This document shows positions 1 through 64,000 of a stretch of DNA of 64,000 bases, one piece after another. Numbering within the stretch: the stretch's first letter is position 1; each line of letters starts with the position of its first letter. Source of the stretch: Candidatus Poribacteria bacterium (GTDB lineage Bacteria > Poribacteria > WGA-4E > WGA-3G); NCBI GenBank assembly GCA_963665235.2, contig CAXXLX010000001.1, forward strand, positions 2,944,001-3,008,000, written 5' to 3'. The notes beneath the pieces are model-generated. The model was given only the letters and a program-made list of their open reading frames with translations, had not been told where the DNA came from and did no database searches. Position numbers and translations under genes: made by a program.

Positions 1-425
1 TTCTTCGAGGTGCCGTGCGGCCGAATGATACGCTCATTATTGAAGAACCTGAAGCACACCTTCATCCCGGGGCACAATCTACCATGGCGGTCGCCTTGGC
101 ACGTCTAGTTCACGCTGGTGTACACGTCGTCTTGACAACACATAGCGATTGGTTTCTTGAAGAGCTTGGCAATCTCCTTCGAGTAGGGGAGCTCAACGAG
201 CTTGGCGAACAGGTGAGCAACTCGCCCTATTTTCTCCGCAAAGACCAGATTGGGGTCTGGCATTTCCAAAAGGACCAGCCCGTGGAGGAAATTCCATATC
301 ACCGCTTCGCCGGCGTGGAACCCCAGGAGTACGGGACGATTGCTGAGACACTTTACAACCGTTCAGCAAGCCTCCAGAACCAACTTGAGCTTGCCACACA
401 GGGGAACGAATCAGACGATGACTGA
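1..425 (+). CDS. AAA/ABC-type ATPase (AAA_15/AAA_21-like), C-terminal part, 5'-truncated by the window edge
   Basis: Walker B/D-loop LIIEEPEAHLHP and switch VLTTHS; frame is open to the window start. Confidence 0.85.
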   Translation, partial: LRGAVRPNDTLIIEEPEAHLHPGAQSTMAVALARLVHAGVHVVLTTHSDWFLEELGNLLRVGELNELGEQVSNSPYFLRKDQIGVWHFQKDQPVEEIPYHRFAGVEPQEYGTIAETLYNRSASLQNQLELATQGNESDDD

Positions 426-909
426 AGTTCTTCGAAACATTGCAACACAAATCGGCGCGGCACATCTGATTTTCAATAAGAACGCGCTCACTCGAGAGAA
501 TTGTCGCGTAGACTTGACCGGTCTTCCGACCGATAGAGTTGTCGTAGATATGGACCTAATGTTTCCGAGTGGGCAGCCTGGTCAAAAACAGTGTGATTAC
601 GTTCTCTTTTTCCTGAATACGTCTCAAGACACCTGTTTCACCGTGCCGATGGAACTCAAAGGTGGCGCGATTAGAGGAGCCGTGGAACAGTTGCAACAGG
701 GGGCGGACTTTGCGGGGCACTATGTGCCGAGGGGTTACAAAACTATCTGCTTGCCAATCCTTTTTCATAAAGGTATTTCGACCTTAGCGCACAGAGCCCT
801 CCAAAAACGCAAGGTGCGTTTCCGAGGTTTGAAAATGACGGTGGAAACAACACGCTGCGATGCAAATAGGAATCTGGTTGCTGTTTTGTCAAAATCGAGT
901 CTCGACTAG
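418..909 (+). CDS. hypothetical protein, PD-(D/E)XK-like nuclease fold, coupled to the upstream ATPase
   Basis: ATG 418 overlaps the ATPase 3' end; motif CDYVLF...MELKGG. Confidence 0.6.
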   Translation: MTEVLRNIATQIGAAHLIFNKNALTRENCRVDLTGLPTDRVVVDMDLMFPSGQPGQKQCDYVLFFLNTSQDTCFTVPMELKGGAIRGAVEQLQQGADFAGHYVPRGYKTICLPILFHKGISTLAHRALQKRKVRFRGLKMTVETTRCDANRNLVAVLSKSSLD

Positions 910-960
910 CACTTTCGGGACTGCAATAGAGCTTGATAAATCGTGCTTTTAGGAACAAAA

Positions 961-1701
961 ATGCTGACACAAGAAATGTTACAGGACGTGCCGTCGTTGC
1001 CGGGAGTCTACTTTTTTCATGGTGCCTCCGGCAAAATTCTTTACATCGGCAAGGCGAAATGCTTACGAAAACGGGTACGCTCATACCTGCATAAGGTCAA
1101 AAAACGGCCCACCAAGATTAAACGGTTAGTGCGTTGGACAACGGATGTGCAGTATCAGGTATGTCGCTCGGAGTTAGAGGCTCTTTTCCTTGAATCCCGG
1201 TTGATTAAGGAGCATCAACCCTCTTACAACACTGCCTTAAAATATGAGCGGAAATCGTGGTATATTCGGATTGACCTTGGGGCAGATTTTCCAGCTGTGG
1301 AGCAGGTATCTGAAATCCAACCGGACACAGCCCGTTATTTCGGCCCGTTTTTTAGTAAAAGATGGACAGCAGAGGCTATTGACGTTTTTCATCGGATTTT
1401 TCCGATTCGAACGTGTGAGGGGAATATTGTGCCGCGTCCGGGGTTTCGGCCCTGTTTCCAATATCATATTGAGCGATGTCAGGCACCGTGTGCAGCGTAC
1501 GTTACAAAAACGACATATCAGGCAATGATAGCAGATATAGTCGATTTGCTGGATGGCAATTATTCGGAAGTTTTCATATCCCTGGTCAACAAGCGAGAGG
1601 CTGCGGCGGCAGCACTTCAATTTGAAAGAGCAGCTGCCTTTCAAAAACAGCTCGAACGGATCCAAAAGGTCTTTACGTTTTTGGACGCGTATCGAAAATA
1701 A
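961..1701 (+). CDS. GIY-YIG nuclease with UVR domain (UvrC N-terminal/Cho-like)
   Basis: PGVYFF...LYIGKAKCLRKRVRSY, YFGPF, Cys cluster, ALQFERAA UVR motif; lacks the UvrC C-terminal half. Confidence 0.85.
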   Translation: MLTQEMLQDVPSLPGVYFFHGASGKILYIGKAKCLRKRVRSYLHKVKKRPTKIKRLVRWTTDVQYQVCRSELEALFLESRLIKEHQPSYNTALKYERKSWYIRIDLGADFPAVEQVSEIQPDTARYFGPFFSKRWTAEAIDVFHRIFPIRTCEGNIVPRPGFRPCFQYHIERCQAPCAAYVTKTTYQAMIADIVDLLDGNYSEVFISLVNKREAAAAALQFERAAAFQKQLERIQKVFTFLDAYRK

Positions 1702-1736
1702 TGGTAGGGATCACATGAAATATGGAGATGAGACAG

Positions 1737-1857
1737 GTCAAGGCACCCACCACCTAAAGGCGGGGCCTTGTGCTTCGTAGACATAAGTCCTTCCGAAGAA
1801 GTGTCTCACATCGTCTCCACAGGGGCATCCAAGCAGCCCCTCAACATGAAAGTTGAC
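1737..1857 (-). mobile_element. non-autonomous IS200/IS605 derivative (right end/omegaRNA-like), no tnpA/tnpB
   Basis: Minus strand reads CCTGTGGAGA...GAAGCACAAGGCCCCGCCTTTAGGTGGTGGGTGCCTTGAC, resembling IS605 right ends. Confidence 0.55.
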
Positions 1858-2217
1858 TATTTATTTTCGGAATAAGTCGTTTTGGACTTGATAAAATTTG
1901 TTAAATCGCCTTAAACGCTTGTGTTTATTAGGTTTTTAGCTTATCCAAAGTACCCAAGATTGATATAATATCAGTACTCATTACTGACCCGTATAGCGGG
2001 TATAATAAGATAATAAGATTGGTAAAGAAATGAAAAAAGTGTTATACTCTATAATATCGACCAAACGTATCATTCAATATGGGATTCCTTTTACTAAAAT
2101 TAGATTTTAGGCTGATGCTTTGGTCGGCAGGGAATCCCTACCTTTATTATCTTTGGTGGAAGGTCCACCGAATAAGAACAGGGAACCCGACCAACTTTTA
2201 CATTAAGGAGAATTCTT

Positions 2218-3056
2218 ATGTTAAAAATAAGATTAGTTCTGCTTGTAGTCGCGCTCTGTTTCCTGTTCGCTGTTCTGAATAGTCCTGCAGCGTCTGTCGA
2301 TATGTCCGCAGGGGTTTATGATGATAATGGCGATGGTAATGACACTGTCTTCGTCACTGTAGTCGCAGATGAAGACATATTGTGTATCGACTGGTCTATC
2401 CGGTCCACAGACGACACCTTATACCCTGACCCTAAAAAGCCCTTTTTATTTGAAAAGTCGGGGATGTATGGCACGAGATGGGTTTATGAGTCCTTCTCCA
2501 TCCCAGGGCACATTAAAGGCACAAAATATATGATAGAAGCAGAGGCCTGGTTCTGGGATGGAACAATTGCGTATCGGATACTGCTTCGGATGAGTTTCGT
2601 GTCTATAAACCGATCGTCAAAACCGGTGTTGGCAGTTTAACCGGTGTTAATGGTACTGCATGCATTTGGAGGCAAGAGTTTAATGGGTGGTCTTTCACCA
2701 TGAGTGGTTATGTCCGCGTCCGTAACGACACCAAACAGACCCTCACTGCACTCGGGTGGTTCCGACATCAAGAGTGGGATGACGAAGACGGCGATTTTAT
2801 ATCTGAAAAACGGGATACAAAAGACATGGTCTCCCTTGAACCGGGTGATGGGTATTACGAGAACCCCGATACTTCAACAATAGAATTTGTGCACGGCAGA
2901 CCGATGAGCCCGACTGACAAGCGTTTTTTTAATGCACATACTCACCTTCAGGTGGGTCTCACGCGAGGTAATGCTGAGAGAGACGACTGGGAGGCAGATA
3001 CAGAACAACAGACGGGGACGACTGCTGTAAAGTTTACGGATAAAGACAATCCATAG
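2218..3056 (+). pseudogene. secreted hypothetical protein split by a frameshift near 2560
   Basis: RBS AAGGAG and signal peptide at 2218; the frame of ORF 2700-3056 is open back to 2562 (NNCVSDTASDEFRVYKP...). Confidence 0.6.
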
Positions 3057-3121
3057 TCGTTTGTCCATAAAACCGGCAGGGGACACGTGCCCCTGCCACT
3101 CTCTCTAAAAGGAGCAATGTT

Positions 3122-4189
3122 ATGAACGGATACAAAGTCAGTATACTCTGCTTGCTGCTATTGCTGCTCGGGACAGCCGCCCACGCCAAAATCCTTTTCG
3201 GTTTCTTTCGCGATGGGGAGATAGGCAAAATAGGCAGTGGGGTGAAAGGTATCTACGTGATGGACGATGATGGCAGCAACCTGACACTTCTTATAGAAAC
3301 CAAAGACGAAGGTGGTTGGAAGTTGAGACCCAGCTCCGCGCGCTGGTCTCCAAACGGTCAACAGATACTGTTTCGGATGGGTTCTTCCCTCTATTTGATG
3401 GATGCGGATGGCACAAACATTCAGCGACTCCCAGAAACCAGTCATGTCCTTAGCGGTTCCTTTTCACCGGATGGAAAGTCTATCGTTTATGCGAGAGATA
3501 TTTATGAGGGTGCCAAGTTTATAAAACACACTATCACCGTGATGGAGCTTGCGACGCGCAAGACGAAAATCATTGCGGAGGAAGATGCTGTCAACTGCGA
3601 TTGGTCGCCCGATGGGAAGCAGATTGTGTATGATAAACCGTCGGGGGTTGGTGGTGGGGGGGGCACGATTTGGATTATGGGTGCAGATGGAGAGAACCCG
3701 CGCCCATTGATTCCCGCTCCGCCTAAGGGCAAATTTCGGACACACCGCCAAGTCCCGCGTTGGTCGCCCGATGGCAAACATGTTGCGTTTCTGCAAAGAG
3801 AGTATAGCTGGCAGCGGTGGCCGGGGCTGAATCCCACGTTTCTCATCTACCATGCACATCGGTATATGATATGTGATCGCGACGGTGTTCATATCCAACA
3901 ACTGCTGATCCCCAAAGACTACGAAGCGGTGAGTTTAGACTGGATGGATGATGGCGCCTCTATCGTTTTCACTGCAATCGCTGATGCTCCCATAGACGAA
4001 CCGGTCCTGCGCGATTTTGTGTGGCCCCCGAGTTATGTCTATAAATATCATAGACGGACAGGGGACATCATACAGCTCACAAACAATCCGGAGTGGGATC
4101 AGGTAATAGATTGGATAAGTGATGATGCGCTGCCTGTAGCCCCACACGGAAACAAAAAAAAAGTGACGTGGGGAGTGCTGAAGAAATAA
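3122..4189 (+). CDS. secreted TolB-like (PD40) beta-propeller protein
   Basis: Signal peptide; repeated WSPDG/FSPDG motifs; C-terminal KKVTWGVLKK. Confidence 0.9.
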   Translation: MNGYKVSILCLLLLLLGTAAHAKILFGFFRDGEIGKIGSGVKGIYVMDDDGSNLTLLIETKDEGGWKLRPSSARWSPNGQQILFRMGSSLYLMDADGTNIQRLPETSHVLSGSFSPDGKSIVYARDIYEGAKFIKHTITVMELATRKTKIIAEEDAVNCDWSPDGKQIVYDKPSGVGGGGGTIWIMGADGENPRPLIPAPPKGKFRTHRQVPRWSPDGKHVAFLQREYSWQRWPGLNPTFLIYHAHRYMICDRDGVHIQQLLIPKDYEAVSLDWMDDGASIVFTAIADAPIDEPVLRDFVWPPSYVYKYHRRTGDIIQLTNNPEWDQVIDWISDDALPVAPHGNKKKVTWGVLKK

Positions 4190-4387
4190 AACCTTAATTT
4201 ATTTTTGAGAGTGCTTTTATCATACCCACGCTTTTACCTGTGGCAGTCCAGGACACGAACACTGGCTTTTAGCAATTAGCAAGAGAGGAAATGCCACCCT
4301 CTGACGCCCGTCAGAAACCTGTTTAGGATCACAACATCTTGCTAATCGCCAACGGTCAACGGTTTCCAATAGCCAACAAAAAAGGAG

Positions 4388-4430
4388 CGGGCATTCCTCC
4401 CCGCGCTAAAGCGTCGGGGTCTCCTGCCCG
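4388..4430. mobile_element. IS200/IS605-type terminal hairpin remnant
   Basis: CGGGCATTCCTCCCCGCGCTAAAGCGTCGGGGTCTCCTGCCCG: nested palindrome with the TTCCTCCCC..TAAAG..GGGGT pattern. Confidence 0.5.
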
Positions 4431-4437
4431 AAGATTG

Positions 4438-4746
4438 ATGGACAAAGAAGTCCTTGGTGGGACTGATGGCAAAGCCCGTTGCAATTGTGGCAAGCTCCGT
4501 TACCCGCGTTATCCTATATGCCCTAAATGCTACTATGAGGGACCACAGAAACCCCCGAAAAAGTTGTCGCGCGAGGAATTGTTGAAAATGCAAACGCCTA
4601 AACGGATGCCACTCGCCGACCGACAGGAGCGGATACAATTCCTGCAAAAGCGTTACGGCACGCAATTGCGAGGAAAAGATATCCGATATATGAAAAATGC
4701 ACAGGTGTACGCCTTGTCAGAACAAGCAGGCTATAGGCGGAAATAA
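4438..4746 (+). CDS. small basic hypothetical protein with CxC...CxxC Zn-ribbon
   Basis: MDKEV...CNCGK...CPKC; the longer upstream ORF extension runs through the IS-like hairpin. Confidence 0.55.
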   Translation: MDKEVLGGTDGKARCNCGKLRYPRYPICPKCYYEGPQKPPKKLSREELLKMQTPKRMPLADRQERIQFLQKRYGTQLRGKDIRYMKNAQVYALSEQAGYRRK

Positions 4747-4762
4747 TTTTTGAAAATATTCC

Positions 4763-4791
4763 TTGACAAATAATTACAGCTATGCTACAAT
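4763..4791 (+). promoter_or_regulatory. sigma70 promoter for the HMA gene pair
   Basis: TTGACA-17 nt-TACAAT with extended -10 TG; RBS AAGGAGG upstream of ATG 4827. Confidence 0.75.
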
Positions 4792-4826
4792 AATTAATAA
4801 TCAATAATTCTGAAGGAGGAAATTCG

Positions 4827-5204
4827 ATGTATATCGCAAGACTATCACTGATTTGCCTCGTCGCCTTTGCATTCCTCATCGGTTGCGGCATGCTGAATAA
4901 GCAGGCAGAGATGACCGAGCCTACGCAAACCGAAACGGCTGAAGCTGTGACTGTGACGGAAGTGGTGAAGACCAAACCGGTCATAGAGGAAGTGACGCTT
5001 AAGGTAACAGGTATGACGTGAGGCGGCTGTACCAGTGCGGTGCAGGATGCACTCAGTCAGGTCACCGGTGTCTCTGAGGTTGTCAGTGTTTCTAGAAAGA
5101 CGAGTACGGCTGTCGTGAAGATTAAAAAGGGCAAAGTTACACATGCTGCCCTGATTCAGGCTGTTGAAGCTGATCCGCGTTTCAAGGCAACAGTCGCTAA
5201 TTAG
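4827..5204 (+). CDS. lipoprotein with HMA domain, selenocysteine UxxC motif (TGA 5019-5021 read through), 125 aa
   Basis: Lipobox-like FLIGC; VTLKVTGMT-TGA-GGCTSAVQDALSQVTGVSEV...KATVAN-TAG completes an HMA fold; SECIS-like hairpin downstream. Confidence 0.85.
5039..5053 (+). promoter_or_regulatory. SECIS-like hairpin
   Basis: G-GTGCA-GGA-TGCAC-T with a G-initial loop 23 nt after the in-frame TGA. Confidence 0.7.
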
Positions 5205-5265
5205 CAGTATGGAGGGGTGAGGATTACTCACTCTTTACGCTACCTCAAAAAGGAGCACGATTGAC

Positions 5266-5694
5266 ATGTTGAACAAATTTGCTTTCTGCGCTATCGTCCT
5301 TATGGTGTTCGCGGTATTTTTGGGATGCCCCGACTCACAGAAGGAATCCGATGATAAGGCAGCAGAAGTAGAATCTACGGAAAAAGCACCCCAGGCCGTG
5401 GTAAAATCTGCCGAAGACACAGAGGAAAAGGCAGCGGAAGCGGATGGGGCCGAAGCGACTCCTCAGCTCGCTGTTGAAGAAATCAGTTTAACAGTGACCG
5501 GTATGACGTGAGGCAGCTGTACCAGTGCGGTGCAGGATGCACTCAGTAAAGTCCCCGGTGTCTCTGAGGTTGTTAGTGTTTCTATGGCTGATAATAAAGC
5601 TGTGGTGAAAGCTGAAAAGGGTAAGGTTGAAACGTCAGCCTTAATCGCTGCTGTTGAAGCTGACCCACGTTTTAAGGCGACAGTTGCTGAATAA
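5266..5694 (+). CDS. paralogous lipoprotein with HMA domain, selenocysteine UxxC motif (TGA 5509-5511), 142 aa
   Basis: RBS AAGGAG; lipobox-like VFLGC; acidic linker; ISLTVTGMT-TGA-GSCTSAVQDALSKVPGVSEV...KATVAE-TAA. Confidence 0.85.
5529..5543 (+). promoter_or_regulatory. SECIS-like hairpin (identical to copy 1)
   Basis: GGTGCAGGATGCACT at the same offset from the TGA. Confidence 0.7.
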
Positions 5695-5703
5695 AACGCC
5701 TCG

Positions 5704-5758
5704 GAAGGGCGGGCCCCGCTCGCCCTTCACTTCTCAAATCTCTCATCTTTTTTCTTTC
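5704..5758 (+). terminator. intrinsic terminator-like hairpin after the HMA pair
   Basis: GAAGGGCG...CGCCCTTC stem followed by a pyrimidine/T-rich tract, located after the read-through stop. Confidence 0.6.
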
Positions 5759-5823
5759 ATAAACGCTTAAAACCTCATGCATGCCAAGACGTGTGGGGAT
5801 TCTTTTTTTAGAGGAGCATTCCG

Positions 5824-6999
5824 ATGCACAAAATAGAAGCAATCTTTCTAGGATGTACGTTCATCGTTTTGATAGTGCAATGCATCCCAACGTTTGCTGC
5901 AGAAATCCCCCCGGTATTCGAAACAATTGACCCGTATCTAGCCAACCCCGCCGCGGACCACATTTATGAAATTCCGGTCGTTATCATGCGGTTTTTACCC
6001 ACAGCAGATGGCGAAAATTTGGATGTGACCAAAGCACCCGACTTAGGGAAAATTTCTTTGACAGAACTGAAAGCGAGAATCGATACCTTTGATAAACGGG
6101 TTAAGTTTATGCTTGAAGAGGGGAGTCGATTCAGAGGATATAAAAATCCGACAGCACCGCCCTCGATAGGCTATCGGGTTGTTGAATATATTACTGTTTA
6201 TGAGTCGCCCCCGCTCGGCCCGATTATTGGGCACGAAGATGACCTTCCTGTCTATGCCCCCGATTTCCATCAAGTCTTCAAGAGATTCAACATGGAACAT
6301 TATGTTAACGAGCGAGGTGTCAAAGAGATTTGGGTGTGGATGGGGGCACGTGTTGGAACCGGCATTCCGAGGTCTGAAAAACGGTTACACTGGTGGGAAT
6401 CTAACATGTCAAGCCCGTTGACAGGCGACATCTCGAACAGCAATCGGGATAATACGGATTTACCGGTCTACAATTCCACCTATACCGTATATGGACAAAA
6501 TTTCGGACGTTCCCAAGCGGAAGCTGTACATAACCACGGTCATCAGTTGGAGGCGATATTAAGCCATGTGAATCATTTACAATATGGAAATACGGACCTC
6601 TTTTGGAAAAAGTTTGTCGGACAGGACAAGGATGGAAACTTCATCACGGGACGCGCCGGGTGGACCCACATGCCACCGAACACAACTAAGCATTATGACT
6701 ATACGGGAACGAGAACGCCTGTCGAAAGCGATATTGAGGACTGGACACCGGATAACAGCGGTGAAAAGAAATTGATCAACGTCGATACTTACGGTAATCT
6801 ACAATACCGATGGCCAGAGCCGAATCCTACCGAGATTCCGCAACGGGTGGAATGTCAGTGGTATATCTATTGGATGCAGAATATGCCGGGGTATCAGAAC
6901 CGAATTCAATATAATGGAAAAGACATCGCAAATTGGTGGTTGTTTACCGCGGACTGGGATGCAGCCATTGCCAGCGGGGCACGTCTTGTCTCCAAATGA
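5824..6999 (+). CDS. secreted hypothetical protein, possible zincin-like metal site
   Basis: Signal peptide, RBS GAGGAG, HNHGHQLE motif. Confidence 0.7.
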   Translation: MHKIEAIFLGCTFIVLIVQCIPTFAAEIPPVFETIDPYLANPAADHIYEIPVVIMRFLPTADGENLDVTKAPDLGKISLTELKARIDTFDKRVKFMLEEGSRFRGYKNPTAPPSIGYRVVEYITVYESPPLGPIIGHEDDLPVYAPDFHQVFKRFNMEHYVNERGVKEIWVWMGARVGTGIPRSEKRLHWWESNMSSPLTGDISNSNRDNTDLPVYNSTYTVYGQNFGRSQAEAVHNHGHQLEAILSHVNHLQYGNTDLFWKKFVGQDKDGNFITGRAGWTHMPPNTTKHYDYTGTRTPVESDIEDWTPDNSGEKKLINVDTYGNLQYRWPEPNPTEIPQRVECQWYIYWMQNMPGYQNRIQYNGKDIANWWLFTADWDAAIASGARLVSK

Positions 7000-7029
7000 A
7001 GATGTAGCTCTTTCATGAAAAGCAGGGTG

Positions 7030-7890
7030 CTACTGCTTTTTCGTAAAGAGTGGGTTGTCAAGCAGCGATTGCACCTCATAGATAGAGCCTTTCTTTTCCG
7101 AGTAAGGTTCCGGCATTCGAACCGGTGTAGGGACGATGCGGGGTTGATTCGTCGGCTCGCCACGGAGGATAAAGTCGTTAAAGGTGTCCCAATCCGGAAT
7201 ACCTTTTAGGGGCCAGGCATCTACGGCACAATATTGGGCGAGCATTAAGCGGCGCGGCGCGGCAGAGGTGTTTGGCGCGGAGCCGTGCAACGCTCTGACG
7301 TGATGAATTGAAATACCCCCCGCTTTTAGTTCAAGCGGCACAGCCCCATCAGGCGTGAAATCGGAGTCGGTCACCGCCCCAACGAATGCCCCATTTTGGT
7401 GATGATCTAAGGTTGGACCTTTGTGGGACCCGGGGAGTATCATCAGGGCACCGTTTTCGACTGTCATATCGTCGATGACAACACCGACTGCAAGCAAATC
7501 ATCGTTGGTGTGTGGATAAAACGCCCAATCCTGATGCCATTCTACAGGGCTGCCAAATTCCGGATATTTCATATTCAGTTTATGTCCATTATATCGAATT
7601 CCTGCTCCGATGAGTTCTGCGACGATGTCCAGGACTTTAGGGTGCCGCAAGGTTTGGTCATAGACAGTGTGATATAGGCACGGGTTTTTGATACGACGTA
7701 CGCGCGGCGTGGCAGGAGTATGCCCTGGCTCTAAATCGAAAATATCGGTATGTTCCGTGACCTCTCTAGATTTCTCAACAAATTCAGCGGTAACCTGTCG
7801 AAGTGCTGCTATCTCCTCTTCGGTGAGTACTGCCTCAACACCGAGGTAGCCGTTTTCGTCGTAAAAATTTCGTTGTTCTTGTGTGAGCAT
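7030..7890 (-). CDS. phytanoyl-CoA dioxygenase (PhyH) family protein
   Basis: WHQD, ENGAL..PGSH, HGS motifs; RBS AGGAGG before MLTQEQ. Confidence 0.92.
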   Translation of the reverse strand: MLTQEQRNFYDENGYLGVEAVLTEEEIAALRQVTAEFVEKSREVTEHTDIFDLEPGHTPATPRVRRIKNPCLYHTVYDQTLRHPKVLDIVAELIGAGIRYNGHKLNMKYPEFGSPVEWHQDWAFYPHTNDDLLAVGVVIDDMTVENGALMILPGSHKGPTLDHHQNGAFVGAVTDSDFTPDGAVPLELKAGGISIHHVRALHGSAPNTSAAPRRLMLAQYCAVDAWPLKGIPDWDTFNDFILRGEPTNQPRIVPTPVRMPEPYSEKKGSIYEVQSLLDNPLFTKKQ

Positions 7891-8046
7891 TGTGTAATGC
7901 CTCCTAATATAACTCAAGTTGCTACTTAGCTGTCCTTGTCCGTTGGGTTGAATGAAGTCCAAATCCGATTTCTTTCTCTTGCTGTCTGCTAATTGCTAAT
8001 TGCTAATCTTAGTATACATCAATACGTGAGATTCTGTCAATATTTT

Positions 8047-9147
8047 TTATGAGTGATTAAGTAGATGCTTATAAACATCTTGAATCTTTTGGATATGTGT
8101 TTCAATGCCGAATGCCGCCTCCGCCCGTCTTCGCCCCGCGGTGCCCATTTGGATGCACAGCTCAGGGGCCGTGGCGAGTTCTATAATTTGGTGTGCGATT
8201 ACCGCGGGGGGGTCTAACGGCATAATGTATCCTGTTACACCGTGAACAATCATTTCAGCAGTACTGCCGATAGAGGTCCCGATGACCGGCTTTCCAGATG
8301 CCATTGCTTCTGCGATAACACTCCCCGCTGAAAGTGTGATGAGGAGGTCAAGTTCTTGCATTGCTTCGGGCATATCTGTGCGGTGCCCTGATAAGCAAAT
8401 TACTTCGTCCAATTGACGTTCAGCTATCAATTGACGTACTTCGCGCAGGTACACACGGTGTTCGCGAGTATCTAATGCAGCACCGATAATATAAAAACGG
8501 ACATTTTGGTGGCGTGCGACGACCTCGGCGGCTATCTCAATAAACGTTTTTTGCTGTTTAAAGGGTTCAATCCTGCCGACTATCCCGACGCTAAACGCCT
8601 CTCCCTTCTTACTCTCTCTTACGGGAGCAGGACAAAAAACGGAGAGGTCAACGCAATTTAAAATAACATCAATCTTTTCTGAACAGATACCCGCTTGAAC
8701 CAGTGGAAGCTTGCTCTGCTCGGAGATAGCGATGATATGCGTCATTTCAGCGAACTGATACTTTTGCACCTGCTCGGGGGTGAGGACATTCCGCACATGC
8801 GAAACGGTAGGAATGCTTAGCTGTTTTCCGGTATACCAAACATAAGGGTTAAGCCACGAATCGGAAGTATGTATCAATTGCGTATTGTGCCGTTTTGCGA
8901 TTGCCGTTAGCTTTCTTGCGGCACTGTGTCGTGTGAGGCGCGATGTCGCCTTACGCCACGGCGGAAGATTGAGTATAACCGTAGGAACACTCGCTGCCCG
9001 TAAGTGGTCAGCGAAGATGCCATCGTCTGGACAGACAACTATCGGTTGATAACGGTTTCTATCTAAGTGTGAGACAAGATATAGGAGCTGTTTTTCACCC
9101 CCGCCGATGTTTGAACCGCAATGGCTGAGATAGAGTATAGGAATCAT
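8047..9147 (-). CDS. GT4 family glycosyltransferase
   Basis: GGGEK, VGRI, EAMASGKPVI. Confidence 0.92.
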   Translation of the reverse strand: MIPILYLSHCGSNIGGGEKQLLYLVSHLDRNRYQPIVVCPDDGIFADHLRAASVPTVILNLPPWRKATSRLTRHSAARKLTAIAKRHNTQLIHTSDSWLNPYVWYTGKQLSIPTVSHVRNVLTPEQVQKYQFAEMTHIIAISEQSKLPLVQAGICSEKIDVILNCVDLSVFCPAPVRESKKGEAFSVGIVGRIEPFKQQKTFIEIAAEVVARHQNVRFYIIGAALDTREHRVYLREVRQLIAERQLDEVICLSGHRTDMPEAMQELDLLITLSAGSVIAEAMASGKPVIGTSIGSTAEMIVHGVTGYIMPLDPPAVIAHQIIELATAPELCIQMGTAGRRRAEAAFGIETHIQKIQDVYKHLLNHS

Positions 9148-9179
9148 CGCTTCGACTCTAAAATACGCGGCTATAGACG

Positions 9180-10175
9180 TTACACCGGAAAATCGAGATG
9201 CTGTTCTCGGAAAACTTGACTGACAGATCTGTGCTGGTGGACCCTCAGAATAGCAGCAGCGAGAAGCGGTGCAATAGAAAGCACTTTGATTTTTCCATCA
9301 AGTCGCTTTTCGTCTGGAATAGGGATTGTATCGGTGGTAACCACTTCGCGAATTGAAGGGTGTTTCAGTCGCTCCAGTGCGGGCCCAACAAGTACAGCAT
9401 GCGCGATGCTCACATAAGCAGGCTTCGCGCCAGCTGCTGCCAGAGCTTGCGCTTGTTCGTAAATGCTCCCACCTGTTGCTATTTCATCATCGATAATGAT
9501 CGGGGTTTTTCCTTTTACCTCGCCGACGAGTTCAACGAATTCGACATCCTGTCCATCGTCCCCCTTCCTACGCTTGTGCATGATAGCTAACGGGAGGCGA
9601 AGGATTTTTGCGTATTTTTCTGCAAGCTTTGCACGGCCGACATCAGGGGCAACAATCACGCCGTTCTCTATCTGTTTTTCTTCAAAATAGCCTGCCAAAG
9701 TTGTTAAGGCGGTGAGGTGGTCCATAGGAATATCAAAGAATCCTTGGATTTGTGGTACGTGCAAGTCAATAGCCATAACTCGGCTTGCGCCGGCAGTCGT
9801 CAGGAGATTGGCTACAAGTTTCGCGCTAATCGGTTCTCTGCCTGTTGTTTTGTGGTCTTGTCGGGCGTACCCGAAGTATGGGATAATTGCAGTAATCTGT
9901 CGCGCGGATGCCCGTTTCATGGCATCAATCGTAATCAGCAATTCCATCAAGTTTTCGTTAGCCGGTTCACACGTCGGTTGAATGTGATAGATGTCAGTGC
10001 CGCGGATACTTTCCTCTATCTGTACACGTGTTTCACTGTTCGGAAATGGGCCGATTGAAATCTTTCCGAGTTCAACGCCTAAAATCGCGGCAATTTCTTC
10101 TGCCAAAGCCGCGTTTGCGCGTCCGGCAAATAGTCTGAAATCGGCGCGAACTTGCTGGTCTATCAATGTGGACAT
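9180..10175 (-). CDS. prs: ribose-phosphate pyrophosphokinase
   Basis: YFGYARQD, DLHVPQIQGFF, IDDEIATGGS. Confidence 0.97.
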   Translation of the reverse strand: MSTLIDQQVRADFRLFAGRANAALAEEIAAILGVELGKISIGPFPNSETRVQIEESIRGTDIYHIQPTCEPANENLMELLITIDAMKRASARQITAIIPYFGYARQDHKTTGREPISAKLVANLLTTAGASRVMAIDLHVPQIQGFFDIPMDHLTALTTLAGYFEEKQIENGVIVAPDVGRAKLAEKYAKILRLPLAIMHKRRKGDDGQDVEFVELVGEVKGKTPIIIDDEIATGGSIYEQAQALAAAGAKPAYVSIAHAVLVGPALERLKHPSIREVVTTDTIPIPDEKRLDGKIKVLSIAPLLAAAILRVHQHRSVSQVFREQHLDFPV

Positions 10176-10220
10176 GCCAAAATCTCCTTCGGGGTTGAAA
10201 CCCCTGCTTTAAGAGTAAAA

Positions 10221-11840
10221 TCAGATTAGCGATTCACCTGTCATCTCAGCCGGTTGTTCTAGGCCGAGAAGGCGGAGTGCCGTAGGTGCAATATCCGCGA
10301 GCCTCCCGCCAGTCCGGAGGGGGTGCCCCGTGAAACGTTCATCTACAAGTATGAGGTCAACGTCGTAAGTGGTGTGAGCAGTGTGAATACCCCCGGTTGT
10401 TGGCTCAATCATCTGTTCACAATTACCGTGGTCGGCGGTGACGATGAGGCTTCCCCCCTTTTTCAGTGCTGCGTTAACAATTTTTCCGACTCCCGTGTCA
10501 ACGGCTTCAACTGCCTTGATAGCAGCAGGAAGTGAACCTGTATGTCCGACCATATCTCCGTTGGCGTAGTTGAGTATCATTAAATCATATTTGTCAGACG
10601 CGATTCTGCGTAGCATCTCCGCTGTTACCGCCGGGGCTGACATCTCAGGCTTCTGGTCATAGGTAGTGACATCACGCGGGGAGGCGATAATTTGACGCTC
10701 TTCCCCAATGTAGGGTTCATCTCGATAATCGTTGAAAAAGAAGGTAACGTGCGGAAATTTTTCTGTTTCTGCACACCGAAATTGCGTTAATCCTACCTCA
10801 CTAAGATAAGCCCCGAGCGTATTGCGCATTTTCGGGGGTTTTGTGATGGCTGCTTCAACAGGCATTCCTTGCTCATACTCAGTCATCGTTACAAATTTAA
10901 CGCTTAATTTTCGATTCCGTTTAAAACCCATTTCTCGCGTGATACCGTCTTTTCCTTCCCCTTCAAACGGAAATGTATCCAGACAGAAAGCTTTGGCGAG
11001 CTCCCGCGGCCGGTCCCCTCGGAAGTTATAGAAAATAACAGCATCTCCATCAGCAATCCGGGGGAGCGGTTCACCGCTGCTGTCAACAACCACGGTCGGC
11101 CTAATAAACTCATCGCCTTTGCGGTTCGTGTCGTCCGGATGTTTGTAGTAATCACGGTAAGCATCTGTGGCAGCGGTTACACGTTCACCAACCCCCTCGG
11201 TCAGGAGACGATACGCTAGCTCAACCCGTTCCCATCGGTCGTCTCTATCCATGGCGTAGTAGCGTCCGACCACCGAGGCTATCTGTCCAATGGCAAGTGC
11301 TTTGGACTTTGCCTCAATCTGTTCGCAGAACTGAATGCCGAGGTCAGGCTGACAATCACGGCCATCGCTGAAATTATGAATTAAGACCTGATTCGCTTTC
11401 AACCCGTTCGCCTTGGCAAGTGCAAGGAGCCCATAGAGGTGTTCAAGTGAACTGTGAACACCTGCATCGCTTGCCAATCCCATAAGGTGTAAATTCGTGT
11501 TGCTGTTTTTAACATGGGCGATTGCGGCTAAAAGCACTCTGTTCTGGGCGAACTCACCGGAGCGAATCATCGTGCTGATACGCAGGAGCTCCTGATTGAC
11601 AATCCGTCCAGCCCCAATGTTCTGATGCCCGACTTCACTGTTCCCGATGACACCCGCCGGTAAACCGACATCCTCACCGGAGGTATGAATAAGCACGTGT
11701 GGATAGTTCTGCCGTAACCAATCATCTGTGGGGGTTTTCGCGAGATGAATGGCGTTTGCTCTATTCCATTCGGGGTGCGGGTTATGTCCCCATCCGTCTC
11801 GAATGATGAGCACAATAGGACGTTTTTGTAATTTTGTCAC
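10221..11840 (-). CDS. gpmI: 2,3-bisphosphoglycerate-independent phosphoglycerate mutase
   Basis: GNSEVGH, GRYYAMDRD, AETEKFPHVTFF, DMVGHTG, TADHGN. Confidence 0.97.
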   Translation of the reverse strand: MTKLQKRPIVLIIRDGWGHNPHPEWNRANAIHLAKTPTDDWLRQNYPHVLIHTSGEDVGLPAGVIGNSEVGHQNIGAGRIVNQELLRISTMIRSGEFAQNRVLLAAIAHVKNSNTNLHLMGLASDAGVHSSLEHLYGLLALAKANGLKANQVLIHNFSDGRDCQPDLGIQFCEQIEAKSKALAIGQIASVVGRYYAMDRDDRWERVELAYRLLTEGVGERVTAATDAYRDYYKHPDDTNRKGDEFIRPTVVVDSSGEPLPRIADGDAVIFYNFRGDRPRELAKAFCLDTFPFEGEGKDGITREMGFKRNRKLSVKFVTMTEYEQGMPVEAAITKPPKMRNTLGAYLSEVGLTQFRCAETEKFPHVTFFFNDYRDEPYIGEERQIIASPRDVTTYDQKPEMSAPAVTAEMLRRIASDKYDLMILNYANGDMVGHTGSLPAAIKAVEAVDTGVGKIVNAALKKGGSLIVTADHGNCEQMIEPTTGGIHTAHTTYDVDLILVDERFTGHPLRTGGRLADIAPTALRLLGLEQPAEMTGESLI

Positions 11841-11904
11841 ACAAATTCCTTTCTATCTGGTCCAAAAGACCGTGAAATCTTGTTTGAAACCTGCTATAAT
11901 ATTT

Positions 11905-12489
11905 TTATTCGGATTGCTCGAGTATGGCGCGTCTGTAGATGACATGCAAGGGCACCGCACAGTCAATTGAACTCAGCGGCAGCAGAGCATCAAGGCTCTG
12001 AAACGTGTCTTGATTCCACTGTGTTCCTTGGCGGTGATAACGTTCGATATGAATCGTGGCTTGTGAGATAAGGATGTATTCTTGCAAGGAGATAAGTCCC
12101 TGATACCGTTCGAATTTCTCACCTTGGTCATACACCGCTGTGGAGGGTGACAGCACTTCCATAATAACAATCGGGTTGAGGAGCGTGTCAAAGGTATCAT
12201 CCTCAAAACGCGGTTCATCGCGGACGACAAGGACATCCGGATAAAAGTAGGCGGATTTTGCTGGACCCGGTCGCACGCGCATATCACCGACAAAAACTTC
12301 ACATTCGCGCGCCATCAGTTGGCTGTTAAGGTCCGTTGCTGTGTCCACTGTAATCCGATTATGTGCGCGGCTTGCTCCAGACATTGCGATAATTTTCCCA
12401 TCAAGATATTCGTTTTTGAACGGTGCTTTGCGTTCCCAAGCGATGTATTCATCGGGAGTCAGATAGGTTTGTGCTGCAAGAGATGCCAT
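11905..12489 (-). CDS. Uma2 family endonuclease
   Basis: YFYPDV, EVLSPST..YD.GEKF; RBS GGAGG. Confidence 0.92.
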   Translation of the reverse strand: MASLAAQTYLTPDEYIAWERKAPFKNEYLDGKIIAMSGASRAHNRITVDTATDLNSQLMARECEVFVGDMRVRPGPAKSAYFYPDVLVVRDEPRFEDDTFDTLLNPIVIMEVLSPSTAVYDQGEKFERYQGLISLQEYILISQATIHIERYHRQGTQWNQDTFQSLDALLPLSSIDCAVPLHVIYRRAILEQSE

Positions 12490-12558
12490 AAATACCTCCA
12501 CAATTTGTGGGACGTTTTTTGTAACATGATTTTAACAAATTTCTAAGGAAAAATCAAG

Positions 12559-13794
12559 ATGTCATTTAAGTCTATCTTCATTTCGGTTTTTTTGGGCACC
12601 GTTCTGATTATCATTGCACTGATTTTCAATGCGAAACGCCCCGAGACAGACACGAACCAGCCGAGCCCTGATTTCATACGCGCGACTGGTAAGTGTGCTG
12701 CGTGCCACCGCCGTGAAACTGCCGCGGTTGTTCACCAATTCGAACGTAGTGAGCATGCGAAACAAGGCGTGACATGCCTAGATTGTCATAACGGTGTGGC
12801 GGGACAAGAGACACAAGCGCACCGAGGGTTCACGATTGCGAAACACCTCACTGCAAAGAATTGTAGTCAATGCCATTCAACGGAGTATACGCAATTCCTG
12901 CGGAGCCGGCATGCAGCCCCTGCCTGGGCAGCGGTGTCCGGGGCGAGAGATTTTACTACGGAACAGATTGCTTTCGCCGAAAAATATCACAAAGGGGCGG
13001 TGAATCGGCCTGCTAACGCATTAGCAATTGCAGAAGGTCAAAGTGCTATTAACGTCGGATGTTTGGGATGCCACGATATAGGCAAACCGAATGCTGATGG
13101 CTCCATCGGGACCTGTACAGCCTGTCATGCACGCCATTCTTCCTCTATTGCTTTGGCGCGCGAACCGCAGACCTGCGGACAATGCCACATGGGGCCCGAC
13201 CATTCGCAAATTGAAATTTATCATGAATCTAAGCACGGTGTCTTATACAATGCACAAAAGGCGGATATGAATCTCAACGCGCGCCCTAAGGAGTTGACTA
13301 CGGCGGATATGTTCATCCCAACTTGTGCAACCTGCCATCTCAGCGGGCTGGATGGTTTGAATGTGACCCATGATACAACCGAGCGGCTTTCGTATTGGTT
13401 ATTTGCGGCGGTCTCTGATAAACGTCCCACTTATCAGCAAGGCCAGGACGCAATGCAAGAAACATGTCTGAAATGTCACGCGCGCTCGCAGGTAAAACGG
13501 TACTATGAAGAAGCGGAGGACGTTGTCACTGACACGAATCTGAAAATTACCGAGGCTCAGGAATTAATGAAATCCCTTCGTGAAGCGGGTTTACTGACCA
13601 AAACGCCTTTTGATGAACCGATAGAATTCCTCTACTTTGACTTATGGCATTACTACGGGAGGACTGCGAAGCATGGGGCTTTTATGGGCGGTGCTGACTT
13701 CGTTCAGTGGCACGGAAATTATGAACTTTTGTTAAAGATGACGGAGCTGAAAAAAATTGCTGAAGAACTTAGGAGAAACCGTGAAAATCCGTGA
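12559..13794 (+). CDS. octaheme cytochrome c, hydroxylamine oxidoreductase (HAO)-like
   Basis: N-terminal TM segment; 8 CxxCH motifs; CGQCHMGPDH...EIY.ESKHG. Confidence 0.85.
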   Translation: MSFKSIFISVFLGTVLIIIALIFNAKRPETDTNQPSPDFIRATGKCAACHRRETAAVVHQFERSEHAKQGVTCLDCHNGVAGQETQAHRGFTIAKHLTAKNCSQCHSTEYTQFLRSRHAAPAWAAVSGARDFTTEQIAFAEKYHKGAVNRPANALAIAEGQSAINVGCLGCHDIGKPNADGSIGTCTACHARHSSSIALAREPQTCGQCHMGPDHSQIEIYHESKHGVLYNAQKADMNLNARPKELTTADMFIPTCATCHLSGLDGLNVTHDTTERLSYWLFAAVSDKRPTYQQGQDAMQETCLKCHARSQVKRYYEEAEDVVTDTNLKITEAQELMKSLREAGLLTKTPFDEPIEFLYFDLWHYYGRTAKHGAFMGGADFVQWHGNYELLLKMTELKKIAEELRRNRENP

Positions 13795-14572
13795 CGGGTT
13801 AGCCGCTAAATTGCTTGACGTTTTCATTGTGGCGAACCTTGCATTTTTAGCACTTGACGTGTTTATGGCACACGCGGCTAATGCCTTTGCGCATTGGGCG
13901 GAATGGATACCCTTTTATTTTTCGTTGGGAGCTCCGGGGCTGCTCGCGCTAACTCTGTTTACGAAAAAAAAGCGGTGGAAGCACTGGTGCCGGGTTGGCA
14001 TCGGATACGGGGCTATCAGCATTGGCGTTGCTGGCATGTTATTTCACCTTAACAGCCACTTTTTCTCCCATTTGACCTTGAAAAACCTTGTTTACGCTGC
14101 TCCTTTTGTGGCACCACTCGCTTTTACTGGGTTGGGGTTCTTGCTAATTATGAACGGTATGATTCGCGATGCGGATTTGGAGTGGGCACAATGGGTTGTG
14201 TTTATCGCCGGATGCGGATGGGGTGGCAATTTTATCCTTTCCATTCTTGACCACGCGCAAAACGGTTTTTTCAACCCAACCGAATGGCTACCGGTATTTA
14301 CGAGTGCTATGGCTGTTGGATGTTTGGCGACGGTTTTCCTTATACCCTATCAACCGCTCTTTCTCAAATTCTGCATAGTGGTATTAGGTGTTAACCTTAT
14401 CGTCGGCGTTGCGGGTTTCGGTTTCCATTTTGCGGCAAATTTGCAGGTGCCGGCGGTAGGACAAACAGCGAGATTCCTCTATGGTGCCCCTCTGTTTGCC
14501 CCGTTGCTGTTTCCAAATCTATCGGTATTGGCGATATTAGGCATCTACAAATTGCAAGCGGAAGCTGTGTAA
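13781..14572 (+). CDS. polytopic membrane protein, partner of the HAO-like cytochrome
   Basis: GTG start with RBS AGGAG overlapping the upstream stop; about 8 TM segments; internal 2-fold repeat with conserved His. Confidence 0.75.
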   Translation: MKIRDGLAAKLLDVFIVANLAFLALDVFMAHAANAFAHWAEWIPFYFSLGAPGLLALTLFTKKKRWKHWCRVGIGYGAISIGVAGMLFHLNSHFFSHLTLKNLVYAAPFVAPLAFTGLGFLLIMNGMIRDADLEWAQWVVFIAGCGWGGNFILSILDHAQNGFFNPTEWLPVFTSAMAVGCLATVFLIPYQPLFLKFCIVVLGVNLIVGVAGFGFHFAANLQVPAVGQTARFLYGAPLFAPLLFPNLSVLAILGIYKLQAEAV

Positions 14573-14575
14573 CAG

Positions 14576-15325
14576 TCATTCTGCTGCCGCCTTAAGTTTT
14601 CCCCACGTTGTAGCGAGTTTTCCGCGTGCTTCTACGTTCTGGGGTGTCCCCATGACTTTTCGGATGTCCGCTCCGCTCAAGGTTTTTTCATAGAGCCGGA
14701 CCTCATCAATTTTACCGGGAAAAAAGTCGGTGGGGCGTCCGAAATCATCGCCCCCAATCCATAAATCTAAGTCGGAGGGGGTAATAGGAACGTTGTTTGG
14801 GGTTTCCCCCTCTAATTTGCCGTTTACGTAGACCTTCATCGTCTTTCCGTCGAATGTTCCGGCAAAATGATACCACTGCCCGATTTTCCAATTGGTTGTT
14901 GTAGATTCTGCAAAGGTATTGTCTGGTTTGACGAGAAAATCGATGCTGTTTGTGTCGCCGAAGTCAAAAATGATGAAGATGGAGTTATTCTTAACCATCA
15001 GACGACGGCTGGTTAGGGCATCATTTGGACTGAACCATGCCATCAGCGTGATATTTTCTTGTATGTCTAATGCGTCATTATCTTTAACAACGACATGGTC
15101 GGCTACACCATCAAATTCTAGGGCTGTGCCGAACTTACCATCAACCCATTTAGGGGCTCCAGCAAACTTTCCGTCATGTCCGTTGCCAGTGACATCTGCT
15201 GCTGTTTTTCCGTTGCCCTCGTCAAAGGCCCAGTAAGCGACGAGCCCATCCTCAGCAGGATTCGCGATGCTGATGTTGGTAATCAGGAAGAGTGTACATA
15301 ATGACACTAAGGTGACTTTGAGCAT
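14576..15325 (-). CDS. secreted LamG/concanavalin A-like domain protein
   Basis: GLVAYWAFDEG, WYHFAGTFDG, GKIDEVRLY; C-terminal GKLATTWGKLK. Confidence 0.92.
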   Translation of the reverse strand: MLKVTLVSLCTLFLITNISIANPAEDGLVAYWAFDEGNGKTAADVTGNGHDGKFAGAPKWVDGKFGTALEFDGVADHVVVKDNDALDIQENITLMAWFSPNDALTSRRLMVKNNSIFIIFDFGDTNSIDFLVKPDNTFAESTTTNWKIGQWYHFAGTFDGKTMKVYVNGKLEGETPNNVPITPSDLDLWIGGDDFGRPTDFFPGKIDEVRLYEKTLSGADIRKVMGTPQNVEARGKLATTWGKLKAAAE

Positions 15326-15483
15326 TGTAAATTCTCCTTTGTAAAAGCAAAATGTTGGATTTGTCTCTTGGGATACTATTATATTATACCATAAGTCCTA
15401 ACCTTGCGAAAATCCAATATTTCTGATAAAATAGATGGCAAATTGAGACCTGGGCAGGTTAATTCTATAGGCGGTATTTCACA

Positions 15484-16620
15484 ATGCGTAAAATAGCACA
15501 CGTAGAAGTTTTTCCCACTGCTATCGGACTTAAAGATGTCTTTACCATCGGCACTGGCTTTGTCGGTGCCCCAGATGCAGCGGGACATCATATCTTCGTC
15601 AAAATTACAACGGACGATGGTTATATCGGTTGGGGGGAACAGCGCGCCCTCCCCTCTTGGAGCTACGAAACGACTGAATCCATCGTAACTACTATTCAAC
15701 ACTACATCGCGCCCCTGCTTCTTGGACAGAATCCGCTGCACCTCAACGCAATTCATGACGAAATCTATCAGACATTGAAACCGGCTGTGAGCAACGGGCA
15801 TCCCTTCGCGAAGGCGGCTGTTGATATCGCTTTGCACGACCTCATTGGACGTATCCTGAATGTACCACTGCACACACTCTTCGGCGGGAAACGACAGGAC
15901 ACACTTCCGCTCTGCTACGCTTTGAGTATTGATACACCTGAAATAATGGGGTTGAAGGCGAAAGCGTTGTCCCCTTGTTCATGTTTCAAAGTGAAAGTTG
16001 CTGGCACCCCCGCCGCGGATGCTGAGCGGCTACATGCAGTAAATGAAGCCGTACCAGATGCTAAACTCTGGATTGATGCAAATCAGTCCTACACACCCGC
16101 TAATGCAATTGAATTGCTCAAACGCACAGCAGATATTCGCGAAATTTACTGCATGGAACAACCGGTAGCAAGCCAAGACTGGTTCGGTATGAAACGGGTA
16201 AGAGACCGCGCGACGATTCCTGTTGCTATTGATGAGGGCTGCTTTACCTCCTTCGACCTGTCAAAAATTGCACGCCTTGAATGCGCGGATGCTGTCGTTT
16301 TGAAGATTTGTAAATCTGGGGGGCTAGCGGAATGCCTTAAGAGCGTTCACGTCGCTGAAGCAAATGCATTGGAATTGCTCGGCAGCGGTTTGACAGAAGC
16401 AGGTATCGGTTTTATTGCTAGTGTACATCTCTTTGCAACGTTGTCGCTCGTCCTGCCAGCGGAACTGAATGCCCCCGCGTTTCTGGAAACGATGGCAGTC
16501 AGCGGTATCCAAATCCGAGACCATGTCGTAACAGTGCCGATGGGGCCGGGTCTTGGTGTTACACTAGATGAAGATTATATCAAGGCACACCTGATAAAAA
16601 ATTTACAGACGCTTCTCTAA
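15484..16620 (+). CDS. enolase superfamily (mandelate racemase/muconate lactonizing enzyme-like)
   Basis: KVK, IDANQ, MEQP, IDEG, K..KSGG. Confidence 0.9.
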   Translation: MRKIAHVEVFPTAIGLKDVFTIGTGFVGAPDAAGHHIFVKITTDDGYIGWGEQRALPSWSYETTESIVTTIQHYIAPLLLGQNPLHLNAIHDEIYQTLKPAVSNGHPFAKAAVDIALHDLIGRILNVPLHTLFGGKRQDTLPLCYALSIDTPEIMGLKAKALSPCSCFKVKVAGTPAADAERLHAVNEAVPDAKLWIDANQSYTPANAIELLKRTADIREIYCMEQPVASQDWFGMKRVRDRATIPVAIDEGCFTSFDLSKIARLECADAVVLKICKSGGLAECLKSVHVAEANALELLGSGLTEAGIGFIASVHLFATLSLVLPAELNAPAFLETMAVSGIQIRDHVVTVPMGPGLGVTLDEDYIKAHLIKNLQTLL

Positions 16621-16704
16621 AAATTTTCTTGACTTTTTAGAAGGGTTTTGGTATACTATTTAATTATACTACCTTGTGACGGTTTCACAAAAAGGAGCAG
16701 AACG

Positions 16705-17173
16705 ATGAATGAGAATCAAAACATTATACTTGAGACGATGAAACAGGGTTTTGAGGCTATTAACAAAAGACTCAATAACCTTGAGAACCGTTTCGATAAC
16801 CTCGAGAGCCGCCATGATAAACTTGAATTCCGCCTCGATGCCCATGAGGAACACTTCAAAAACATTGATGCGCGTTTCGACAAAGTTGACGAGCGTTTCG
16901 ACAAAGTTGACGACGCGTTTCGAGAAACTTGAAGAGGATATCGATGCGCGTTTCGACAAAGTTGACGAACGTTTCGAGAAACTTGAAGAGGATATCGATG
17001 CGCGTTTCGACAAAGTTAACGACCGTTTCGAGAAATTCCACGAGCTCTTAAGGGAACTCACAGTGAGCCTAGCAAAAACGAACACTGAAGTGGAGTGGAT
17101 AAAAAGAATCGGGTTAGGGATTGGTGGGTCTATACTCATCTACATCGTAAAACAGATTTTCTTTGGCAGTTAG
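16705..17173 (+). pseudogene. coiled-coil repeat protein with C-terminal TM anchor, +1 frameshift at about 16914
   Basis: Promoter TTGACT-17-TATACT, RBS AAGGAG; DARFDKVDERF repeats continue across two frames. Confidence 0.7.
16865..17035 (+). repeat. intragenic tandem repeats (21- and 54-bp units)
   Basis: CGTTTCGAGAAA... recurs at 16916, 16970 and 17024. Confidence 0.85.
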
Positions 17174-17183
17174 TGTGGACATC

Positions 17184-18365
17184 TCAAGTTCGCTGTTTTG
17201 CGGTGATGAGGTAAATGCAGATTTCTACCGCAATTGCGAGGCCAATTGCTACTGCACAGAGCAGGTAAGGATTCCAAATTTCTGACTGAGAATCCGCAGC
17301 AATACCCCCCAAGAGCGGTCCCAGCAGCGTACCAACTGCTAAGACTGCTTCATGCCAACCACTCTTGTTTCCCTTGTCCGTGTGCCGGTCCAAGCCGTAA
17401 TAGAGGCTACTGAAATAGGTAAATGCGACGGACATTCCGATAGCAGCGAACGCACATGTCCAGAGTGCAGGACGCTGAAATTGCCATATCCCCACAAAAC
17501 TCAAAATTCCCACCCCCTGCATGACTAATAACGGGCCGAATCGATAGTGCCATCGGGTTGAATAGCCTGTACCGAGTACAAGAAATGCTAATGTCTGAAC
17601 GCCGCCGAGCGTGAGCATGAAATTGCCGAAAACTTTGGGCGGAATCCCCATCTCCAAGGTGAGCTTGGGGGCAAGTTGGCGCAGAATGCCGAGCGTGAAC
17701 CACGAGGCAAAGTTGGCACATCTCGCCAGATTGAGGTAGATAGTCCTCACCGTTAATGATGGATATAACGGTTCTGTTGTCTCCGGTACCGCTTCTATCC
17801 CGTGAGCGGATGATGTGGGTTTATGTGAAAAGATTGTGACAAAAGTGAGCACACTGAGAACAGTAGCAAGATAGAACGGCATAAACGGATTGGCATCCCG
17901 ATACAGATAGCTTGACGCTGTCGGTCCCAAGGTTATCCCGATGCTCCAAAACAGATTGAAAAGCATCATTCGCTGTATTAATTTACCTTCGCCTTCGCGC
18001 TCTGCAAGCCACGCCTCGTACGCAGGCCAAAAGAGTGCCATACTGATGCCGACTCCCGGAAAAATCAGGAGAAGGTGGAGCTTGCTACGACAGAAAGGCA
18101 AGCCGAGGCTGACACCTCCGACTAGCACGCATGCCGCATAAAGCATATATCGTCGTTCACTTCGATCGGAAAACCATCCGAACGGAATTGCGAGGCACGC
18201 GAAAAAAGCGGTCGGTATTGCCATCAGTACCCCAAGGAAGGTTGAGGTGAGTCCCAGTTTGCTCGTATAAAAAGAGGTATTGGTGAGAAGTCCGCTAAAC
18301 GCAAAATCTATAAGGAGTACTGGTAGATAGACGGTGAAAAGTTGAACCGGTTTTAGGTGGTGCAT
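17184..18365 (-). CDS. MFS transporter
   Basis: About 12 TM segments, GWFSDRSERR motif A. Confidence 0.88.
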   Translation of the reverse strand: MHHLKPVQLFTVYLPVLLIDFAFSGLLTNTSFYTSKLGLTSTFLGVLMAIPTAFFACLAIPFGWFSDRSERRYMLYAACVLVGGVSLGLPFCRSKLHLLLIFPGVGISMALFWPAYEAWLAEREGEGKLIQRMMLFNLFWSIGITLGPTASSYLYRDANPFMPFYLATVLSVLTFVTIFSHKPTSSAHGIEAVPETTEPLYPSLTVRTIYLNLARCANFASWFTLGILRQLAPKLTLEMGIPPKVFGNFMLTLGGVQTLAFLVLGTGYSTRWHYRFGPLLVMQGVGILSFVGIWQFQRPALWTCAFAAIGMSVAFTYFSSLYYGLDRHTDKGNKSGWHEAVLAVGTLLGPLLGGIAADSQSEIWNPYLLCAVAIGLAIAVEICIYLITAKQRT

Positions 18366-18399
18366 TTATCGCGTTCTTCAGGGATGGCACACGGTGTCT

Positions 18400-19398
18400 T
18401 TAATCCTGGAGTGCCACAATCTTTGCATCAACCGTGTGATAACCTAATGCATCCACAGGTTTCGCTTTAATCCCTTTTTCCTCTTGCGTGAGTCCATTGT
18501 GTGTTGTGGCTCTAGCGTAAATTTCGACGGGGCCTGCTTTTTTCGGCACCTCCCATTTCCATTTCCAGAGTACCCATGCAAGCGGGTTGTCTTTCGCCCA
18601 AATCTCCGCTTTTTGCCACGTTTCCCCGTAATCGATGCTCACCTCCACGGACTTGATACCGCCATGGTGGCCGGCATCAAATGCGGCACCGCTGACTGTG
18701 TAGGGTGTTCCCGCAGTAATTTCTTCGTCCATACTCGGTGTACCGATGACTGTTGCAAGTTTCACATTTGCAACCGGATCCCAGCCGCGTTTTTCCCAGT
18801 ACCCTTCATGTGTTTTTGCTAGGTGGATATTGACTATCCATTTCGGATTTTTAGTGCCGTAGTGTCCGGGGTTGAGCAATCGGATTGGGAATCCATGGTC
18901 TGTAGGGAGCGGTTTACCGTTCATCTCATAAGCGAGGAGCGTATCTTCATGCATAGCGTCAGCTAACGGAATAGCGGTATGATAGGCATCGGCGCATCGG
19001 AAGACAGCGACTTTCGCCTCAGGTTTTACCTTCACTTTTTGAAGTAGGTCGCGGAGACGTATACCTTTCCATTCGGCATTGCTCATCTGTTCTTTGCCAA
19101 TAGGGTCGCCGATGCACTTTAGGGTTCGCATCGTCTTAACCGCTTCTATTGCCGTTATGTCGGCAAGCTGCAGGGCTGCGGTAGGTTTTTCTACCAATCC
19201 GGTAATAGCCAATCGCCACTGTGCAGCGTCAATGACAATCGGTTCTCCGATTTGGAGGATATAGAATTCCTCGTTGGGGGTTATGAATGTGCGCGGTTTC
19301 AGCAAAGGTGCTTCATCGGTTTCTGCTTGTAATCGAAGCGGCAAAACTACACCTGCGGCACTCATTGCGCTCAGTTTGATGAAAGTTCTTCGTTTCAT
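18400..19398 (-). CDS. Tat-exported sulfite oxidase-family molybdoenzyme
   Basis: MKRRTFIK Tat signal, Mo-ligand Cys (LKCIG), DHGFPIRL..PG.YG.K..KW, dimerisation domain. Confidence 0.88.
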   Translation of the reverse strand: MKRRTFIKLSAMSAAGVVLPLRLQAETDEAPLLKPRTFITPNEEFYILQIGEPIVIDAAQWRLAITGLVEKPTAALQLADITAIEAVKTMRTLKCIGDPIGKEQMSNAEWKGIRLRDLLQKVKVKPEAKVAVFRCADAYHTAIPLADAMHEDTLLAYEMNGKPLPTDHGFPIRLLNPGHYGTKNPKWIVNIHLAKTHEGYWEKRGWDPVANVKLATVIGTPSMDEEITAGTPYTVSGAAFDAGHHGGIKSVEVSIDYGETWQKAEIWAKDNPLAWVLWKWKWEVPKKAGPVEIYARATTHNGLTQEEKGIKAKPVDALGYHTVDAKIVALQD

Positions 19399-19610
19399 GA
19401 GACATCCTTTTTATGCGAATCGCGCTCCGTTTTGTTGGCGCGCATCCGCATTGTAATCTTTACAACACCTCTGAGCATAATCGCCGTGCCGAAGGCAAGG
19501 AAAAGCAGCAACGCCCATGCCTTGTTATAAAAAAAATAGATAATAAAGCAGAGAACCATCAAGACAATGAAGACATTCAGAAGTGTTCTATTTTCGTACC
19601 ATTTTTGCAT
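19395..19610 (-). CDS. small 2-TM membrane protein
   Basis: Two hydrophobic helices; stop overlaps the downstream ATG (ATGA). Confidence 0.6.
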   Translation of the reverse strand: MQKWYENRTLLNVFIVLMVLCFIIYFFYNKAWALLLFLAFGTAIMLRGVVKITMRMRANKTERDSHKKDVS

Positions 19611-19888
19611 CTGTTTATATTTTTATAGCAGCAGTTTGGAATCTTATTGATGCTGCGGTCATTAGTTTATTGAAGGTGAAGTCGTTATAATTCATGTTCG
19701 CAATACCTTCACTCGAAAAAAAGTCTATATAAAAATGATACCATATACATACTTGAATGTCAACCAGAATTTAATTTGGATTCTGCACAGTTTTTTCTTG
19801 CCTTTTGTTTGATAAAGTGCTATGCTATTCCTATACATTTTATGCAGACCAAAACACCTTTTTTTAAAAGAAAGAACAGGAACGTATT

Positions 19889-21376
19889 ATGCCAAAAAAA
19901 CCGAATATCCTTTTTCTTATGACCGACCAGCAGCGATTTGATACAGTGGGCGCGCTTGGAAATTCAACCATCCAGACCCCAGGACTCGATCGAATTGTAC
20001 GAGAGGGTACAAGTTTTACGTCAGCGTATTGTCCATCGCCTGTATGTGTAGCATCCCGTTGCAGTTTCCTATTGGGACAGTGGCCACATGAAACAGGCTG
20101 CACAACTAACCGCGCGATGCCGCAAGAACGGCCTTCGGTGATGGAATTGCTGAACGAGGTAGGATATCAGACGCACGGTATCGGCAAGATGCACTTTACA
20201 CCGCAAGGACGCAAAATGTGGGGGTTTGAAACGCGAGACTTCTCCGAGGAGGGTGCCGGTCCCGACGATTTCACAGAATATCTTGGGGAAAATGGTTATA
20301 CACATGTTGTCGCACCACACGGCGAACGGAGCGAATACTACTACATTCCACAACCTTCACAACTTCCTGCCCGCTTACATCACACACAGTGGGTAGGTGA
20401 TAAAACGCTTCAATTTCTCTCCCAGCGCGATACGAGTCGCCCGTTTTTGTGTTGGAGTAGCTTTATTAAACCGCATCCCCCGTTTGAATCTCCTGTACCG
20501 TGGAATCGGCTCTATCGGACGGTGGAGATGCCGCTCCCGTTTTTACCGCCGGATTATGAGCATCTGCACACCTACTGGCACCGGTACCAAAATCGCTATA
20601 AATACCGGGACCAGGGGCGCGATATGAATCTCCTCCGGACGATGCGTGCTGCTTATTATGCTGCTATCTCCTTTATCGATTATCAGGTCAGTAGAGTTCT
20701 TGATTATCTTGAGTCGGAGGGTGAGCTTGATAATACCTTGATTGTATATACGTCCGACCATGGCGAATTGCTTGGCGATTATGATAGCTACGGAAAACGT
20801 TCTTTTCTTGATGCGGCTGCCCGAATTCCACTGCTTGTCCGCTATCCGGAACGTTTTGCGGCAGATGCGCGGTGTGATACCCCAACGAGTCTTGTCGATG
20901 TGCTGCCGACGAGCTTATGTGCAGCAGGGTTAACACCAAGTTCTGCACATAGCGGCGTTGACCTGGCCGATATTGCCGATGGTAAAACGGAACGGGATGC
21001 AATTATCGGACAATTCTCACAGGAAAGCGTAGGGTTGTATATGCTTTTGACGAATGATTACAAATATATCTACTCCGCTGCTGACCGACAAGAGTGGTTT
21101 TTCAAACGCATCCCCGGCAAACTTGATGAGCGGAGCCTTGCTGGTAATCCCGCGTATGGTAGAATACTGAATACGTATCGACAACGTTTGATTGAATGGT
21201 TCCGCGAGGATGACTATGAGCTGCCGCTTGAAGGCAACAAATGGCGTGAGTTTCCACAGCCGGTTGGACACGAAAATCCGGATGCAGGTCAACTTTTCCA
21301 AGATGGCCGCTCGGTGAGTGACCAGTTTCCGCCAGGGTATTCACCGGGTATTGACCCACTCAGACCGCCCTCTTAG
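19889..21376 (+). CDS. sulfatase
   Basis: KPNILFLMTDQ, CVASR, GKMH, SDHG. Confidence 0.93.
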   Translation: MPKKPNILFLMTDQQRFDTVGALGNSTIQTPGLDRIVREGTSFTSAYCPSPVCVASRCSFLLGQWPHETGCTTNRAMPQERPSVMELLNEVGYQTHGIGKMHFTPQGRKMWGFETRDFSEEGAGPDDFTEYLGENGYTHVVAPHGERSEYYYIPQPSQLPARLHHTQWVGDKTLQFLSQRDTSRPFLCWSSFIKPHPPFESPVPWNRLYRTVEMPLPFLPPDYEHLHTYWHRYQNRYKYRDQGRDMNLLRTMRAAYYAAISFIDYQVSRVLDYLESEGELDNTLIVYTSDHGELLGDYDSYGKRSFLDAAARIPLLVRYPERFAADARCDTPTSLVDVLPTSLCAAGLTPSSAHSGVDLADIADGKTERDAIIGQFSQESVGLYMLLTNDYKYIYSAADRQEWFFKRIPGKLDERSLAGNPAYGRILNTYRQRLIEWFREDDYELPLEGNKWREFPQPVGHENPDAGQLFQDGRSVSDQFPPGYSPGIDPLRPPS

Positions 21377-21409
21377 CGTAAGAGGAGGGAGCTGGTAGAA
21401 ATTGCCGTT

Positions 21410-23818
21410 TCAGCAGAGTTCGCGTAGCTGCGCAACCCGTTCTGTTCCAGCGGGGAGGTATGCTAAAATGAGCCCGTCAATCGGCAAATTCCTGTCCGCT
21501 ACAACGCCTGTGCTGCGTTCAGCAGTTAACCCTTTAGAAAGCAGTAGATAAAAGGTATCCTTTTGCCAGCCAGGGGTAGTATAGAAATTTCCCTGCCCTT
21601 TTGAAATAACGATGTCTGCTGCGAGCAGCGCGTTGGTAAATTCAGGTGTGGTTTGATATAGATTGGTCCCGATTGTCTTTGCACCTGACGAGATGAGCGT
21701 GACACTACCTACTTGTATTGCGGACTGGAGTCGCTGGAATTGCGGGTATTCAACGATTTCATGTAGGTCGGCAAGTGTTACGTCATTGCTAGCGTTATCC
21801 GCTTTTCCGACAATACACACGCGGTGTCCACATTGTATCAACTCCTGAATGAAGGCGATATCAAAGATTATTTCGCCATCGTTGTCAGCAAGCCAGAGCA
21901 GCTGCTGTGGCGGTGCGTCAATAACCTTTTCGCGAAACTGTTCGTAACAATCAATAGCAAAAGGTGTCTCAACTGCTGCGCGGAGGGCATCGGAGAAGTA
22001 GTCGGGGTGTGTTTTCAGCTTCGTGACAACGCGCGCACTGCTGTAATCGATGACGTTCCCCGCGACAACCATCTTCAACCGGGTGAGCCAATTGTCTTCC
22101 CAAAACTGCGGGAGCAGTGTTAGGGCAGTTTGACGCGCCTTCAGTTTATCATAATGGTAAGGATTCGGGTTGCCTGTATGGAGCGTGACCATCTCAAAAA
22201 TAGTGCCCCACAGCTCCTCAGGGGTGAGGGATTCAATGACATAGCTGTTATCCGTTCGCCGCATATCTAGCAACCTCTCCACGGCTGCCCCGGCGAGTTG
22301 TTGTAGCTGCGAATTGCGCGTCGCCCGCGGAATTAACTCGGTGGTGCTATGGGATTGAACGTGTTTCCGCAAGTTTTCCCAATCCGGCAGCTCCCGCTTT
22401 TCGCCAAAGGTGAAAACACCGGGGATATAATCCGATGGAACAATCTGATTGAAAAGTGAGACGGGCACGTCATACGGCGGTTGCGCAAGCGGAACGCCTA
22501 ACGTTCGACGTTCCAACTTAATGCCAGCAGGAAGGACTGTGGAATATACATGAATTTCTGATAACTGAACGGCACTGCCTACTGTCACCGCATCAAACGT
22601 GCAATTTCTGATTGTGCTCCCGGTGGCAATGCCACGCACAGGGGCTGCTAACGGTTCAGGTAACGGATTTGATTCAAACACCGTATCCTTCGCGGAGACA
22701 TCTTGCAGCCCAACTGCATCTCCAACGGTTGTCTTGCCTAATAGTGTGACGTTTTCAAGTCGACAGTAGTTGCCAACCTGAACCTTTTCGCCTATATGCA
22801 CCCTGCCGATGAGATAACAGGCGGTCCCGATTTCTATTTCTGTATCGCCTAACGTTATCTGTGCATCTGGCGCGACCCGAACCCCCTTCCGAGTGAGGGT
22901 TTCTCGTGTCTGGGCAAACAGTGCCGCCTCACCGGATAATACGTTGGACCAGCGATTGACACCGGACAGTACATCTCCACGATAGATAAAGGCGTTTGTT
23001 TTCAACCCGTCCTCATAGCAGGACCGTATCAGATCGACGTGATGAAGTTCGTTATTCCGGTTTGTATGGGGTTGCAGTCGATGTATCCGCGCTAACAATG
23101 CACTTTTCCGTATGAGTGTGATGCCTGTGTTGGTATACGCCTCGCCGTTATGCCACCGGTCCCACATCTCCTGCTGCTCCGACGTTGTCATATCGTACCA
23201 CTCTTTTGTGCCGATAAATTTTCCTTCAGCATCGAAGAAAAGTCCGCCTTTATCTACAACAGTTTCAGGTATTTTGCCACATAGGGTAACGTCTGCCTTG
23301 GAGAGAAAGTGGGAAAGCAGGGTTTGTGCAAAAATAGCCGGTTCCAAGAACGGTTCATCGCCGAATGCCACGCCAATCCATTCTGCGTCAGACTTCTGAA
23401 GGGTTGGCAGTGCTGCTTGTAATGCTCCGCCTGTGCCGTTCATCTCTTCTTGGACGCAGAAAATAGCGTCCGGCCCTAGCAGCTGTACAGCAGATTCCTC
23501 ATTCTCAATACGCGATGCCATCTGTGGATTGATAACAACAATATCGGGCCGGGTGCCGGGGAGATAGCGTCGCGAATGCTGGAGCGTGTTCTGTTCACCG
23601 AACAGAATGTCCAAGGTTTTACTCAAGCGTCCGGTAGGGTCTATGCGTGTGCCTTTGCCTGCAGCGAGGACTACCCATTGTGGTGTGAGGTAGTTTTCAA
23701 GTGTGTCTGTAGGGAGTGTATCGAGAAAATTTTCAAGTGCCGTAGCGTCTACTGAAAGTGCTGCAAGCGTGTCTTCTAGTTTGCAACCGAGGAGATTTTC
23801 AAAGAGATGTGTTTTCAT
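21410..23818 (-). CDS. GlmU-like nucleotidyltransferase + left-handed beta-helix fused to a DUF89/ARMT1-like phosphatase
   Basis: VLAAGKGTR, GTGGA, FGDEP; hexapeptide repeats; AGNVID, LADNDGE, ISKGQGNF. Confidence 0.8.
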   Translation of the reverse strand: MKTHLFENLLGCKLEDTLAALSVDATALENFLDTLPTDTLENYLTPQWVVLAAGKGTRIDPTGRLSKTLDILFGEQNTLQHSRRYLPGTRPDIVVINPQMASRIENEESAVQLLGPDAIFCVQEEMNGTGGALQAALPTLQKSDAEWIGVAFGDEPFLEPAIFAQTLLSHFLSKADVTLCGKIPETVVDKGGLFFDAEGKFIGTKEWYDMTTSEQQEMWDRWHNGEAYTNTGITLIRKSALLARIHRLQPHTNRNNELHHVDLIRSCYEDGLKTNAFIYRGDVLSGVNRWSNVLSGEAALFAQTRETLTRKGVRVAPDAQITLGDTEIEIGTACYLIGRVHIGEKVQVGNYCRLENVTLLGKTTVGDAVGLQDVSAKDTVFESNPLPEPLAAPVRGIATGSTIRNCTFDAVTVGSAVQLSEIHVYSTVLPAGIKLERRTLGVPLAQPPYDVPVSLFNQIVPSDYIPGVFTFGEKRELPDWENLRKHVQSHSTTELIPRATRNSQLQQLAGAAVERLLDMRRTDNSYVIESLTPEELWGTIFEMVTLHTGNPNPYHYDKLKARQTALTLLPQFWEDNWLTRLKMVVAGNVIDYSSARVVTKLKTHPDYFSDALRAAVETPFAIDCYEQFREKVIDAPPQQLLWLADNDGEIIFDIAFIQELIQCGHRVCIVGKADNASNDVTLADLHEIVEYPQFQRLQSAIQVGSVTLISSGAKTIGTNLYQTTPEFTNALLAADIVISKGQGNFYTTPGWQKDTFYLLLSKGLTAERSTGVVADRNLPIDGLILAYLPAGTERVAQLRELC

Positions 23819-23935
23819 TTAATTACCTGTTAATCCTCTATAAACATATCGTTCCTACCAAATCAACGCCATAAGCGCATAAGGAATTTGGCGGGCCTGA
23901 AAACCATTCCGCCGAAGTGCATGGAAATGACTGTA

Positions 23936-24349
23936 TCATTTCAGGAGACGTATAAAACCAGCTTGTTCAAAGTGGTGGTCTGCTGTTAATGCTTCAGTTA
24001 GATCATGCTCTTGCATCACAATGAAGCTAGCAGCGTCGACGAGGCTCCATTGTTTGTCTAGGCGATGTGCAAGCAGCTGCCACGTCTTGTTGTCTAGTGA
24101 CTCGTCTATATGAATAATTTCGACCCAACCAATTGAGCGAATAGTCTCAATATAATTCAGACTCCTTGCGCGAGGCACCCGAAGGCGAATGAATAGGGCG
24201 ACTAGTTCAGCTAGAACGTAATTTGTCGTGACGATGTGCCGGTTGGATTGCTTCCACTGATTTACTAACGTGGCGGCTTCCGCATGATAGGGTTCAGTCT
24301 TAAGAAAAGCATTTGCCCATCCGGAGGTGTCTGCGAAAACCTTATTCAC
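23936..24349 (-). CDS. PIN-domain (VapC-like) toxin
   Basis: VFADTS, NYVLAE, SLVDAAS, LTADHHF. Confidence 0.92.
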   Translation of the reverse strand: MNKVFADTSGWANAFLKTEPYHAEAATLVNQWKQSNRHIVTTNYVLAELVALFIRLRVPRARSLNYIETIRSIGWVEIIHIDESLDNKTWQLLAHRLDKQWSLVDAASFIVMQEHDLTEALTADHHFEQAGFIRLLK

Positions 24350-24800
24350 TGTTATCTCCTTGGCCTTCAGTCAACAGTGCATCTCCGATATAGTCGTCGT
24401 GACGTTCGCCAATGTCTGTTACGTTAGCTTCTAATGTACCTAATAGGGCAAGGAGCGGATCCGGGTTATCCTCGTGTGCTCCTTTAACCACTCGTACTTC
24501 CACCACTGTCCCAATAGGGATGTCGGGCTCACTTATATCATCCGATTTAAGCGTTTCTACCAAGGCAAGAAGCACATCGGTCTCTTGTGTTTCTTTGGGG
24601 CCACCTGTGTTATCTTGTCTATCGTTTAAGGTGAGTTCCGCAGAAGATAGAGCTGCCCGTTTTCCGAATGCCTGCATTTGCTCAACAATTGGCACATAAG
24701 CCCTAAAAGGAAGGTTCACTCCATCAGGAACCGTGTTCAAATATTGCGTTATTGGTGCGGGGACAATTCGCAATTTTTTAACAAAAACTGTCTGTTTCAT
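24342..24800 (-). CDS. putative antitoxin/hypothetical protein
   Basis: Overlaps the vapC start; C-terminal DIGERHDDY typical of PIN-partner antitoxins; RBS GGAGG. Confidence 0.6.
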   Translation of the reverse strand: MKQTVFVKKLRIVPAPITQYLNTVPDGVNLPFRAYVPIVEQMQAFGKRAALSSAELTLNDRQDNTGGPKETQETDVLLALVETLKSDDISEPDIPIGTVVEVRVVKGAHEDNPDPLLALLGTLEANVTDIGERHDDYIGDALLTEGQGDNSE

Positions 24801-24801
24801 T

Positions 24802-25596
24802 TCACTTTCCCTCCAAAATTTTGCCAAGAGATTTTTGACGTATCCATTGAAATCCATCGAACGGTGTAACAAGTGCGATATCAATATCACCTCCAACATT
24901 GGGTATTGTCTGTGCGAACCGTTGGTGAGCAATTGTCGTACGAATTAAAAATTCAGCGTAATCAATCGCATCTTGTAAAGAAAACACCGGATAAGGAGGT
25001 TGACTTTCGGGATTCCTTTCATACAGCTCCCATATTGCTTGCACTACTTCTCGACTCCCCGAAACTGTACATCCTAATTGGTCCATAACCTGGTACTTCA
25101 TGTTTTTGCCTACCAAAATTTCAACTGTTTTGGGTTCAATATCATCATAACCGACGATTTGAAATCCTAGAACTGCTTGATTGTCGGGCAAAACGTCTAT
25201 ATCAATGTTTTCTCGTTTCAATTGCTGTTCGCAAAGATTTTGAATTTTATCACCTATATTTTGGGCAATCGCGGTAACCCCCTCAGAAGATATCGACTCT
25301 AATTTTTGCTGCAATAAACGCATTATGAAGTAAACAGATTTATTGGCAATTAGACCTGCACCAAATATTCCTATACCAAATTTCCCCAAAAATGGAAAAA
25401 CCTTTTGTGCATAAGAAAAAGTTGCCCCGGGTAATGGGAAAATTGGAGATTTTGATTGGATTTCATGCTGATGATTGCAAGATGGACAAGTCACATCAAA
25501 TGTTGTCTCAAATTGGCCTCCTGCCATCAATGTTGATAGACTATCCGCTGCAATCACAATGCCATCCGGAATCCTAAGCGAAACAATAAGCGTCAT
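24802..25596 (-). CDS. proteasome-beta/Ntn-hydrolase-like protein
   Basis: N-terminal MT(LIV)...DGIVIAADS; C-terminal VGGDIDIALVT. Confidence 0.75.
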   Translation of the reverse strand: MTLIVSLRIPDGIVIAADSLSTLMAGGQFETTFDVTCPSCNHQHEIQSKSPIFPLPGATFSYAQKVFPFLGKFGIGIFGAGLIANKSVYFIMRLLQQKLESISSEGVTAIAQNIGDKIQNLCEQQLKRENIDIDVLPDNQAVLGFQIVGYDDIEPKTVEILVGKNMKYQVMDQLGCTVSGSREVVQAIWELYERNPESQPPYPVFSLQDAIDYAEFLIRTTIAHQRFAQTIPNVGGDIDIALVTPFDGFQWIRQKSLGKILEGK

Positions 25597-25632
25597 ATTT
25601 AATATTTCCTAACCTATATTAAAACGTTTATG

Positions 25633-25949
25633 GTAGAGCCCGTAATTATTTTCACCCTCGGTGGGAACGGCACGGGTTAGGGGACCCAACCCATGTTGTG
25701 TGAGAGCCCTATCACGGTGTGCTCACAGATTTTCGGAATTTACTATAAACAAATAGTGTTCCTGTAAAACAGACAATGTTAAGTATAACACAGTTTGACA
25801 AAACATGGCAAAATTTTTTCTGTGTTTATAGTAGAGCCCATAATTATGTGCACCGGCGGCGAGAACTGCGCGGGTTAGGTTTCCCACCCCCTATCGTGTT
25901 GTATGGGAGCCCTATCACGGTGTGCTCACAGATTTTCGGAATTTACTAT
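25633..25949. repeat. two copies of a ~115-bp MITE-like repeat (25633-25746, 25831-25949)
   Basis: Identical 43-bp core at 25704 and 25907; shared GTAGAGCCC.TAATT start. Confidence 0.8.
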
Positions 25950-25955
25950 GATTTT

Positions 25956-26360
25956 TCAACGTCGAAAAAGGTGGTTTAATGTTGGCAGAAAATCTTGTAG
26001 AAAGGCACCATTTGTCAAGGCACAAACTCCCTCCACTTGACACGCGTCATCGGTGGAAGCCTTGTAATTGACAACTCCATCACCGTGTAGCTCCATCGTC
26101 GTTGTGCCTTCCTCAAGATACCATTTAAAACGTAGACTGCCATATTCAGTCCAACTAAGGTCTGGTATAGGGTTACCGGAATGAAAGAGTATCTCTAGTA
26201 AAAACAAGGCATCATTGCATACCGAATCTGGCGCAGCGGCGACTGCGCTGTCCATGACACAAATTTTCTCTGCCTGCTGGCGGAGCACTGTGAGTTCACG
26301 TTGGATAGAGTGCCGAAATGAACCGCCATCTCTTTTTGGGCTATCAAAGTGTAATTGCAT
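25956..26360 (-). CDS. hypothetical protein
   Basis: RBS GGAGAG; PIPDL...GSL.F.W pattern. Confidence 0.55.
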   Translation of the reverse strand: MQLHFDSPKRDGGSFRHSIQRELTVLRQQAEKICVMDSAVAAAPDSVCNDALFLLEILFHSGNPIPDLSWTEYGSLRFKWYLEEGTTTMELHGDGVVNYKASTDDACQVEGVCALTNGAFLQDFLPTLNHLFRR

Positions 26361-26389
26361 GATGTCTCTCCGATTTGTTGGTTGAGCGG

Positions 26390-26413
26390 GGCGCGCTTTC
26401 AAAGCGCGCCTAC
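26390..26413 (-). repeat. GTAG-type REP palindrome
   Basis: Minus strand GTAGGCGCGCTTTGAAAGCGCGCC. Confidence 0.6.
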
Positions 26414-26429
26414 CTGATATGCCGGGATA

Positions 26430-27254
26430 TTAATCACGTTTTCGCTTGAGTTGTGCCCAGACGGTTGCTAACTTTCCGTTTGCCTCAACGGCAAGTGCCC
26501 CGCTAGCCAAACTCTCAATCTCTTTTTCATCTAATACCCTGTTGTAAAGACGCACATCGTCAATGAGCCCGGGCCATGAATTATTGCCGCCATCTTTAGC
26601 TCCCCTCCCGATGACAAATTTGGAGGCTCCGGTGATTTCACCCTCGGTCGCAGCCGCATTAAACACCGGGGCATCATCAAGCACGCCATCAATATAGAGT
26701 GAAAGCTGTTCTCCGCTACGCCATGCAAAGGCGAGATGTTGCCACTCCGTAGTTTGCACATTGCTTCTACTCTCATAAGGTTGAACACCGCCCGTTGTGG
26801 TAATGGCACCTTTGATAAGATTTGTGCCGCCTTTAACTTCCCAGCTTGCGGCATCGTAGCGTAGGGTAAATATAATATCTCCGCCGCCGGGGTCAATACC
26901 GTGAAAGATACCCCGATCATGGGAAGTTTTATCGGATTTAACCCAAACGGATACGGTAAAAGCGTCAAGTCCATTGATGTACTTTCCACCGTCCGCATCT
27001 TCGGCGGTACTTCCAGCACCATCAAGTTTCAACGCACCTCCAAATCTTCCGTTGTTGGGCTCCCAACTGGCATCGCCGGTGAGTGTTGCGTCGTTGCCGT
27101 TTTTACTTTTATCTGCGGCAGTTTTTCCAGTAGACTCATCAAGCGGCCAGTAGCCAATTAACCCGTCTTGTAAGCCTGCACTTGCGACGGAGGTCAGGTA
27201 AACAGTGACGACGAGCATGAAAAATAAAAATCTAATAGCGTTTTGCATTTGCAA
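26430..27254 (-). CDS. secreted LamG-like domain protein
   Basis: GLIGYWPLDE, WQHLAF, IDDVRLYNR; C-terminal GKLATVWAQLK. Confidence 0.92.
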   Translation of the reverse strand: MQMQNAIRFLFFMLVVTVYLTSVASAGLQDGLIGYWPLDESTGKTAADKSKNGNDATLTGDASWEPNNGRFGGALKLDGAGSTAEDADGGKYINGLDAFTVSVWVKSDKTSHDRGIFHGIDPGGGDIIFTLRYDAASWEVKGGTNLIKGAITTTGGVQPYESRSNVQTTEWQHLAFAWRSGEQLSLYIDGVLDDAPVFNAAATEGEITGASKFVIGRGAKDGGNNSWPGLIDDVRLYNRVLDEKEIESLASGALAVEANGKLATVWAQLKRKRD

Positions 27255-27261
27255 TTCCTCC

Positions 27262-28629
27262 TTATGTTTTTATCAGGTTTCCCGGTTCGGCGGGTGTGTC
27301 TGGTTTACGCGCAGTAGTGGTATACGCAGCATGAGGTTCCAGCCGCTCTTCAAAACGATTATAGAGTATAACGGTGGTGTCGCGGTCTGTTTCATAATGT
27401 GGTGCTGGAAGTCCGAGGCTCTCCATTTCTTGACGCATTTTCCGAGTGCCTTCACTCAAGGCGCGTACGAGAGGTTCACCGTGCTCATCTTTCATGAAGC
27501 GCATCCATTCGACAATTCTCGAGTTCCGCAGGACTGAATTAAGCACCGTATCAGCGAGGCTAAAATGCCGCGGAACTTCTTGAGGGATGCCCCCCGGACT
27601 TTTCACAACGAAGCCGTTTCGATAAGCGATGCAGTGAATCGCCTCAGAGAATCCGTAATCTCTATGAATTACTGCGTTAAGCACTGCTTCATCCACTGCT
27701 AGAAGCGGATATTCGGGACTTTCAATAAATCCGCCGTTAGAACTCCGTCTTATGATAGTTCTAAAAAGAGCAGAATCTCTGAAAAAGGTTCTGAGTGCAC
27801 AGATAATGTTTGGAAGTGGGCCATCAAAATCCTTATCAAAGGTAGTCGCGCCACGATACTTCGATTCCTCAACATCGACCTCAAAACGGACTACCCGGAC
27901 ATAAGCTCCTGGGAGACGTTTACGAGGGTATGCGGCAAAGAAGAGATAGCCAGCTTTGGTGAAGGCGCGTTTTTCATTCTCTATTTGTATGAGGGCACCT
28001 ATGTTCAAAAGTACTTCCTCGGTGCTATAATTGTATTGTGCACCTCTTGCCTCAAGGAACGTTTGCTTGAACTTCTCAACTATCTCTTTATCAAGTTCAT
28101 CGGGATTGTATGGACAGCAGTAAGACATCTCAAAGTCAACGATTCCTTTATCCCGTCTCAATTGCTCGTCATCGATTCGACGGAGTGGAAGACACTGCGC
28201 GCCAAATCTTTTCCATGCCTTTGGAAAATCTGCGAATGTTTCACAAATTGCATTTGGTGTCCACGGTGTGTAAAGAAGATGCAACCGTTTTCCATTTGGA
28301 GCGGGCAGTACTAAATCTTTCACTTGTGTTGCGTGCCCGATTAAATCTCGCGCGCTTTGCAAGAGGTTATTGAGCGTCTGTTCATCAACGTGCTCAGTGC
28401 CTTTAACGGTTCCATCATCAGCGATACCGAGTACTACAAGACCGCCTGCTCTGTTACTGTTCGCAAAGGCAGATATACACTGCTTGATTTTGTCCTTCAA
28501 TGTGTTGATTTGATTTTTAGTGTCAATTCGAACCTCTTTCCGGTCGAAGTGCTGCCCTTCAAAATCAACAGATTGTAAGAAATCCAGATACTGTAGTGGG
28601 TTATCAAAAACCTCTTTTGGGGTTGGCAT
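27262..28629 (-). CDS. Schlafen/AlbA_2 domain + HATPase (RecG C-terminal-like) protein
   Basis: EGQHFDRK, SAFANS..GG.VVLG..DDG, EAVLNAVIHRDY, SPGG, RN. Confidence 0.85.
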   Translation of the reverse strand: MPTPKEVFDNPLQYLDFLQSVDFEGQHFDRKEVRIDTKNQINTLKDKIKQCISAFANSNRAGGLVVLGIADDGTVKGTEHVDEQTLNNLLQSARDLIGHATQVKDLVLPAPNGKRLHLLYTPWTPNAICETFADFPKAWKRFGAQCLPLRRIDDEQLRRDKGIVDFEMSYCCPYNPDELDKEIVEKFKQTFLEARGAQYNYSTEEVLLNIGALIQIENEKRAFTKAGYLFFAAYPRKRLPGAYVRVVRFEVDVEESKYRGATTFDKDFDGPLPNIICALRTFFRDSALFRTIIRRSSNGGFIESPEYPLLAVDEAVLNAVIHRDYGFSEAIHCIAYRNGFVVKSPGGIPQEVPRHFSLADTVLNSVLRNSRIVEWMRFMKDEHGEPLVRALSEGTRKMRQEMESLGLPAPHYETDRDTTVILYNRFEERLEPHAAYTTTARKPDTPAEPGNLIKT

Positions 28630-28651
28630 TTTATGAGTCTCTCTAAGGTAA

Positions 28652-28672
28652 GGGCGGGTCTTAAGCCCGCCC
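28652..28672. repeat. REP-like palindrome/hairpin
   Basis: GGGCGGGTCTTAAGCCCGCCC. Confidence 0.55.
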
Positions 28673-28680
28673 ATCAATTT

Positions 28681-29436
28681 TTAGACGTTACACACATCAT
28701 AAGCGTGCTGCATTGCGTCAAACGGGTCGCCTTTCGGGCTGAACTCGTGTCCTACGTAGAGGTCATAGTCGGTATTTGCGATGGCGCGCATGACAGCGGG
28801 ATAGTAGATTTCCTGCTCGTCATCAAGGTCTCGGCGCCCTGGGTTGCCTGCGGTATGGAAGTGCCCGATATATTCGATATAGTCCGTGATATTACGGATA
28901 AGGTCGCCTTCCATAATCTGCATGTGGTAAATGTCATAGAGCAGCAGTGCGCGGGGTGAACCGACCCCTTTGCACACCTCAACGCCCCATTCTGTCTTAT
29001 CGCACTGATAGTCGGGATGGTTGACTTTGCTGTTGAGCAGTTCAACACAGAGGTTAACCCCTTTTTCCTCGGCGGTTTTTGTGACGCGTGACAAACCTGC
29101 TATTGTGTTATCGCGGCCCTCTTCTTCGGAGCGACCTTCTCGGTTGCCGGAGAAGCATATCAGTCCGGGTATGTCGTTTTCAGCGGCGATGTCGATATTC
29201 TTAAGCAGTTCATCCTCAATTCTGTCGTGATTATCCGGGTCGTTCAGGCCGGAGGGGAGCGATGAATGGCCGACAATAATTGCAACGCGCATTCCGTTAT
29301 CTTGAACGACGGACCAGTGGTCAGCACCGACCATCTCAACAGATCTGTAACCGATTTCGGCGGCTTTTTTTATAACTTCTACCGGGTCTCTGTCCCGCCG
29401 GAAACCGCCAAAACAGATGGATTGATTAATTGGCAT
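28681..29436 (-). CDS. hydroxypyruvate isomerase family (TIM barrel)
   Basis: ELLNS, LYDIYHMQIMEG, HTAGNPGR, GHEF. Confidence 0.9.
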   Translation of the reverse strand: MPINQSICFGGFRRDRDPVEVIKKAAEIGYRSVEMVGADHWSVVQDNGMRVAIIVGHSSLPSGLNDPDNHDRIEDELLKNIDIAAENDIPGLICFSGNREGRSEEEGRDNTIAGLSRVTKTAEEKGVNLCVELLNSKVNHPDYQCDKTEWGVEVCKGVGSPRALLLYDIYHMQIMEGDLIRNITDYIEYIGHFHTAGNPGRRDLDDEQEIYYPAVMRAIANTDYDLYVGHEFSPKGDPFDAMQHAYDVCNV

Positions 29437-29505
29437 AATTATTTTCTCGCTTTTTGTTAAGGGACAGCGACATGCTGTCCCTGATTAAGTAAGGTATAGA
29501 GAGGG

Positions 29506-30471
29506 TTAGAGATCAATAGCTTTACCGGTTCTGAACGATGTGCTTGCGGCAAGCATGATACGGAGTGTTTGCAACGCATCGCTGTAAGGCGATAGAATTT
29601 TGGAATCGTCTCCGGTTTTAACAGCGTCAATAAAAACACGGTCTCTATCTTGTCCGCCGGCACCGGAAAGCGGTTCCGTTTCGCCTCTACGGTTGGCGTT
29701 GTTTGGCCCCCCGACAGTGACGACGAGTCCGCGTGTGAACACCTCAAGGTGAACGCGTCCGAACCCCTCTAGGGCGCAAGCGGAGACGATGTTGGCGACT
29801 GCCCCGTTCTCAAATTCAATATTGACCATGCTAATATCATCTACGTCGTAGTTTTCGATATGCGTCATACTGCCGCTTGCGGCGACCCCGTGGACGGTTT
29901 TACCGTCACTGCCGACGAGGAAACGGGCAAGATCGAAGATATGTGTTGTCTGTTCGACGTGCTGTCCGCCGGATTGGGCGCGGACGCGCCACCAGGGAGT
30001 GCCGGGCATGCCGCCCATCCAATAGCCGAGTGCGCCGAGGATTTGCGGTTGCTCCTCAAGCATCGCCTTTGCATTTTGGGCATTTCCGCCGTAGCGCCAA
30101 TGATAACCGACACTTGTGATAGTACCGCTCTGTTCGACGTACTCATTGATGATGACTGCGGGCTCCATTTCAGAATGAATCGGTTTTTCGATAAACATAG
30201 CGATTCCCTGTTCGCAAGCGATACGTTCCTGTTCACCGTGTGCAAACGGGGGTGTGCAGATATAAACCGCGTCCAAATCCTCTTTATCGTACATGACCCG
30301 ATAGTCGGTATATGCGTTTCCGCCAAATTCTTCGGCGCGAGATTTCGCCCGGTCCTCTGAAATATCACACATGGCACAGAATTCAACATCTTCAAAGTTG
30401 TCTTTCAGGTTGCGCATGTGCGCGCCTGCCATGCCGCCTGTACCGATGAAACCAAGTTTAACTTTGTCCAT
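29506..30471 (-). CDS. Gfo/Idh/MocA oxidoreductase
   Basis: GFIGTGGM, CTPPFAH, IEKP. Confidence 0.92.
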   Translation of the reverse strand: MDKVKLGFIGTGGMAGAHMRNLKDNFEDVEFCAMCDISEDRAKSRAEEFGGNAYTDYRVMYDKEDLDAVYICTPPFAHGEQERIACEQGIAMFIEKPIHSEMEPAVIINEYVEQSGTITSVGYHWRYGGNAQNAKAMLEEQPQILGALGYWMGGMPGTPWWRVRAQSGGQHVEQTTHIFDLARFLVGSDGKTVHGVAASGSMTHIENYDVDDISMVNIEFENGAVANIVSACALEGFGRVHLEVFTRGLVVTVGGPNNANRRGETEPLSGAGGQDRDRVFIDAVKTGDDSKILSPYSDALQTLRIMLAASTSFRTGKAIDL

Positions 30472-30617
30472 ACATTCTCCTTCAAAAATAGGTCGTAATG
30501 GAAAATTCATTAATTTTTTAATAGTTTACCAAAATTGAACTTTTATTGCAAGCAATATGCAAATGTGCTATAATTTTCTTTGTAAGATTCATAACATAAT
30601 TCATAAAAGGAAACATT

Positions 30618-31130
30618 ATGAAAATTTTATTGATAGTTCTTATCTTAATCTGTGCTACACCGGTGTTAGCACAAATCACGCCAGAGGAATTTCGCGCTAT
30701 CCTGAAGGAGGAAATAACTGCCTCTGAAAATCGTATGCGTGCAGAGTTTCAAGCTATTGTCAAAGAAACGGCTGCCGAATCTGAAAATCGTATGCGTGCA
30801 GAGTTTCAAGCTATTGTCAAAGAAACAGCTGCCGAATTAGAAAAGGATATGCGCGAATACGTTAAATTGAATTTTGAGAAACTCGAGATACAAATGGTAG
30901 AGTTTGATAAGCGTTTAGGCGTGTTCGACAAACGTTTAGACGATTTAAGTAAATCGGTCGGTTTCATATCTGTCATTGTGCAGGTACTGTTTGCGTTCGT
31001 GGCACTTGCTATCGGTCTACCGCAAATCGTAAATACCTTCAGAAACCGAAATTATCGTACGCAACAGGACAGTTCACCGAAAGACCCGTCACCGAACAGC
31101 CCAAAAGCTGAAGAAACACTGGAGACATAA
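30618..31130 (+). CDS. secreted/membrane coiled-coil protein with a 57-bp tandem duplication (30723-30837)
   Basis: Signal peptide; SENRMRAEFQAIVKETAAE occurs twice; C-terminal TM segment. Confidence 0.75.
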   Translation: MKILLIVLILICATPVLAQITPEEFRAILKEEITASENRMRAEFQAIVKETAAESENRMRAEFQAIVKETAAELEKDMREYVKLNFEKLEIQMVEFDKRLGVFDKRLDDLSKSVGFISVIVQVLFAFVALAIGLPQIVNTFRNRNYRTQQDSSPKDPSPNSPKAEETLET

Positions 31131-31219
31131 AATAAAGACTCACGGAAATACGATACAAAGCGAAAAGACTACGCAACTTTATATGGGCACGACACCTAAA
31201 GGATAGGAGGAAAAACGGG

Positions 31220-32011
31220 GTGGATTTCAAATTTGGATATAGCACGTTGCGTTGGCAGGAGCCGGATTTTGAGGAGCTGCTAACGCAACTCAAGGATGCA
31301 GGTTGGGATGGCTGGGAGATGCGGCAATCTTTGGAATGGGTTGGTACAGCACAACAGATTCGTCAGGTGTGTGATAATGTAGCGTTGCCTATTGCTGCTG
31401 TTACTGCCCGCGGGCTGCCGATTGACAAAAATTTTGATCAGATGGAACGCAATAAACGGAGAATTGACTTCGCAGCAGAGGTTGAGGCAGACTGCTTTAT
31501 GTTCATGGGCGCGGGGAAACCGAGCGACCGCCCGGTGAACAATTCCGATCTGGCGGCACTGGCTGATGTTTCTGAAGAGTGGGCTGAATACGCATCACAA
31601 TACGGGTTGGATGTCTGTTATCATATCCACACAAACACAACGGTAGACTCTATTGAGGATTGGGCAAAATATATGAGCTTGCTCCGAAAGTGCAAGTTGT
31701 GCATAGATGTGTCGCATTCCGCCCTCTGGGGGTATGAGCCGAGCGAATCTATTCGTCGCTATAGCGATGTGCTCGTTTATGTCCACCTTCAGGATTATAG
31801 CAGTGCTACAGGTGGAGACGGGGCGCGGTATGATGTGGATTGGGTGGATGTCGGGGGCGGCACGGCGATGGATTTCCCGAAGATTATGTCCACCTTGGAA
31901 GACATCGGCTATGACCGATGGATTACTGCTTGCCCGGGGATGGTCGAGGACCGTTCCGATGAAGAACGAATGACTGTGAATCGCGAGTATTTACGGCAGT
32001 TAGGTTATTAG
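31220..32011 (+). CDS. sugar phosphate isomerase/epimerase (IolE-like TIM barrel)
   Basis: YHIH, CIDVSH, VHLQD; RBS AGGAGG. Confidence 0.85.
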   Translation: MDFKFGYSTLRWQEPDFEELLTQLKDAGWDGWEMRQSLEWVGTAQQIRQVCDNVALPIAAVTARGLPIDKNFDQMERNKRRIDFAAEVEADCFMFMGAGKPSDRPVNNSDLAALADVSEEWAEYASQYGLDVCYHIHTNTTVDSIEDWAKYMSLLRKCKLCIDVSHSALWGYEPSESIRRYSDVLVYVHLQDYSSATGGDGARYDVDWVDVGGGTAMDFPKIMSTLEDIGYDRWITACPGMVEDRSDEERMTVNREYLRQLGY

Positions 32012-32073
32012 GATTTTTTTTCGGTTTTGGTGCCAAATTTCAAGCACGAAACAGCCTAAAGGAGGACACAAAA

Positions 32074-33891
32074 ATGAACACATCGGCAGGTGAACTCCGC
32101 TCTATTCTCGCCACGGATTGTGGCAGTACAACCACGAAAGCAATCCTCATTGAAAAACGGGGGGATGAATATCAACTCATCGTCCGCGGTGAAGCCCCTA
32201 CGACCGTAGAAGCCCCAGTGGAAGACGTAACGGCAGGCGTTATCAACGCTATCACGGAGGTAGAGGAGCTTGCCGGCCGCAGGCTGCTTGACGATGGCGT
32301 TATCATCAAACCGCAAAACGGCGATGCAGGGGTCGATATCTATATTTCAACGAGCAGTGCTGGCGGCGGGTTGCAGATGATGGTAGCGGGGGTTGTCCGA
32401 AATCTGACAGCTGAAAGTGCGGAACGCGCTGCACTCGGTGCTGGCGCGATTGTCATGGATGTCATTGCCTCTAATGACAAACGTCTACCGCACGAAAAAA
32501 TTGAACGGATTCGGCAGCTTCGGCCCGATATGCTCCTTCTCTCTGGGGGCGTGGACGGCGGTACAACATCCCATGTCGTTGAGTTGGCGGAGATTATCGC
32601 TGCTGCGAAACCGCAACCCCGGCTCGGCATCGCTTACGAACTTCCGCTTATTTATGCCGGAAATAAAGATGCGCGTGAACCGATTCAGGAACGCTTAGCA
32701 GATGTTATGTCTCTAGAGATAGTGGACAACCTCCGCCCTGTTCTAGAACGTGAAGAGCTTATGCCAACTCGACACAAGATTCAGGAACAATTCCTAGAAC
32801 ACGTCATGGCGCATGCCCCAGGATACAAGAAGCTCATTGACTGGACAGATGCCCCGATTATGCCGACACCGGGGGCTGTGGGTGAAATAATTCAGACAGT
32901 TTCATCGCAGCAGGATATTGAGGTGGTCGGTGTAGACATCGGCGGGGCAACTACTGATGTGTTCTCCGTGTTTAAAAACAAAGAAGCCGACCCTATCTTT
33001 AACCGAACGGTTAGTGCCAACCTCGGTATGAGTTATAGTGTCTCCAATGTTTTGGCTGAAGCTGGTTTAGAAAACGTCTTGCGGTGGGTACCGTTTGAAA
33101 TTGAGGTGGGTGACCTGCGGAATCGGGTGAAAAATAAAATGATTCGTCCGACAACGATTCCGCAAACCTTACAAGAACTGATTTTGGAGCAGGCGATTGC
33201 ACGTGAAGCTCTACGGCTTGCGTTTGAGCAGCATAAACAATTAGCGGTAGAATTGCGGGGTGTGCAACAGCAGCGCACTATCTCTGAAGCTTTCGATCAG
33301 GCGGAAAGTGGACAAACGCTCGTCAATATGCTCGCTTTAAATATGTTAGTCGGAAGTGGGGGGGTTTTATCACATGCACCCCGCCGACAACAAGCGATGC
33401 TCATGATGATTGACGCGTTCCAACCGGAGGGTTTGACACATCTTGCCGTCGATAGCATCTTCATGATGCCACAGCTCGGTGTCTTGGCGCAGGTCAATGC
33501 GGAAGCGGCCACCCAGGTATTTGAACGGGATTGCCTGATTCACCTGGGTACCTGTATTGCGCCTATCGGTGTCGGCAAGGCAGGAGAAACGTGCCTCTCT
33601 ATTGAACTCAACCTTCCTGATAAGCCGGGACACACTGAGGAGATTCCTTACGGTGAATTACGGAGGTATCCGCTTGCATTGGATGAAAAGGCAACGGTGA
33701 AGCTTCAACCAACGCGGCGGTTTGACCTCGGTGCGGGACGGGGGCACGAAGTTGAAATGGAAGCGATGGGTGGCGTTGTCGGTCTCGTTATTGATACCCG
33801 CGGCAGACCGCTTGAAATTCCTGGCGATTCTGCACAACGCGTGGCACAACTCAGCAAATGGCAGGAAGCCCTGGAGGCATATCCATCTTGA
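32074..33891 (+). CDS. glutamate mutase L (GlmL)-like ASKHA ATPase
   Basis: TDCGSTTTKA, SSAGGGL, MPTP, VDIGGATTDVFS. Confidence 0.85.
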   Translation: MNTSAGELRSILATDCGSTTTKAILIEKRGDEYQLIVRGEAPTTVEAPVEDVTAGVINAITEVEELAGRRLLDDGVIIKPQNGDAGVDIYISTSSAGGGLQMMVAGVVRNLTAESAERAALGAGAIVMDVIASNDKRLPHEKIERIRQLRPDMLLLSGGVDGGTTSHVVELAEIIAAAKPQPRLGIAYELPLIYAGNKDAREPIQERLADVMSLEIVDNLRPVLEREELMPTRHKIQEQFLEHVMAHAPGYKKLIDWTDAPIMPTPGAVGEIIQTVSSQQDIEVVGVDIGGATTDVFSVFKNKEADPIFNRTVSANLGMSYSVSNVLAEAGLENVLRWVPFEIEVGDLRNRVKNKMIRPTTIPQTLQELILEQAIAREALRLAFEQHKQLAVELRGVQQQRTISEAFDQAESGQTLVNMLALNMLVGSGGVLSHAPRRQQAMLMMIDAFQPEGLTHLAVDSIFMMPQLGVLAQVNAEAATQVFERDCLIHLGTCIAPIGVGKAGETCLSIELNLPDKPGHTEEIPYGELRRYPLALDEKATVKLQPTRRFDLGAGRGHEVEMEAMGGVVGLVIDTRGRPLEIPGDSAQRVAQLSKWQEALEAYPS

Positions 33892-33940
33892 TTCAGGTTT
33901 TTGTCCATTTTAGGGTAAATATTAGGAAGGGATTTTTCGC

Positions 33941-34642
33941 ATGAACATTGAACGCGCCACTATAGATGAACTGCTCACACAGATTCGCCAGCACCTACTG
34001 CCACAAGTTGTAAGTCTTGCCGAGTTTCAAACAACTAATGGCTTGCACGAATTTCGGAGTCGGTTACATAGTATCCATTACTACTGTGTCCGTGCCGAAT
34101 TGCCGACCGCGCTGAGTGCTCATGTCGAGGTATTGCTTTCAACGAGTGCAAGCTTTTGGCATCTCATCGCTGACAACGAATTGGCGTTGACAAATCTGAA
34201 GGATTTTACACGCGTGCGGACCCTGTCCGCAGAGGCAGAAGGGATTACCAACCTGGAGGAACTGCTGTCCGGTGAGGATACCCTTCGCGATGTGATTATC
34301 AATAGCATCGCGTTTATGCTGAATTGGAAGGCGAATACCCTATGGGTCGACTCAGCGAAGCGTGCCCAGACCGCTATGACCAAAAATTATATGCTGGAAA
34401 TTCAGGACCGGATTTGGCAGTTTATCAAAGAGAGCACGCCGAAAACAGAACCGATTGACGCGGGGCAGTCTGAACAAATTCGGGAACGTGCTGACAAATT
34501 CATGAAGTTCATCCAAGCAAGCGAGCTGACCCCTGAAGCACAGGTTACCCTATTGATGCAGATTTATACCATGTTGCTACGGCTCCAACTTGGACAGCTG
34601 ATTATTCAATTGGAAGCCCTTCAGGCTGATGAAACCGATTAG
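33941..34642 (+). CDS. hypothetical helical protein
   Basis: 233-aa ORF in operon orientation. Confidence 0.65.
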   Translation: MNIERATIDELLTQIRQHLLPQVVSLAEFQTTNGLHEFRSRLHSIHYYCVRAELPTALSAHVEVLLSTSASFWHLIADNELALTNLKDFTRVRTLSAEAEGITNLEELLSGEDTLRDVIINSIAFMLNWKANTLWVDSAKRAQTAMTKNYMLEIQDRIWQFIKESTPKTEPIDAGQSEQIRERADKFMKFIQASELTPEAQVTLLMQIYTMLLRLQLGQLIIQLEALQADETD

Positions 34643-34695
34643 ACATTGACCTTCAGTTTTCTCTGGTGCTCCCCGATATTCAAGGAATGGATTTT

Positions 34696-35475
34696 ATGGA
34701 AAAAGAACTGTTTGAAGCACTTGTCCAAGTCGTTGCAAGGTTAAGAGGTGAAGATGGATGCCCTTGGGACAGAGAGCAGACCCCCGAAACGTTGAAGTCT
34801 ACGCTCATTGAAGAAACCTACGAGACCCTCGAAGCGATTGATAGTGGCGATTCAGGAAAATTGAAAGAGGAATTAGGCGATATTCTCCTGAACATCCTGC
34901 TGCAAGCACAAATTGCCTCAGAAAATCGGGATTTCGACATCTACGATGTGATTGAAACGTTGACAGAGAAGCTGATTCGGCGGCACCCGCATGTCTTTGG
35001 CGATGTGCAAGCGGATGATGCAGAGGCAGTTATGAAAAATTGGGAAGCTATTAAACGTCAAGAGGCGGGTTATGAGGACAGAAAATCGGTGCTTGATGGC
35101 ATTCCGAACGCCTTACCTGCTTTGTTGCGCGCTCAGAAGGTCCAAAAACGCGCAGCGCGGGTCGGTTTCGATTGGCAAAATATCGCGGATGTAATGGCGA
35201 AAGTGGATGAAGAACTCACAGAGGTGAAAGAGAGCCTCTCCAAAGATAACCCGGATGCGGTTGAAATGGAAATCGGTGACCTTCTATTTGCCGTCGTGAA
35301 TCTATGCCGTTTTGTGGACATGGAAGCCGAGGAGACGTTGCGAAAGGCAAACCGCAAATTCATCGCACGTTTCAAACGGATAGAGGCTGAATTGGAGAAA
35401 CAGGGTAAAACTTTTGAAGACCAAACGCTCGCCCAACTTGACGCAATTTGGGAGGCGGTAAAAAAAGAGGAGTGA
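34696..35475 (+). CDS. mazG: nucleoside triphosphate pyrophosphohydrolase MazG
   Basis: GCPWDREQT, EELGD, RRHPHVF, EIGDLLF. Confidence 0.95.
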   Translation: MEKELFEALVQVVARLRGEDGCPWDREQTPETLKSTLIEETYETLEAIDSGDSGKLKEELGDILLNILLQAQIASENRDFDIYDVIETLTEKLIRRHPHVFGDVQADDAEAVMKNWEAIKRQEAGYEDRKSVLDGIPNALPALLRAQKVQKRAARVGFDWQNIADVMAKVDEELTEVKESLSKDNPDAVEMEIGDLLFAVVNLCRFVDMEAEETLRKANRKFIARFKRIEAELEKQGKTFEDQTLAQLDAIWEAVKKEE

Positions 35476-36206
35476 TGAACCCGTTTGAAAGATTCCAAGC
35501 AGACCCAGAATATGTGCAGCTTTCCCAACGTGTCGATGCCTTGAGTTCGGATGCACCGCCTGAATTAGCAATTGTCCATCGTCCGCCTTCCGCTATTTGT
35601 GAGTCGGGACAGAGACTCGGTATTTTTTCGGGTTCTTTCAATCCGCTTACTGTTGCACATACCAAAATAGTTGAGGAGGCGCAAGCGCGGTTCCAATTAG
35701 ATGAGTTGTTACTGCTGCTCGCCAAGTCGAATGTGGATAAAGCGGTATTTGGATGGCCGCTATCCGGACGGCTGCTCACACTCAAACGTTATGCGGAGAG
35801 CCGGGCTGGGGTATCGGTTGCGCTCTCCAGCCATGGCCGCTATCTTGACAAAATATTGGCTTTAAAAGCGGTGTACCCACTACAAACTGAGTATCATTTC
35901 ATTGTGGGGTACGATACATTGGTGCGGATTTTTGACCCAAAATACTACACCGATGTTCATGCAGCGTTGCGGCAGCTTTTTGCGGCGTGCCGTTTCATCG
36001 CCGTTAATAGGGCCCAAGCGGATGCTGAGGCGATAACGGAATTTCTTGTGCAACCCGCTATCCGACCCTATAGTGAATTTATAACGTATCTAGAACTTCC
36101 AGATTTTTATGCCCAGATTTCCTCTACAGCTGTGCGCGAGCGAATTGCGCGAGGCGATACAATCTCTCACCTTGTGCCGCCAATTATCACCGAATTTTTA
36201 GACTAA
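35475..36206 (+). CDS. nicotinate-nucleotide adenylyltransferase-like
   Basis: GSFNPLTVAH, VGYDT, ISSTAVR; TGATG coupling to mazG. Confidence 0.82.
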   Translation: MNPFERFQADPEYVQLSQRVDALSSDAPPELAIVHRPPSAICESGQRLGIFSGSFNPLTVAHTKIVEEAQARFQLDELLLLLAKSNVDKAVFGWPLSGRLLTLKRYAESRAGVSVALSSHGRYLDKILALKAVYPLQTEYHFIVGYDTLVRIFDPKYYTDVHAALRQLFAACRFIAVNRAQADAEAITEFLVQPAIRPYSEFITYLELPDFYAQISSTAVRERIARGDTISHLVPPIITEFLD

Positions 36207-36775
36207 CTCCACTGATACTGAATAACCGGTTTTCCCAATTTTTTGCAGGTATAGATATGGGCATCCAGATGTTCACAATGTAGGCAGGAACGTGGAGAGC
36301 GGTTTTCAGAAGCAAGTTCAAAATGGGCGCAGTTTTCTGCGATTTCAGTCATTTCTTGCTGATGTGCTTTGGAAACAGCCTCATCTAAACTCGGTGTTGC
36401 TGCTCTGTCTATTGCGCGTTCCGTTTCGCCAAGCTGTTCCCAGATGCTGTTAATCACCTCTGTCAATATTGCGCGATATGTTTGTTCGCCTGGGGGTTCA
36501 GGGGAATAAAGAATCACCTCATTTTGGAGGCAATAAGTGGCGAGTCCTTTGAGTCTGCTGGTATCGCCTTTCCCGTATTCCTTTCGCAATTCTGCTTTGA
36601 AGCTTTGCTGAAATTCATCCCATTCAATGGCGCGGGTCTCCCACTTTTCCAATAACGGCAAAGAGGGTGTAAGTTCCGGAATCGCCCGGATTCCTGCTAC
36701 TGTTTCATGGCTGATAGCAAACTGATTTTGTGGTCCTGTTTCTGGACGATTTTCAAGTGCATCTAAATATAACAT
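36203..36775 (-). CDS. DUF488-like protein with C-terminal Cys cluster
   Basis: PELTPS..LL..W....I.WDEF; C..F...SCLHC...C. Confidence 0.6.
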   Translation of the reverse strand: MLYLDALENRPETGPQNQFAISHETVAGIRAIPELTPSLPLLEKWETRAIEWDEFQQSFKAELRKEYGKGDTSRLKGLATYCLQNEVILYSPEPPGEQTYRAILTEVINSIWEQLGETERAIDRAATPSLDEAVSKAHQQEMTEIAENCAHFELASENRSPRSCLHCEHLDAHIYTCKKLGKPVIQYQWS

Positions 36776-37120
36776 ATTTCTACCTCATCAGAAGTGCTTA
36801 TGTCTTAGTTCTTTTTATTTTAACGTTAAAACTAAAATAAGGTTACGTTTTATATTTATGGGTTTCGTGTCTAGAAGCATGTCTCTATTTTAACACACCC
36901 TGTCTCACAGTTTCCACTCTGTTTTTTCGCTCCCTTTGGGTTTTAATGGCGCAGAGTCTATCAGTACTTTTAGCAGTTGTCCTCTGACATGTCCTTTGCG
37001 AAGACCTTTTGATTCCCTAGTGTCCACAGGATAATTCGGATACCGTAGTGCCGCGTCTCTACCGGATACGTCTGCGGTGTGTGGCGGATAAAAACCGAGT
37101 GCATGTTATTTTTTTTAGAG

Positions 37121-37136
37121 TGGCACGGTTCTTGCG
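37121..37136 (+). promoter_or_regulatory. sigma54 (-24/-12) promoter
   Basis: TGGCACG-GTTC-TTGC matches the consensus; intergenic. Confidence 0.7.
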
Positions 37137-37165
37137 TAACTACATTCAAGCGGTTATTTTGAAAC

Positions 37166-37194
37166 TTGACAGAGGATTCATCGTTTAGTATAAC
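37166..37194 (+). promoter_or_regulatory. sigma70 promoter
   Basis: TTGACA-17 nt-TATAAC. Confidence 0.55.
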
Positions 37195-37398
37195 AACTAT
37201 TTTTCATAGGTGACTGCATTGGGTGAACAGAACATCAAAAAACTTGTCAAACGCGGTGTTTGACAAAACATTTGAGACGTTTTGTACACCTTAATTAAAG
37301 CTTATGAAATAACTTCGATTTTACTGAATTAGGCAAAATACATAAGGGTGCTCCTGTTGAGCACTGTGTGAAGTTTAGGTTTGTAGGAGGCACGATTG

Positions 37399-37554
37399 AT
37401 GTTTAACGTAATTCTTGTAGGCGGTTTATGTACGGCGATGGGGATTGGTGCCGGTTACTTAATTCTCAACGCGTTTTTCGCAGGCGTTCAATATATTGCT
37501 AAACCCCGTGTGGTTGATGTTAAAGATACCTCGCAAAAAATACTTGACAATTGA
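37399..37554 (+). CDS. 51-aa small membrane protein (not in the ORF track)
   Basis: RBS AGGAGG; MFNVILVGGLCTAMGIGAGYLILNAFFAGVQYIAKPRVVDVKDTSQKILDN. Confidence 0.7.
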   Translation: MFNVILVGGLCTAMGIGAGYLILNAFFAGVQYIAKPRVVDVKDTSQKILDN

Positions 37555-37581
37555 CCCCGTTTGTATTATCGTATAATTTAA

Positions 37582-37912
37582 GTTGCACGTTGAGGAGCGG
37601 GGTTTCACCCCGAATCCTGTCTATTGAGACAAGCATAGCACCACAATGTAATGCGAATTAACGCGGAGCAAACCGAAGACCACACTCTTTTGAGAGTCAA
37701 CTGGCACTGTGTTTGTGGATGAGATGCCGATTGGGAAGCTGGTATACCGCGATGGACCTATCGCCCAGAGGACAATCTATATCAAAAAAGACGAAATGCG
37801 TGCAACGCAATCGATATTTGAGAACGAATAGGGAGTGCGTTCCGTAACGAAACGGAAATCGGTTGTGGAACGCGCTACTTCCTGTCAACAACGGTTTTCG
37901 TGAGAAAGCCAT
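37582..37912 (+). other. candidate structured transcript (ncRNA or small Sec-containing ORF)
   Basis: TTGACA 37544 and TATAAT 37572 upstream; GTTGCACG/CGTGCAAC closing stem; many hairpins. Confidence 0.35.
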
Positions 37913-37929
37913 AACATGCAGCAGCGGAT

Positions 37930-38619
37930 ATGCAGTATCAAGACCTTCATTCCTGGGATGTTACGCCCGAAGAAGCGCGGCATATCCAAAATAGACTGCG
38001 CCCGAAGGTAATCCAGATGGACCGCTTTGGGACCATCAAAACCGTTGCGGGGATGGATATCGGGTTCAGAAATAAAGCAGCCCGCGCCTCCGTGGTCGTC
38101 CTTAGTTTCCCCGATTTGCAGTTAGTAGAATGTGTCGTTGCTGAAAGTCCTATCTGTTTTCCTTATATCCCGGGGTTGCTATCATTTCGGGAAATTCCGC
38201 CGCTTCTAGCGGCGTTTACACGTTTACAAACAGAGCCGGACCTCGTGATAGTGGATGGGCAAGGCATTGCGCACCCGAGACGGTTCGGGCTTGCATCACA
38301 TCTCGGTCTGGTTTTGGATAAACCGACGATTGGATGTGCCAAGTCGCGGCTGTGGGGCCGATACACCGAGCCCGACACGGAACAAGGAGCTTATACGTAC
38401 CTGATGGACAACGACGATGTTATCGGTGCGGCTGTCCGCACCCGCGCAAACGTTCGCGTGGTGTATATATCCATAGGACACCGTATCTCCTTGGATTCGG
38501 CATGCATGTTGACGCAGGCGTGTTGCCGAGGGTATCGCTTACCCGAAACTACCCGTTATGCACACAACGCCGCGTCCGGTAAAATCCCTGAGCGCACCCC
38601 ATCTGTTTCGGAAACGTAG
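37930..38619 (+). CDS. nfi: endonuclease V
   Basis: FPYIPGLLSFRE, DGQGIAHPRRFGLASH, IGCAKS, YRLPE. Confidence 0.96.
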   Translation: MQYQDLHSWDVTPEEARHIQNRLRPKVIQMDRFGTIKTVAGMDIGFRNKAARASVVVLSFPDLQLVECVVAESPICFPYIPGLLSFREIPPLLAAFTRLQTEPDLVIVDGQGIAHPRRFGLASHLGLVLDKPTIGCAKSRLWGRYTEPDTEQGAYTYLMDNDDVIGAAVRTRANVRVVYISIGHRISLDSACMLTQACCRGYRLPETTRYAHNAASGKIPERTPSVSET

Positions 38620-38660
38620 GACAGCATTCGAAACGTGTCCATCTAAGTATAAAAAATGCG

Positions 38661-39461
38661 ATGAACGCTAGTACCCCCCTACACTGGTCGTTTGACTACA
38701 ATCAGGGCGCGCAAAACCCCGAATTTGCACAAACATTGCTAAAAACGCTTCGTGGATACGACACGAAATCTGATACAAGGCACAGAGACGCGGCGACCGT
38801 TGTTACGCACGTCTACGAAGTCCTGCCAAACTTCTGGCGCGGCTATAAGCGGGCAACGCCGCGGGAGAAAACACTGTGCATCGGTACCGCTATTGTTGAA
38901 CGGCAGAAGGACGATGCAGATATATGGAATTATTCTGTCCGATACGAGAATACGACAAGTGGAGAGGATGTGAGGCTCAAATTCCGATGTGCTGATGAGG
39001 ACTACCGTCCCCTTACAGACAGATGGCATGTCGGGACGCAAAATAGTGGAGACGATGTATATTCCAGCTTGACGTGTGATGGATATCTCACCTTAAATGC
39101 TGAGATTCGGCTCCGTATCAACGCCACTGAAATTGTCGCAGGAATCGTGAACGATGCCTTACCTTTGACGTGCAATTGGGCACTCTTCGATGTGATTCCT
39201 GCACTCGCGGATACAATTCAAACGTCAGCTATAGGGGTAAACATCGCCCTGCTTGATGACCTAGAACAATTTAGACCGAAAAATAGACTAGGGTTCCTTG
39301 AGTCTATACACGTGCCTATTCCGCTTGATGGCTATTACCTTTACGGCACAGGTGTCCTGCCCTCCTATTGGTGGCTTGATAGCTATGGAAATGTGGCTAT
39401 TGTTTCAAGTGTTTTTGAGACGTTGGTGCTTAAAGAGAAACGGGGACACTTTCATGGATAA
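38661..39461 (+). CDS. hypothetical protein
   Basis: 266-aa ORF overlapping the sulfatase start. Confidence 0.65.
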   Translation: MNASTPLHWSFDYNQGAQNPEFAQTLLKTLRGYDTKSDTRHRDAATVVTHVYEVLPNFWRGYKRATPREKTLCIGTAIVERQKDDADIWNYSVRYENTTSGEDVRLKFRCADEDYRPLTDRWHVGTQNSGDDVYSSLTCDGYLTLNAEIRLRINATEIVAGIVNDALPLTCNWALFDVIPALADTIQTSAIGVNIALLDDLEQFRPKNRLGFLESIHVPIPLDGYYLYGTGVLPSYWWLDSYGNVAIVSSVFETLVLKEKRGHFHG

Positions 39462-40878
39462 ACGTCCGAACATTCTTTTTATTAACACCGACCAGCACTC
39501 ATGGCACGCGCTCTCGGTTTACGGAAATCCGTATCTCCACACGCCTAATATTGACAAACTCCACCGAAACGGAACATCTTTTCGCAACTCTTATTGCACC
39601 GACCCGGTGTGTGCAGCGGCACGCTCCAGCTGGGCGACAGGATTGTACACCTCGGAAACGGGGGTGCCTTTCAACGGAGGACATCTCCACTCAGATATTC
39701 CTGACATTGGACAGGTGCTCAAGGCGGGAGGGTATAGGGCATTTCACTGCGGTAAGTGGCATGTTCCCGGCAGGGATGTCCGTGAGAGTTTTGAGACCCT
39801 TTATTACGGACAACACACTATCGGGGCAGGCGGTGCTGCATATTACGACTCAGCCTCTACACACGCAGTCGCCAATTTTTTGACCACCTACGATAGCGAT
39901 GAGCCTTTTTATCTACAACTCGGTTATATTGACCCGCACGACGTATGCGAATATTTGCATAACCATGAGGAGAAACAGATTCCAAACCCTGTGGAGCAGG
40001 GAATTGTCTCGGAAAAGGCGCTGCCACCGCTTCCGGAAAACTTCAATTACGATGAACGTGAAACAGTGCTACATCGCGTCTGCCGAAGGGTTGATAACGC
40101 ACTTATTCATGCACGCATCCTTAAAGCGGTGCGCGAGTGGGACGAACTTCAGTGGCGTTATTTCACTTGGAACTACTATCGATTCATAGAAAAAGTTGAC
40201 GCGGAAATCGGAAGAGTGCTTGATTTGCTCCGAAAAACAGATTTGCATGAGAACACTGTCATTATTTTCAGCGCGGACCACGGTGAGGCATCCGGGAGCC
40301 ACCAGATGTTTCAGAAGTTCACACTATACGAGGAGAGCGTGCGTGTACCTTTTATCGTAGCATGCCTCGGAGAAGAAATCTCTATCCAAAAAGAGCGGTT
40401 TGACGAAACCCATTTCATTTCAGGCGTAGATATCTTTCCCACTATCTGTGATTACGCAGGAATTGACCCTCCGGAAGCGGTACAAGGGAGAAGCGTACGC
40501 CCTCTTGCTGAAGGGAGAGATGTTTCTTGGCGTGAGTACGCATATATAGAATCCAATTATTGGGGACGCGCAATTGTCACTGAGCAGTATAAATACATCA
40601 CTGAATACAAACCGAAAGAGATAGCCGATTTTCTACCCCCCGGGCCGGATGCTGAAAACCTCGGCGTTGCACAGTTGTTCAACCGACACGTTGTTCCTTC
40701 GGAAACGGTGAATCTAGCAGATGTAGCGGCGTACAGCGAAACGGTTGAAGCGTGCAGGGAGAAACTCTTCGCCCAAGAAGCTGAACTCTGCAGGCGGCAA
40801 ATTGTACATCAAGGTGCACAACGGATAATTTCAAACTGGGGCAAGCGGTTGAACGCCTATTGGACACACGGAGAATAA
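39454..40878 (+). CDS. sulfatase
   Basis: RPNILFINTDQ, CAAAR, GKWH, SADHG. Confidence 0.92.
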   Translation: MDKRPNILFINTDQHSWHALSVYGNPYLHTPNIDKLHRNGTSFRNSYCTDPVCAAARSSWATGLYTSETGVPFNGGHLHSDIPDIGQVLKAGGYRAFHCGKWHVPGRDVRESFETLYYGQHTIGAGGAAYYDSASTHAVANFLTTYDSDEPFYLQLGYIDPHDVCEYLHNHEEKQIPNPVEQGIVSEKALPPLPENFNYDERETVLHRVCRRVDNALIHARILKAVREWDELQWRYFTWNYYRFIEKVDAEIGRVLDLLRKTDLHENTVIIFSADHGEASGSHQMFQKFTLYEESVRVPFIVACLGEEISIQKERFDETHFISGVDIFPTICDYAGIDPPEAVQGRSVRPLAEGRDVSWREYAYIESNYWGRAIVTEQYKYITEYKPKEIADFLPPGPDAENLGVAQLFNRHVVPSETVNLADVAAYSETVEACREKLFAQEAELCRRQIVHQGAQRIISNWGKRLNAYWTHGE

Positions 40879-40915
40879 GGTAAAGGAAATTGGTTTTTTT
40901 ATAGAAGGGGAAAAA

Positions 40916-42091
40916 ATGAATATATTTTCAAAACGCTTAAATCGGTTACCACCCTATATGCTTGGGAAACTGAAGCATTTGACACATGAACGGCGGCAAT
41001 TAGGTGTAGATATTATCGATTTGGGGATGGGAAATCCGAATCAACCGACTCCGCAGCCTATCGTCGATAAATTGACAGAAGCAGCCCAGGAACTACGGCA
41101 TCACCGGTATTCGGCTTCCCGTGGCATCTTCAATCTGCGGCGGGAAATCAGTTGGCATTATGAACGCCGGTTCGGGGTGGATATAAACCCGGACAGTGAA
41201 GCTATTGCCGTTATTGGCACTAAAGAGGGGCTTGGTCATCTCGCTTTAGCCTTAATTGATGAGGGGGATTTGGCGATGGTGCCTAATCCGACCTTTCCTA
41301 TTCATACATATAGCATCGTTCTTGCAGGTGGGAGCGTTGTCAGCATCCCACTAACAGAGGAGAACGATTTTGTTCCCTCCCTTGCCGAAATTACACGCGA
41401 CATTTGGCCGAGACCCAAGGTGTTGATATTGAGTTTTCCGCATAACCCTACCGGGGCTGTGGTAGATTTATCTTTCTTTGAGGAGGTTGTCGATTTCGCG
41501 AAGCAGCAGGAAATGATTGTAATTCACGATTTGGCTTATGCGGACATCGTTTTCGATGGATATAAGGCACCCAGTTTTTTACAAGCGAAGGGGGCGAAGG
41601 ATGTCGGGGTAGAGTTTTTCTCGCTCTCTAAATCCTATAACATGGCGGGATGGCGATGCGGGTTCGCTGTTGGAAATCGGGATATCATTGAGGCACTCGC
41701 GCGTATCAAAGGGTATTACGACTACGGCATTTTCGCACCGATTCAGGTCGCCGCAATTATGGCACTCCGAACACCAGCAGATGTCGTTGCGGAGAACGCC
41801 GACGTTTATCAGAAACGCCGCGATGTGCTAGTATCAGGGTTAAACAGAATCGGTTGGAAGGTGCCGAAACCGATGGCAACTATGTTCGTCTGGGCACCGA
41901 TTCCGGAACCTTGGCAGCATTTGAACTCTATGGCGTTCGCGACGAAACTGCTGAATGAGGCGGAGGTCTGTGTTTCGCCCGGTGCGGGGTTTGGGCACAA
42001 CGGTGAGGGGTACATCCGCATCGCGCTTGTGGAGAACGAAGATAGGATTCGTCAAGCGGTACGGCAAATTCGGAAAGCACTGTTCGGTTAG
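40916..42091 (+). CDS. PLP-dependent class I/II aminotransferase (AlaC/LL-DAP-AT-like)
   Basis: HNPTG, HDLAY, SLSKSYNMAGWR. Confidence 0.93.
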   Translation: MNIFSKRLNRLPPYMLGKLKHLTHERRQLGVDIIDLGMGNPNQPTPQPIVDKLTEAAQELRHHRYSASRGIFNLRREISWHYERRFGVDINPDSEAIAVIGTKEGLGHLALALIDEGDLAMVPNPTFPIHTYSIVLAGGSVVSIPLTEENDFVPSLAEITRDIWPRPKVLILSFPHNPTGAVVDLSFFEEVVDFAKQQEMIVIHDLAYADIVFDGYKAPSFLQAKGAKDVGVEFFSLSKSYNMAGWRCGFAVGNRDIIEALARIKGYYDYGIFAPIQVAAIMALRTPADVVAENADVYQKRRDVLVSGLNRIGWKVPKPMATMFVWAPIPEPWQHLNSMAFATKLLNEAEVCVSPGAGFGHNGEGYIRIALVENEDRIRQAVRQIRKALFG

Positions 42092-42232
42092 CAGCTCTTA
42101 ATACGCTTGACAGCGGATTTTAAAATGCACAGCGGGCCGCCCCCCGCTATAACCCTATCGTTCCTATGAGGCGTGGGTTAAGAGGGGGGAAGTAGATTCC
42201 ACGGCGTGTCCATATTTGTAGGCTCGCCTTTG

Positions 42233-43135
42233 CTATTCCAGCCCCCACTGCTTCTTGGCTTCCTCAAACGAAATTTTTTGGCCGCCGGTATGAGAAATCG
42301 GGTTTTTGCCGACCCACCGTTCATCAATCGGGTGTGCTGCAGGTTGAAAACGGATGTCACAACTAACGCGCCACCTATCGGAGAGATTTTTGGTAGACGT
42401 GTGCATCGTATGCATAGTGAAGATGATAACATCTCCCATCTCAAAATCGGCTGTTTGCCAGGCTCCGCCATATTTTTCGCTAATTGCCATCGGGTCCCGG
42501 CCGAAATGTCCGGGCGTTCCATCCTTATCCACATCGGTTTTACCGTAGGTGTCGCGAATGCGGGCAAAACTCGGTAGGTTATGCGAACCGACAAGCACGG
42601 TTAAAGTGCCCATTGTCGCAGGGACATCACCGAACGGCACCCAGCAGGTGTGCAACTGTTTCGATCCTCTGCCCATATAGACGAAGTCAAAATGGGGGCC
42701 TGACCAACCATCAGGGCGTACGAACCGTAGCCATTTGTAGTCAAAGGTGCGGGTATCGCTGCTGAAAAACTTACGGAAGAATGTAAAAAGCTCGTCCCCT
42801 TCCAGCACAGACAGGACATCCGGATGGTGCGTAACAGCCGGGGCACCCATGGTCCGTCCTGGACTGCCATTGCCTGCGATAGCGTCCATCAGCTCGGTCC
42901 CCGATTTGAAAACCTCATCCCTTCCGTTCCCTTCAGCGTATTCAAGAATAGCCCGCCGGGCTGCGATAATTTTCTCCTTGTCAATTAAACCGCGAACGAG
43001 TAGGTATCCATCTGCTGCTATCTGTTCGTGTAACCCTTCAGCGGAATCGAGTACAGCATTGCAATCCCGCAGGACTCCGAGGTTCGGTCCTGGAAAGGTG
43101 ACTTCGTGGTCTCCAACAAAAACGGTCTTTTTCAC
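42233..43135 (-). CDS. phytanoyl-CoA dioxygenase (PhyH) family protein
   Basis: HFDFVYMGRG, GSH, GDVIIF...MH, R.SCD.RFQ. Confidence 0.88.
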   Translation of the reverse strand: MKKTVFVGDHEVTFPGPNLGVLRDCNAVLDSAEGLHEQIAADGYLLVRGLIDKEKIIAARRAILEYAEGNGRDEVFKSGTELMDAIAGNGSPGRTMGAPAVTHHPDVLSVLEGDELFTFFRKFFSSDTRTFDYKWLRFVRPDGWSGPHFDFVYMGRGSKQLHTCWVPFGDVPATMGTLTVLVGSHNLPSFARIRDTYGKTDVDKDGTPGHFGRDPMAISEKYGGAWQTADFEMGDVIIFTMHTMHTSTKNLSDRWRVSCDIRFQPAAHPIDERWVGKNPISHTGGQKISFEEAKKQWGLE

Positions 43136-43295
43136 AATTTTTCTCCTAAAAGGTTAGTGGCACGTTATCCGCTGCACCTAAATCCATGATTCAGCGACTT
43201 CTGCAAACGGAACATGCCCATTTTCGTGATATGCTAACTTGGGGTTACAAACCCTTTCTACGTTAAAATTGTTTTAGCACCAAATCCGCCATCTT

Positions 43296-44375
43296 TTAGA
43301 CGAAAAGCACCCACATCGGATTTTCACCGACAGCATAATTTTCGAGCGGAGCGAGTGCCCCACTCTTCCGATTGATACGATAAGTAGCAAGCCTGCCAGA
43401 CCCTTGTCCGCCGACAAATAGGTAGTTCCCTGTCTCGTCAATGTTGAAAACGCGAGGTGTTGGTTCCGTGGGTTGGTGGCCCAAAGCTGTTAATTCCCCC
43501 CGCTCTTGCTCGATTGAAAATATTGCAATACTGTCATGACCGCGGTTTGAGACATAGAGAAACTTCGCGTGCGGGTCAATATGAATTTGTGCACAGCTAT
43601 TATGTCCATCAAAATCTTCAGGGAGGGTTGAAATTGTTTGAAACGGTGCCAAGAGCCCAGGAGCATTGTCAAAGGTATAGCCCGGGTCCCCCAAATTTGC
43701 GTTTAAAAGTCCCGACTTTCCATGCTGAAGGGTGTAGGCGGAAACACTTGAGCCCTGTTCATTTGAGCAGTAGAGAATCGGTTTGTTCGGATGCTCACAG
43801 TAATGTCGAGGCCCAACTGGGTCATCCAGCACCAAATGCCCGAAGGGGTTTTCAGTCAACATGCCCGTATCCGGGTCGAAGTGAAACTGATAGATGGCGT
43901 TCCGGGGCACGGTGTGTGGTACGAAAACGAAGCGGTTTGATGCATCTGTCTCAATGTAATGGGCGTGTGGCGCAGTTTCAACGGTTTGGAGTGTTTCAGC
44001 CTCTACAACTGTATCTTCAACTGCTTTATTGAACTTAATCGGATGCACAGTAATCTTGCCTGCCCCGTAATAGGCGGAGAGCAGAAATTTGCCGGTTTTG
44101 TCGGTTGCAATGTAGCAGGTGTCTGCGTCAAGTTGAATCGTGTTTAAAAGCTTAATCTGGGTGGTACCGTAAGACTTAATGCGGAAGGTTGAAATTTCTC
44201 GGCTGGAGCGGAGCCCCGCATATAGATAGACACCGCACGGCGATAACGCTAGCGGACCGGGCGAGCCGCTGACGCTGAGATTTTCCTGAAATTCAAGTTT
44301 GCCGCTATACACATTAAACGTATAGATGGCGATTCTGTTTTCTCCGGCAATGGAGAGATAAACGTGAGATTGCAT
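43296..44375 (-). CDS. lactonase family (6-phosphogluconolactonase-like) beta-propeller
   Basis: PHAH, GPRH, YVSNRGHDSI, PRVF. Confidence 0.9.
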   Translation of the reverse strand: MQSHVYLSIAGENRIAIYTFNVYSGKLEFQENLSVSGSPGPLALSPCGVYLYAGLRSSREISTFRIKSYGTTQIKLLNTIQLDADTCYIATDKTGKFLLSAYYGAGKITVHPIKFNKAVEDTVVEAETLQTVETAPHAHYIETDASNRFVFVPHTVPRNAIYQFHFDPDTGMLTENPFGHLVLDDPVGPRHYCEHPNKPILYCSNEQGSSVSAYTLQHGKSGLLNANLGDPGYTFDNAPGLLAPFQTISTLPEDFDGHNSCAQIHIDPHAKFLYVSNRGHDSIAIFSIEQERGELTALGHQPTEPTPRVFNIDETGNYLFVGGQGSGRLATYRINRKSGALAPLENYAVGENPMWVLFV

Positions 44376-44451
44376 ATTTCTGTTCCTTGTTATGGTTGTT
44401 TGCTATTGTCAGTTTTGAATACGTGTGCTATTATACCAAAAAAGGAGAATT

Positions 44452-44736
44452 ATGACAATTCAAAAATTTCAGAAGCTGATTGAGACTATCTATTACGAAC
44501 GCGATGCGGAGCGCGGGGTGCCGTTAACCTTCACCTGGTTCGTTGAGGAGGTCGGTGAGTTGGCAAAAGAGATTCGAAAACAACCGCAGGATATGGAACG
44601 ACTGCGTGAGGAATTCGCGGATGTTTTTGCATGGCTCGCCACATTAGCGAGCCTGCTCGACATTTCTCTTGAGGATGCAGCGCAAATCTACGCAGCAGGG
44701 TGTCCGAAATGCTGCAGCACTCCATGCGATTGTTAG
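44452..44736 (+). CDS. single-domain MazG-like NTP pyrophosphohydrolase
   Basis: EEVGEL, EEFADV, C-terminal CPKC...C.C; RBS AAGGAG. Confidence 0.88.
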   Translation: MTIQKFQKLIETIYYERDAERGVPLTFTWFVEEVGELAKEIRKQPQDMERLREEFADVFAWLATLASLLDISLEDAAQIYAAGCPKCCSTPCDC

Positions 44737-44750
44737 ACCGGTCTTTAGTG

Positions 44751-46124
44751 TCATTCAGGAAGTAAACAGATTCCCTCAAGTTCAAGAAGTGTGGGCTCTT
44801 CATTTACGTCAAGTTGCAATTGCCGCCCTCTAAATTTGACTTGTAGCTGCGCAGGCGTGAGAAGCTCCATATCCAATTGGAGTATGTCTTCAACTGTGTT
44901 CGACAACTTTAGATAGAGCACTGATATCAAACGCGCGAATCGTTCGAATTTCTCTGGCGTGTCTCTAAAATGTTGATAGAGCGGGGGGATAGGGGACATG
45001 AATGCTTGGAGCTTGTTGCCGTATTGCGATGAAAGTTCACCCCGGAGCTGTCCTTCCAACAGCATTTGATGGAAGATAGTTTTTTGCGTCAACGCAGTAC
45101 TGGCGGTCTCCAACTTCTCGTCAAGGAGCAACCGTTTTGCACGCATCGCAGCAATCTGCGCGAGTGTGAGTTCTTCACAATAGACCTTTTCGGTCCGATA
45201 CTTAAACGCCTTTCCGGTTGTGTCTTTCGTGAGGAGGAGCTCCCAGAGCGTTTCGCCTTCGGTTGAGATTTGTGAGACCTCCCGCGGTTTTACCCACAAC
45301 GCATCTTCCGCATGTGCGAAGGCTATAACGTCATGCTGTCCCTTTCGCAAGGCGGATAAGAGGGCAGCTTGTTCACAGGAGGCGGGACACAGCGTCAGAG
45401 AGATGTCGGTTGACCCCCAATGCACTTTTTGAAACGGAATGAAATAGTGTCGACCCTCTACCGAACGGAATAGAACACATTCGCTGTCCGATTTCACCCC
45501 CGTGTATGCGCTTTTAGCATTTTCAGAAGCAGCAGGCGGTATAATGTCAAGAATCTGTTGAATACCTGCGTCCCAATCTTCATGAAGCGCAATAGGTTGA
45601 AGGGAACGTAACGTTTCACCCCCGCCGATGTCAATATCGGGCAGCTCACATGCGTTCAGTTTCACAGGAATAAACCATACCTTGTCAACAGGTTTGTGCT
45701 GGAGGTTTTCGATTGCGACAGAGAGCTCTTCATTCATAAACGTCTTATTGCCAACGTTGTATTCCTTCGAAAAACAGGCGACAAAGAAAGTGCTGTGTGC
45801 GATTGCTTGTTGGATTGCCTGTTGTATGAGTACACCAGGGTTCAAATTATCGCGGTCCAGCCAAACGGTGATGCCGTGTGCCGTAAGGGTTTGGCAGAGC
45901 CGGTCGACAGCTGCTTTGTCCTCTTGGCAGTAAGAGATAAAAACGTGTCGGAGTGCTCTCGCCTGCTTAATTTCCATGTTCTCATGGTTGACTAAGCGTG
46001 CCTTGAAGGCTTCACGACGTTGTTGAAGCACCTCTTGTGCAGGACGAATTTTGGACAGCTCGGGCCCATGTTCCCGCGTGTAAGCTTGATAATCAAATTC
46101 AACTTCTTCTTCTGTTGTATTCAT
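44751..46124 (-). CDS. TIR-domain protein
   Basis: HVFISY, VWLD, FMNEEL, FIPV; unassigned C-terminal domain. Confidence 0.85.
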   Translation of the reverse strand: MNTTEEEVEFDYQAYTREHGPELSKIRPAQEVLQQRREAFKARLVNHENMEIKQARALRHVFISYCQEDKAAVDRLCQTLTAHGITVWLDRDNLNPGVLIQQAIQQAIAHSTFFVACFSKEYNVGNKTFMNEELSVAIENLQHKPVDKVWFIPVKLNACELPDIDIGGGETLRSLQPIALHEDWDAGIQQILDIIPPAASENAKSAYTGVKSDSECVLFRSVEGRHYFIPFQKVHWGSTDISLTLCPASCEQAALLSALRKGQHDVIAFAHAEDALWVKPREVSQISTEGETLWELLLTKDTTGKAFKYRTEKVYCEELTLAQIAAMRAKRLLLDEKLETASTALTQKTIFHQMLLEGQLRGELSSQYGNKLQAFMSPIPPLYQHFRDTPEKFERFARLISVLYLKLSNTVEDILQLDMELLTPAQLQVKFRGRQLQLDVNEEPTLLELEGICLLPE

Positions 46125-46234
46125 CGGTAAACCTCCGTTCGGCATCAGAAGCAGTGATTAAAACGAACTCCACAAGCACAAGCGAGGATTGGTCCCGTGA
46201 GATATGCCTATACGTATTCCGCCCTCCGAATCTG

Positions 46235-47512
46235 CTAACCCCCATTCACAAACTGCTCGAAGTTCCCGCCGAATAGATTGTTGACATCCCGCTCAATTTC
46301 TGATGACGTTAGGGTCCATCCGACATCAAGGAGTGTTTGGTATTTTTCTATCAAAACGTCTGCTATAATCTGACGCGAATGTTTCCACTTGTACACAAGC
46401 TGGTCTAAGATACGTGCGTCGGAATGCTGTGGAATGACGCTCAAGCCAAGCAGTTCAATCCGTTCTCGGGTGATTTCCTCAATGATGCTCGGATTGTTCA
46501 TAAACCACCAACACCCGAATATCATCAGGTTTTTGAATTTCCGCCCTATGACACACAATTCATGCTGGTTCTCACGCGCCAAGAGGGTGACAAGGAATTT
46601 ATTGTCTGGATTTTCACGGAGCAGGGTCTCTAGACTTGTCAGGTCTGCTTTGCCGGTGCCATCGCCTGCCATCCGGAGTTGCGGGTTAACGGCGCGTTTC
46701 ACGCCAATCATTAAAGCGAACGGAATGTTGAATTCACGCGAGACCGGCAATATGCAGTCATCAAATAACCGCCCGAAGCTACCATGGTCCGGATATTGAA
46801 AATCTGGCGGGAGAGAGACCGCCATGTATTTGGGGTTCATCCGCTGAATCCACGTCTCCAGAAAACGACGGACCTCCTTGTGGCTCTTCTCATAAGCAAA
46901 AATTGGGTCTACGTCATAGCCGAGTTCTTGAAGGTGTTGATAAGCGGTTTCTTCATAACTGTTGATGAGCACATCCATCCGAAGTGCTGCCTCAAAACGG
47001 GTATCCCCGATATTTCCCGATTCCCACACTGGGGATTCAGCCGGGTCAAATGGGTCATTGGTCATAACGACTTTCGTGACGTTTGCCCGTTCAAACACTG
47101 TGTCAATAAATGTCTCAACGGGGGTATCGGCGAAGTAAGCCCGATAGTCGGCAAGGTCCCGCGTGCCGACATCTAAGCCTAATTCGTTTAGTGTAGTGAT
47201 AACGCCGCGGCATGCTTCACTCACGGGTGAGTTTTCTATAAACAACGTCTGCCAAATCAGGTCCGCCTGCTGCGTTTTTGACATCGCCCAAAATTGTGGG
47301 TAGGAGATATCTGACTTTCGGAATACCTCCGCGATAAGGTAGTGATAGGTCAACAGCTCATCAATTCCCCACAATAGCAGGTCACCAAAAGGTGGACTGA
47401 AAAGGTGGGTGTGGATATCTGTGACGCTTTGAGAATGAACTGTGTTTAAAACGGTCCTCTTCAGGTCATCAACGGTCTGAATTTTTTGTGTGTGATTTGT
47501 CGATTCAGGCAT
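46235..47512 (-). CDS. uxaC: glucuronate (uronate) isomerase
   Basis: DIHTH, TNDPFD, GCWWF, HSDAR. Confidence 0.85.
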   Translation of the reverse strand: MPESTNHTQKIQTVDDLKRTVLNTVHSQSVTDIHTHLFSPPFGDLLLWGIDELLTYHYLIAEVFRKSDISYPQFWAMSKTQQADLIWQTLFIENSPVSEACRGVITTLNELGLDVGTRDLADYRAYFADTPVETFIDTVFERANVTKVVMTNDPFDPAESPVWESGNIGDTRFEAALRMDVLINSYEETAYQHLQELGYDVDPIFAYEKSHKEVRRFLETWIQRMNPKYMAVSLPPDFQYPDHGSFGRLFDDCILPVSREFNIPFALMIGVKRAVNPQLRMAGDGTGKADLTSLETLLRENPDNKFLVTLLARENQHELCVIGRKFKNLMIFGCWWFMNNPSIIEEITRERIELLGLSVIPQHSDARILDQLVYKWKHSRQIIADVLIEKYQTLLDVGWTLTSSEIERDVNNLFGGNFEQFVNGG

Positions 47513-47981
47513 TTTCACATTCTGTCTCCAGGTTCAGTTTGCAGCGGATGAAATCAACGACTTCATTAGCGGGGTATTTTCCAAATCGGACGTAAACGCC
47601 TCGGAAGTTTTCAAGCCGCGTGGGTTTCGCGAACGGGCTGAGTAGCACACCGTTTGCATCAACATAAAAGCTGCGGAACGTTGTCCAAGGACGCTCCGAC
47701 CTATAACAACACGCTGTGACGACGAGCTTTTCCGCTTCACATTCGTAACGAAACGGCAAAAAGTACTTGTGGAGCGACCCGAACAGAAAAAGTGCGGATA
47801 AAAAAACGATAAAGGGTGAGGGAAATCCGCTGTAGATAATAACAAGAAGGGCGGAGAGGAATAGGAGCAACAGCGCGGAACGTTTCCAATTCTCGACGAG
47901 CGGATGGACACGCCACGCGAGTTTTTCATCGGAGCCGTGTTCCTGCTCAGTTTTTCCCGAAATCTGATGTTCTTTTTGCAC
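47505..47981 (-). CDS. hypothetical membrane protein
   Basis: Two TM segments; LLSPF....RLENFRG. Confidence 0.75.
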   Translation of the reverse strand: MQKEHQISGKTEQEHGSDEKLAWRVHPLVENWKRSALLLLFLSALLVIIYSGFPSPFIVFLSALFLFGSLHKYFLPFRYECEAEKLVVTACCYRSERPWTTFRSFYVDANGVLLSPFAKPTRLENFRGVYVRFGKYPANEVVDFIRCKLNLETECENA

Positions 47982-48010
47982 GTGCTATTCTGGTCCTCTG
48001 TCGGTGTGGG

Positions 48011-48054
48011 GGTGCCCTTCGGGTTGTCCTCAGGTGCCCTTCGGGTTGTCCTCA
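48011..48054. repeat. 22-bp perfect tandem duplication at the secG 3' end
   Basis: GGTGCCCTTCGGGTTGTCCTCA occurs twice. Confidence 0.85.
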
Positions 48055-48473
48055 GTGGTGTCCTGTCCCTCTTCCGCGCCATTTTCTTCTTGAGGGGTTG
48101 GTTCGAGGGTGCCCTTCGGATTGTCCGCAGGCGTGCTTTCACCATCCGCTTCACTATTTTCAGTGTCTGCCGGTTGTTCTGTCTGTTGCTGCGTTTGTTC
48201 CGCTTCAATCGGCTTAAGTGTATTATCAGTGCTTTCGCCATAAAACCGCATCAAAAAGAGTGAAATGACCATAAATCCAACAGCGACCCAGGTTGTGAGT
48301 TTGCTAAGGAATGTCGCTGCGCCATGGCCGCCAAGCATGGATTGCATTTCAGCTCCGCCAAACGCGCTGGATGAAAGTCCTTCGCCTTTGCTGTCTTGTA
48401 ATAAAATGATCAGTGTTAAGACAACACAAATCGGAACGAAGAGTACGAGTGCAATACTAACAATAGTTTCCAT
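48030..48473 (-). CDS. secG: preprotein translocase subunit SecG with acidic tail
   Basis: ILLQDSKGEGL, FLSKLT; downstream of tpiA. Confidence 0.92.
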   Translation of the reverse strand: METIVSIALVLFVPICVVLTLIILLQDSKGEGLSSSAFGGAEMQSMLGGHGAATFLSKLTTWVAVGFMVISLFLMRFYGESTDNTLKPIEAEQTQQQTEQPADTENSEADGESTPADNPKGTLEPTPQEENGAEEGQDTTEDNPKGT

Positions 48474-48504
48474 AAGATAATCCTCTCTGTTTGTTTATTT
48501 AAAT

Positions 48505-49260
48505 CTATAGTGCCTGTTTAACAATTTGTGCAAACGATTCCGCGTCAAGGCTGGCACCGCCGACCAGGGCACCATCAACATCCGGTTGTGCCATCAGTTC
48601 CGCCGCATTCTCCGGCTTCACACTGCCACCGTATTGAATGCAAACCTGTGATGCAGCAGCATCCGAGTATGCTTTCGCTAGCAACCCTCGGATAAAGTTG
48701 TGGACCTCCTGTGCTTGGGTAGGTGTGGCTGTTTTCCCTGTGCCGATTGCCCAAACGGGTTCATACGCAATGACGCTAGTTAGCAGCTCTGCCTCTGACA
48801 GCCCCGCAATACCACCGGTGATGTGCGACTCAATAACCTGTTCCGTGTTACCTGCTTCTCGTTCCGCAAGTTGTTCGCCAACACAGATAATCGGTTTTAA
48901 GCGGTGTGCTAACGTTGCTTTTACCTTCCGATTGACGGTCTCATTCGTTTCGCCGAAGTATTGTCGCCGCTCTGAATGTCCAATGATAACGTAATCACAA
49001 CCGACATCCTTCAGCATCGGAGGTGAAATCTCGCCTGTAAACGCGCCGCTGTCCTCCCAATAGACATTCTGCGCGGCGAGTCGGATATTCGTGTCGGCTA
49101 TAACTTTACTAACCGCCGCAAGCGCGGTAAACGTGGGGGCGACGATAACCTCAACGCCAACGTTTTGTGCCACTAACGCCTTTAGTGCTGTGGTGAGTGC
49201 TACCGCTTCCGAAACCGTTTTGTTTAACTTCCAATTTCCTGCAATAATAGGTGTCCGCAT
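48505..49260 (-). CDS. tpiA: triosephosphate isomerase
   Basis: AGNWK, GHSERR, AYEPVWAIGTG. Confidence 0.98.
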   Translation of the reverse strand: MRTPIIAGNWKLNKTVSEAVALTTALKALVAQNVGVEVIVAPTFTALAAVSKVIADTNIRLAAQNVYWEDSGAFTGEISPPMLKDVGCDYVIIGHSERRQYFGETNETVNRKVKATLAHRLKPIICVGEQLAEREAGNTEQVIESHITGGIAGLSEAELLTSVIAYEPVWAIGTGKTATPTQAQEVHNFIRGLLAKAYSDAAASQVCIQYGGSVKPENAAELMAQPDVDGALVGGASLDAESFAQIVKQAL

Positions 49261-49345
49261 AGTCCTTTCCATGCCTCGGTCAAATCAAAGATGAAGTCTT
49301 TAAATAATCTCCCTCGGAGAATAGACCGAAACTCTCTTTCTCTTC

Positions 49346-50380
<1,035 letters not shown>

Positions 50381-50468
50381 TTATACCTTTTAATTATACC
50401 TTATTCTACAGTAAATTGCAAGCGCGTTTTTAGAAGGGGGGGTGTAAATATTTTGTCATAGGGATAGG

Positions 50469-50890
50469 TGGAAGGTTGGAAGGATGGAAGGTTGGAAGAA
50501 GTTGTCAGAATCACGGATTATCGCGGATTACACGGATTTCGCGGATTTTAAGATGCATATCTGTCAAGGTTTTGTGATTAAGTGATGTTTCGTTTTTTTG
50601 TCAGAATCGCGGATTACACAGAGGACACGGAGAACGCGGAAAAAGAGCGGTGTTGATAACATCTACGCATCTTTTGTCAGAATCGCGGATTTCGCTGATT
50701 TTAATTCTATAAACATACCGCCCCGATGGGGCTAGGTTGTGTTTTGTTTGGGTATTCTATAAAGATACCGCCCCGATGGGGCTAGGCTTTGGCACATCAG
50801 GGGTCTATTTTTCTGCTATTTGTCTTTGTGTGAGCAACTGTGAGAAAAATCGGAAATGCTTTGGGAATCAGGTATCAGGCGCACAGATAA
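50469..50890. repeat. composite repeat block (TGGAAGG. 8-mers, CGCGGATT arrays, two REP-like palindromes), homologous to 57208-57490
   Basis: TGTCAGAATC.CGGATT three times; CTATAAA.ATACCGCCCCGATGGGGCTA twice. Confidence 0.8.
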
Positions 50891-51488
50891 CGATATCAAT
50901 TGCTTCGCAAACGGCCCGAATGAAATCCATGGCATTTTTCACATCTGTAGCGGAGATGGGCCAGCGGTTTCCTGTCCCAGGATAATTCGGGTTTAAATCA
51001 GCCTCATGGACGATTTGATTCCGGCGGTTAATTATCACGAACAATCGAGCTTTTGTGTCTTGGACTGTGAAATTGAGTTGCCCGGCGACAGCGGGCCAGA
51101 GCTCACACGCTGAGAAGAGCCGGACTGCATCCGCTATAGCGTCCGGATGCTGAAAAGCCTTGTATCCATGCTTTTCCCTGATTTCTATATCAAGCCAGGC
51201 ATTCTGACTTGAGTTGGCAATTCCCTTCATGGCCGCGTCCATAGTCACTTGAAAACGCAGAAAAGCATTCGTCTTGGGACGTGTGCCATCGTAGACTTCT
51301 AACATGCCGACTCGTGTGATTTCATGGACGTAGTGGTCAAGCGCGCTGACAATCATAGCTATCTGGGCCCGTAGCAAATCTGTCAAATCTACGGCAGCAG
51401 TTGTCGTCTGCTCGAGTGCGTCATGCAATCCACCGAGGGCAACCACTCGTGCTGCATTTTCGCGAAATTGTTCAAGAGGACTGAGCAT
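50868..51488 (-). CDS. HEPN-domain protein (RiboL-PSP/MAE_28990-like)
   Basis: RRNQIVH (Rx4H) and N-terminal VSALDHYVHE. Confidence 0.8.
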   Translation of the reverse strand: MLSPLEQFRENAARVVALGGLHDALEQTTTAAVDLTDLLRAQIAMIVSALDHYVHEITRVGMLEVYDGTRPKTNAFLRFQVTMDAAMKGIANSSQNAWLDIEIREKHGYKAFQHPDAIADAVRLFSACELWPAVAGQLNFTVQDTKARLFVIINRRNQIVHEADLNPNYPGTGNRWPISATDVKNAMDFIRAVCEAIDIVICAPDT

Positions 51489-52584
51489 TTTTAGTGAGGG
51501 TGATTATCCGATCCGCGCCATCAGCATATAAAGTCCGAAACTTTTCCATAGATTCTTTTGTATTTTTAAGTACAACCCCGGTTTGTTCAAGCTGAGCGTC
51601 GCTCAAGTCAAAAATGGGGACTCCATGGCTTTGTGAATGGGCGATGAGGGTATTGAAATCTGACATCTGAAGAAGCGGGCAGCTTATAGCGGATTCGTAT
51701 TTAAGCTCCGGGGAAAACGCGTTAGACATAGTTTGGTCCGATCCGATTTCACTTGCCCTCTTATACAATTCCTCCGGAAGTAGCATATCATTTTCACGTA
51801 ACGCAGGTATCAAGCTTTTCTCAACCCCTATTTTTATATCGTTAATCCAATCTCGAAAAGCAGCGGATGGAATACCCTTTCTAACTCGGAAGTTCTGAAT
51901 TATGGTTCCAAGGAATTTGGGTCGCTTGTCCGGAAAAGGATAGATTGCTTTCTGTAGGATAGGTAATCCTTTACCGTGTTTTGCCCACGCTGCCCATTGC
52001 GGCAAAATTGAGGCGAGACTCTTCGTTGACATCAATGAGAAATAGTCCGGAAACATTGGAACGATAAAATAGTCACTCGTCATGAGCAAATTTTGGTTAA
52101 TCGGTCCCAAACTTGGGCTCATGTCTACCAAAATGAAATCTGCCTTGTATTTGTCAGCAGTTTTGGAAAAAAGGTAGTGCAAAGAGCCCGGCAAATTCTG
52201 AAGCGTTACCAATGAGCCGGAGAGCTGCTGCGCGATTCCTAAGGTGACCTCATATTCGGCAAGGCCGATGTGCCCTGGTAAGAGGTGCATGTTCGGTTGC
52301 CGATTGACTGGCGCGCAGTCTACCGGTTCAAGGAGAACAGGCCGCGATTCAAAAGCGGGTGAAAGGCCATCTCGGATATTTGTGACTCCATCCGATTCGT
52401 ACATTGATGCAAAATCTTTGGCATCCTTGAATCCAAGCACCATCCCGGTGAGGTTACACTGCGGGTCACAATCAACCATAATGACCTTCTTTCCTTTAGC
52501 AGCCAACATCCAGCCGAGGTTGAAGGTAGTCGTTGTCTTTCCCACGCCTCCTTTGTGATTGAAAAGTGCTATCTGTTTTGCCAT
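51472..52584 (-). CDS. ParA/Soj-like ATPase
   Basis: NHKGGVGKTT, VDCDPQCNL, VDMSPS. Confidence 0.9.
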   Translation of the reverse strand: MAKQIALFNHKGGVGKTTTTFNLGWMLAAKGKKVIMVDCDPQCNLTGMVLGFKDAKDFASMYESDGVTNIRDGLSPAFESRPVLLEPVDCAPVNRQPNMHLLPGHIGLAEYEVTLGIAQQLSGSLVTLQNLPGSLHYLFSKTADKYKADFILVDMSPSLGPINQNLLMTSDYFIVPMFPDYFSLMSTKSLASILPQWAAWAKHGKGLPILQKAIYPFPDKRPKFLGTIIQNFRVRKGIPSAAFRDWINDIKIGVEKSLIPALRENDMLLPEELYKRASEIGSDQTMSNAFSPELKYESAISCPLLQMSDFNTLIAHSQSHGVPIFDLSDAQLEQTGVVLKNTKESMEKFRTLYADGADRIITLTKNAQSS

Positions 52585-52788
52585 GTTATTTTCCTAAGGT
52601 TGCCATTTGCGTGGATTGTTACGCGAGTGACAATGAGGTAAGATTCCGATTTGTGCTGTCTTTTGCTACAATTATCACAGAACGCTGAGGGTGAAAACTT
52701 TTTTCAAACTCACGTTAATTATACATTCGTTTTCGTGGAGGGTCAAGGGAAAAGTTCCGTTATAAAAGCAGATTTTAATATGTTTTGT

Positions 52789-52881
52789 CTAAAGTCGCCG
52801 TAGCCTTAATCGATCGAATTTGTAAACCGCAATCAGGGGTGGTGTCCAATCCACCTTAACAAGTGGGGGCAGCATCGTCAA
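52789..52881 (-). pseudogene. internally deleted DUF5615/PIN-like toxin remnant
   Basis: Start overlaps the DUF433 stop; 30 aa ...LVKVD|WTPPLIAVYKFDRLRLRRL. Confidence 0.4.
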
Positions 52882-53117
52882 GATGCCCCTTCGCGCGGAG
52901 AAGGCATATCTATGACGATGTCGTTCTTTAGGACGCGCGCGGCGTAAGCGAGGACTGCCCGAATGCTTTCCTCACTTAATATTGGATAGTCCGCAATAAT
53001 TTCCTCGTTTGTCATACCGTTTGCCAGTAGTCCTAGGACATGCTCAACGCTTATGCGCGTGCCTTCAATTACCGGTTTTCCGCCAAGGATTCCCGGATTA
53101 GCGATAATTCTGACCAT
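52878..53117 (-). CDS. DUF433 antitoxin
   Basis: NPGILGGKPVIEGTRISV, IIADYP.L. Confidence 0.92.
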   Translation of the reverse strand: MVRIIANPGILGGKPVIEGTRISVEHVLGLLANGMTNEEIIADYPILSEESIRAVLAYAARVLKNDIVIDMPSPREGAS

Positions 53118-53239
53118 AATTTTTGCCTCCATACATCAATATTTTGCCAATATTTTACCATAATTTACCGCTTATATCAAATTATTAGTCCTAAACAATT
53201 TCGCTTGACAATTTGCGAAATTTCTTGTATCCTATTGAT

Positions 53240-54061
53240 ATGACACAAAAAACTGACACAAAACCGATACAACCGACAGAGAGTTTTCGCGCTATTCCTG
53301 TAGCAGTGCCTGAGAATCTCGCTAATATTCGCATTATCCTCTTTGAACCGCGCGAACCGGGAAATATTGGCTCCGTCGCACGGGTTGTGAAGGGGATGGG
53401 GCTCTCACAGCTGTATCTCGTAAATCCTGTGCCTTTTCAGGACGTGGACGCGGCTTGGTATATGGCACACGGCGCGAAGGATATTCTTGAAAACTGCCAC
53501 GTCGTTCCAGAACTGAAAGATGCCCTTGTCGGTATAAAATACCTTGTGGGGACAACGCACCGACGGCGCGATATGCGTCTGCCACAGCCTGTACCAGCAC
53601 GCGATGCCGCGGAGACTATCGCCTCTGTTTCACAAGAGCAGCCGGTCGCGCTGCTGTTCGGACGGGAAGATTTCGGTTTATCTACGGACCAGGTGAGTCT
53701 GTGTCAGTTGACGGCAAGCGTGCCGATGGCGACAAAAAATCCGTCACTCAATTTGGCGCAGGCGGTTCAAATTTTCGCGTATGAGGTTTTTATCGCTAGT
53801 TTGACGGACTATCCGCCTTCGGAGCTGGATTATGCTGAAGTTAACGCACTAGAGGCATTTTACGGACGCGTCACGCGTTTGTTGGATAAAGTGGGCATGT
53901 CTCCATATAATCAGGAGTGGGAGACGTATCTGAAATCGTTGCGCCGTGTGTTTTCACGCGCCCCGCTTGAGGAACGCGACATTGCGACACTGGATATGAT
54001 TTTTTCTACGACTTATCGGCATATTGTGCGGTTGGAGCAGAGGTTGGAAGATTCTAATTGA
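53240..54061 (+). CDS. TrmJ/LasT-family SPOUT RNA methyltransferase
   Basis: PGNIGSVAR, LLFGREDFGL, SLNLAQAV. Confidence 0.9.
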   Translation: MTQKTDTKPIQPTESFRAIPVAVPENLANIRIILFEPREPGNIGSVARVVKGMGLSQLYLVNPVPFQDVDAAWYMAHGAKDILENCHVVPELKDALVGIKYLVGTTHRRRDMRLPQPVPARDAAETIASVSQEQPVALLFGREDFGLSTDQVSLCQLTASVPMATKNPSLNLAQAVQIFAYEVFIASLTDYPPSELDYAEVNALEAFYGRVTRLLDKVGMSPYNQEWETYLKSLRRVFSRAPLEERDIATLDMIFSTTYRHIVRLEQRLEDSN

Positions 54062-54073
54062 TAGGTTGGAATA

Positions 54074-55672
54074 ATGAAGACATTTGGCACTTATGGCCCC
54101 GTGAATCCTGAAGAGCATTACGTCGTCTCTCGTGCTGTGGAGCTTGCCGATTTCATCGACCGCGTCAAACGGGGACAATATGTCGTTATCTTCGCGCCTC
54201 GACAGACTGGCAAAACTACGTTCTTCCAATGGGCAATTGAGTCTCTCACAGCTGATGCCGCAGAAACGTACTTCCCAATTGAACTTAACTTTGAGCTGTA
54301 TGAAGACTACGCCGCCGCTGATTTTTACAACTCTCTCCATAAAAGAGTTTACCAGGAAATTAAGAGGGGTTTCCAGAAACGCGGGCATGTGCTTTCTGCA
54401 ACCTTAAGCCAATTTTTGGAGGAGACAGAGATAGCCGACCATGTTGCCATGATGGAGTTCTTTGAACAGCTTGCGGGGTTTCTTCTCGGAGATATGAAAC
54501 TTGTCCTTGTTATTGACGAGTTCGATGGTATTCCTCAGGCTGCGGTGAGCGGTTTTCTTCACGCGCTCCGGCACATCTACGTTCACGGTTCCGGGCCTCG
54601 GTGCCTCCACAGTGTTGCCCTCGTTGGGGTTAAGCAGATTACACAGCTCAACCTGAATCGCTCTATTTCACCGTTCAATATCCAGGACGAGTTTACCTTG
54701 TCTAACTTTACCTTTGAGCAGGTTCGCGAGCTGTTTTCGCAATGGACAGATGAAGTCGGTCAAGGTTTCGGACCTGAAGTCATTGAGAATATTCACAGAC
54801 AAACTGCTGGACAGCCCTTCCTCGTCAACCGATTCGGACAGCTGCTCACTGAAAAGATGAACATTCCGAAAACCGAGACGATTACGATGACGCACTTCTC
54901 GAAGGCGCACACAGAAATTCGCGAAGAAGATAACGCCAATCTCATGCATCTCATAACGAATATTCGTAGAAACCCACGGTTTAAAAACATCTTGATGGAA
55001 ATTGCCTCTTACGAGAGGGGGGTGCGTTTCAATCCACGCCGGGAACTTATCCGTGAACTCGCTACACACGGGGTTATCGGAAAGGATTCCGATGGTATGT
55101 GTCAAATTGTTAACCCCATTTATCAATATTGCATCCTACAGACGTTCAAACCGGAGATTAATGGGTTGGAGCACGACTACTTTCCCGAAGGGACAGACTT
55201 TCTGGACTATCTCACGCCCAGAGGGGAGATTAATATGGAACGGCTGCTTGATAATTTTCGAACTTTTATCGCACGCGCAGGATTCCGGATACTTCAGGTC
55301 CCAGAAACACCGAAAGAGTACGTTGGGCAAGACCTCCTCTACGCCTATCTCGACCAGTTTGTCAGTTTAATTCGAAGCACAATGTACCTTGAAGTTCAAA
55401 CGGGACGCGGCAGGATGGACCTCATTATCGGACACAACGCGCGAAAATATATCGTCGAAACGAAGATTTGGGAGGGGCATCGTCGCTATGAAGCTGCTAA
55501 GAGACAGCTGGCTGCATATCTCAAATTAGAGGACGCTAGAGAAGGATACTACGTCGTTTTCGATCATCGTGTGAAACCGGAGCCCCGCGTGGAAACGGAG
55601 ACGATTGACGGTTTGGTGCTTCGGAGTTATGTCATTCCTGTAGCACAAGAGGCACCTTCACGACAAGCATAA
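54074..55672 (+). CDS. P-loop AAA ATPase with C-terminal PD-(D/E)XK nuclease
   Basis: APRQTGKTT, LVIDEFD, GRMDL...VETK...QL..Y. Confidence 0.88.
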   Translation: MKTFGTYGPVNPEEHYVVSRAVELADFIDRVKRGQYVVIFAPRQTGKTTFFQWAIESLTADAAETYFPIELNFELYEDYAAADFYNSLHKRVYQEIKRGFQKRGHVLSATLSQFLEETEIADHVAMMEFFEQLAGFLLGDMKLVLVIDEFDGIPQAAVSGFLHALRHIYVHGSGPRCLHSVALVGVKQITQLNLNRSISPFNIQDEFTLSNFTFEQVRELFSQWTDEVGQGFGPEVIENIHRQTAGQPFLVNRFGQLLTEKMNIPKTETITMTHFSKAHTEIREEDNANLMHLITNIRRNPRFKNILMEIASYERGVRFNPRRELIRELATHGVIGKDSDGMCQIVNPIYQYCILQTFKPEINGLEHDYFPEGTDFLDYLTPRGEINMERLLDNFRTFIARAGFRILQVPETPKEYVGQDLLYAYLDQFVSLIRSTMYLEVQTGRGRMDLIIGHNARKYIVETKIWEGHRRYEAAKRQLAAYLKLEDAREGYYVVFDHRVKPEPRVETETIDGLVLRSYVIPVAQEAPSRQA

Positions 55673-55780
55673 GGGTTTATTAGGGGTGTGTAAAGTTTTT
55701 GTACGTCTGCGATATTTTTTTTGAAGAAAAATCAAACAGTTCGCAACTAATACCATTTCTAATTGGAAATGTCTCTTTAT

Positions 55781-55894
55781 TGTAGCATAAACTTCCAGTT
55801 TGTGCGTTCTTGTAGCATAAACTTCCAGTTTGTGCGTTCTTGTAGCATAAACTTCCAGTTTGTGCGTTCTTGTAGCATAAACTTCCAGTTTGTG
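55781..55894 (+). repeat. 30-bp tandem GTAG-REP array (about 3.8 copies)
   Basis: TGTAGCATAAACTTCCAGTTTGTGCGTTCT at 55781, 55811, 55841 and 55871. Confidence 0.9.
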
Positions 55895-56034
55895 TCTTCC
55901 GTTCTCCGTTTCATTTCTAACGACCGGTAATGATAGGATAATTAATAAAAATGGTATAATATAACAGCACCCCAAAACTTTTTTGGGAGGCAAGCGGTGC
56001 GTTTTGCAACTCACCGGATTGGACACCGATAGCG

Positions 56035-56742
56035 TTTGTGTCGAAAGTGTAACTTATGCACCGGAACCGCACCAAAAAGTAGGAGGCAGAACGATAAGAA
56101 AAGTAGGCAGGACAGATACCCGAAATCGGCAGTCGAAATGACACATTTTGTTTTTTTGTGTTGCGAAAAAGATAGGTGTAAACCGCTTACAAATATAGAT
56201 AGGGCGTGCGTTTGTGCACATACAACACCGAGAACCAAATGTTACACTTTGTGTCGAAAGTGTATACAACACCGAGAACCAAATGTTACACTTTGTGTCG
56301 AAACTTATGCACCGGAACCACCTCAAAAAGTAGGAGACAGAACGATAAGAAAAGTCCGCAGGACAGATACCCGAAATCGGCAGTCGAAATGACACATTTT
56401 GTTTTTTTGTGTTGCGAAAGAGAGAGTGCAAAACGGCTTACAAACATAGACTGGGCGTGCGTTCAGACACCTGCAACACCCAAAACCAAATGTTACACTT
56501 TGTGTCGAAAGTGTAACTTATGCACCGGAACCGGTGTCAAAAAGTAGAAGGCAGAACGGTAAGAAAAGTCCGCAGAACAGATACCCGAAATCGGCGGTCG
56601 AAATGACACATTTTGTTTTTTTGTGTTGCGAAAGAGAGAGTGCAAAACGGCTTACAAACATAGACTGGGCGTGCGTTTGTGCACATGCAACACCGAGAAC
56701 CAAATGTTACACTTTGTGTCAAAAGTGTAACATTTACACCGG
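56035..56742. repeat. tandem array of ~213-bp units (about 3.3 copies)
   Basis: TGCACCGG anchors at 56057, 56308, 56521 and a variant at 56735; palindrome GTTACACTTT-N6-AAAGTGTAAC. Confidence 0.9.
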
Positions 56743-56783
56743 TTTTGTACAAAAACTTTACGCACCCTCACGGAATTTTTCTC

Positions 56784-56813
56784 TTGACAGAAAATTGTTT
56801 AGCATGTTATAAT
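56784..56813 (+). promoter_or_regulatory. sigma70 promoter
   Basis: TTGACA-18 nt-TATAAT with extended TG. Confidence 0.65.
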
Positions 56814-56879
56814 AGATGATTAAATTAACGTTAACTATAACTGCCAGAGATTTCTCGGCGCTGACGAAGGAGAATTATA

Positions 56880-57125
56880 ATGAACATTCAGAATCCTAAG
56901 GAGGTCGTTGTATCTCCAGAGTTAGAGAAAGAAGAAGATGCGTTACTTTCATATTGGACGAAGGAGCGCATAGATGCTGCGCAGCCTTTACCGCTTCCAG
57001 TTCTAACTGAGCCTATTGATAATACTCACGTTTTAACATCTCTGCAGGGACCCCTGGTGAGTGGTGACTCGCGCCTGCCTGGGGGTGAAACCTTTCGGGC
57101 TGATGTAAAGAATGAGTGCAAATGA
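56880..57125 (+). pseudogene. probable truncated V8/trypsin-like serine protease (pro-region only)
   Basis: RBS AAGGAG; YWTKERIDAAQP pro-peptide-like motif; no catalytic domain follows. Confidence 0.45.
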
Positions 57126-57207
57126 AATTTAACCCGCGTGACCATTGCGTTTATTAAAACAATTCTAAAGTTTGGACAATTTTAGGAGTTTGCATTGGTT
57201 TCCGTGT

Positions 57208-57490
57208 TGTCTGAATCGCGGATTATCGCGGATTACACGGATTGCGCGGATTTTAAGGTGCGTAACACTCCAAGTTTTGTGTCTATAGGTTAGGGTGTTG
57301 TGTTCTCTATAAACATTCCGCCCCGATGGGGCTAGTTTATGGGGTGATTGCGTTTTCTATAAACATTCCGCCCCGATGGGGCTACGCTTTTGCACATTGG
57401 AGTCTATTTTCTACTGTTTGTACTTGTGTGAGCAACTGTGAGAAAAAATCAGAAATGCTTTGCAAATCAGGCATCAGGTACATAGATATT
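57208..57490. repeat. second copy of the composite repeat block
   Basis: Collinear similarity to 50503-50890. Confidence 0.8.
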
Positions 57491-57542
57491 GTCCAAACCT
57501 TAGTATAGAAAACGTCACGGATATTAACACCGTATCTTAACA

Positions 57543-57763
57543 AACGTGAGCTTGATAATAAATGTCCGTTTGCGCTAACCTCTATAAACATATCGTCCTT
57601 AAAGAGCGGGCTGCTTGCCCGAATACTGGGACTAAGAGGGGTGGTGGGAACGCCTAATTCTATAAACATACCGCCCCTACGGGGCTAAGAGGTGTGCCGT
57701 TGTGTGCTTCTATAAACATACCGCCCCTACGGGGCTAAAGAAACTTTTTTCCAAACTCACGTT
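57543..57763. mobile_element. MITE-like element carrying REP-like palindromes
   Basis: Ends AACGTGAGCTTG / CAAACTCACGTT (11 of 12 inverted match); the right end recurs at 52705-52716. Confidence 0.6.
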
Positions 57764-57801
57764 ATCTTAACGAACACAACTTTGGAAACAACCCGAAAAA
57801 A

Positions 57802-60800
57802 ATGCGATACATCAAACCGCTCGTTTGGCTCATTTTTATACTCTCAGGGGCAAGCAGCCTTATCTATGAAGTGATATGGATGCGGCAACTGACGCTTGTC
57901 TTTGGCAGCACTATCTTTGCAACCAGCACCGTTCTGACGGTCTTCATGGCAGGACTGGCACTCGGCAGCTTCTACTTCGGTAGGAAAATTGACGAAAGCA
58001 GCATGTCACCGCTGAAACTTTATGCACTCCTTGAAGCGGGCATTGGTGGGTTCTGTCTTATCTGGCCCCTGCTGCTGAGCCTGCTGAGCGCGGTCTATGT
58101 GCTTGTGTATCGCAACATAACGTCAGAATTTTATACGCTCTCCTTAATTCGGTTTGTTTTGACATTCGGTGTCCTGCTAATTCCTTCGATACTGATGGGT
58201 GGCACGTTGCCAGTCCTTACAAGATTTTTTGTCAAACGGTTGGAACACCTCGGCACGAACATCGGTATCCTATACGCGTTGAATACGTTTGGCGCGGTCA
58301 TCGGGACGGTGGCGGCAGGATTTTTCCTGATTGAGGCTTTGGGCATCCGAACTACGTTGTTTGTAGGTGTGGCAATCAATTTTGCAGTGGCGGTCGTTGG
58401 CATATTGCTGGACCGTCTAAAAGTACAGGATATAGAACAGGAAACGGAAGAGCCGCCCGAACAGGAAACAGCAGCAGAGCCGCCGACGCAATCTCTGCCG
58501 TTACAACGTTTGATTCTGTTGGCGACAGGCATCTCAGGATTCTGCGCGCTAGGGTATGAGGTATTATGGACACGCATCCTGGTCTTCTTTTTGGGGAGCA
58601 CGACGTATGCCTTCGCGACAATGCTTGCGGCGTTTCTGTTCGGTATTGCGTTAGGAAGTCTGATATTTGCCCGGTGGGTTGACCGGATGAAGCAAGCCGA
58701 AAGTGCAGTCGGTATTTTAGGTATCCTCCAACTCGGTATTGCCCTATCTGCGCTGGTGCTGATGCCTGCGTTTGAGGAGATGTACGGAATGGGCAAAGCA
58801 TTTGAGAACGTCTTCGGGGGCGGACGATTCTGGGCATTCTTCTCCTGCTTTCTAGTGATGAGCGTACCGACCTTTCTGATGGGTGCCAGTTTTCCGCTTG
58901 TTACGAAAATTTACACGGGCAGTGCGCGGCAACTCGGCAGGAGCATCGGGAACGTCTATGCGATTAACACGGTTGGGAGCATCTTAGGGGCATTTTGTGC
59001 GGGTTTTATCTTACTTCCGCTTATCGGAATTCGGCCGAGCATCGTCTTGATGGTAGTGTTGAACACAGGCATCGGGTGTTTTCTTATCTTCAAACTCGGG
59101 TCGTTGGGGTTGCAGAGTGCCGCATACAACGGGGTCGGGATAGGTATGCCGATTCTGAACGTGGGATTGGCGGTTATTCTGCTGTTGACCTTGAATAAAC
59201 CGCTCTTTCTGAAAAGTGCGATTTTCCAAACACAACGCCCAGGCGACACGCTTATTGATTACAATGAAGAGGTGGACGCAACGGTGACGACGTTGAAGGA
59301 CGATGAAGGGGTGTATCGGCTCTATGTAGACACAAATCAGGCGGCGGATGCCTCACGTTGGGATTCGCCTTCACATCGTGTCATTGCACACCTGCCGCTG
59401 CTATTGCATCCGAATCCGAGCCGTGCCCTGGTTGTTGGGTTCGGCATGGGATTAACCTCCTATTCTATAACACAGCACGGCGTGCAGGTCGAGGCGGTTG
59501 AACTGTCGCGCGGGGTCATCTCAGCAGCGCAAAAGCATTTCACGCACGTCAATGGAGATGTATTCGAGAAAAAAAATCTATTTAATTATATAATTAACGA
59601 TGGGCGAAACCATATCTTGATGACAAAGACGAAATATGATATGATTTCTACAGGCATTATCCATCCACTTGTTAGTGCAGGGAGCTCCAATATCTATACG
59701 GCGGACTTTTATCGCTTGTGTCGGCGGATTCTTAGCGAGAATGGCGTTATGTGTCAATGGGTGCCGTTGCATCGGCTGCCTGAAACACACTATAAGATGA
59801 TTGTGCGGACGTTCATTGAGGTTTTTCCGGAGACAACGCTCTGGTATAAGTATACCCCGGACTTCGTAATTCTCATCGGTACGGCTAAACCGCTTACGAT
59901 TAACTACAGGAATTTTATGGAACGTGCCCAACTTGTGGCAAGTATACGCGAAGGGCTCGCCGCCGATGACTTAGATGGCATGTCGCTCCTAGATTCGTTT
60001 ATGATGGGGCCAGAAGCTGTCCGAGACTATGCGGGTGCCGGCCCTATCCATACAGATAACCGTCCTCGGTTGGAATTTTTCCGAGGGACGGAATTGGTGA
60101 ATACCACTGCACAAAATATTCAGGGGATGCGGCAATATAGAGAAAAGGTTACACCCTATCTCATGAACTACGGCACGACACTGGCGGCGAAAAAAGCGGT
60201 ACGGGAGAGAATTGACCGCTATTTTGCAGCCACGCAGCAGCTAATCCTTGGACAAATCGCTTATGCAAACAGACAACTTGAAAATGCCGCCGCCTTAATG
60301 TATGACGCAGCCCGAAGAAATCCGCTGGACGAGACGATTCGTTATAACTTCAGTGTTGTCGCAGGTTTAATTCATGAAGGGGATAAAGAAGAGCTCCGAA
60401 TAGCTGAGGAACAGCTGAAACGGCAGCTCGCGCAAAATCCCGACGATGTCAGGGCACACCTAGATTTAGGCATAACGTATCGAATGCAAGGCAAACTGAA
60501 AGAAGCAGCAAGCGAATTTGAGGAGGTGCTCAAGCGCAACCCTAACAGACTCGAGGTCTATATGCTCTTAGGTCCAATTTACGAAAGCCAAGGAGAGGAC
60601 AAGGAAGCACTCAACACTTACAAACGGTTGGAGCGACTCGCTCCGGACCTCCCTGCCCCAATCCTTGCAGCTATGGCGGAAGTCTATCTGCGAATTGGAA
60701 ACAGTGTTGAGGAAGCAAAAAGATACGCACTGAAGGGTATAGAAAAGGGTGAAACAACCGGCCAGCATTCGTGGCGTTCCCATCACGTCCTCGGCAAGGT

Positions 60801-60963
60801 TTACGCTATGCTGAATCAACCGCAGGAACAGCGCGAACACTATACAAATGCCCTGAAAATTCTCGATGAAACCATTTCTCGGACCGCAGATAACAACGTC
60901 TTACGCGAGTTACGCGAGAATAGACAACAGATTCAAACCGAACTAGAACAACTCAAAAAATAG
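57802..60963 (+). CDS. fused membrane domain/spermidine synthase-like methyltransferase with C-terminal TPRs
   Basis: SGASSLIYEV, LMGGTLP, LVVGFGMG, NDGRNH, TDNRP.LEF, TPR helices. Confidence 0.9.
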   Translation: MRYIKPLVWLIFILSGASSLIYEVIWMRQLTLVFGSTIFATSTVLTVFMAGLALGSFYFGRKIDESSMSPLKLYALLEAGIGGFCLIWPLLLSLLSAVYVLVYRNITSEFYTLSLIRFVLTFGVLLIPSILMGGTLPVLTRFFVKRLEHLGTNIGILYALNTFGAVIGTVAAGFFLIEALGIRTTLFVGVAINFAVAVVGILLDRLKVQDIEQETEEPPEQETAAEPPTQSLPLQRLILLATGISGFCALGYEVLWTRILVFFLGSTTYAFATMLAAFLFGIALGSLIFARWVDRMKQAESAVGILGILQLGIALSALVLMPAFEEMYGMGKAFENVFGGGRFWAFFSCFLVMSVPTFLMGASFPLVTKIYTGSARQLGRSIGNVYAINTVGSILGAFCAGFILLPLIGIRPSIVLMVVLNTGIGCFLIFKLGSLGLQSAAYNGVGIGMPILNVGLAVILLLTLNKPLFLKSAIFQTQRPGDTLIDYNEEVDATVTTLKDDEGVYRLYVDTNQAADASRWDSPSHRVIAHLPLLLHPNPSRALVVGFGMGLTSYSITQHGVQVEAVELSRGVISAAQKHFTHVNGDVFEKKNLFNYIINDGRNHILMTKTKYDMISTGIIHPLVSAGSSNIYTADFYRLCRRILSENGVMCQWVPLHRLPETHYKMIVRTFIEVFPETTLWYKYTPDFVILIGTAKPLTINYRNFMERAQLVASIREGLAADDLDGMSLLDSFMMGPEAVRDYAGAGPIHTDNRPRLEFFRGTELVNTTAQNIQGMRQYREKVTPYLMNYGTTLAAKKAVRERIDRYFAATQQLILGQIAYANRQLENAAALMYDAARRNPLDETIRYNFSVVAGLIHEGDKEELRIAEEQLKRQLAQNPDDVRAHLDLGITYRMQGKLKEAASEFEEVLKRNPNRLEVYMLLGPIYESQGEDKEALNTYKRLERLAPDLPAPILAAMAEVYLRIGNSVEEAKRYALKGIEKGETTGQHSWRSHHVLGKVYAMLNQPQEQREHYTNALKILDETISRTADNNVLRELRENRQQIQTELEQLKK

Positions 60964-60983
60964 GAGGGAATTAGAAAAATATC

Positions 60984-62993
60984 ATGTCCCAAGAGACCTC
61001 TTTAAAACGCACCCACTACTGCGGTGACCTGCGCTTAAGCGATTCAGGAACGACCGCCCATCTCAACGGTTGGGTCAAACGTCGTCGCGACCATGGCGGG
61101 GTTATCTTCGTCGATTTGCGCGACCGAACTGGCATCACCCAGGTGGTCTTCGACCCGCAGATTGACGAAGAAGCACATGGCCTTGCGGATAGTGTCAGAA
61201 GCGAATACGTTTTGAACGTCCGCGGCACCGTTCGGGAACGCGCCCCAGGGGAGCTGCTCTTCCAAGCAGATACCACTTACCAAACAGCACTATCCGACGG
61301 CACGTTGTCCCCCGAATTCCGCGCTCTATTTGCGGATGCTGACACCAAATATACGCTATCGGAACACATTGAGATCACCGCGCGTATCCCCAATGAACAG
61401 TGGCTTCTCACCGATGTAGAAAATAGTAGAACATATCACATCGAACGCGAAGCAGACCATCTCTGTGTCTATCAGGGCACTGTCAATCCGGAGCTTGCTA
61501 CGGGAGAAATTGAGATAGCGGTGAATACCTTGCACATTCTCAACATTGCCGAAACGCCGCCGTTTCCCGTTGAGGACGATATTGAGGTAGCAGAAGAGAT
61601 TCGGATGCAGTACCGGTTCATAGACCTGCGACGGCCGACGATGCAGAAAATGCTTGAAATCCGACATAAAGCTACACTTGCGGCACGCAACTATATGCAT
61701 GAACAGGGATTTCTTGAAATTGAAACCCCTATCCTAGCGAACAGCACGCCGGAAGGCGCGCGCGATGTGCTTGTGCCGAGTCGTTATCACCCCGGTAAAT
61801 TCTACGGACTGCCACAATCACCGCAGCAGTTTAAGCAGATTCTCATGATGAGCGGGGTAGATAGATATTTCCAGATAGCTCGATGCTTCCGTGACGAAGA
61901 CACACGCGCAGATAGGCAACTTGAATTCACACAAATTGACATAGAGATGTCTTTTGCAGATGCAGATGATGTACTTGAGGTCACCGAAGGGCTCATGAAA
62001 CGGATATTTGAAGAGGCGGGGGGCATTCCATTACAGATTCCTTTCCCGCGGCTCCCCTATCACGAAGCGATGGCGCGGTTCGGAAGCGATAAACCGGACA
62101 CCCGATTCGGCCTGGAACTTACCGACCTCTCCGATGTCATGGCAGACTGCGATTTTCAGGTGTTCAAGAACGCACTGGCCACCGGCGGACAGGTCAAGGG
62201 CATCGCTGTACCGGGAGGCGCGGACCTCTCACGCAAAGAGATTGATGACCTAACAACGTTTGTTGCCACCTATAAAGCGAAGGGATTGGCGTGGATTAAG
62301 GTAACAGCAGATGGGTTTTCTTCTGGCATCGTCAAGTTTTTCGAAACGGAACAGCTACAAACAGCACAAACGCGAATGGGAGCGGAGCCCGGGGATATCA
62401 TGTTTTTTGTCGCTGACAGCCCGAAAGTCGTGGCAGATGCACTTGGTAACCTCCGCCTGCACCTTGGACGCGAACGCAACCTTATTGACGAGAATCTACA
62501 CAATTTTCTCTGGATTGTCGATTTTCCGCTGTTTGAGTGGCACCCTGAAGAAAACCGGTACAAACCGTTCCATCATATGTTTACCAACGCAACAGCTGAA
62601 ACATTGCCACTATTGGATACGGACCCAGGGAAGGTACAGAGTCAACAGTACGATTTGGTTTGCAACGGTTACGAAATCTGTAGCGGGAGCATCCGAATTC
62701 ACAATTGGGACCTTCAACAAAAGATTTTTGAGATTCTAAAAATCGCACCCGAAGAGATTGAAACCCAATTCAGCTATTTCACAGCTGCATTGAAATACGG
62801 CACCCCACCGCATGCGGGAATCGCCCCCGGATTGGACCGGATTGTGATGCTGATGCGGAACGAGGAGAACATTCGTGAGGTCATCGCGTTTCCAAAAACA
62901 CAACAGGGAATCTGTTCACTCACCCAGGCCCCCTCTCACGTGTCAGATGAACAATTAGAGGAGCTATCAATTCGCATAGATGCGGAAGCGTAA
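60984..62993 (+). CDS. aspS: aspartate-tRNA ligase (likely non-discriminating) with a ~76-aa insertion
   Basis: RTHYCG, RRDHGG, YRFIDLRR, LPQSPQ, CFRDED, GLDR. Confidence 0.97.
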   Translation: MSQETSLKRTHYCGDLRLSDSGTTAHLNGWVKRRRDHGGVIFVDLRDRTGITQVVFDPQIDEEAHGLADSVRSEYVLNVRGTVRERAPGELLFQADTTYQTALSDGTLSPEFRALFADADTKYTLSEHIEITARIPNEQWLLTDVENSRTYHIEREADHLCVYQGTVNPELATGEIEIAVNTLHILNIAETPPFPVEDDIEVAEEIRMQYRFIDLRRPTMQKMLEIRHKATLAARNYMHEQGFLEIETPILANSTPEGARDVLVPSRYHPGKFYGLPQSPQQFKQILMMSGVDRYFQIARCFRDEDTRADRQLEFTQIDIEMSFADADDVLEVTEGLMKRIFEEAGGIPLQIPFPRLPYHEAMARFGSDKPDTRFGLELTDLSDVMADCDFQVFKNALATGGQVKGIAVPGGADLSRKEIDDLTTFVATYKAKGLAWIKVTADGFSSGIVKFFETEQLQTAQTRMGAEPGDIMFFVADSPKVVADALGNLRLHLGRERNLIDENLHNFLWIVDFPLFEWHPEENRYKPFHHMFTNATAETLPLLDTDPGKVQSQQYDLVCNGYEICSGSIRIHNWDLQQKIFEILKIAPEEIETQFSYFTAALKYGTPPHAGIAPGLDRIVMLMRNEENIREVIAFPKTQQGICSLTQAPSHVSDEQLEELSIRIDAEA

Positions 62994-63004
62994 GGAGAAA
63001 AATA

Positions 63005-64000
63005 ATGAATGAAAACGGAAATAGTAAAAGTAGCCTCGGGCTGCTCATCGGAATCGTCATTGCTATCATCGCTGGCACGCTTATCGGCGGCTTCGCCCCC
63101 GGGGTTGCTAAGCATACCGACATCCTTGGTGAGGTCTTCCTGAAACTACTCAAGATGATAGTCGTGCCGCTCGTCATGTTATCAATGATAGTTGGCATTA
63201 CCAACCTGGGCGACATCCGCAACCTCGGCAGCATAGGTGGCAGAACCGTGCTGTACTATGTGGCAACGACAGGTTTATCTGTCCTGGTCGGAATCATTCT
63301 TGTCAACATGATTGCACCCGGTAGGGGGCTCTCCCAAGGGGAAGAGAAAGCCGATTTAAGCTATACCCTTAGCGGTGAGAAGATGCACACCGTCACTCTG
63401 GACGGACAGTTCGACCGGACCTATAACGAAAAATATGTCGTCACGCTGGTCGACCAAAATGTTAAAGGGAACGTGGAATCTATATCGGACACCTCCGTGA
63501 CCGTGGAGGAATGGACGCTTTTAGATGAACGGGCAGATTACATGGAAACCGAAAGCGGTAAGCGGGTGCTGTTCCTTGATGGAACGCTTGCTGATGTCCA
63601 ACTTCAAAGCACCGGACAAGGTATAGCCATTGGACTTCCGATTGCTACCGCAGTAGAAAACAAAAAAGAACGCGATATGTGGGGGACGCTTAAAGAGGTC
63701 CTGCTCGGAAACCCGGCCACCGAAAAGGAGGGGATGATTCCGGAGAACGTTTTCAAAGCGATGGCGAACATGGATATCCTTCCCTTAATCTTTTTCTCAC
63801 TTCTCATCGGTGGGGCTTTATCGGTCCTCGGTGAACGTGGTCGCACGGCTATTCAAGTGATTTCGGACTTAAATGATGGCGTTATGCAAATCGTCCATTG
63901 GATTATGTATATTGCTCCTATCGGCATCTTTGGGTTAATTGCAGGTCGCATTGGTGAAGCGAAGGGGTTTGCAGGCTTCTGGCCCGAGTTAGTGGCTGTC
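63005..64000 (+). CDS. dicarboxylate/amino acid:cation symporter (DAACS/GltP family), 3'-truncated by the window edge
   Basis: FLKLLKMIVVPLV, IPENVFKAM, YIAPIGIFGL; frame is open to the window end. Confidence 0.92.
   Translation, partial: MNENGNSKSSLGLLIGIVIAIIAGTLIGGFAPGVAKHTDILGEVFLKLLKMIVVPLVMLSMIVGITNLGDIRNLGSIGGRTVLYYVATTGLSVLVGIILVNMIAPGRGLSQGEEKADLSYTLSGEKMHTVTLDGQFDRTYNEKYVVTLVDQNVKGNVESISDTSVTVEEWTLLDERADYMETESGKRVLFLDGTLADVQLQSTGQGIAIGLPIATAVENKKERDMWGTLKEVLLGNPATEKEGMIPENVFKAMANMDILPLIFFSLLIGGALSVLGERGRTAIQVISDLNDGVMQIVHWIMYIAPIGIFGLIAGRIGEAKGFAGFWPELVAV

Follow-up and report, generated by a model that had tools for sequence, protein, structure and literature searches.

Two tandem genes, here called A and B, lie on the plus strand of the 64-kb window (the whole stretch of DNA that was analysed). 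Their table-11 open reading frames, 4827-5021 and 5266-5511, both terminate in ...TGMT-TGA. With TGA translated as U, the frames continue, gene A to a TAG at 5202-5204 and gene B to a TAA at 5692-5694, and the resulting proteins of 125 and 142 aa read on into an HMA domain, as the initial annotation had proposed. Both exceed the cut-off of the Pfam HMA model PF00403 (39.9 bits for A and 40.9 bits for B, against 24.8). The locus comprises the following features.

4763-4791, + strand: sigma-70-like promoter site upstream of gene A, TTGACA-17 nt-TACAAT with a TG extension, 11/12 matches (consensus match only)
4814-4819, + strand: ribosome-binding site AGGAGG of gene A, read in the sequence, 7 nt 5' of the ATG
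4827-5204, + strand: gene A, 125-aa lipoprotein-type HMA selenoprotein (P0001), U65 in GMT-U-GGC
4827-4886, + strand: signal peptide and lipobox of gene A, MYIARLSLICLVAFAFLIG followed by C20
4986-5201, + strand: HMA domain of gene A, residues 54-125 (the Pfam match spans residues 57-114)
5019-5021, + strand: in-frame TGA of gene A, predicted Sec65 at the first Cys of CxxC, from sequence and alignment
5039-5053, + strand: SECIS hairpin of gene A, a G.U plus a GUGCA/UGCAC stem with loop GGA at 5045-5047
5212-5236, + strand: 10-bp hairpin between genes A and B (69-nt stretch: -19.3 kcal/mol, z -3.1)
5250-5255, + strand: ribosome-binding site AAGGAG of gene B, read in the sequence, 10 nt 5' of the ATG
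5266-5694, + strand: gene B, 142-aa lipoprotein-type HMA selenoprotein (P0002), U82 in GMT-U-GSC
5266-5328, + strand: signal peptide and lipobox of gene B, MLNKFAFCAIVLMVFAVFLG followed by C21; helix at residues 7-18 in the model
5329-5472, + strand: low-complexity, E/A/K/T-rich linker of gene B, residues 22-69, predicted disordered (pLDDT block means 43-66)
5473-5691, + strand: HMA domain of gene B, residues 70-142, beta-alpha-beta-beta-alpha-beta, from Pfam and the AF2 model
5509-5511, + strand: in-frame TGA of gene B, predicted Sec82, from sequence and alignment
5529-5543, + strand: SECIS hairpin of gene B, identical in sequence to that of gene A, loop GGA at 5535-5537
5704-5728, + strand: 11-bp, G+C-rich, terminator-like hairpin 3' of the gene B stop (-20.8 kcal/mol, z -3.9)

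Divergence between the two genes is uneven. Directly 3' of the TGA, 35 of 36 nt are identical, compared with 104 of 147 nt in the remaining downstream part and 17 of the 27 nt 5' of the TGA, a pattern already noted in the initial annotation. The pair had also been credited with its own promoter and a terminator-like hairpin. A promoter-like site does lie upstream of gene A, with 11 of 12 consensus positions matched. The hairpin beyond the gene B stop is likewise present, but it lacks an adjacent run of U and was not picked up by the terminator scan. Genes A and B probably form one small unit, with the promoter-like site 5' and the hairpin 3', and their products would be paralogous exported lipoproteins.

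Metatranscriptome contigs from three runs of one other study, which represent related strains and may contain DNA, span 4959-5735 and cross both TGAs, with no variant listed at either codon. The gene A TGA is bridged by a contig over 4987-5055 with 0 mismatches and the gene B TGA by contigs over 5299-5545, and contigs over 5187-5328 cross the intergenic hairpin. None of these RNA-library contigs covers 4700-4958 or extends past 5735. No tRNA gene was found within the window.

UGA conservation, Sec machinery and the downstream hairpin

We compared the TGA position across 78 aligned homologous HMA domains from 40 loci in 37 genomes of the same order, whose close relatives bear the title Poribacteria; the genomes are kin and not independent of one another. 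TGA occupies the column of the first Cys in 69 of these domains (64 UxxC and five UxxxC), and Cys itself is found there in the nine others, which are paralogous; the second Cys of the motif is retained in all 69 Sec domains. Conservation of the TGA across 37 genomes is far more than chance would produce. Matches to the Sec-HMA family were found in 41/41 genomes of the order sample and in 137 of the 151 genomes of a phylum-wide sample, and all 150 matches listed from the phylum-wide scan have one TGA each.

Downstream of the TGA, genes A and B differ with a dN of 0.25 and a dS of 0.845. Over 1316 pairs the median dN/dS for this region is 0.25 and every pair falls below 1, which indicates that the codons past the TGA are under purifying selection. 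The genome contains selA (520 bits), selB (recognized by a winged-helix domain inside a 645-aa frame), a tRNA-Sec gene at C1:2395242-2395335 adjoining selB, and selD (359 bits); selB, tRNA-Sec and selD share a contig with the window. SelA is present in 40 of the 41 genomes of the order sample. A similar triloop hairpin, AGCUCC-GGG-GGAGCU, follows the UGA that this genome's selD gene carries at the usual site. Three findings had been named beforehand as grounds for abandoning the selenoprotein reading, namely a genome devoid of Sec machinery, a TGA unique to this assembly and downstream codons free of purifying selection; none of them was obtained.

The hairpin put forward as the SECIS element is built on GTGCA-GGA-TGCAC, which is present in both genes (5040-5052 and 5530-5542) and which may resemble the upper stem of the E. 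coli fdhF SECIS, as the initial annotation suggested. RNAalifold recovers it as a consensus hairpin at columns 24-29/33-38 of alignment A1, with 6 bp and a G-first triloop (GUGCA-GNN-UGCAC); the stem begins 20 nt, and the G-N-N loop 26 nt, after the U of the UGA. Compensatory changes convert A-U to G-C in six sequences and G-C to A-U in one. Paired cells make up 92.5% of the hairpin, a share that sliding the 3' partners lowers to 49.5% or less, and none of 500 shuffles matched the observed pairing or covariation score. Synonymous variation is suppressed in the stem, where the codons are frozen (GTG 68/69, CAG 62/62, GAT 31/31, GCA 64/64, Leu CTN 69/69), and four to six codons are in use at conserved Val, Ala and Leu columns outside it. 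The stem keeps its full set of six pairs in 65 of the 69 Sec domains as opposed to none of the nine Cys domains, and the first base of the loop is G without exception. The proposal is upheld by this combination of consensus folding, covariation and synonymous constraint.

Folded on one sequence alone, the hairpin (-6.1 kcal/mol, z -1.45) is weak and does not stand out; the case for a SECIS depends on comparison across kin. Stretches of 57-81 nt after each TGA give z values of -0.1 to -1.0, and their minimum-energy folds differ between the two genes. Rfam returned zero matches at gathering thresholds over the whole window and, at a permissive threshold over 4950-5750, three chance-level matches only (E 1.8-5.1; miRNA and sRNA models). 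An alternative 5' hairpin (A1 columns 12-18/24-30) is 86.8% paired, compared with 85.1% in shuffles, and just one of its pairs changes on both sides. We did not adopt it as the SECIS because its loop would begin just 12 nt after the UGA and because it is the other hairpin whose 3' arm shows the synonymous constraint. The two structures are mutually exclusive and the alternative is also highly paired, so the boundaries given for the SECIS are provisional. A scan of the whole genome for the hairpin motif preceded by an in-frame TGA at 21 or 24 nt gave four matches, three of these being HMA genes; the fourth, at C2:685192, sits in a frame of 46 codons and was dismissed as a chance match.

What is looked for in a bacterial selenoprotein gene is found here: a conserved UGA aligned with Cys, a downstream stem-loop with a loop G, and selA, selB, selC and selD in the genome. 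As judged by comparative sequence analysis, genes A and B almost certainly encode intact HMA proteins in which UGA is read as selenocysteine. Decoding would place selenocysteine at the first metal-ligand position, and the hairpin, embedded in the V-Q-x-A-L coding sequence, would recruit SelB with Sec-tRNA(Sec).

Protein architecture, genomic context and alternative readings

Both products are predicted to start with a signal peptide and its lipobox Cys, to continue with a disordered tether rich in E/A/K/T and to end in an HMA domain of the ferredoxin-like, CopZ/MerP type. The lipoboxes end in LIG before C20 (gene A) and FLG before C21 (gene B). A lipobox regular expression, a custom pattern rather than a trained predictor, matches 58 of 60 single-domain frames, and the combination of signal peptide, lipobox Cys and low-complexity linker recurs in 58 of 60 single-domain relatives, in agreement with the lipobox-like signals and flexible linkers of the initial annotation. 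The lipobox Cys column is invariant in 50/50 aligned proteins, and linker length among relatives ranges from 10 to 55 aa. In gene B numbering, the invariant columns are C21, U/C82, C85, V89, L93, G98 and V99.

In the AF2 model of the gene B protein, residues 70-142 have block-mean pLDDT values of 89-97 and adopt the HMA fold, with strands at 70-78, 99-106, 111-117 and 137-140 and helices at 85-94 and 123-130; U82 and C85 lie between beta1 and alpha1. Against the PDB, this model matches MerP, CopZ and ATP7B domains with TM scores by target of 0.84-0.91, the best solved matches being MerP 1osd, the ATP7B metal-binding domains and CopZ. We regard genes A and B as probably encoding a pair of extracytoplasmic, lipid-anchored Sec/Cys binders of soft metals, with UGA standing for Sec. 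The mature proteins would hang from a membrane on its extracytoplasmic side, both lipidation and the membrane concerned being presumed. In their U-x-x-C site, the selenolate of U and the thiolate of C would together bind one soft metal ion, with Cu(I) or Hg(II) the likeliest, and the bound metal would be sequestered or handed on, in detoxification or in delivery. The label of metal-capture system that the genes had received is an inference, and Hg, Cu, Ag and As are candidates only.

The description of the pair as stand-alone agrees with the neighbourhood. No P1B ATPase, MerT or regulator is found among the 12 ORFs scanned between 943 and 13794, and the same holds within ~1.5 kb at the loci of 20 relatives, where the 53 flanking frames include no metal transporter, reductase or metal-sensing regulator. 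Since metal-related neighbours are missing both here and in relatives, context is silent on metal and role. Synteny with a small Cys-rich ORF, a 391-aa unknown protein and PhyH is kept within one family (f1) only; conserved functional neighbours were discarded as a possibility, the flanks of other families being different (TPP enzyme, cytochrome c, TPR, GFO/IDH). Neither MerT nor PCuAC was detected in the genome, which is 92.6% complete, and the sole P1B-type ATPase found (669 aa, CPC motif, no HMA domain) lies ~690 kb from genes A and B. A third Sec-HMA domain in the genome belongs to a fusion protein with a WD40 propeller and an N-terminal region that bears CxxCH, and multi-domain relatives have Cys-form and Sec-form HMA domains within the same chains.

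If the TGAs were true stops, genes A and B would be pseudogenes, products of sequencing errors or split genes, each with a short lipopeptide and a 54-aa C-terminal piece translated on its own from GTG 5040 or 5530. Table-11 ORF calling yields exactly these halves, and the 81-aa truncated form of gene B is held in a public collection (P0003). Such termination is scarcely credible, however, given the identical TGA in 69 domains of 37 genomes, in 137/151 genomes phylum-wide and in contigs of independent runs, together with a dN/dS of ~0.25 downstream. The seven codons between TGA and GTG include the Cys retained in 69/69 domains, and the 54-aa pieces would be without strand beta1 and both metal ligands. 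It is very unlikely, too, that the TGA is decoded as something other than Sec, whether by a general Trp/Gly code or by near-cognate read-through inserting Trp or Cys. Public full-length relatives do have W, with GMTW..C in 10 of the 12 examined, evidently because gene callers translated short contigs with TGA as Trp. Among the window's stop-to-stop frames of 250 codons or more, 12 of 39 end in TGA, which speaks against such decoding, as does the absence of internal stops from the SelA and SelB frames. Moreover, TGA appears only at the metal-ligand Cys column, alternating with Cys alone, where Trp or Gly would destroy the site; a dedicated hairpin goes with it and decays in the Cys forms; and the genome's Sec machinery is complete.

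With UGA taken as Sec, the U-x-x-C of these exported selenoproteins could still be a redox centre (selenenylsulfide/selenol-thiol, of the sort found in thioredoxin-fold UxxC selenoproteins) that reduces or oxidises an extracytoplasmic substrate or metalloid. This would suit the lack of any metal-homeostasis neighbour among those found, the top structural match (1osd, 'Oxidized MerP', whose site is oxidised in the crystal) and the fusion of the third Sec-HMA domain to a CxxCH-bearing region and WD40 propeller. In passages of PMC1976440 and PMC13188914, moreover, most catalogued bacterial UxxC selenoproteins are thiol-oxidoreductase-like. The fold and the location of GMTCxxC in the beta1-alpha1 loop are nevertheless those of HMA metal binders, all listed solved relatives bind metal, and Sec and Cys domains in the same chains fit graded metal sites at least equally well. 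We therefore consider a redox centre unlikely and retain soft-metal binding by lipid-anchored Sec/Cys proteins as our preferred reading.

Significance and relation to known families

Almost all genomes of the main Poribacteria order contain the Sec-HMA family, yet in effect neither annotation nor the selenoprotein lists checked include it. Public gene calls mishandle its genes, which are split in two or, on short contigs, have their UGA read as Trp, and none of the 22 relatives listed from public protein sets is named. With a compact, well-defined SECIS and natural Sec/Cys paralogue pairs in the same chains, the family is a good test system for the contribution of Sec to a soft-metal site and for the decoding of closely spaced UGA codons.

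A much broader reading, which we hold to be doubtful, is that Poribacteria run an order-wide, extracytoplasmic, selenium-based metal-handling network that replaces the usual cytoplasmic route from HMA chaperone to pump. Such a network would comprise the tandem Sec-HMA lipoproteins; secreted arrays in which as many as three Sec-HMA repeats precede Cys-HMA repeats on a single chain, amounting to bacterial polyselenoproteins; and the signal-peptide/CxxCH/WD40-propeller protein with its terminal Sec-HMA domain. In the metal-rich environment of the sponge, the Se-S site would serve to capture Cu, Hg or a metalloid, to relay it or to process it by redox chemistry. The one P1B ATPase found in the genome is without an HMA domain. 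Poribacteria are also named, in a passage of one paper, among the phyla with Sec-containing hydrogenase variants.

Pfam HMA is the sole curated family model whose cut-off the gene A/B family passes. The best NCBIfam match is to a CopZ/Atx1-type chaperone model, NF047957 (CopZ_AFE_1862), at 52.5/58.6 bits for A/B against a cut-off of 85; NF033795 (43.3/43.6 against 91) and NF033794 (40.0/38.4 against 95) also fall short. CopZ (PDB 6ff2, 1cpz) has the fold and motif position of the gene A/B HMA domain. CopZ proteins, with Cys and a length of ~65-70 aa, are cytoplasmic and lack a signal peptide, whereas the gene A/B proteins have a signal peptide, a lipobox and Sec. MerP (PDB 1osd, 1afi) is, like them, an exported single HMA domain with GMTCxxC, and 1osd_A is the best structural match to gene B (E 4.9e-6, TM 0.89 by target, rmsd 1.6, 36% identity). 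The scores of 34.8/37.8 bits against MerP TIGR02052 are below its cut-off of 92.55, however, no mer operon gene (MerR, MerT, MerA) was found among the 12 ORFs scanned around genes A and B or among the 53 flanking frames of relatives, and MerP is soluble in the periplasm whereas the gene A/B proteins are predicted to be lipid-anchored through a tether.

Parallels in the use of Sec come from three other models. The second-best NCBIfam match, NF041115 (UxxU_metal_bind; E 2.8e-13 / 3.5e-13), likewise describes a small HMA-type metal-binding domain with Sec in the CxxC site. The gene A/B proteins reach 49.8/49.5 bits against its cut-off of 95, have a single Sec (UxxC or UxxxC) rather than U-x-x-U, and add a lipoprotein signal and a long tether to what is a 74-position profile. 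NF045683, the 'MerT/CopZ fusion-like heavy metal transport selenoprotein', is also a selenoprotein with a CopZ-like HMA module, but the scores are 34.2/32.9 against a cut-off of 375 and the gene A/B family is without the MerT membrane domain. In the cation-transporting P-type ATPase selenoprotein, TIGR01525, the UxxC motif presumably lies in the N-terminal HMA domain. That motif is the same as in the gene A/B family, but in the ATPase the domain would form the N-terminal, cytoplasmic part of a membrane pump, whereas the gene A/B proteins are stand-alone exported lipoproteins of 125-142 aa with no ATPase domain fused to the HMA domain. This ATPase appears as a UxxC selenoprotein, e.g. ABB15669.1, in passages of PMC13188914 and PMC9312934.

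The terms 'PF00403' and 'lipoprotein' are absent from the text of the review PMC13188914, and the supplements of selenoprotein papers might list such proteins. The selenoproteins of the marine GOS metagenome tabulated in PMC2398784 include 'Mercuric transport protein MerP' with two sequences; the table entry carries neither motif nor sequence, so identity with the gene A/B family cannot be judged from it. Sec-containing HMA/MerP-type proteins are thus already catalogued as a rare, known kind of selenoprotein. The gene A/B family founds no new kind of system; it extends this rare class, in which Sec serves as a metal ligand in the HMA chaperone fold, to lipid-anchored exported proteins.

Gene pair and probable translation past the TGA

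The initial annotation described two neighboring ORFs that halt at GMT-TGA while their frames continue as a heavy-metal-associated (HMA) domain. This observation holds when TGA is translated as selenocysteine (Sec, U): the products P0001 (125 aa, U65, GMT-U-GGC) and P0002 (142 aa, U82, GMT-U-GSC) score 39.9 and 40.9 bits against Pfam HMA PF00403, for which the cut-off is 24.8. The pair and its surroundings contain the following features.

Features of the gene pair and its flanks
4438-4746, + strand: gene for a Cys-rich basic protein of ~102 aa (CxC...CxxC), just upstream of the pair
4763-4791, + strand: promoter-like site TTGACA-17-TACAAT with a TG extension, 11/12 matches
4827-5021, + strand: gene A, table-11 ORF, ending ...T-G-M-T-TGA
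4827-5204, + strand: gene A with TGA=U (P0001), stop TAG at 5202-5204
5039-5053, + strand: proposed recoding (SECIS) hairpin of gene A, G.U plus GUGCA/UGCAC, loop GGA
5212-5236: stable 10-bp hairpin between genes A and B, then UUUACG; crossed by RNA-library contigs
5266-5511, + strand: gene B, table-11 ORF, ending ...T-G-M-T-TGA
5266-5694, + strand: gene B with TGA=U (P0002), stop TAA at 5692-5694
5529-5543, + strand: proposed SECIS hairpin of gene B, G.U plus GUGCA/UGCAC, loop GGA
5704-5728: 11-bp hairpin 3' of the gene B stop, -20.8 kcal/mol, z -3.9
5824-6999, + strand: gene for a 391-aa protein, hydrophobic at its N-terminus, immediately downstream of the pair

On the + strand, the sequence reads AGGAGG before the ATG of gene A and AAGGAG before that of gene B. 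The intergenic hairpin could attenuate or stabilize the transcript. The hairpin at 5704-5728 has no adjoining U-run and was not called by the terminator scan. Contigs of three metatranscriptome libraries, all from one other study, span 4959-5735 at 88-100% identity; such libraries can contain DNA, and the contigs are uninformative on level or transcript ends. One of them bridges the first TGA (4987-5055, 0 mismatches, flanked by 31 nt or more in both directions) and two bridge the second (5299-5545), with no variant listed at either TGA.

The genome (5.31 Mb in four contigs, 92.6% complete, 5.65% contamination) contains all four of the genes selA, selB, selC and selD for which a search had been proposed. 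SelA scores 520 bits on contig C2. A SelB winged-helix domain lies within a 645-aa frame, directly followed by tRNA-Sec (ARAGORN, anticodon tca, C1:2395242-2395335), and selD scores 359 bits and has one in-frame TGA of its own; these three are all on C1, the contig of the window. Judged from its gene content, the organism should be able to insert selenocysteine. SelA is present in 40/41 genomes of the order sample, the single miss being an 86%-complete assembly. TGA is not generally reassigned, because 12 of the 39 stop-to-stop frames in the window that reach 250 codons end with it. The selD gene (G000:C1:3841015-3841941) is itself a selenoprotein gene (CAG-U-ASK). Its UGA is followed by AGCUCC-GGG-GGAGCU, which by eye forms six base pairs around a G-first triloop; minimum-energy folding of the 60 nt gave another structure.

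Selection on the extended frames was measured as dN/dS on the codons 3' of the SECIS hairpin. Comparison of genes A and B gives pN 0.213 and pS 0.507 (dN 0.25, dS 0.845). Among all possible Sec-domain pairs, 1316 of 2346 were kept (defined distances, dS>0.05; the rest were saturated or too close), with a median dN/dS of 0.25, all values below 1 and 94% below 0.5; the 130 pairs with dS of 0.1-1 have a median of 0.26 and a maximum of 0.81. The codons downstream of the TGA are thus under purifying selection, the lack of which the initial annotation had named as a refutation. A rival explanation is that the genes are split, the second piece being separately started at GTG 5040 or 5530. Under this arrangement the Cys that is kept in 69/69 Sec domains, together with the conserved codons 5' of the GTG, would stay untranslated, which argues against it. 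Recoding of the TGA as Sec is very probably the correct reading.

Conservation of the TGA and of the proposed recoding hairpin

A six-frame search of 40 relatives and the window's own genome (four families and 13 genera of one order) yielded matches in 41/41 genomes, with one TGA flagged on most of the matches listed. From these, 40 loci in 37 genomes were assembled (G010, G013, G017 and G021 were left out), and HMA domains were found with a two-sequence profile of the window's own domains in all frames translated with TGA=U. The 78 domains comprise 64 with U-x-x-C, five with U-x-x-x-C and nine with C-x-x-C. The TGA therefore aligns with Cys and is kept in relatives, in 69 domains vs nine with Cys, a point that the initial annotation had proposed to check. 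Four multi-domain proteins contribute C-x-x-C domains as their C-terminal repeats, and the two genes of locus L043 supply the rest. The U-G-x-x-C variant site, with one residue more between Sec and Cys, occurs in L040, L041 and L044-L046, all of family f4. In an even sample of 151 genomes of the phylum (query P0002, E<=1e-8), 137 match: 98/99 in family f1, 10/10 in f2, 26/26 in f3, 1/4 in f4, 1/1 in f7 and 0/10 in f5, f6, f8 and f9 together. One TGA is present in 150/150 of the matches listed, and 126 more matches exist. Among 80 loci in named public records, three are labeled 'Poribacteria' and are close relatives (56-69% identity), and 77 are from other phyla, with 33-58% identity over the HMA part.

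Genes A and B are identical at 35/36 positions immediately 3' of the TGA, at 104/147 in the downstream remainder and at 17/27 in the 27 nt 5' of it. We aligned 60-63 nt from each Sec-domain TGA, leaving 67 distinct sequences after removal of 2/69 as exact duplicates. RNAalifold predicts one consensus hairpin, in which columns 24-29 pair with 33-38 around a loop of three bases. The closing pair is A-U in 59 sequences, G-C in six, G-U in one and A-A in one; the third pair is G-C in 62, G-U in four and A-U in one; and the outer pair is A-U in 37, G-U in 27 and U-U in three. With an added seventh outer pair, 92.5% of 469 cells are paired, compared with at most 49.5% when the 3' partners are slid, and 0/500 shuffles reach the observed pairing or covariation score. 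The genomes compared are kin, so that the hairpin and TGA counts are not independent events. On one sequence alone the hairpin has -6.1 kcal/mol and z -1.45, and an Rfam search gave no match.

Codon usage within the 69 Sec domains gives the strongest evidence for the putative recoding signal. In the stem, Val is GTG in 68/69, Gln is CAG in 62/62, Asp is GAT in 31/31, Ala is GCA in 64/64 and Leu is CTN in 69/69; Val, Ala and Leu columns of equal conservation elsewhere use 4-6 codons (e.g. Val GTC 20, GTT 17, GTG 15, GTA 6). The hairpin keeps its full six pairs in 65/69 Sec domains, with five pairs in the remaining four, and in 0/9 Cys domains (5, 5, 5, 5, 4, 4, 3, 3 and 2 pairs). Because the loops in Sec domains are only GGA (32), GUC (17), GGC (16) and GGG (4), the first loop base is always G. 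Along with the extra codon, the hairpin is displaced by 3 nt in the five UxxxC genes; four of these hairpins close with G-C and one with G.U (GUGCG-GUC-CGCAC). A degenerate form of the motif occurs 13 times in the genome, four times preceded by an in-frame TGA at a distance of 21 or 24 nt: in genes A and B, in a third HMA gene and in a 46-codon frame, the last being taken as chance.

An alternative hairpin (alignment columns 12-18/24-30; window 5028-5046 and 5518-5536) uses the 5' arm of the SECIS stem as its 3' arm, making the two folds mutually exclusive. It is 86.8% paired in the 67 sequences vs 85.1% in shuffles, mostly at G.U-tolerant columns, and just one pair changes on both sides. It may have a role such as occluding or timing SECIS formation.

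Predicted proteins and their genomic context

The lipobox-like signals and flexible linkers originally proposed recur across the family. Our own lipobox pattern matches in 58/60 single-domain frames, preceded by a K/R-containing start and a hydrophobic segment (LIG|C in P0001, FLG|C in P0002); in the two misses a Cys still follows the hydrophobic segment (...LFINC, ...LAWGC). A low-complexity tether of 10-55 aa connects the lipobox Cys to the HMA domain. Across 50 aligned proteins, the lipobox Cys, U/C82, C85, V89, L93, G98 and V99 are invariant. AlphaFold2, run on P0002 with this alignment, assigns residues 71-142 a block-mean pLDDT of 89-97 and residues 21-70 one of 43-66, with the predicted order beta1(70-78), a loop with U82, alpha1(85-94), beta2, beta3, alpha2 and beta4. 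The best solved match is MerP (1osd_A, E 4.9e-6, TM 0.89 by target, 36% identity), followed by the ATP7B and plant HMA7 metal-binding domains and CopZ (6ff2); sequence searches agree. Based on the fold, the GMTCxxC-type site and knowledge of the family, the pair would bind a soft metal of the Cu(I)/Hg(II) type at a Se-S site.

The third Sec-HMA gene lies outside the window (G000:C1:2847210-2847410; L028 1486-3111; - strand; 541 aa). Its product begins with a signal-like sequence, carries a CQGCHH (CxxCH-type) region and a WD40 beta-propeller, and ends in an HMA domain that reads GMT-U-GGC; the gene shares the GTGCAGGATGCAC hairpin with genes A and B. Similar frames (about 527-590 aa, one TGA) are present in most relatives. 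In the four multi-domain proteins, Sec-HMA repeats (two or three) precede one to three Cys-HMA repeats (L009, 2U+3C; L012 and L025, 3U+1C; L047, 3U+2C). A separate hairpin accompanies every UGA and is degraded in the Cys repeats, and each product would be a bacterial chain containing more than one Sec. No lipobox is present at the N-termini of these proteins, which are read as ordinary signal peptides, predicting secretion.

No metal pump, MerT, reductase or metal regulator is encoded among the 12 ORFs scanned at 943-13794, namely a GIY-YIG protein, a PD40 beta-propeller, PhyH, a glycosyltransferase, PRPP synthetase, phosphoglycerate mutase, Uma2, a multihaem cytochrome and four without a Pfam match. 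Synteny is kept within family f1 only, where the small Cys-rich ORF (seven close loci and one weak) lies upstream and the 391-aa protein (six loci) and PhyH lie downstream; neither the ~102-aa nor the 391-aa protein matches a Pfam or NCBIfam family. No metal-homeostasis gene was found in 53 hand-chosen flanking frames (of 104 long frames at 20 relatives' loci). Because no metal genes were found in the scanned window ORFs or the relatives' flanking frames, the description of the pair as stand-alone, with no adjacent P1B ATPase, MerT or regulator, is right. Gene context points to no particular metal or role. Elsewhere the genome encodes one identified P1B-type ATPase (C1:2257475-2259484, - strand, L129, 669 aa, CPC motif), which lacks any HMA domain at its N-terminus, along with a further P-type ATPase match (L130, a 921-aa frame) and one SCO1 homologue; MerT and PCuAC were not found in this 92.6%-complete assembly.

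Relation to known selenoproteins

Taken together, TGA conservation, the hairpin, the Sec machinery, the HMA score and the lipobox support the original proposal of tandem lipoprotein-anchored UxxC HMA selenoproteins, which we consider likely as a whole. In a large public protein collection gene B is present as an 81-aa truncated form (P0003), and none of the 22 relatives among the matches listed bears a name. Of 12 relatives fetched, ten have W at the UGA position (GMTW..C). The public proteins P0004-P0023 include full-length forms with this Trp, which evidently comes from TGA=Trp gene calling on short contigs, and others that halt at GMT. Literature searches, paper supplements excluded, returned no paper describing the lipoprotein Sec-HMA family.

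In selenoprotein catalogues, a GOS 'Mercuric transport protein MerP' selenoprotein is represented by two sequences (PMC2398784) and a UxxC cation-transporting ATPase is already included (PMC13188914, PMC9312934). NCBIfam holds a model for a MerT/CopZ-fusion selenoprotein. P0001 and P0002 fall under every curated NCBIfam cut-off, scoring 52.5 and 58.6 bits against CopZ_AFE_1862 (cut-off 85), 49.8 and 49.5 against NF041115, the UxxU_metal_bind model of a metal-binding (seleno)protein (cut-off 95), and 34.8 and 37.8 against MerP (cut-off 92.55). The pair represents a family that lacks annotation and whose architecture is new, within an already known sort of selenoprotein.
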